This document shows positions 1 through 20,000 of a stretch of 20,000 nt of DNA, piece by piece. The DNA comes from an uncultured Methanosarcinales archaeon. Its GTDB lineage: Archaea; Nanobdellota; Nanobdellia; Woesearchaeales; CAYMBN01. The notes beneath the pieces were generated by a model. The model made no database searches, was not told the DNA's origin, and was given only the letters and a program-made list of their open reading frames with translations. The stretch is taken from assembly GCA_964388715.1 (NCBI GenBank), contig CAYMBN010000003.1, positions 106,322-126,321 on the forward strand. The letters run 5' to 3'. Each line of letters begins with the position of its first letter. Within the stretch, counting starts at the first letter, position 1. The position numbers and the translations under genes are program-made.

Positions 1-604
1 AAAAGTTATTTGTGTGGTACTTAGAATAAATAAAGAAAAAGGACATATTGATGTTTCACTAAGACGAGTTTCTGAGTCACAAAAAAGAGCAAAGTCTGAA
101 GGTATGAAACAAACACAAAAAATTGAAAATATTATGAAGTATGTTGGGAAAAAACTTAATAAAGATCCTAAACAAATATTTGATGAGATAAGTGAAAAAA
201 TATTAGCTAAGTATGATGATATGAATTCATGTTTTCTTGATGTTGTTAATGATAAAGTTGAACTAGAATCTATTGGGATTACAATAGATGTTGCTAAATT
301 ACTTACAGAGATTATTAAACAGAGAGTTAAAGCTCCTGAAATTAATATAAAAATTGCAATTACATTATCAAGTTATCAACCAGATGGGGTTGAGATAATT
401 AAAAAAGCTTTGACTGAAGCTGAAAAGATTGAAAAAGATCATACTAATATTAAATATGCTGGAGCAGGAAAATTTTTTCTTAATATAACTGCTCCGGATT
501 ATAAAAAAGCTGAAAAGATTTTTGAAAAGATCAAGAAACAAATTACAGTGTTTATGGAAAAGAATAAAAGTGAATGTGAGTTTGAAAGAATAGAAGCAAA
601 ATGA
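1..604 (+). CDS. eif2a: Translation initiation factor 2 alpha subunit (aIF2-alpha), 5'-truncated by the window edge
   Basis: End of S1 domain (VLRINKEKGHIDVSLRRVS) and C-terminal motifs PDGVEIIKKAL, YAGAGKF, APDYKKAEK; directly upstream of nop10 as in the conserved archaeal operon. Confidence 0.93.
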   Translation, partial: KVICVVLRINKEKGHIDVSLRRVSESQKRAKSEGMKQTQKIENIMKYVGKKLNKDPKQIFDEISEKILAKYDDMNSCFLDVVNDKVELESIGITIDVAKLLTEIIKQRVKAPEINIKIAITLSSYQPDGVEIIKKALTEAEKIEKDHTNIKYAGAGKFFLNITAPDYKKAEKIFEKIKKQITVFMEKNKSECEFERIEAK

Positions 605-771
605 AGCATATTCTTAAATGTTCTAAGTGTGGTAAATATACTTTAAAGAAAATTTGTTGTGGTGTAAAAACAATAAGTCCAAAACCTGCTAAGTTTTCTC
701 CTGAAGATAAATATGGGAGTTATCGTCGGAGAGTTAAGAAAGATAAGTTGGTTGAGGAAGGGTTGTTGTAG
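601..771 (+). CDS. nop10: H/ACA RNP protein Nop10 (56 aa, absent from the ORF track)
   Basis: Manual translation MKHILKCSKCGKYTLKKICCGVKTISPKPAKFSPEDKYGSYRRRVKK...; has the YTLK and P.KFSPEDKYG.YRR signature; ATGA overlap with aIF2-alpha. Confidence 0.93.
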   Translation: MKHILKCSKCGKYTLKKICCGVKTISPKPAKFSPEDKYGSYRRRVKKDKLVEEGLL

Positions 772-796
772 ATCTTATTCTAGAATTTGTTTTTTT

Positions 797-832
797 AAAA
801 AAATAAAAAAAAGAAAGGAAAAAAATTTCCTT
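797..832 (-). terminator. Putative terminator of S-layer gene copy 1
   Basis: AAGGAAA-AAAA-TTTCCTT hairpin (815-832) followed on the minus strand by long T tracts, just after the stop codon. Confidence 0.65.
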
Positions 833-836
833 AGTT

Positions 837-3332
837 TTATTCAGCAGCAGCTTCTTCAGCAGCTGGTGCACTAATAGCGATGTCTGCATCGCTTGTAGTA
901 ACAACTTCTAGTTCAGCGCCTTTGAAGTTATCTGTATGGCTGTCGTATTCAGCAACAACTTTGGAAGCTCTTTGTGTGTCTTTTGCACCGTAACCAGCAA
1001 CAAGTAAAGCTACTTTGCCGCTTGTTTCGTCTTCCATTAACTTAATCTTAGCTTTTCCTGCTTCAAATCCAGCAGCACAATCTTCAGGATTGCCTAGCCA
1101 AACTGCAGCAACTGGGTTAGCACATGGACCACCAACTAAGATAACGTTGCTTTCTTTTTCTTTGCCTTCTAAGTCACTAGCTAACTTTACAGCTCCAACA
1201 TTGATTTTTATTAGTTCTTCACTTGTAACTGCTCCTTCTCCAGCAGATTCAGTTTGTTCAAATGCAACTGCTGTGTCAGATATATAGAAGTTACCATAGA
1301 CTTCGTCACCAGCATAGTCAATTACCAAGGTGTCTTGGTCTGGATCTGTGTCGTAGTTGATCTTTGTTGCTAAATCGGATTTTACATAAGAAATATATTC
1401 TTTTGTTGTACCGATTTCGTAACTTGTTAAAGTTGCTGATGTTCCTGAGAACAAAGTTGCAAAGCTGTTAACTTGTACTTTGTTACTTGCGTGTCCAAGT
1501 GTTACATTAATCCACTGTCCACTTCCTAGGGAACCATCTTTGTTTTCTTCTGCCATATACAATACCCATGTAGCAGGGTCTGTACCTGTTGTGTTAATAT
1601 GGCTTCTGTTTGCTGTGCTTTGTGGCATTGTTGTGTTTTCTACAGGTAGATAAATCATCATACCTTCTTCTGTAATCACTCTATCAAAGTATGTGTTTGT
1701 TCCTGGTGTAATGTTCATTTCTGCTAGTGTTTCATTAAGGTTAGCTAATGTTAATGTTGCGCTTCCAATTGTAAATGATCCAGCTTTTTTGTTTTCCCAT
1801 TTGGTTCCTGTAACAAGGTCTTTGAATGTTGCACCATCTGTGTCATCTATTTTGGTTACTTCAACAAGATATGTTTCTCCTGTGTTTGAACCATCATAGT
1901 AGGTTACAGGTAATGCTTCATAACTTTCATTCCAAGTAACTCTTCCACCATCTAAACTTGTTAACAATCTTTCGTCGGTATGGTCATCTCCACCTAATGT
2001 GTCGAATCCGCTTGTACCGTTGCTACCAAGTAGCTTGATTGTTGCTTCACCAGATTTAATTGGAACTGTTAGTTGTAGTTCTTCGTTTCCACTGTTTTCA
2101 ACTGTTATTATTTCTGAACCTGGTCTTGTTAAACCTTCGTATGAAAGTTTAAATCCACCTAGTCCAGGGAATTCTGCACTGGACTCTTCTGTGATGAATA
2201 AATCTTCATCAGGTGTCCATGTTAGTCTTATGTATGCCATCTCTGTGTTAGATGATCCACTTACTGTTGCGTTAATGTCGCATGTAATTGAATCAACATC
2301 TTCTCCACCAAGTTCTATTTTATCTTTGTGTTCAATGGTAACTTTTTCAGCACCAATGTAGAACTCAACTTTGTCAACTTCTCCTGCTAAGTTTTGGATT
2401 AAGATTTCCTTAACACCAATTTCGGTTCCATCTGTTAATTTGTCAGTGTTACCTTCTGTAATAGCGTCGGTTACTTCGCCATCAACAATGAACTTAGCTT
2501 CTGGAGTTGTACCACCTAGATAGGATACTTTAACTTTGTATTCTTTTTCGTTTACTGTGAAGGTTTTTTCTTCTCCTTCTTCCATTATTGTGCTTAGTGC
2601 TCCACCCATTAATTGTAGTTTATCAACGTTTGCTTTACCATTACCGCTTGCGTCTGCGTCTACGATGTCATATGTTTTACCAAGCATTTCAATCTTGGTA
2701 TTTTTGAAATATGTTACATCTGTAGCACTTGCTGTTGCGTTTGCACTAATAGCACTTTTTGTAAAATCAAGTGTATAGTTTAGCAAAGCACTGTTTCTAG
2801 CTACTCTGAAACCCATTGTAGGTTCTTTATCGTCGTAGTCAGAATCAGCAAACATATCTAATGCTCTACCTGGGTAGAATACGATCTTTTGTTCGTATCC
2901 ATAGTCATTGCTTTGTGTGTTGGTGTATGTACCGTCTGCTAATGCAGTTGGTAAGTCATCACCATCAATTGCAACAACTGACACGTTTGTTATAGCATCT
3001 CCAACATTTAATTTGTTAGATGTTTGCTCTACTTTGTGTGATTCACCGCCACTTGCTACAACAGCAGAACTTGTTGTTCCTGTTGAGACAACTGTGGATT
3101 TTTTCATTGCATATTGCAGACTCATTGCAATGTCTGTAATACCAATTACATCTTCTGCAGCTGCTTTGTCGCCAACGACCATTAAAGCGTCAAACTTCAT
3201 GTCGTCTGTAATAAATGGCGCTGGATAGTTTGCTAGGTCTGCGGCAGCTAAAGCTCCCATCATTGTAGCACCTACCATAAAAGCTCCTGCACCCAGTGCA
3301 ACCACTTTTTTTATTGCTTTTTTTACATCCAT
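837..3332 (-). CDS. S-layer protein, copy 1 (Methanococcus/Thermococcus-type S-layer N/C domains)
   Basis: Signal peptide MDVKKAIKKVVALGAG...ALAA; motifs DLANYPAPF, VVGDKAAAEDVIG, NVILVGGPCANP, LLVAGY..KDT; acidic, Thr-rich, many N-x-S/T sequons; SD GGAGGTG at 3341-3347. Confidence 0.88.
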   Translation of the reverse strand: MDVKKAIKKVVALGAGAFMVGATMMGALAAADLANYPAPFITDDMKFDALMVVGDKAAAEDVIGITDIAMSLQYAMKKSTVVSTGTTSSAVVASGGESHKVEQTSNKLNVGDAITNVSVVAIDGDDLPTALADGTYTNTQSNDYGYEQKIVFYPGRALDMFADSDYDDKEPTMGFRVARNSALLNYTLDFTKSAISANATASATDVTYFKNTKIEMLGKTYDIVDADASGNGKANVDKLQLMGGALSTIMEEGEEKTFTVNEKEYKVKVSYLGGTTPEAKFIVDGEVTDAITEGNTDKLTDGTEIGVKEILIQNLAGEVDKVEFYIGAEKVTIEHKDKIELGGEDVDSITCDINATVSGSSNTEMAYIRLTWTPDEDLFITEESSAEFPGLGGFKLSYEGLTRPGSEIITVENSGNEELQLTVPIKSGEATIKLLGSNGTSGFDTLGGDDHTDERLLTSLDGGRVTWNESYEALPVTYYDGSNTGETYLVEVTKIDDTDGATFKDLVTGTKWENKKAGSFTIGSATLTLANLNETLAEMNITPGTNTYFDRVITEEGMMIYLPVENTTMPQSTANRSHINTTGTDPATWVLYMAEENKDGSLGSGQWINVTLGHASNKVQVNSFATLFSGTSATLTSYEIGTTKEYISYVKSDLATKINYDTDPDQDTLVIDYAGDEVYGNFYISDTAVAFEQTESAGEGAVTSEELIKINVGAVKLASDLEGKEKESNVILVGGPCANPVAAVWLGNPEDCAAGFEAGKAKIKLMEDETSGKVALLVAGYGAKDTQRASKVVAEYDSHTDNFKGAELEVVTTSDADIAISAPAAEEAAAE

Positions 3333-3506
3333 TATCTAAACACCTCCGTGTTTATGTTTTGTGTGGGCTTATCTTAATTTTTTATTGCAGTTATAACCGC
3401 AATAAGATTGACCTTGATTGTGAAGGCCTCATTTTTTTTGAGTATGTGTTTCCTCTATTTTTTAGACTTGTCACTCTAGTTACTTACATTAAAAAGAAGG
3501 AAATTG

Positions 3507-3520
3507 TTTTATAAAAGTTT
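3507..3520 (-). promoter_or_regulatory. Putative BRE/TATA promoter of S-layer copy 1 (copy 2 at 6445-6458)
   Basis: AAACTTTTATAAAA on the minus strand, ~175 bp upstream of the ATG; implies a ~150-nt 5' UTR. Confidence 0.5.
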
Positions 3521-3734
3521 AGTAAATTAGGGTGTTTTTATTGGTAAAATAATGCTGATTTTGGTTGTAGTGGGTGAATTTAATGGAATTAGGGCGTTAT
3601 CATTTTAGAGTAGAGAAGTGTGTTTTTTGGGTGTTTTTTGACCCCTGAAAAATGGTGGTAGAAGGGCTGTAGTGTCTGGATTTGATGGGTAGAAATCATA
3701 TTAGTGTGTGATATTATAAGATAATGTTTTTTTT

Positions 3735-3770
3735 AAAAAAATAAAAAAAAGAAAGGAAAAAAATTTCCTT
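3735..3770 (-). terminator. Putative terminator of S-layer gene copy 2
   Basis: Same hairpin plus T tract as 797-832. Confidence 0.65.
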
Positions 3771-3774
3771 AGTT

Positions 3775-6270
3775 TTATTCAGCAGCAGCTTCTTCAGCAG
3801 CTGGTGCACTAATAGCGATGTCTGCATCGCTTGTAGTAACAACTTCTAGTTCAGCGCCTTTGAAGTTATCTGTATGGCTGTCGTATTCAGCAACAACTTT
3901 GGAAGCTCTTTGTGTGTCTTTTGCACCGTAACCAGCAACAAGTAAAGCTACTTTGCCGCTTGTTTCGTCTTCCATTAACTTAATCTTAGCTTTTCCTGCT
4001 TCAAATCCAGCAGCACAATCTTCAGGATTGCCTAGCCAAACTGCAGCAACTGGGTTAGCACATGGACCACCAACTAAGATAACGTTGCTTTCTTTTTCTT
4101 TGCCTTCTAAGTCACTAGCTAACTTTACAGCTCCAACATTGATTTTTATTAGTTCTTCACTTGTAACTGCTCCTTCTCCAGCAGATTCAGTTTGTTCAAA
4201 TGCAACTGCTGTGTCAGATATATAGAAGTTACCATAGACTTCGTCACCAGCATAGTCAATTACCAAGGTGTCTTGGTCTGGATCTGTGTCGTAGTTGATC
4301 TTTGTTGCTAAATCGGATTTTACATAAGAAATATATTCTTTTGTTGTACCGATTTCGTAACTTGTTAAAGTTGCTGATGTTCCTGAGAACAAAGTTGCAA
4401 AGCTGTTAACTTGTACTTTGTTACTTGCGTGTCCAAGTGTTACATTAATCCACTGTCCACTTCCTAGGGAACCATCTTTGTTTTCTTCTGCCATATACAA
4501 TACCCATGTAGCAGGGTCTGTACCTGTTGTGTTAATATGGCTTCTGTTTGCTGTGCTTTGTGGCATTGTTGTGTTTTCTACAGGTAGATAAATCATCATA
4601 CCTTCTTCTGTAATCACTCTATCAAAGTATGTGTTTGTTCCTGGTGTAATGTTCATTTCTGCTAGTGTTTCATTAAGGTTAGCTAATGTTAATGTTGCGC
4701 TTCCAATTGTAAATGATCCAGCTTTTTTGTTTTCCCATTTGGTTCCTGTAACAAGGTCTTTGAATGTTGCACCATCTGTGTCATCTATTTTGGTTACTTC
4801 AACAAGATATGTTTCTCCTGTGTTTGAACCATCATAGTAGGTTACAGGTAATGCTTCATAACTTTCATTCCAAGTAACTCTTCCACCATCTAAACTTGTT
4901 AACAATCTTTCGTCGGTATGGTCATCTCCACCTAATGTGTCGAATCCGCTTGTACCGTTGCTACCAAGTAGCTTGATTGTTGCTTCACCAGATTTAATTG
5001 GAACTGTTAGTTGTAGTTCTTCGTTTCCACTGTTTTCAACTGTTATTATTTCTGAACCTGGTCTTGTTAAACCTTCGTATGAAAGTTTAAATCCACCTAG
5101 TCCAGGGAATTCTGCACTGGACTCTTCTGTGATGAATAAATCTTCATCAGGTGTCCATGTTAGTCTTATGTATGCCATCTCTGTGTTAGATGATCCACTT
5201 ACTGTTGCGTTAATGTCGCATGTAATTGAATCAACATCTTCTCCACCAAGTTCTATTTTATCTTTGTGTTCAATGGTAACTTTTTCAGCACCAATGTAGA
5301 ACTCAACTTTGTCAACTTCTCCTGCTAAGTTTTGGATTAAGATTTCCTTAACACCAATTTCGGTTCCATCTGTTAATTTGTCAGTGTTACCTTCTGTAAT
5401 AGCGTCGGTTACTTCGCCATCAACAATGAACTTAGCTTCTGGAGTTGTACCACCTAGATAGGATACTTTAACTTTGTATTCTTTTTCGTTTACTGTGAAG
5501 GTTTTTTCTTCTCCTTCTTCCATTATTGTGCTTAGTGCTCCACCCATTAATTGTAGTTTATCAACGTTTGCTTTACCATTACCGCTTGCGTCTGCGTCTA
5601 CGATGTCATATGTTTTACCAAGCATTTCAATCTTGGTATTTTTGAAATATGTTACATCTGTAGCACTTGCTGTTGCGTTTGCACTAATAGCACTTTTTGT
5701 AAAATCAAGTGTATAGTTTAGCAAAGCACTGTTTCTAGCTACTCTGAAACCCATTGTAGGTTCTTTATCGTCGTAGTCAGAATCAGCAAACATATCTAAT
5801 GCTCTACCTGGGTAGAATACGATCTTTTGTTCGTATCCATAGTCATTGCTTTGTGTGTTGGTGTATGTACCGTCTGCTAATGCAGTTGGTAAGTCATCAC
5901 CATCAATTGCAACAACTGACACGTTTGTTATAGCATCTCCAACATTTAATTTGTTAGATGTTTGCTCTACTTTGTGTGATTCACCGCCACTTGCTACAAC
6001 AGCAGAACTTGTTGTTCCTGTTGAGACAACTGTGGATTTTTTCATTGCATATTGCAGACTCATTGCAATGTCTGTAATACCAATTACATCTTCTGCAGCT
6101 GCTTTGTCGCCAACGACCATTAAAGCGTCAAACTTCATGTCGTCTGTAATAAATGGCGCTGGATAGTTTGCTAGGTCTGCGGCAGCTAAAGCTCCCATCA
6201 TTGTAGCACCTACCATAAAAGCTCCTGCACCCAGTGCAACCACTTTTTTTATTGCTTTTTTTACATCCAT
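3775..6270 (-). CDS. S-layer protein, copy 2 (protein identical to copy 1)
   Basis: Same 831-aa translation as 837-3332. Confidence 0.88.
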   Translation of the reverse strand: MDVKKAIKKVVALGAGAFMVGATMMGALAAADLANYPAPFITDDMKFDALMVVGDKAAAEDVIGITDIAMSLQYAMKKSTVVSTGTTSSAVVASGGESHKVEQTSNKLNVGDAITNVSVVAIDGDDLPTALADGTYTNTQSNDYGYEQKIVFYPGRALDMFADSDYDDKEPTMGFRVARNSALLNYTLDFTKSAISANATASATDVTYFKNTKIEMLGKTYDIVDADASGNGKANVDKLQLMGGALSTIMEEGEEKTFTVNEKEYKVKVSYLGGTTPEAKFIVDGEVTDAITEGNTDKLTDGTEIGVKEILIQNLAGEVDKVEFYIGAEKVTIEHKDKIELGGEDVDSITCDINATVSGSSNTEMAYIRLTWTPDEDLFITEESSAEFPGLGGFKLSYEGLTRPGSEIITVENSGNEELQLTVPIKSGEATIKLLGSNGTSGFDTLGGDDHTDERLLTSLDGGRVTWNESYEALPVTYYDGSNTGETYLVEVTKIDDTDGATFKDLVTGTKWENKKAGSFTIGSATLTLANLNETLAEMNITPGTNTYFDRVITEEGMMIYLPVENTTMPQSTANRSHINTTGTDPATWVLYMAEENKDGSLGSGQWINVTLGHASNKVQVNSFATLFSGTSATLTSYEIGTTKEYISYVKSDLATKINYDTDPDQDTLVIDYAGDEVYGNFYISDTAVAFEQTESAGEGAVTSEELIKINVGAVKLASDLEGKEKESNVILVGGPCANPVAAVWLGNPEDCAAGFEAGKAKIKLMEDETSGKVALLVAGYGAKDTQRASKVVAEYDSHTDNFKGAELEVVTTSDADIAISAPAAEEAAAE

Positions 6271-6712
6271 TATCTAAACACCTCCGTGTTTATGTTTTGT
6301 GTGGGCTTATCTTAATTTTTTATTGCAGTTATAACCGCAATAAGATTGACCTTGATTGTGAAGGCCTCATTTTTTTTGAGTATGTGTTTCCTCTATTTTT
6401 TAGACTTGTCACTCTAGTTACTTACATTAAAAAGAAGGAAATTGTTTTATAAAAGTTTAGTAAATTAGGGTGTTTTTATTGGTAAAATAATGCTGATTTT
6501 GGTTGTAGTGGGTGAATTTAATGGAATTAGGGCGTTATCATTTTAGAGTAGAGAAGTGTGTTTTTTGGGTGTATTTTGACCCCTGAAAAATGATGGTAGA
6601 AGGGCTGTAGTGTCTGGATTTGATGGGTAGAGTGATAGGCAGGATATGATAAAGTAATATGTTAATTTTTAGTAAAAATAGTGTTTGAAATGCTCACGGA
6701 ACGATAATTGAG

Positions 6713-6738
6713 AAGAATATGATGCGGAATGCAGGGTT
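6713..6738 (-). repeat. 26-bp direct repeat of the tRNA-Leu 3' end and trailer (att-like)
   Basis: AAGAATATGATGCGGAATGCAGGGTT at 6713-6738 and 6848-6873. Confidence 0.9.
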
Positions 6739-6857
6739 ATGAAGCTACGCAAACCTTTTTGTTGCCTCGCTCTACTCGGCAAAAAAATGTTTGATCGAAA
6801 TGCATTTAAGTTGGACATTTTGCTACGCAAAAGTCCAACGAACTACTAAGAATATGA

Positions 6858-6979
6858 TGCGGAATGCAGGGTTCGAACCTGCGTAGGCACTAAGCCAATA
6901 GGTGTCTTCAAATCTTGTGATAATGCTTTGCACATGAGATGCCTAAGCCTATCCCGTTTGACCACTCCGGCAACTCCGC
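6858..6979 (-). tRNA. tRNA-Leu(TAG) with a 38-nt intron at 37/38 (6904-6941)
   Basis: Minus strand: acceptor GCGGAGT/ATTCCGC+A, D-arm CCG..GAGTGGTCAAA..CGG, anticodon stem ATAGG/CCTAT, loop CT-TAG-G|A, long variable arm GGC-TTAGT-GCC, T-arm GCAGG-TTCGAAC-CCTGC; 84 nt mature, CCA not encoded. Confidence 0.93.
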
Positions 6980-7029
6980 ATAATAGGTATTAAAGAAAGA
7001 GATTATTTAAAAAATTATCTATTTGGTAA

Positions 7030-7197
7030 TTATTTTTTAGTCTGCCACTTGTATGTTCTTACTTTAGAAGTTTTACCATAACCACAACTTGCACATTTCT
7101 TTTTTCTTTTGTGGTATGTGTGTCGACCACAACGTCTACAAATTATATGGGTTTTTTTACCAGATTTTTTACCCATAGATGCTGTTCCTTTTGCCAT
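7030..7197 (-). CDS. rpl37e: 50S ribosomal protein L37e (55 aa, absent from the ORF track)
   Basis: Manual translation [55 protein letters not shown]; follows Sm as in the conserved archaeal Sm-L37e pair. Confidence 0.96.
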
Positions 7198-7208
7198 TTT
7201 GGTTCACT

Positions 7209-7433
7209 TTATGCTGGAGAAATTAGGATTATTGTGTCTCCTCTGATAAATACTGTGCCTAATTTTCTTTTTGTTTCACCGTCAACTTTTTCTTCTGCAT
7301 CATCGAGAACAACATTGATATGTATATCAAATGCTTTTAAGTTTCCAATGAATTGTTTGTGGTTCTTAAGTTCTACAATAACTCTCTTATTTCTTGCATT
7401 GTTTAATGCGTCTAATGGTCTTGATGTTTCCAT
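7209..7433 (-). CDS. Sm-like archaeal protein (SmAP1/Lsm)
   Basis: RPLDALN..., GNLKAFDIHINVVLDDAEE, LGTVFIRGDTIILISP; start moved to METSRP (7433), which follows SD GAGGGGT. Confidence 0.95.
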   Translation of the reverse strand: METSRPLDALNNARNKRVIVELKNHKQFIGNLKAFDIHINVVLDDAEEKVDGETKRKLGTVFIRGDTIILISPA

Positions 7434-7540
7434 TTTGTAAACCCCTCGTATAATATCTTTGAAAAGTCTGAGGATATATTTAAATGTTACTATATAAAAA
7501 CAAAACATATTTAAATAACTGATTATCTTTAGAGGATAAA

Positions 7541-7918
7541 ATGGTCATTATACAACACAAGTCTAAAAGAAGTCAGACAGGTGCTAGATATAAAGCTTAC
7601 AGAAAAAAGAAAAAGTATGACATGGGTAGACTTCCTTCTCGTACTAAATTAGCTGAAAGAAAAGCTAAAAATGTAAGAACATTAGGTAAAAATAAAAAAG
7701 TTAAATTATTGTCAACACTTATTGCTAATCTTGCAGATCCTAAAACAAAAAAGATTGAAAAGGTTAAAATCAAGAATGTTATTGAGAATGTTGCAAACAG
7801 ACATTTTGTTAGACGAAACATTGTGACAAAAGGTGCGATTGTTGAAACTGAAAAAGGCAAAGCAAGAGTAACTTCTCGACCAGGACAAGATGGAACTGTG
7901 AATGCTGTTTTGATTTAA
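7541..7918 (+). CDS. rps8e: 30S ribosomal protein S8e
   Basis: SKRSQTGAR, RRNIVTKGAIVET, ARVTSRPGQDGTVNAVL. Confidence 0.97.
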   Translation: MVIIQHKSKRSQTGARYKAYRKKKKYDMGRLPSRTKLAERKAKNVRTLGKNKKVKLLSTLIANLADPKTKKIEKVKIKNVIENVANRHFVRRNIVTKGAIVETEKGKARVTSRPGQDGTVNAVLI

Positions 7919-7987
7919 TTCTTAGTTACTTGTTAGTGGTTAAATAATAGAAAGATTTATAAATGGGTGATTTGTTTTGTAATTTGT

Positions 7988-8452
7988 ATGATACGTAAGA
8001 ATCCGCTTCCAAGACATATGAAGAAAATACCTGGTGGGATTATAGTTCCTTTAACAGGACCACCTGGAGAAAGAACACCAGATCGTGCTGTTGTGGTTAT
8101 TGTTTCTAAATTAAATGAGTATTATAGTGTAAATACAAATACTCTTGGAGAATTAGTGAGATTTGAAAGAGGAGAAAGAATTACCCATGGATCTAGGAAA
8201 AAAAAAGAAACATGGAAAAATTATGTTAAATATGTGGAAGATAATACTTTATATGCAAGAGTGAATATTCAACATCTTGAAAGTGAAGATGATTTTTCTT
8301 ACAATATGAGTGGAACTCAACATGAATTTGCAGTATATTTTAATGTTTGTGGAAGAAATAAATCTGAAAAAGATAGGTTAAGTTGGCAAGAAGCAGAGGA
8401 TTATCTTTTATATCTTGAAGCAAAAACTGCTCAACGTTTAGGTCTTTATTAA
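7988..8452 (+). CDS. Hypothetical protein, apparently co-transcribed with the PolB-like gene
   Basis: Open frame; TATA-like AAAGATTTATAAAT at 7951-7964 favours a leaderless ATG at 7988 (track start 7967 GTG); stop is 1 bp before the next ATG. Confidence 0.65.
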   Translation: MIRKNPLPRHMKKIPGGIIVPLTGPPGERTPDRAVVVIVSKLNEYYSVNTNTLGELVRFERGERITHGSRKKKETWKNYVKYVEDNTLYARVNIQHLESEDDFSYNMSGTQHEFAVYFNVCGRNKSEKDRLSWQEAEDYLLYLEAKTAQRLGLY

Positions 8453-8453
8453 A

Positions 8454-11400
8454 ATGAGTTTGATAATTAATGATGCAATTGAAGTAAGAACTAAAGATAA
8501 AAAAAGTAATTACTTTATTAGTTTTCGTTCTGATGATAAAACAGTTGGACATTTTTGTTCTCCTGTTCCTGAAGATATTGACACAAATAAAAGGAAATCT
8601 TTAATGTGGGATATTGGAATTTTACATAGAGGAGTGGAAATTGAACTTCCAAGTTTAAGACGAGTTTTTGAATTACAATCAAGTATTGAAGATCTTCTTC
8701 AATCAGACGAGGATGAGTCAATGATGATTAGTGAAGCAAAAGAACAATTAGATAATCTATTGAAAGAGAATGATTATGGGGTTTCTGAAATTGATGATGA
8801 TATTTTTATGTTGAAATTGCATCTAAATATTCTGAGACAAGATGATAAAGGAGATTTTTACATTTATGGTGTTAGAAGGACAGAAGATTCTTGTCATGAA
8901 ATAATTGATTGGACAACACTTGTTGAAGATATTGAAACAAGATATTTTACTCCTTCTCAAGATAAAGAATGGGGGATTCCTGATCGTCATATTGCTAGGT
9001 TGTTAGACTTATCAGGAAAGTGGAGTTTTGAAAGTTGTAAAGGTTTTTTTGGTAAGTCATACAACGAGTTAAAAGATATAATGAAAAAAGCTTTCAAGCA
9101 GAGGAAAGAATGTATAACTCATGATGGGATGTTGTGGTTTAAGGATGGAAAGTATTCAGGGCAAGTACATACTGTATATGGTACTACTTTGAATAATGAA
9201 GAAATTAGAAATATAAAAGCAACAATGAGATACTTAAATGGTGAAGAAGTAGTAGTTGACTTTGATATTATATCTCATGAGTTAAGTAGTGCTAAAGTAG
9301 ATGAAAAATATGAAGAGTTTTTAGGAAAACTTTACAGATACAAAGATAGAAGGTCTGTTTTTAAGGAATTCAGAGTTGATAGTGTTGATTATTCTAAGTT
9401 TGAGGAATCTTGTGTGTTAAAGGATAATCAAATTAATAATTTATACAGAAATTGTGTTGAAAAATTGAAGAATGGTATTAATCGTTTGAAAATTAAAGGA
9501 GTTGATCCTTATGCTATAACACCAAAAGAAGAAGAAAGGATTAAGGAAAAAGTAAGAATTTCTGTTGAAACAGTAAAAATAAATAATTTTTTTAGAAATA
9601 TGGATGTTGATCAAAGATGGCAAATAGGACATGATATTAAAACACATTTTGAGCAAGTTAGGATGGGTGAAGCAACAACTGCAGAAGAAATAAGACGTAA
9701 TTCTTTTAATCATTGTTATCATAATGCTTCTTTTGATGTTCCAAAAAAGAAAGAACAAGATACTGAAAGAATTAGTGATACTGGATGGCAAATTGGTAAA
9801 CATGGGGAAGCACCTAGAACATATGGCAAGAGTGAATTTAATAGAAGAGTACATCTTGCTGGAAGAATTTATTTAGATACCTTGGATATAATGAAAAATA
9901 TCTTTCCTGAACTAGGGAAGTATAAACTAGAACACTCATTAAAATATCTTGCTAACTATTTAGGATTACAACTACCTGATATTGAGATTGAAGTTAATGG
10001 AAAAAAGATAAATATTACTCGAAAAGGTGTTAAAGCAATTAGTCATGAAGATATTAGTCCATTAAATTACTTAGCAGAACTTGGTGATCATAAATCAAGA
10101 AGAGAATTATTATATTATCAGATTGCTGATGTTATGAATACAACTTGGTTTGAAAGGAATCTTTCAAGTTTTCTTATACCAATAATAAATATACATGAAG
10201 TGACTAGTTACAGTTTGAGTGATATTATACACTCTGTTAGATCAATGAAAGAAACATGGGATAGGATTTATTTCCTTGGTGGAAAAAAGCATAAAGAATC
10301 ATATGTAACTAGAAGAAAACAAATTTATATGAAGAGAATGGATAGTGGTTTTAAATCATATTTGGGAAGTTGGTTAGGATTTCAAAAACATTTGTGGTGT
10401 GAGATTGAAGAAGATAAAGGTAAAAATAAAAAAGTAAAGAGGAAAAAAACTTTGGAAAGAGTATCTGCTCCTGAGAATACTATTGCTGTTTATATTCCAA
10501 TTGTTGACTGTTTTAGAGGTCTTATTTTAAATAAATTTCCTGAATATAAAAAAATACTTGAAGATCACAGTGTCAGAAGGAATCTTATTATTGAAGATGA
10601 AGATGGTTTTTATGATATAGATGAAACTTCTCCAGAGTATTATAAAGAAAAAGCTCTTTTTAATGTGGAAAATGATCCTGGTGTAGCTGTTCATCAAAGA
10701 AATCAATTAGTTTATACAAGATACTTAGAAAATATTCTAAAGGATGTATTCTTTGATAGGTATAATATTGAATTTTTTGAAGGAATATATAACAAAAGTT
10801 TAGGGTTATGTGAAGTGCAAGAAAGTGATTTTGATTCTCTTGTTGAAAAAATAATTGAGGATAAAGAAAAAGAAGTAAGAACAAGACGTCTCCATTGGAG
10901 AATGAAGAGAGTTATTAATAGTGCAAATAAATTTTTTGAAAAACTTGATCGTATGAAGGAAAAATTTGGTACTGGGTTAAAACAAAAAGAATATGCAAGT
11001 ATTTTAAGGAGTAGTGTTGGTATTAAAAGAAGAACTGCAACTAGAAGAAAAAATGAATTATTTAATGGTGGATATAATGATAATCCTGATGATTTTAAAT
11101 GTTTAAATCTGTGTGAATTGGTTAATCCTGAAATTGAAATTTTAAGAGAATTTAGAGAGCAAGGGTATATTAGGGCCAGAGTAGATAAAAGAGAGAAATC
11201 TCTTTCGTTGGAAGAACTTCAACAAAAGGATTCTGATCTTTATGAACTTTATGAGAAATTTAGTTCTGCATTTGAAGATTATGAACATTATTTTTCTAAT
11301 CCCAATTTTAGTGGAGTAATTTCTGATGTGTATAAGGGGGTAACTGATAGATTAAATTTGGAAAATGCAGTTTATCTTGATCTGATTAGAAAGGAAATGA

Positions 11401-11669
11401 AACACGCACGATGGAAGTTTCAAAGAAGATACAAATTAGAACCTGAAAAGTTTGATGAGATGAAAGATGAGTATTTTAAGAGAATATCAGAGTTCTTAGA
11501 AATGAATAATTTGGTAGCACATAAACAAAGTGGGTTTACTTTATATCTTATTGCAAATGGTGATCAAGAACATGCTATTCAAGCTATAAAAGATTCAAAT
11601 TGTTTAATTTATGCATGTAATTTGAGTTGGGAGCAGTTTAATCTTAGAAAAAGGGGAAAACCTAAATAA
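8454..11669 (+). CDS. Highly diverged, probably inactivated family-B DNA polymerase derivative
   Basis: ExoI-like RKSLMWDIG, ExoII YHNASFDVP, beta-hairpin and GRIYLD, KYKLE...LANYLG, ExoIII LLYYQIADV; no DFxSLYPS or YGDTDS motif. Confidence 0.72.
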   Translation: MSLIINDAIEVRTKDKKSNYFISFRSDDKTVGHFCSPVPEDIDTNKRKSLMWDIGILHRGVEIELPSLRRVFELQSSIEDLLQSDEDESMMISEAKEQLDNLLKENDYGVSEIDDDIFMLKLHLNILRQDDKGDFYIYGVRRTEDSCHEIIDWTTLVEDIETRYFTPSQDKEWGIPDRHIARLLDLSGKWSFESCKGFFGKSYNELKDIMKKAFKQRKECITHDGMLWFKDGKYSGQVHTVYGTTLNNEEIRNIKATMRYLNGEEVVVDFDIISHELSSAKVDEKYEEFLGKLYRYKDRRSVFKEFRVDSVDYSKFEESCVLKDNQINNLYRNCVEKLKNGINRLKIKGVDPYAITPKEEERIKEKVRISVETVKINNFFRNMDVDQRWQIGHDIKTHFEQVRMGEATTAEEIRRNSFNHCYHNASFDVPKKKEQDTERISDTGWQIGKHGEAPRTYGKSEFNRRVHLAGRIYLDTLDIMKNIFPELGKYKLEHSLKYLANYLGLQLPDIEIEVNGKKINITRKGVKAISHEDISPLNYLAELGDHKSRRELLYYQIADVMNTTWFERNLSSFLIPIINIHEVTSYSLSDIIHSVRSMKETWDRIYFLGGKKHKESYVTRRKQIYMKRMDSGFKSYLGSWLGFQKHLWCEIEEDKGKNKKVKRKKTLERVSAPENTIAVYIPIVDCFRGLILNKFPEYKKILEDHSVRRNLIIEDEDGFYDIDETSPEYYKEKALFNVENDPGVAVHQRNQLVYTRYLENILKDVFFDRYNIEFFEGIYNKSLGLCEVQESDFDSLVEKIIEDKEKEVRTRRLHWRMKRVINSANKFFEKLDRMKEKFGTGLKQKEYASILRSSVGIKRRTATRRKNELFNGGYNDNPDDFKCLNLCELVNPEIEILREFREQGYIRARVDKREKSLSLEELQQKDSDLYELYEKFSSAFEDYEHYFSNPNFSGVISDVYKGVTDRLNLENAVYLDLIRKEMKHARWKFQRRYKLEPEKFDEMKDEYFKRISEFLEMNNLVAHKQSGFTLYLIANGDQEHAIQAIKDSNCLIYACNLSWEQFNLRKRGKPK

Positions 11670-11672
11670 AAA

Positions 11673-11960
11673 TCATCTCAATCTTAAAGCACAATTAGGA
11701 CAGTAATTAAAGAATTTCTTGGTTGGGAAATGACATTTTGGACAACTGCCTGGTGTTTCTGTTTTTATTTTTTGTTTCTTTTTTTTAATCCTTTCATCTA
11801 GTCCAGTGAATCGCATTATGAGATGTTTTACAATGCCGAATGCAACCATTGCTATTCCTATGTAAATGAACATTTTTAGTTGTGTATTTTTTGAGAAGTA
11901 AGAAAACGCTGCAACAAATGCTCCAATTATTATGAATGCCCAACTGGATATTTTAGTCAT
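11673..11960 (-). CDS. Small membrane protein with C-terminal zinc ribbon
   Basis: Two hydrophobic helices, then CPKC...YCPNC; overlaps the serS stop. Confidence 0.75.
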   Translation of the reverse strand: MTKISSWAFIIIGAFVAAFSYFSKNTQLKMFIYIGIAMVAFGIVKHLIMRFTGLDERIKKKKQKIKTETPGSCPKCHFPTKKFFNYCPNCALRLR

Positions 11961-13239
11961 TTTTCTTTATGATTTTTTTACCATACATGTATGGTTGCAA
12001 TGCTTTTGGGATTTTTACTGAACCATCTTTTTGTTGGAAACATTCAAGAATACTTACTAATGTTCTTGAGGTTGCAACTGCTGTTGAATTTAATGAATGT
12101 GCAAATGGATTGTTTGGCATTCCTGGTTTTCCAAAACGGATGTTTAATCTTCTACATTGATAATCAGTACAATTTGAACATGAACCTGCTTCAATATATT
12201 TATTTTTTCTTGGTGACCATGTTTCTAAATCATATTTTTTTGCTGCTACAATTCCTAAATCACCTGTACAAATATTGACAACTCTGAAAGGTGTTTCAAG
12301 TTTTTTATGGATATCTTCAGTGTTTTTAATTAATTCTTCATGGAACTTCCATGAGTCTTCTGGTTTACAAATTATAATTTGTTCGACTTTATGAAATTGA
12401 TGTGCACGGAAAATTCCTTTTTCGTCTACACCATGTGAGCCAATTTCTTTTCTAAAACAAACACTATATGAACAAAGTTTGATTGGTAGTTTATCTTCAG
12501 GAATTGTTTCGTTCATAAACAATCCCATCATTGGATGTTCACTTGTTGCAATCAGATGTAAATCTTCGTCTTCAACTTTGTAAATCATATCTTTGAAAAA
12601 TTCGTAATCAGTAACACCATCAACAACTCTTTTGTTTATCATGTAAGGTGGTTCAATATAAGTGAAACCTTTTTTGACTAAAAAGTCGACTGTGAATTGG
12701 ACAAGTGCTCTGTTTAATAATGCAAAATCTCCGACGTGGAATGAGAATCCTCTTCCTGCAACTTTAGCTGCGTTTTTGAAATCAAGAATTCCAAGTTCTT
12801 CACCAATTTCACCATGTGATTTTACTGGAAAACTTAGTTTTTTTACTTTGCCATGTTTTTTTACTGCTTTGTTTTCTGTTTCATCTTTTCCATAAGGAAC
12901 ACTTTTATGCATGATGTTTGGTAATTGCATAAGTGCAAGATAAATTTCTTTTTTTAGATGATTAACTTTCTTTTCTGCTGTTTGAATCTTTTTTGGAAGG
13001 TTTTTTAGTTCTTTGATTTTGTTGGTAATACTTTTACCTTGTTTTTTTAGTTCAGCAATTTCTTTTGTGATTGTATTTTTTTTATGTTTTGATTCTTGCA
13101 ATGAGTAAAGAAGTTTTCTATATTCTGTATCGTTTTTTATTAATTCTTTTAGAAGTTTAAGTTTTTCAGTATCTTTTCTTTTTTTAAGATCGTTTTCAAG
13201 TATTTTTGGATTGTTACGAATAATGTTTATGTCAAGCAT
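11953..13239 (-). CDS. serS: Seryl-tRNA synthetase (standard type)
   Basis: MLDINIIR, LIATSEHP, motif 2 FRKEIGSHG..KGIFRAHQFHKVEQ, AAKKYDLETW, SCSNCTDYQ.RRL, HSLNST. Confidence 0.98.
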   Translation of the reverse strand: MLDINIIRNNPKILENDLKKRKDTEKLKLLKELIKNDTEYRKLLYSLQESKHKKNTITKEIAELKKQGKSITNKIKELKNLPKKIQTAEKKVNHLKKEIYLALMQLPNIMHKSVPYGKDETENKAVKKHGKVKKLSFPVKSHGEIGEELGILDFKNAAKVAGRGFSFHVGDFALLNRALVQFTVDFLVKKGFTYIEPPYMINKRVVDGVTDYEFFKDMIYKVEDEDLHLIATSEHPMMGLFMNETIPEDKLPIKLCSYSVCFRKEIGSHGVDEKGIFRAHQFHKVEQIIICKPEDSWKFHEELIKNTEDIHKKLETPFRVVNICTGDLGIVAAKKYDLETWSPRKNKYIEAGSCSNCTDYQCRRLNIRFGKPGMPNNPFAHSLNSTAVATSRTLVSILECFQQKDGSVKIPKALQPYMYGKKIIKKND

Positions 13240-13285
13240 TATATCACCTGTTTTTAGATAAATAATTACTTAATAGTTTATATAA

Positions 13286-13972
13286 TTATTGTTTAATATA
13301 ATATTTCTTACCGATCATTCTTCCTAGGTATAAGAATGGAGTGTCAATTATTGCAACAAATAGTTTCATTATGTAAGTTGTTATAAGTACTTGGAACCAA
13401 ACATTCATTGGCCAAATTCCTAAGAATGCTATTGAACAGAAAAGTACTGAGTCTATTAATTGGCTTGTTAATGTTGATAAGTTGTTTCTTATCCAGAGGT
13501 GTTTTCCGTTAGTGACTTTTTTCCAGAAAAGGAATGCCCAGACATCATGGAATTGGCTGATTAAGTATGCAACTAAACTACCAGCTACTATTCTAAACAT
13601 TGGTGTGAAGAGTGCTTTTAGATGTGGTTGACTAAAGTCGCTTGGGTCTGGAGTAAATAAAAGTGAAATCTGCATCATGATCAGAAAGAATATCATTGCG
13701 TAGAAACCTAACCAAACTCCTTTTTTTGCCTCTGCTTTGCCGTAAAGCTCTGATAAAAGGTCTGTGGCAAGGAAAATACTGCCATAAAGGACGTTTCCAA
13801 GGGTTACAACCATACCTAAGATGTTAACTGTCTTGATAACTTGGATGTTGGCAGCGATTATGCTGATGATTATTGCTGTGTATAAACCAAGTTTACCATA
13901 AAGTCTGTATAAAATTAGGATCAGAGATAAGTCAATTATCAAGAATATGAGCCAGAGTAGGATTGTGTTCAT
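13286..13972 (-). CDS. yhhQ: Queuosine/7-deazaguanine precursor transporter (YhhQ/VUT family, COG1738)
   Basis: ANIQVIK, FLATDLLSELYG...AKKGVWLGF, RIVAGSLVAYLISQFHDV, LWIRNNLSTLTSQLIDS, DTPFLY; multiple TM helices. Confidence 0.88.
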   Translation of the reverse strand: MNTILLWLIFLIIDLSLILILYRLYGKLGLYTAIIISIIAANIQVIKTVNILGMVVTLGNVLYGSIFLATDLLSELYGKAEAKKGVWLGFYAMIFFLIMMQISLLFTPDPSDFSQPHLKALFTPMFRIVAGSLVAYLISQFHDVWAFLFWKKVTNGKHLWIRNNLSTLTSQLIDSVLFCSIAFLGIWPMNVWFQVLITTYIMKLFVAIIDTPFLYLGRMIGKKYYIKQ

Positions 13973-14102
13973 TTTTACTAATGTCTGTTGTTTTGTTTAA
14001 AATTTTTGTTGTTTTGGAAAATAGAGTTTTTAATTACATCAGCTTAGATACTAGAAATTGGTAGTTTGGTGGATTATCGTCTGAAAAAGGTGTGAGAAAA
14101 CC

Positions 14103-14118
14103 GAAAGGTTTAAATACT
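14103..14118 (+). promoter_or_regulatory. Putative BRE-TATA promoter of tfb
   Basis: GAAAGGTTTAAATA matches the archaeal BRE plus TTTAAATA; SD AAGGTGA just before 14203. Confidence 0.55.
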
Positions 14119-14202
14119 AGTAACGTGATTTACTATATAAATTTATTGTTATATCAAAATGGGGGTAATAAGATAATAACTTAAAATAAAGGTGAGACTC
14201 TC

Positions 14203-15126
14203 ATGGCTGAATATGTAAAAAAATGTCCTGAATGTGGTGGAATTAACCTATTCTGGAACAAGGAAAAAGGAGAAGTTATTTGTAAAGATTGTGGTCTTGT
14301 TATAGAAGATAAAATGGTTGATTTTGGCCAAGAATGGCGTGAATTTGATTCTGAATCTGGTGATAAAAGAAAAAGAACAGGAGCACCTATGACTTATACT
14401 CAATATGATCAAGGTCTTGGAACAGAGGTTGGTCAGAAAGGTGATTTGTTTAAGCTTGGTGCTAAGAATAGAAACAAATTCTTTAGATTAAGGAAGTGGC
14501 AGTATAGGATTAGTACTGCAATTGAAAGAAATCTTAAATTAGCTCTGGCTGAATTAAAAAGAGTTAGTTCATTTTTAAAATTACCTAAATCTGTTGAAGA
14601 AGAATCTGCTAGAATCTATACATTAGCTGTACAAAGAGGACTTGTTAGAGGTCGTTCTATGGAAAGTGTTGTTGCAGGTGCATTATATGCTGCTTGTAGA
14701 AGACATGATGTTCCTAGAACATTAGATGAATTATCAGAAGCTAGTGGTATTGAAAAGAAAGAGATCGGTCGTACATACAGATTTGTTACAAGAGAGCTTG
14801 GAATTACAATATTACCTTCAAATCCTGCTGATTATATTGCAAGGTTTGCATCTGCATTAAAGCTAAGTGCTGAAACACAATCAAAAAGTGTTGAAATTTT
14901 AGAAAAAGCGCAAAAAGCTGAGTTAACATCTGGTAGAGGTCCTACTGGAATTGCAGCTGCTGCATTATATGTTGCTGCGTTGATTAACGGGGAAAAAAGA
15001 ACGCAAAGAGAGGTTGCAGACGTTGCAGGAGTAACTGAAGTTACAATCAGGAACAGGTATAAGGAATTGCTAGACAAGTTAAAGCTTGATAAAGAGATTA
15101 AGAAAAAGAAGAAAAAGAAAAGATAA
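14203..15126 (+). CDS. tfb: Transcription initiation factor IIB (TFB)
   Basis: Zn ribbon CPECG...GEVICKDCGLV, EWREFD, RTGAP, ERNL..AL, LVRGRS, GRGPTGIAAAALY, TQREVADVAGVTEVTIRNRYKEL. Confidence 0.98.
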   Translation: MAEYVKKCPECGGINLFWNKEKGEVICKDCGLVIEDKMVDFGQEWREFDSESGDKRKRTGAPMTYTQYDQGLGTEVGQKGDLFKLGAKNRNKFFRLRKWQYRISTAIERNLKLALAELKRVSSFLKLPKSVEEESARIYTLAVQRGLVRGRSMESVVAGALYAACRRHDVPRTLDELSEASGIEKKEIGRTYRFVTRELGITILPSNPADYIARFASALKLSAETQSKSVEILEKAQKAELTSGRGPTGIAAAALYVAALINGEKRTQREVADVAGVTEVTIRNRYKELLDKLKLDKEIKKKKKKKR

Positions 15127-15176
15127 TTTTCTTATTATTTTTAAAAAAGTAGGTGATTGATAGAGAGGATATCACA

Positions 15177-15440
15177 ATGAAAAACAAACGAGCAAGTGCA
15201 GCTTTGGTAATATTGATCATTTTAATAGTTATAATTGTAATTGGATGGCTTATTAAGATTGGTAATAGACAATGTGACCATAATAATGATTGTGGGAAAG
15301 AACATTATTGTGGTAGTGATTTTCAATGTCATGAGTTTCAGATAATTGAGAAAGATGTTGTACATTATCATTTCACAACTCCTGCAATCATATTAGGAAT
15401 ATGTTTGATTATTGCTGCTTATATTTTTAAACAGAAATAA
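15177..15440 (+). CDS. Small membrane/surface protein with Cys-rich extracellular module
   Basis: MKNKRA followed by a hydrophobic stretch; CDHNNDCGKEHYCGSDFQC; C-terminal TM helix; ATG at 15177 follows GAGAGG. Confidence 0.7.
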   Translation: MKNKRASAALVILIILIVIIVIGWLIKIGNRQCDHNNDCGKEHYCGSDFQCHEFQIIEKDVVHYHFTTPAIILGICLIIAAYIFKQK

Positions 15441-15511
15441 TTTTCTTTTTTTGATATATATCCGATAGTTTTAAATATTACTATTTCTATAATCATATTA
15501 AAAGGTGTATA

Positions 15512-16030
15512 TTGGTGATACTAAAAAAGATTAGGGTTATGTTGGCTACACTTATTGTTCTATTATGTTTTACTATGATTGCTATTGATTATCATGAAAC
15601 ACCTTATACTGGTTTTGCAGTTTATTCTGGTGTTGCTGTTGATGATATGGTTAATAATCTTGATGATACAAAAACTTCTTTTAATAAAAATGTTGAATAT
15701 ATGCCTGATTATGCTAAGACAGTGTTTGGTAATGAAAGGATTAACCTGAATATTACAAGAGAAAGTGGTGAAGTTAATATTGTTGGAATTATTACTGAAG
15801 AAGGTGTTGTAGTTGAAATGGTTAATGGAAGTATAGAAAATGCAACATTAAATATTCAGACAGATGAAAAAACAATAAATGAAATAGTTGAATCAGAGGA
15901 TCAAATTACAACATTTAGAGAAGCTTTTGATGAGGAAGAGATTGAATTTAAGGCTACTAGATTTGGTTTGAAAGTTAAGATGTGGTTTGCTAAACTTGTT
16001 CTGAAAATCATGGGTTGGTTTGGAAAGTAA
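15512..16030 (+). CDS. Hypothetical membrane-anchored acidic protein (C-terminal part weakly SCP2-like)
   Basis: N-terminal TM followed by TGFAV; FGNERINLNI...ATLNIQTDEKTI...; SD AAGGTG upstream. Confidence 0.6.
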   Translation: MVILKKIRVMLATLIVLLCFTMIAIDYHETPYTGFAVYSGVAVDDMVNNLDDTKTSFNKNVEYMPDYAKTVFGNERINLNITRESGEVNIVGIITEEGVVVEMVNGSIENATLNIQTDEKTINEIVESEDQITTFREAFDEEEIEFKATRFGLKVKMWFAKLVLKIMGWFGK

Positions 16031-16049
16031 ATTCTTCTTGAAAAAAACA

Positions 16050-16062
16050 AAGATTTATAAAT
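16050..16062 (+). promoter_or_regulatory. Putative BRE-TATA promoter for the ncRNA/tRNA-Glu transcript
   Basis: AAGATTTATAAAT about 25 nt upstream of G16087. Confidence 0.55.
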
Positions 16063-16085
16063 GAAAATAGAAAATCTAATCTATA

Positions 16086-16167
16086 TGCGTGTTGTTGTAG
16101 CCGCGGGAACTGGTTACGCTCAGTTCACACGCAAAATAAGACTCCTAGTTGTTTCACAACCGGAGTC
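16086..16167 (+). ncRNA. Unidentified structured RNA upstream of tRNA-Glu
   Basis: GC-rich island with stems TGCGTGT/ACACGCA, GAACTG/CAGTTC, GACTCC/GGAGTC and GTTG/CAAC. Confidence 0.5.
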
Positions 16168-16173
16168 AAATAC

Positions 16174-16280
16174 GCCCCGTTGGTGTAGCCCGGCCAATCA
16201 TTTTGCCCTTTCGAGGCAAAGACTCGAGTTCAAATTCCAACAAGGTTCAATCCTACGGATTGAAAGTCTCGGACGGGGCA
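16174..16280 (+). tRNA. tRNA-Glu(TTC) with a 32-nt non-canonical T-loop intron (16235-16266, position 59/60)
   Basis: Acceptor GCCCCGT/ACGGGGC+A; anticodon stem TTGCC/GGCAA with loop CT-TTC-GA; T-arm TCGAG-TTCAAA|T-CTCGG is restored by removing the insert; 75 nt mature. Confidence 0.9.
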
Positions 16281-16282
16281 TT

Positions 16283-16708
16283 TTATCTTCCAAGAACTTC
16301 TTCTAATTTAGTTATGACATCTTTGCCGAGTTTAAGAGAAAGGTCATCTTTACTGTCAGCCCAATAAAGACATTCACCTTCATCTGTGTGATGGATATCA
16401 CCAATCCAATCTTTTATTGCGAAAGCTAGTGCTCTGCAACCATCTTTTTCATAATAAAAGTTGCCTAGGCAGAAGTAGTTTAGTAATCTTATTCCAGTGC
16501 CATCTTCTGTTTTTATCTCTTCACGCATTTCTCTTTTTATTCCTGTGTGTACTGGTTCAAAACCTTTTTTTAGATGACCACCTGGTAAGGCAATTTGGTT
16601 TTTATAGTGTTCTTCATCATCTTTTCTTTTTTCTACGAGATATTCAAGTTTACCATCATTGAATCTATAGAAGACTCCTACTACAATTAGCTTATCTGGC
16701 GGGTTCAT
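16283..16708 (-). CDS. NUDIX hydrolase
   Basis: ALPGGHLKKGFEPVHTGIKREMREEI Nudix box (slightly variant spacing); YLVEKRK upstream. Confidence 0.88.
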   Translation of the reverse strand: MNPPDKLIVVGVFYRFNDGKLEYLVEKRKDDEEHYKNQIALPGGHLKKGFEPVHTGIKREMREEIKTEDGTGIRLLNYFCLGNFYYEKDGCRALAFAIKDWIGDIHHTDEGECLYWADSKDDLSLKLGKDVITKLEEVLGR

Positions 16709-16785
16709 ATTTAGTGGAGGTTAGTGGTAGTTAATAAATTTAATTGTGCTAAAGTTTTATAAATAAAAGCGGATTTTTAGGTTTT

Positions 16786-17433
16786 ATGAAGACATTATTC
16801 ATAGAAGGAAGGTATGAAGGAAAGATTGAGTTGCCACAGGAATTGGTTAGTCAGTTGCCGCAGAAGATTGGATTATGTACTTCTGTGCAGTTTGTTGGTT
16901 GTATTGATGATGTTAAAAAGCAATTAAAAGGGAAAGATGTTATTTTGATTAAAGGTGAGCATTGTCAGTATGATGGACAGATACTTGGTTGTAGTATTAA
17001 GAAGTTTCAGAAAGATGTTGATGCTTTTTTATACATTGGTGATGGGATGTTTCATCCAAGAGCACTAATGTTTTACAATGAGAAAGATGTTTTTGTTTTT
17101 AATCCTTTTAGTAAAACTTTTTCTAAATTAAATACAAAAGAGGTTGAAAAAATAAAAAAGAGGGTAAAGGTTGGCTTAGTTAAGTTCCATTCTTCAAAAG
17201 AGATTGGAATTATTGTAAGTACAAAGCCTGGGCAGAACCGAATGAAAGATGCAATGGAGTTGGAAAAGAGGTTTGGTGATAAAAATTTTTATTTATTTGT
17301 TTGTGATACACTTGACTTTAATCAATTGGAAAACTTTCCATTTGTTGAATGTTGGGTAAACACTGCATGTCCTCGGATAGGATTAGATGATGAAGTAAGT
17401 AAAGTAATTATTAATATTAATGATATAGAATGA
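16786..17433 (+). CDS. dph2: Diphthamide biosynthesis Dph2-family protein, short form
   Basis: GQILGC, FLYIGDGMFH, IGIIVSTKPGQ, LENFP, WVNTACPRI..DD. Confidence 0.88.
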   Translation: MKTLFIEGRYEGKIELPQELVSQLPQKIGLCTSVQFVGCIDDVKKQLKGKDVILIKGEHCQYDGQILGCSIKKFQKDVDAFLYIGDGMFHPRALMFYNEKDVFVFNPFSKTFSKLNTKEVEKIKKRVKVGLVKFHSSKEIGIIVSTKPGQNRMKDAMELEKRFGDKNFYLFVCDTLDFNQLENFPFVECWVNTACPRIGLDDEVSKVIININDIE

Positions 17434-18230
17434 TACCTCAATATTATGAACAGTATTTTAGCAGAGAAGGAATTTTAGTTCCCCTTGAAAAATTTGCTCA
17501 TGGTTTTTTTTGTGATAATAAAAAAGGGGATGTTAGTGTAAAAGGTGGAAGTTATTCTGTACCAATAAAAAGAGAATCTTTAGATTGCTTATTAATGATA
17601 CCAGAAAATAATTCAGAACAAATAGTGGTTATTCCAGACAAACAGAGTCGAGGATTTAATTTTAATTATCTTTTTGCAGATTATTTAACCCAAAGACATA
17701 TTCCTTGTTTATTAGTTCCAATGCCTTATTGTGGTGAAAGAAAAGAAGAACATCAAACAAAGTATTCAATTAAAGCCATTCAAATGTTTTTAGATGAGAC
17801 CAAATTAGTTATTGATAAATTGCAAAAAGATTTTCCTACACATAGAATTGATATATTGGGTGTTAGTTGGGGTGGGATATTAGCATGTTTAGCTGCACAG
17901 AAAGATGAAAGAATAATAAAACAAGTTTATATTATGGCTGGTGCAAATAAAAACTTACTAAAAGAAACATCTCATAGAGCTAAAGAAACCCTTGTCTATA
18001 TTAAGGAATATGATCCAAGTGAACAAGCAACTAGAAAAGATAGTGAAAATGTGTTCATGGTTAATGGTATATATGATACTGTGTTAGGGTTTAACAGTGC
18101 TGAAAAACTTAATGAAGCATTAGGTAAACCAAGAATAAAATGGATTTATACTGGTCATGTTGATCCTGGAATAATATTTTTTATTTCAGGAGTGTTAAAA
18201 TCATCTTATAAACATTTGAGGTTAGAATGA
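17430..18230 (+). CDS. Alpha/beta-fold hydrolase
   Basis: Nucleophile elbow GVSWGG, acid in NGIYDTVL, His in TGH. Confidence 0.82.
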   Translation: MIPQYYEQYFSREGILVPLEKFAHGFFCDNKKGDVSVKGGSYSVPIKRESLDCLLMIPENNSEQIVVIPDKQSRGFNFNYLFADYLTQRHIPCLLVPMPYCGERKEEHQTKYSIKAIQMFLDETKLVIDKLQKDFPTHRIDILGVSWGGILACLAAQKDERIIKQVYIMAGANKNLLKETSHRAKETLVYIKEYDPSEQATRKDSENVFMVNGIYDTVLGFNSAEKLNEALGKPRIKWIYTGHVDPGIIFFISGVLKSSYKHLRLE

Positions 18231-18970
18231 GTAAGTTAATTGTTTTTTCAACCGGGAATTATCATACTGAGAATGGTTTCACAGTAGATAAAGCAGTGAA
18301 GTTATGTAGAGATCTTCCTATTGATGGGGTTGAAATTACTTATTTAGATGATATTGAAATGTTAAACGAGAGATTAAGTCCAGAGAGTGTTGAAATTTTG
18401 AGAGGTTTTTCTCATAATACAATTCATGCTCCTATTAGAAATAAAACTACTGAGCCAGGTGAAAGTCTTAGGTTTGCTTATAAGAGAGATGATAGTTCAA
18501 CAGCAAAAGTTCTTGGTAAATTGTATTATATAGCTGGCTTAATCGGTGCAAAAAATATTAATTTTCATTATTATAATGTCATTGATCCTACTGTTTTTTC
18601 TGAAGATATTTCTCTTACAATTGAAAATACAATTTTGAAAAAAGGAAGCATTGATATTTTTAAAAGAAAACTAGATGAGTTAGAAAGATTTAATTTTCTT
18701 CTTGATGTGACACATGCAAAGAATGAGGTTCAGAAATATATTGATTTGATTGGAGCAAAGAATATAAAATATGTTCATTTAAGTCATTATGATGAAAGTA
18801 AGGATAAGAAAACGCATAGGTTTATGCATACTGCTGATGACGAAACACTTAAAAAGATTAAACCTATCAAAAGTCTTGATGCTGTTATTGTGATCGAATC
18901 ACACCTTTTAACAGCAGATGTTAAGTTAATGAAAAAAGAGATTGAGTTTGTTAGAGGATGGTTAGGATGA
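18227..18970 (+). CDS. Xylose isomerase-like/endonuclease IV-type TIM-barrel metalloenzyme
   Basis: DGVEI, TIHAP, INFH, LTIEN, LLDVTHA, YVHLS, VIVIES metal-ligand pattern. Confidence 0.8.
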   Translation: MSKLIVFSTGNYHTENGFTVDKAVKLCRDLPIDGVEITYLDDIEMLNERLSPESVEILRGFSHNTIHAPIRNKTTEPGESLRFAYKRDDSSTAKVLGKLYYIAGLIGAKNINFHYYNVIDPTVFSEDISLTIENTILKKGSIDIFKRKLDELERFNFLLDVTHAKNEVQKYIDLIGAKNIKYVHLSHYDESKDKKTHRFMHTADDETLKKIKPIKSLDAVIVIESHLLTADVKLMKKEIEFVRGWLG

Positions 18971-20000
18971 AACCAAAACTATTGTCACCTGCTGGAGATT
19001 GGGTAAGTTTAAGGGCTGCGATTAGTTCTGGAGCTGATGCTGTTTATTTTGGAGTGAAGAGTCTTAATATGCGAGCTGGTGCAAAGAATTTTGAGTTAGG
19101 TGAGTTAGGAAAAGTTGTTTCTTTGTGTCATAAGAAAAAGGTTAAAGCTTATCTTTGCATTAATACAATTGTTTATGAGAATGAGATTTCTAAATTGGTG
19201 AAGTTGTTGAAGGAAGCAAAAAGGTGTAAGGTTGATGCTGTTATTTGTTGGGATTTTGCTGTGATTGGGTTATGTGAGAAGTTAAAAATTCCTATTCATG
19301 TTTCAACGCAAGCTTCAATTAGTAGTTTTGAATCGTTGCGGGTTTTGTGTAATAAGTTTAAGATGATTGAAAGTGTTAATTTAGCAAGAGAGTTAAGTTT
19401 AGAACAAATTAAAAAGATTGTTAAGAAGAGTAAGGTTAAGATTGAAACTTTTGTTCATGGTGCAATGTGTGTTTCTGTTTCAGGAAGATGTTTTTTAAGT
19501 CAAGAAGTTTTTGGAAAATCTGCAAATCGAGGAGAATGTTTACAGCCGTGTCGTAGAAAGTATATTGTTAAAGATATTGAAGAAAAACATGAGTTTTTAT
19601 TAGGGAAAGATTATGTTTTGAGTCCCAAGGATTTGTGTGCATTGCCTGTTCTTGATAAATTAGTTGAGAGTGGTGTGAATGTTTTTAAGATTGAAGGCAG
19701 AAATAGAAGTCCTGAATATGTTAAAGTTGTTACTTCTGTTTATAGAAAAGTTATTGATTCGAAGAAGTTAAGTAAAAAAATAATTGATAATGGTTTAAAG
19801 AAATTGAAGACTGTTTACAATCGTGGATTTCATACTGGTTTTTATTTAGGAATTCCTACAAATGATGATTTTACTAAAGCATATGGTTCTGTTGCAACAA
19901 AACAAAAACAATATGTTGGTTTTGTAAAGAATTTCTATAAGAAGGTTAAGGTTGCAGAAATTAAGATTGAGACAGGTAGTTTGAAGGTTGGTGATACTGT
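18967..20000 (+). CDS. U32 peptidase-family Fe-S protein (TrhP/RlhA-like RNA hydroxylation family), 3'-truncated by the window edge; absent from the ORF track
   Basis: Manual translation MKPKLLSPAGD...GADAVYFG, HVSTQAS, LARELSL, ETFVHGAMCVSVSGRCFLS...ANRGECLQPCR, LSPKDL, FKIEGR. Confidence 0.93.
   Translation, partial: MKPKLLSPAGDWVSLRAAISSGADAVYFGVKSLNMRAGAKNFELGELGKVVSLCHKKKVKAYLCINTIVYENEISKLVKLLKEAKRCKVDAVICWDFAVIGLCEKLKIPIHVSTQASISSFESLRVLCNKFKMIESVNLARELSLEQIKKIVKKSKVKIETFVHGAMCVSVSGRCFLSQEVFGKSANRGECLQPCRRKYIVKDIEEKHEFLLGKDYVLSPKDLCALPVLDKLVESGVNVFKIEGRNRSPEYVKVVTSVYRKVIDSKKLSKKIIDNGLKKLKTVYNRGFHTGFYLGIPTNDDFTKAYGSVATKQKQYVGFVKNFYKKVKVAEIKIETGSLKVGDT

Follow-up and report, generated by a model that had tools for sequence, protein, structure and literature searches.

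Inactivated or repurposed family-B DNA polymerases (PolBs), such as the C-terminal half of Pol epsilon, PolB2 and the poxvirus F12 protein, are landmarks in the evolution of the replication machinery. The archaeal PolB2 group (B2 or G2) has been described as the 'inactivated' family-B polymerases of archaea (PMC2527604, PMC7544198); in one of these descriptions ExoI is not conserved, ExoIII is missing and one Asp of motif C is kept (PMC7544198), and the group is now regarded as a translesion polymerase (PMC12926913). A DPANN 'B7' group has been described as nested within the Pol II group (PMC7544198), and bacterial Pol II and the G3 PolBs are reported to bear a beta-clamp-binding motif (PMC12926913). 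Exapted inactivated PolBs have been described in the C-terminal half of Pol epsilon, in the chordopoxvirus F12 and in the helicase-fused pPolB of polinton-like viruses (PMC2669801, PMC4304020, PMC5499653). In the case of prokaryotic PolX the polymerase site is reported to be inactive and the PHP 3'-5' exonuclease to be active (PMC12926913).

The two genes considered here lie in the window, i.e. the whole stretch of 20,000 nucleotides of archaeal DNA that was analysed, and their features are collected in Table 1. The stop codon of the small gene, ORF154 (TAA, 8450-8452), and the ATG of the large gene, which encodes the protein P0001, are separated by a single base, and the gene 3' of the large gene is convergent. 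The neighbourhood is of housekeeping character, with the translation genes S8e, SerRS and aIF2-alpha, and the GC content (0.29-0.31) is in line with the housekeeping neighbours. Since the architecture of archaeal promoters is well established and TATA-like boxes were found at similar distances from three other genes of the window (S8e -31, Vut_1 -29, Dph2 -30, comparable to -32 for ORF154), the box TTTATAAA is likely the promoter of a leaderless or nearly leaderless transcript covering both genes. An earlier note on this DNA had claimed that the large gene is tightly coupled to an upstream ORF of unknown family, and both the 1-bp gap and the TATA-like box upstream speak for it. The ORFs and all motifs listed in that note were found in the sequence where it had placed them, with HNASFD starting at residue 423 of P0001, GRIYLD at 470, YKLEH at 490, YYQIADV at 554, AVYIP at 678, QLVYTRYLEN at 751 and FTLYL at 1028.

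Table 1. Features of the two-gene locus; positions are those of the window, residues those of P0001.
Feature	Position	Strand	Remarks
TATA-like box TTTATAAA	7956..7963	+	32 nt 5' of the ORF154 ATG at 7988
ORF154, 154 aa, family unassigned	7988..8452	+	ATG at 7988; stop 1 nt before the large-gene start
Large gene, 1071-aa protein P0001	8454..11669, stop included	+	ATG start
'ExoI' of the earlier note, RKSLMWDIGILHRG, residues 47-60	8592..8633	+	W52 kept, no conserved acid
Alternative degenerate ExoI, residues 120-140 (LKLHLNIL...FYIYGV), hairpin-like	8811..8873	+	hhalign
Preferred ExoI candidate WTTLVEDIETRYF, residues 153-165	8910..8948	+	D159, E161 invariant
Insertion, candidate ExoI to ExoII, residues 166-413	8949..9692	+	two stretches specific to P0001
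PolB-like 3'-5' exonuclease core and post-exo segment, residues 414-607	9693..10274	+	hhalign
ExoII-like motif YHNASFD, residues 422-428	9717..9737	+	aligned to E. coli Pol II WNvVQFD
GRIYLD (GRxxxD) block, residues 470-475	9861..9878	+	aligned to Pol II G271-R272...D276
ExoIII motif YQIAD, residues 555-559	10116..10130	+	aligned to Pol II YNLKD
C-terminal half, residues 608-1071, mainly helical	10275..11666	+	holds the motif A/B/C positions of the earlier note

P0001 can be taken as a real protein since a relative, P0004, came up at E = 1.5e-80 when 1.84 billion representatives were searched exhaustively; the other two relatives, P0005 and P0006, were found at E = 5.9e-5 and 6.6e-4, and the chance of an open frame of 1071 codons at such a composition is approx. 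1e-38. The family is real, conserved and very rare (4 clusters among approx. 15 billion proteins), and the pairwise identity between its four members is only 22-33%. No match to P0001 was obtained in Pfam, NCBIfam, PHROGs or the PDB sequences, and none of the four members matched the Pfam models DNA_pol_B_exo1 (PF03104) and DNA_pol_B (PF00136), even at E<=10. The absence of Pfam and NCBIfam matches and the retention of ExoIII agree with the earlier claim that P0001 differs from the PolB2 group and falls outside the curated families. The family profile detected no polymerase among the PDB sequences, all 21 matches at E<=10 being uS13, and the profile of the exonuclease region gave one match there, to an unrelated protein. 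The two AF2 structure predictions were of low confidence (pLDDT 33.1 and 44.1), and a Foldseek search gave no match at E<=1e-3. In a comparison of language-model features the ten best named Atlas clusters all carried DNA_pol_B_exo1, with scores of 0.80-0.81 which serve as a lead only.

Likeness to PolBs was statistically detectable only in residues ~414-607 of P0001, where it spans ExoII, the hairpin, the GRxxxD block, an S-L-E helix, ExoIII and the post-exo segment. Using hhalign, residues 414-568 were aligned to residues 214-344 of E. coli Pol II (P = 9.6e-4, 122 columns) and residues 444-607 to residues 243-378 (P = 2.1e-3, 128 columns, 11-sequence profile), and the best result with a PolB profile had a score of 39.4 and P = 2.5e-4, at an hhalign probability of 43%; these probabilities were low for the PolB alignments altogether (13-43%). 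When the columns of the PolB profiles were shuffled, the observed score was reached in none of 60 cases for profile A2 and in one of 60 for profile A4 (an unexplained outlier, 134), and the reversed profiles scored 26.2 and 15.3 compared with the observed 39.4 and 32.7. At the level of these comparisons the PolB likeness of the ExoII / hairpin / GRxxxD / YKLE / ExoIII stretch is greater than chance, and the PolB-type exonuclease core with big insertions, as originally proposed, is upheld for the part from ExoII to ExoIII by the profile alignments and the shuffles. The conservation within the family follows the motifs: Y422 and D428 of ExoII are invariant in all four members, with [FY]-D in each of them and Asn in two and Tyr in the other two, and D475 of the GRxxxD block as well as Y555 and D559 of ExoIII are likewise invariant (4/4). 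The GRxxxD block was the best-scoring one in several PolB alignments, and every one of the 11 PolBs in profile A4 has the residues G271 and D276 of Pol II.

In the C-terminal half the AF2 model built on the 4-sequence alignment (pLDDT 50-76 over ~670-1060) showed the order strand, helices, long helices, hairpin, helix and strand, ending in a beta-hairpin/helix/strand unit; this predicted order is compatible with a palm/fingers/thumb fold and not diagnostic of it. No significant likeness to PDB sequences was found for this half, and the profile alignments of the C-terminal 472 aa with PolB polymerase domains remained at chance level (P = 0.63, 0.71 and 0.93). At motif A (DxxSLYPS) there is no conserved Asp, the column five residues before the Y/F of xVYIP being N/D/D/N. 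Neither is there a conserved K...N-S...Y-G of motif B (KxxxNSxYG), the QLVYTRYL block was not aligned to PolB, and the best path to motif B ran through the non-conserved RMKRVINSA (P = 0.63). At motif C (Y-x-D-T-D-S) no Asp is conserved either; the hairpin turn reads KQSG, EQSG, DIRG and EQRG across the family and was aligned onto the motif C hairpin at P = 0.71. About 270 residues lie between the positions that the earlier note had assigned to motifs B and C. Thus, of its claim that motifs A, B and C are present in degenerate form, the absence of the polymerase catalytic Asp stood, while the motif assignments themselves turned out to be no better than chance (P 0.63-0.93). On our reading the C-terminal half would have descended from palm and fingers.

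The exonuclease had been thought to be eroded at ExoI through replacement of Glu by Gly, a reading based on RKSLMWDIGILHRG and its WDIGIL motif (residues 52-57). In this motif W52 is invariant in the three sequences (3/3), D53 is L and N in the relatives, and G55 is G or A; since D53 is not conserved and the site was never placed on PolB ExoI by profile alignment, WDIGIL is not supported as ExoI, nor is the claim of erosion that was built on it. An invariant D159-x-E161 does exist in WTTLVEDIETRYF: D159, E161 and F165 are the same in all three sequences that cover the region, and no other D-x-E of the N-terminal half is invariant. This invariance points to D159-x-E161 as a better ExoI candidate than WDIGIL; no profile alignment joined the motif to the exo core or to PolB ExoI. 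D428, Y555 and D559 are firmly placed in P0001, and we infer the placement of D159 and E161. Since all these residues are invariant, the DEDDy site of P0001 (D159, E161, D428, Y555, D559) is suggested to be intact rather than eroded. The insertion which follows the candidate ExoI is about 180 aa longer than the corresponding part of E. coli Pol II (ExoI D156 to ExoII ~229).

Our proposal, to which we give slightly less than an even chance, is that P0001 would be a strongly diverged PolB descendant in which the polymerase site was lost and the DEDDy 3'-5' exonuclease was kept, with ORF154 as a possible accessory subunit. Reading the activity from the sequence, P0001 is probably polymerase-dead and exonuclease-competent. 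The DEDDy centre would be formed by the five residues named above, and the protein would act as a metal-dependent 3'-5' exonuclease at the 3' ends of nucleic acids, binding substrates or partners through modules provided by its enlarged insertions and its helical C-terminal half. The large gene and ORF154 would be co-transcribed and translationally coupled, and ORF154 may be an accessory subunit of the large protein, as suggested by the 1-bp gap and the shared TATA box. ORF154 itself had no match in Pfam, Atlas, NCBIfam, PADLOC or PHROGs (E<=0.01), its best match among the PDB sequences was a designed NTF2 at E = 0.41 only, and no likeness was found between ORF154 and the large-protein family.

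A more specific form of the proposal, which we put forward as a speculation, is a previously undescribed two-subunit archaeal nuclease made of the elaborated PolB exonuclease and ORF154; in a small, AT-rich archaeal genome it might proofread in trans, as an enzyme of its own, or process 3' ends, and some of the relatives might still be tethered to the sliding clamp via a Pol II-type tail. P0006 ends in QLGLF, which are the last five residues of E. coli Pol II; the chance of an exact match to this end in any of the four proteins is approx. 4e-6, as a post-hoc figure. P0005 carries EGLFD near its C-terminus, as both Deinococcus PolBs do, and a clamp-like tail is absent from P0001 and P0004.

A rival explanation, which takes up the reading of the earlier note, sees both exonuclease and polymerase as dead and the protein as a purely structural or nucleic-acid-binding PolB scaffold, like the C-terminal half of Pol epsilon or PolB2 as first described, perhaps in the replisome or in defence. 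We consider this unlikely, although the missing polymerase aspartates and the large insertions agree with it and a degenerate ExoI, LHL[N/D][I/F][L/M] (residues 122-127), with PolB-like spacing to the next strand, can be pointed out. In residues 120-140 the Asp position is occupied by N/D/N and the Glu position by L/L/M, and therefore, if LHLNIL were the true ExoI, the exonuclease site would be dead. With residues 120-200 as the sole query against the PolB exo region, hhalign did choose this site, aligning 120-140 to VSIDIETT...YCIGL of E. coli Pol II; the alignment is, however, insignificant (score 9.4, P = 0.68). The invariance of D428, Y555, D559 and D159-x-E161 at 22-33% identity would be hard to explain without catalysis, and the retention of ExoIII in the family also argues against a dead scaffold. 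As for defence, neither P0001 nor ORF154 matched any family of PADLOC-DB 2.0 (a weak single match of the relative P0004 was to Cas10d, E = 8e-4, 16.7 bits), and the neighbourhood is a housekeeping one.

Still less likely, in our estimation, is that P0001 does not derive from PolB and is an exonuclease of another DEDD lineage (DnaQ-, RNase D- or PolA-exo-like), fused to helical domains of unrelated origin and perhaps active on RNA. In single-sequence hhalign runs with 12 PolB-family proteins, P<0.01 was obtained only for two Deinococcus PolBs (6.8e-4 and 1.6e-3), and E. coli Pol II (P = 0.037) was similar to the non-PolB controls DnaQ (0.013) and Pol I exo (0.036). Membership in the DEDD superfamily is therefore firmer than descent from PolB. 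The lack of a Pfam PolB match, the weak match of P0005 (residues 447-547, E = 0.013) to a DEDDh model of PADLOC-DB 2.0, the translation-gene neighbours and the weak uS13-like stretch in the insertion (E = 0.045 with the profile, not recovered with the single-sequence query) would fit such an origin. However, the top scores go to the PolB profiles and the two Deinococcus PolBs, RNase D (score 16.3, P = 0.19) and RNase H (score 11.3) stay low, and the alignment runs collinearly through GRxxxD and on past ExoIII, a stretch that was not covered with the E. coli controls. The ExoII-ExoIII distance of 131 aa resembles that of Pol II (~106 aa), and the QLGLF terminus of P0006 and the Atlas lead to PolB exo1 point in the same direction.

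It is highly improbable that P0001 is a DNA polymerase that has diverged to an extreme degree and remains active with non-canonical catalytic residues, or, in a variant, with the N-terminal Y/V-S/E-D-T/I-E-T/S as a motif-C-like site: the best profile partner of D159-x-E161 (DIET, and DTES/DTET in relatives) was repeatedly motif C of PolB (YGDTDS) and not ExoI, the C-terminal half has two invariant Glu residues, E888 and E941, and primer-independent PolBs lacking one motif C Asp are described as still active (PMC7544198), but those pairings are all weak and insignificant (P = 0.12-0.64), no second conserved carboxylate stands in a motif-A-like context, and no likeness to polymerase domains could be detected in the C-terminal half.

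Being so rare and so diverged, the P0001 family is labelled hypothetical in standard annotation, and it illustrates the drift of PolBs past model-based detection. To our knowledge, in the inactivated PolBs described among the cases found, the exonuclease site was lost together with the polymerase site or before it. If our proposal of a lost polymerase site and an invariant DEDDy site is true, P0001 would show the opposite course for PolB, parallel to the PolX/PHP report, and would suggest that archaea of reduced genome have a stand-alone nuclease for proofreading or end processing.

Compared with the systems introduced above, PolX as reported follows the same evolutionary logic, a nuclease site kept and a polymerase site lost; PolX and PHP are unrelated to PolB and DEDDy, and the likeness is one of analogy only. 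The exapted inactivated PolBs share with the proposed P0001 a PolB-derived scaffold without polymerase catalysis, but in the published descriptions they have lost the exonuclease site too and belong to eukaryotes or their viruses, and no Zn-finger C-terminal domain is evident in P0001. In B2, as described, the PolB motifs stay recognisable, whereas the P0001 family has invariant ExoII and ExoIII and no motif C Asp. Unlike the Pol II-like/G3 PolBs (E. coli Pol II and the Deinococcus plasmid PolBs), the P0001 family has no Pfam match and conserves none of the motifs A, B and C, and P0001 itself has approx. 180 extra residues between candidate ExoI and ExoII, approx. 270 residues between the positions given for motifs B and C in the earlier note, and no clamp-like tail. 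With these same PolBs P0001 shares, on the other hand, an exo core collinear from ExoII through ExoIII to the following segment, and its family the invariant Asp of GRxxxD, while the QLGLF end is common to Pol II and P0006 and EGLFD to the Deinococcus proteins and P0005.

The 1071-codon frame of the large protein, P0001, and all the peptides quoted from it were located where the earlier note had placed them (Table); at this composition the chance of an open frame of such length is about 1e-38. A HMMER search of 1.84 billion representatives (about 15 billion proteins) yielded three relatives besides P0001: P0004 (931 aa, E = 1.5e-80, 32% identity), P0005 (1047 aa, E = 5.9e-5) and P0006 (553 aa, E = 6.6e-4), the last of which, probably a fragment, starts within the ExoII motif. 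Word-index homologue searches with the whole P0001, with the family profile and with residues 420-720 of P0005 returned only the query itself, and no encoding locus was detected when 185,579 species genomes were scanned with the family profile and with P0001 alone. Among 50,697 phage records, tblastn with P0001 gave just two matches at E = 8, to a TPR protein. The four family proteins matched no Pfam model convincingly (best E 0.02, unrelated families) and nothing in NCBIfam or PHROGs, and phmmer with P0001 found no match among the PDB sequences. No description of such a family was found in the literature, where word searches could easily miss an unnamed family.

Features of the gene pair and its surroundings
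Feature	Window position (strand)	P0001 residues	Description
S-layer duplication	790-3634 and 3728-6572		exact tandem copies, 2845 bp, period 2938
S-layer genes	837-3332 and 3775-6270 (-)		two identical genes, 831 aa; Pfam S_layer_C, E = 2e-15
Interval before S8e	6573-7540		about 1 kb from the duplication to S8e
109-aa ORF	7111-7440 (+)		GTG start; a 99-aa ORF overlaps it on the opposite strand
TATA-like site	7956-7963		TTTATAAA, 32 nt upstream of ATG 7988
ORF154	7988-8452 (+)		154 aa, start most likely ATG 7988; stop 8450-8452
P0001	8454-11669 (+)	1-1071	ATG start
WDIGIL		52-57	ExoI of the earlier note
ExoI candidate 2		120-140	LKLHLNIL...FYIYGV
ExoI candidate 1		153-165	WTTLVEDIETRYF
uS13-like stretch	~8964-9150	~171-232	within the insertion
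tRNA-Glu(TTC)	16173-16263 (+)		91 nt, called by ARAGORN; an intron could fit

Two profiles of family-B DNA polymerases (PolBs) were assembled from public records. A2 comprised six sequences, of which two were Pol II, three were PolBs from haloarchaeal plasmids and one came from Deinococcus; A4 extended these to eleven with four PolBs of phages and another Deinococcus protein. L006, a locus with unannotated gene coordinates, and L013, a 601-aa polymerase-domain protein, were excluded. In hhalign, family residues 414-568 were aligned with residues 214-344 of E. coli Pol II (P = 9.6e-4), and the exo-only alignment of the family, A3, gave P = 2.5e-4 with a probability of 43%. With A4 the score was lower (P = 2.1e-3) and the alignment longer (444-607 on Pol II 243-378), spanning the hairpin region, GRxxxD, the S-L-E helix, ExoIII and the post-ExoIII segment. 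The observed score of 39.4 was reached in none of 60 trials with column-shuffled A2 (maximum 23.5; reversed A2 26.2), and that of 32.7 in one of 60 with column-shuffled A4, a lone unexplained outlier of 134 (reversed A4 15.3). Of the PolB landmarks listed earlier, a PolB-like ExoII-to-ExoIII core holds up by hhalign and the shuffle controls. All four family proteins, at 22-33% identity, share Y422, D428, D475, Y555 and D559 unchanged. The best ten named clusters in the Atlas all carry DNA_pol_B_exo1 with scores near 0.8, which the tool grades as no more than a lead, and residues 447-547 of P0005 weakly matched the PADLOC DEDDh model (E = 0.013).

ExoI had been placed at WDIGIL, where the Gly was taken for a Glu lost by erosion. 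The Trp, W52, is conserved, but D53 stands opposite Leu and Asn in the relatives; this motif is therefore no active-site remnant, and ExoI was probably misplaced there. Candidate 1 shows D159, E161 and F165 without variation in each of the three proteins covering the region, and D159-x-E161 is the sole invariant D-x-E of the N-terminal half. Should ExoI lie here, none of the DEDDy residues (D159, E161, D428, Y555, D559) would be missing, and about 270 aa, not 370, would be inserted between ExoI and ExoII. Candidate 2 has the strand-loop-strand spacing of PolBs, with the catalytic positions occupied by N/D/N and L/L/M; it was picked by hhalign when residues 120-200 were used alone, at an insignificant score of 9.4. 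Neither candidate was ever joined to the core by hhalign with the insertions removed in three ways, the recurrent partner of the DIET motif (D159 region) was PolB motif C (P = 0.12-0.64), and the N-terminal 60 residues had no likeness to PolB N-termini (P 0.18-0.79). The assignment of ExoI to D159/E161 is preferred and appears reasonably probable, because without it there would be no explanation for why the other three catalytic residues never vary.

The uS13 likeness of the insertion was seen with the profile (E = 0.045), was absent with the single sequence, and was treated as chance. The weak match of the family profile is to the C-terminal part of uS13/S18e, and all 21 PDB matches at E<=10 are uS13. 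In P0004, a helical charged stretch before ExoII (residues 291-388) weakly matched Cas10d in PADLOC (E = 8e-4, 16.7 bits); it is not shared with the other members.

The likeness of residues 600-1071 to PolB polymerase domains was indistinguishable from chance (P 0.63 with A4, 0.71 with A2 and 0.93 with the Deinococcus pair), as were the positions proposed for motifs A, B and C, and the C-terminal half had no match among the PDB sequences. The best A2 path does put FLEMNNLVAHKQSGFTLYL on the motif C helix and hairpin, in agreement with the earlier placement, but this path is the insignificant one of P 0.71. The absence of the catalytic Asp was borne out. Neither the motif A position (N/D/D/N) nor the hairpin turn (KQSG/EQSG/DIRG/EQRG) has a conserved Asp, so that classical polymerase chemistry by P0001 would be very unlikely. 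AF2 models of P0001 reached a pLDDT of 33.1 with the single sequence and 44.1 overall with the 4-row family alignment, the C-terminal elements being at 50-76. In the latter model, strand 676-680 is followed by helices, long helices from 744, a hairpin at 1020-1034, a helix and a strand; a predicted order of this kind would suit a palm split by fingers and by a large helical insert, but proves nothing. Foldseek found nothing in the PDB at E<=1e-3, and its best hits (E 0.08, coiled-coil proteins) are meaningless at such model confidence.

To assess how specific the core is, A3 was compared with 16 proteins, each as a single sequence. The strongest scores came from the two Deinococcus PolBs (P = 6.8e-4 and 1.6e-3), while E. 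coli Pol II gave only P = 0.037 and the other nine PolB-family proteins 0.07 to 0.83. The non-PolB DEDD controls DnaQ (0.013) and Pol I (0.036) were similar to Pol II; RNase D gave 0.19 and RNase H 0.54. Since the DEDD controls score about as well as Pol II and the family profile matched no polymerase among the PDB sequences, membership of the DEDD exonuclease superfamily is better founded than descent from PolB. Points in favour of PolB descent are the profile scores, the GRxxxD...L..LA block (27% identical to the Deinococcus proteins over 48 columns), the collinearity past ExoIII and a C-terminal detail. P0006 and E. coli Pol II both end exactly in QLGLF, which in Pol II we take to be the beta-clamp-binding motif, and P0005 has EGLFD near its C-terminus, comparable with PGLFD and AGLFD in two Deinococcus PolBs. 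The chance of an exact terminal QLGLF in one of four proteins is about 4e-6, a post-hoc figure; P0001 and P0004 have basic C-terminal tails instead, that of P0001 ending in RKRGKPK. A beta-clamp-binding motif is reported in bacterial Pol II and G3 PolBs in the available text of PMC12926913.

The best single-sequence scorer against the core is from D. grandis (L012), and the second best is encoded at 115-4065 of L005, from plasmid pDAETH-2 of Deinococcus aetherius. The L005 protein has "3'-5' exonuclease" as its sole annotation, and its gene lies between those of a NucS-domain endonuclease and a UvrD helicase, neighbours that suggest a repair cluster.

The smaller frame, ORF154, and the 1-bp gap behind it were found as described earlier. 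The TATA-like site stands as far from the ATG as do the TATA-like boxes preceding S8e, Vut_1 and Dph2 in the same window. No such box precedes the P0001 gene itself at this distance. Because of this and the single base between stop and ATG, the two genes look, from their layout, like one transcript with translational coupling; ORF154 is tied to the large gene by this spacing and the single promoter. ORF154 had no match in Pfam, NCBIfam, PADLOC or the Atlas, a best E of 0.41 among the PDB sequences (a designed NTF2 protein) and a single weak match in PHROGs (E = 0.081). A detached piece of the P0001 family was rejected as its origin (phmmer 1.3 bits), as it resembles no part of the large proteins. 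The predicted complex of ORF154 with P0001 residues 226-1071 scored 0.00 with an uncertain partner fold, which weighs neither way on binding.

The window, part of an archaeal chromosome, is AT-rich (GC 0.33) and has genes for aIF2-alpha, two S-layer proteins, ribosomal protein S8e, seryl-tRNA synthetase (SerRS), the Vut_1 transporter, TFB, a NUDIX protein, a diphthamide-synthesis protein and a U32 peptidase, besides a tRNA-Glu call. The pair is flanked by S8e on one side and by a convergent zinc-ribbon ORF and then SerRS on the other. Its GC of 0.29-0.31 is the same as that of the neighbouring genes, and the locus bears no sign of an island or mobile element. A defence or mobile-element role of the pair was rejected: PADLOC and PHROGs gave it no support, and the GC equals that of the neighbours. 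No Rfam family reached its gathering score anywhere in the window, the interval before S8e included, which leaves the tRNA call unconfirmed, and the scan for bacterial-type promoters and terminators was uninformative (21 sites, 25.3 expected). The S-layer duplication could be a very recent event or an artefact of assembly. The 109-aa ORF, with the ORF overlapping it the sole content of its interval, had no family match.

The frames, the operon layout and the PolB-like ExoII-ExoIII core of the earlier note stand; its ExoI is probably misplaced, and its polymerase motifs cannot be told from chance. We infer that P0001 is most likely a PolB derivative carrying large insertions, which has lost polymerase function, probably remains competent as an exonuclease and is produced together with a small orphan protein. 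Since a Pol II-like 'B7' group is reported in Woese- and Pacearchaeota (PMC7544198, in the text available) and P0006 has the QLGLF tail, a Pol II-like ancestor of the family would be an attractive idea.

On this reading P0001 would be a new form among the repurposed PolBs, already a known kind. In archaeal PolB2, as described in the accessible sections of PMC7544198, ExoI is non-conserved, ExoIII is absent and recognisable PolB motifs are kept; the P0001 family has the opposite pattern. Among exapted PolBs, the C-terminal half of Pol epsilon, poxvirus F12 and the helicase-fused inactivated pPolBs have no catalysis left, as described in the portions at hand of PMC2669801, PMC4304020 and PMC5499653. 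As an analogy in logic, PolX comes nearest; according to the same available text of PMC12926913, it combines a dead polymerase site with a live PHP exonuclease.

Follow-up and report, generated by a model that had tools for sequence, protein, structure and literature searches.

The stretch analysed here (the window, 20,000 nt) lies inside a 1.3-Mb genome assembly and carries archaeal genes (TFB-like and S-layer ORFs). The S-layer gene (831 aa) is duplicated in tandem (790-3634 and 3728-6572), exactly over 2845 bp with a period of 2938 and 0 mismatches between the two ORF copies, which reflects either a very recent event or an assembly artefact. A 1071-aa ORF (8454-11669), whose motifs we take by eye to be like those of a proofreading exonuclease, had no Pfam match, and neither had the 161-aa ORF just before it (7967-8452). 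Further downstream, a tRNA-Glu gene and its upstream region contain the following features, all on the + strand.

16042-16061, +: purine-rich BRE-like stretch and TATA box TTTATAAA (TATA 16054-16061), the putative tRNA-Glu promoter, from sequence and archaeal consensus
16083-16106, +: altered upstream duplicate of the target, which comprises the leader and 20 nt from the start of tRNA-Glu; lies where the gene originally began
16107-16134, +: conserved 28-nt head with stem 16107-12/16121-26, loop GTTACGCT and tail ACACGCAA, from family matches and covariation
16118-19 with 16131-32, +: 2-bp pseudoknot of the head (GC with GC), from covariation
16140-16167, +: variable second hairpin of the GACTCCTAG...CCGGAGTC subfamily, z -3.9
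16107-16169, +: the entire putative inserted element, 63 nt, from the empty-allele comparison; folding z -5.0
16170-16193, +: downstream, intact copy of the duplicated target, restoring the tRNA 5' end, from sequence, empty allele and alignment
16174-16280, +: tRNA-Glu(TTC) gene, complete 3' of the element; ARAGORN score 120.1 once the T-loop intron is removed
16235-16266, +: T-loop intron of 32 nt at position 59/60, with a 4-bp central and a 2-bp exon helix, devoid of the 28-nt head

A promoter function for 16042-16061 is predicted from the archaeal promoter consensus. The tRNA-Glu gene was misread both by ARAGORN, as 16173-16263, and by Rfam (23.5 bits), and intron-less tRNA-Glu contigs from all four runs part from the window sequence at 16235. 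RNase P RNA, EndA and two RtcB proteins are encoded in the window's genome, enough to trim a 5' leader and to splice the T-loop intron. The RtcB homologues lie at C10:35534-36820 and C5:18126-19538, the second being divergent (275 bits). The T-loop intron contains an 8-bp hairpin with one T-loop-like arm, as if it came from fold-back copying of the target, and ends in TGAAAG, as do many element-containing introns.

The two copies of the duplicated target agree in 19 of 25 alignment columns, with a repeat score of 9, and this degeneracy called for separate proof of insertion. A contig from run X9 matches 16042-16075 with one difference in 34 letters, continues with 6 other letters and then resumes at 16170, covering the tRNA and the same T-loop intron with 5 differences and 1 gap. 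This single contig is 151 nt long, has a depth of 2 and was placed at 82% likeness, and joints of this kind frequently originate in other organisms; the promoter and intron in common with the window led us to regard it as a close relative's empty allele. Coverage holes in runs X3, X4 and X10 were uninformative. The net 88 nt absent from this allele fit a 63-nt element plus a 24-nt duplication. The tRNA of the empty allele begins 25 nt after the TATA box, with the same spacing as the altered duplicate in the window, and the promoter therefore belongs to the tRNA itself; it would transcribe the element, as originally predicted, but as tRNA-Glu's own promoter. We consider it very probable that 16107-16169 is an insertion of a mobile-element family member. 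The element appears to have landed in tRNA-Glu behind the GG of the D-loop, with a duplication of 24 bp; the downstream duplicate keeps the tRNA intact, so that the insertion results in an 87-nt leader, which RNase P is expected to cut off. Neither blastn nor a profile search detected a second head in the window's genome, which thus has one copy in total.

When 16030-16300 was searched in 60 related genomes, 16107-16134 was matched in 12, besides the tRNA matches. A 25-letter degenerate pattern then matched at least 116 stretches in a species-genome collection. Among the 80 matches listed by title, 56 came from DPANN groups, 18 from uncultured Methanosarcinales, 5 from an unnamed archaeon and 1 from a bacterium (labels as deposited); the 56 DPANN titles comprised 44 Woesearchaeota, Nanobdellota, Nanoarchaeota or Nanoarchaeia, 9 Nanohaloarchaea, 2 Asbonarchaeaceae and 1 iainarchaeon. 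Given its archaeal genes and these mostly woesearchaeotal matches, the window is taken to stem from a probable Woesearchaeota-type DPANN archaeon. With one mismatch allowed, the head was present in 74 of 401 genomes of the order (69 of 396 without five unpublished genomes) at 1-16 copies each, the reversed-pattern control yielding 0, and in 0 of 63 genomes from other orders of the class. A further 122 stretches with the head were found in metagenomes and a copy in a complete nanohaloarchaeal genome (Ca. Nanosalina VS9-1, L124); a viral collection gave 0 exact matches to the pattern and plasmids no match to the head. Three matches with 2 mismatches (L288, L298 and L344) were discarded as chance.

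The structure of the head was assessed in 48 hand-picked distinct variants, 29 nt long. A 6-bp stem (1-6 with 15-20) and a 2-bp pseudoknot (12-13 with 25-26) were 96.4% paired across the 48 variants, with 47 double-sided changes against 10 in shuffles, none of 500 shuffles being as good, a result far above that of slid controls; covariation was 0.441 against 0.188 when shuffled. Pair 1-20 occurs in all four Watson-Crick forms and pair 13-25 changes from C-G to G-C in 8 variants. Relatedness inflates these counts and invariance elsewhere was partly imposed by the search pattern, which let paired positions vary without demanding pairing, so that the covariation was not imposed by the search. In the window, the covarying pseudoknot lies at 16118-19/16131-32 and not between GTAGCC and GGTTAC, as originally proposed. 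One stem pair is U-A in 24 and U-G in 17 of the 48 variants, which fits the + strand, but folding gave no strand preference (+ against -, 109 versus 125 as RNA and 116 versus 113 as DNA). Nor was the + strand favoured by the kinds of mismatch found in the second hairpin (GT 23, AC 30). A second hairpin of the window's type stands behind the head at 7 loci, the window copy included. In one locus (L031, ~1880-1950), a variant head with another loop and tail, in which loop-tail pairing is apparently kept (CTG with CAG), lies just 5' of a standard copy.

Target duplications were sought in 262 matches distinct in their 57-nt context, 245 of which had enough flank. A direct repeat with a score of at least 12 (the shuffled null maximum was 11) ending within 14 nt of the head was detected at 58 of these 245 loci, against 7 of 227 with the upstream window shifted by 120 nt. 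After removal of 5 tandem-array cases, 53 loci remained, at which 51-220 nt are enclosed by repeats 12-80 bp long (median 22), and in 48 of them the duplication ends 0-6 nt from the head. The targets were the starts of tRNA genes, from the leader to the D-loop, their ends, from the T-loop onwards and in both orientations, and protein-gene starts, including triosephosphate isomerase-like and pilin-like ORFs named by reading their translations; at tRNA 5' and 3' ends together, 19 sense and 4 antisense reconstructions were obtained. Neither a duplication nor a reconstructable tRNA was found at 129 of 259 loci; many of these lie in 300-400-nt nested palindromic mosaics, in multi-copy genomes, and some in tandem arrays or inside other copies. 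As kin and within-genome families are among the loci, these counts overstate the number of independent events. The 3' end of intron-type copies was mostly missing from duplication-flanked copies (observed, uncounted). Of the tail bases, 162 of 416 are A and 27 of the 53 duplications begin with A, figures taken without a background control.

The same head also opens tRNA introns, and at many loci removal of the insert restores a high-scoring tRNA. A strict filter retained 39 of 259 matches as clean sense introns, 19 in the T-loop, 18 in the anticodon loop and 2 elsewhere, with 16 ARAGORN isotype labels and three genes mislabelled Pyl. A BHB (bulge-helix-bulge) structure with a 4-bp central and a 2-bp exon helix was present in 28 of the 39, against 4.6 expected from shuffled intron ends, its intron-side helix being often partial. 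The distance between the 5' splice site and the start of the head is 0-2 nt in 33 of the 39, and at 48 of the 259 loci the head stands directly behind a T-loop-like sequence. Intron-type copies were sense in 64 cases versus 2, and one antisense T-loop insert was seen (L145). The two states share sequence beyond the head, as 18 of the 53 duplication-flanked bodies have 12-27 nt in common with an intron body (control, 2). A tRNA-Gly-like gene (L035, 216-420) apparently has three introns, the first headed by the 28-nt head; ARAGORN finds no gene there.

The sequences on which the original prediction was built were all confirmed in place, namely the TATA box at 16054-16061, the 7-bp stem TGCGTGT/ACACGCA (16086-92/16127-33), the 6-bp stem GAACTG/CAGTTC (16107-12/16121-26) and the second-domain hairpin (16140-16167), and the region 16086-16167 does fold as a structured RNA (-29.7 kcal/mol, z -3.6, 0 of 200 shuffles as good). 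The 7-bp stem is not part of a conserved fold: it is specific to the window copy, where it is built with the altered duplicate, and is absent from the family fold. Likewise, GTAGCC (16097-16102) is complementary to GGTTAC (16112-17) as claimed, but this pairing belongs to the window copy and is not a family pseudoknot; the helix competes with the 6-bp stem, G16112 being common to both. In a model of the ensemble of 16083-16280 that considers secondary structure only, the 7-bp stem had a probability of 0.98, the GTAGCC/GGTTAC helix 0.93, the family stem 0.07 and the true acceptor stem 0.97.

Promoter and tRNA of the relative are ~5% different from those of the window, but the upstream duplicate disagrees with its twin in 6 of 25 columns, mostly through changes that create TGCGTGT, the exact complement of the tail of the head. 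With an unaltered duplicate, the upstream copy would capture the acceptor pairing in the model (0.97). The rewritten duplicate is thus predicted to pair with the head, to unfold the family structure and to free the tRNA acceptor stem, and the first domain of the original prediction would be the duplicate sequestering the element, through templated change, selection or both. A weaker trend in the family agrees with the head pairing of the window copy: compared with the original target, the extra bases before the head pair better with it in 22 of 32 loci and worse in 7, a net of 15, the highest value in 300 random draws being 10. Upstream of the head, a 6-mer able to pair with the tail is rare, with 7 of 242 loci (control, 1).

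Taken together, these observations are probably best explained by a small, non-coding and non-autonomous mobile element of DPANN archaea that is copied from RNA and seeds introns. As to its route, we infer an RNA-templated, target-primed insertion, to which we give roughly even chances. The head would be the 5' end of an RNA, e.g. a tRNA intron cut out by EndA, that would be copied at a staggered nick pair, with priming from the target near the variable and often A-rich 3' end of the RNA. The copy would reach the fixed 5' end, sometimes with a few-base fold-back on itself, and would then be linked to the DNA at the second nick. Where a copy lies in a T- or anticodon loop and gains a bulge-helix-bulge, it would persist as an intron and serve as the next donor. 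An RNA that is copied at staggered nicks, with snap-back where the template ends, is consistent with the variable length of the duplications, the fixed 5' end coinciding with the intron 5' splice site, the short inverted sequences at junctions and the sense bias of introns. Snap-back and end joining have been reported for group II-like RTs, and snap-back synthesis for G2L4 RT and Pol theta (10.1101/2022.03.14.484287). We advance only tentatively the narrower proposal of an archaeal SINE-like element, in which excised introns with a pseudoknotted recognition head would be recopied by target-primed synthesis and would seed BHB introns. The head would then be a recognition signal or a new small ribozyme; its fixed 5' boundary and pseudoknot are the only hints of a self-cleaving ribozyme.

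The co-occurrence of candidate enzymes was examined for five Pfam families in 33 genomes with at least 2 copies and 33 without the exact pattern, plus the window's genome. RVT_1 was detected in 8 of 33 multi-copy and 6 of 33 motif-free genomes, and neither in the window's genome nor in a single-contig genome with 3 copies (G016), although divergent RTs could escape such a search. Y1_Tnp showed a mild excess (17/33 versus 9/33), Cas1 (2/33 in both sets) and RtcB (32/33 versus 33/33) were uninformative, and GIY-YIG domains (15 versus 11 of 33 each) were mostly of UvrC size. No recurrent enzyme or integrase family emerged among 920 neighbouring ORFs, and HARP was not found in the window's genome. 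The sole candidate for an autonomous long copy, with a 42-bp repeat at ~870 nt (L281), was rejected, as it encloses only an SDR-like gene.

The leading alternative, which we hold to be rather less likely, is a DNA route in which a REP/SRM-like single-stranded hairpin of the - strand would be mobilised by a small nuclease or HUH transposase through nicking and template-switching repair; direct and inverted duplications would result from the repair, and the introns would be surviving copies spliceable by EndA. In typical copies, the - strand reads TGTC followed by a hairpin, like the CGTC/TGTC-tagged repeats described in the accessible text of PMC3733652, and resembles the 28-nt NTS cut by SsnA in that of PMC11893778. 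The nested palindromic mosaics of multi-copy genomes, the occurrence of both orientations at tRNA 3' ends and the excess of Y1_Tnp also agree with a DNA route, but intron-type copies are nearly all sense. Moreover, 5 small stand-alone GIY-YIG and 25 Y1 loci carry neither the head nor a shared body in their flanks (~1.5 kb for the head at the GIY-YIG loci), the one exception being an IS200-type gene ~260 nt from a tRNA-Gly intron copy, and no stand-alone GIY-YIG gene was found in the window's genome. The TGTC tag is that of the commonest variants and reads TGTG in the window copy, and the 6-bp stem and 8-nt loop contrast with the 8-9 bp and 4-5 nt of the CGTC families. The word 'duplication' is absent from the available portion of PMC3733652, and the available text on these repeats describes no covarying loop-tail pseudoknot. 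Derivation from IS200/IS605 or RAYT elements was rejected, given the Y1 loci without shared flanks save one neighbour and the presence of long duplications.

An unlikely variant dispenses with a dedicated mobiliser, with a host polymerase or primase capturing abundant excised intron RNA or DNA at breaks in highly transcribed genes by snap-back and end-joining, and with a head conserved for a function within introns and not for mobility. Three observations lean this way, namely the resemblance of the inverted junction bases to the snap-back of G2L4 RT and Pol theta (10.1101/2022.03.14.484287, accessible part), the presence of copies in the single-contig genome, which has no RVT_1, Y1, GIY-YIG or Cas1 matches, and the T-loop intron of the window, which holds an apparent fold-back copy of a T-loop-like sequence and lacks the head. 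This variant leaves unexplained why 28 nt are near-invariant from Woesearchaeota to Nanohaloarchaea and yet patchily distributed within and beyond the order (74/401 and 0/63), and why the head always abuts the junction.

The original prediction of a standalone ncRNA leading the tRNA-Glu transcript, a riboswitch-like leader, tRNA mimic, processing signal or ribozyme, is now very improbable. It had in its favour the strong fold, the position under a promoter, the two alternative model folds and, from this work, similar copies 5' of tRNA-Glu in other genomes, and its statement that no known RNA family matches was borne out by covariance-model matching: at gathering score, Rfam 15 returned no family in the window (SRP, RNase P, 5S, C/D, H/ACA, riboswitches and ribozymes included), at E<=10 only a weak tRNA match and chance matches in 15900-16400, and on 11 related loci only tRNAs. 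Likeness to twister, pistol, HDV, preQ1 and group I/II introns was dismissed for wrong topology and want of an Rfam match. The absence of the element from the allele of a close relative largely refutes a functional leader. The conserved unit comprises only 16107-16134 and a variable hairpin, which are inserted; it occurs at many tRNA isotypes, at protein-gene starts and in both orientations, antisense to tRNAs included, which is not what a riboswitch, a tRNA mimic or a signal for tRNA-Glu processing would lead one to expect. Both the long stem and the GTAGCC/GGTTAC pairing depend on the duplicate, and the window's genome has an RNase P RNA of its own. The likeness of the 5' domain to the tRNA 5' part is real but stems from target-site duplication and not from a tRNA-derived minihelix: the tRNA-like part of element loci is the duplicated target and varies with it in other copies, and 16086-16133 has no T-loop or CCA.

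An attL/attR scar of a deleted integrative element of the pNOB8/SSV type at the tRNA 5' end is hardly credible: such elements typically duplicate a tRNA 5' or 3' end (PMC3293823), but only 63 nt separate the repeats, no integrase family recurs among the neighbours, the 12-80-bp repeats occur at unrelated targets including protein genes, and neither an exact viral match nor a plasmid match was found. A MITE was excluded by the head at one end only, the variable 3' end and the 12-80-bp duplication, in place of terminal inverted repeats and a short fixed duplication, and casposon or Cas1 insertion by the equal Cas1 counts and the variable duplication length.

Eukaryotic SINEs and other non-autonomous target-primed retroelements are short and non-coding, produce duplications of variable length with extra bases at the 5' junction and are served by an enzyme acting in trans, and the RNA-copied element favoured here resembles them in these respects. 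Retrozymes (PMC5680766, accessible part) are grouped with such SINE-like non-autonomous elements as the nearest systems. The element differs from both in being prokaryotic, with a 5' end that is fixed and a 3' end that varies, and in having neither a clear poly(A) nor a hammerhead; no RT partner was found.

Transposed BHB tRNA introns of Thermoproteales were reportedly described by Fujishima and colleagues in 2010. Such introns, as presented in the accessible parts of PMC4090602 and 10.64898/2026.10.13.758758, likewise occur in different isotypes and positions with a BHB at the junctions. Unlike them, the element is also found outside introns, with 12-80-bp duplications, in protein genes and in antisense, and has a covarying structured head common to DPANN lineages; the window copy itself is not an intron, the tRNA being complete 3' of it. 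With the CGTC-tagged REPs, or NTS-SRM, and their Ssn GIY-YIG nucleases (PMC3733652 and PMC11893778, accessible parts), it shares an oriented hairpin of ~28 nt with a one-sided unpaired tag, multiple copies, mosaics and the lack of a known dedicated transposase. It differs in being archaeal, in its 6-bp stem, conserved 8-nt loop and loop-tail pseudoknot, and in its long target duplications and tRNA targeting, and no linked Ssn-like gene was found. The pNOB8/SSV integrative elements (PMC3293823, accessible part) are similar in the direct repeat of a tRNA end around inserted DNA and in a proposed link to intron gain, but the present element has no integrase, is tiny and uses many unrelated targets.

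No description of the element was found in the literature searched, most subscription papers (Fujishima 2010 included) and bioRxiv supplements lying outside that search. The main text of 10.64898/2026.10.21.760802 contains no DPANN, Woese or Nanoarchae term, and its supplements or atlas may hold the motif. This is apparently an undescribed small mobile, intron-forming element of DPANN archaea. In their accessible parts, PMC4090602 calls the mechanism of Thermoproteales intron transposition unknown, and a 2026 preprint on Asgard archaea (10.64898/2026.10.13.758758) reports no route of intron arrival and makes no mention of DPANN. On the question of how archaeal tRNA genes acquire their intron DNA, this family offers a handle: the same sequence exists both as a spliceable intron and as an insertion with target scars, alongside a pair of filled and empty alleles. 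Junction signatures and a 28-nt bait make mechanism and enzyme directly testable, and if the SINE-like proposal were true, the family would represent a class of prokaryotic retro-mobile RNA not found described and a direct route of intron gain. The copies also disrupt standard tRNA annotation.

Some arrangements of the head deserve separate mention. At L294 (2500-2584), L074 (465-523), L222, L079 and L300, the 28-nt head is repeated in tandem, either alone or together with the duplication, which displays the minimal unit and its repeated insertion at one site. Nested palindromes of 300-400 nt with genome-specific outer arms carry the head in L036-L043, L191, L198-L205, L219-L221 and L229-L231, and are possibly a second repeat family acting as a carrier. 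In three loci of nanohaloarchaeal type (L071, L083 and L299), one and the same gene, judged ribonucleotide-reductase-like from its translation, has a stop codon that overlaps the head; a hairpin and a T-rich tract follow the head, which has perhaps been co-opted as a terminator.
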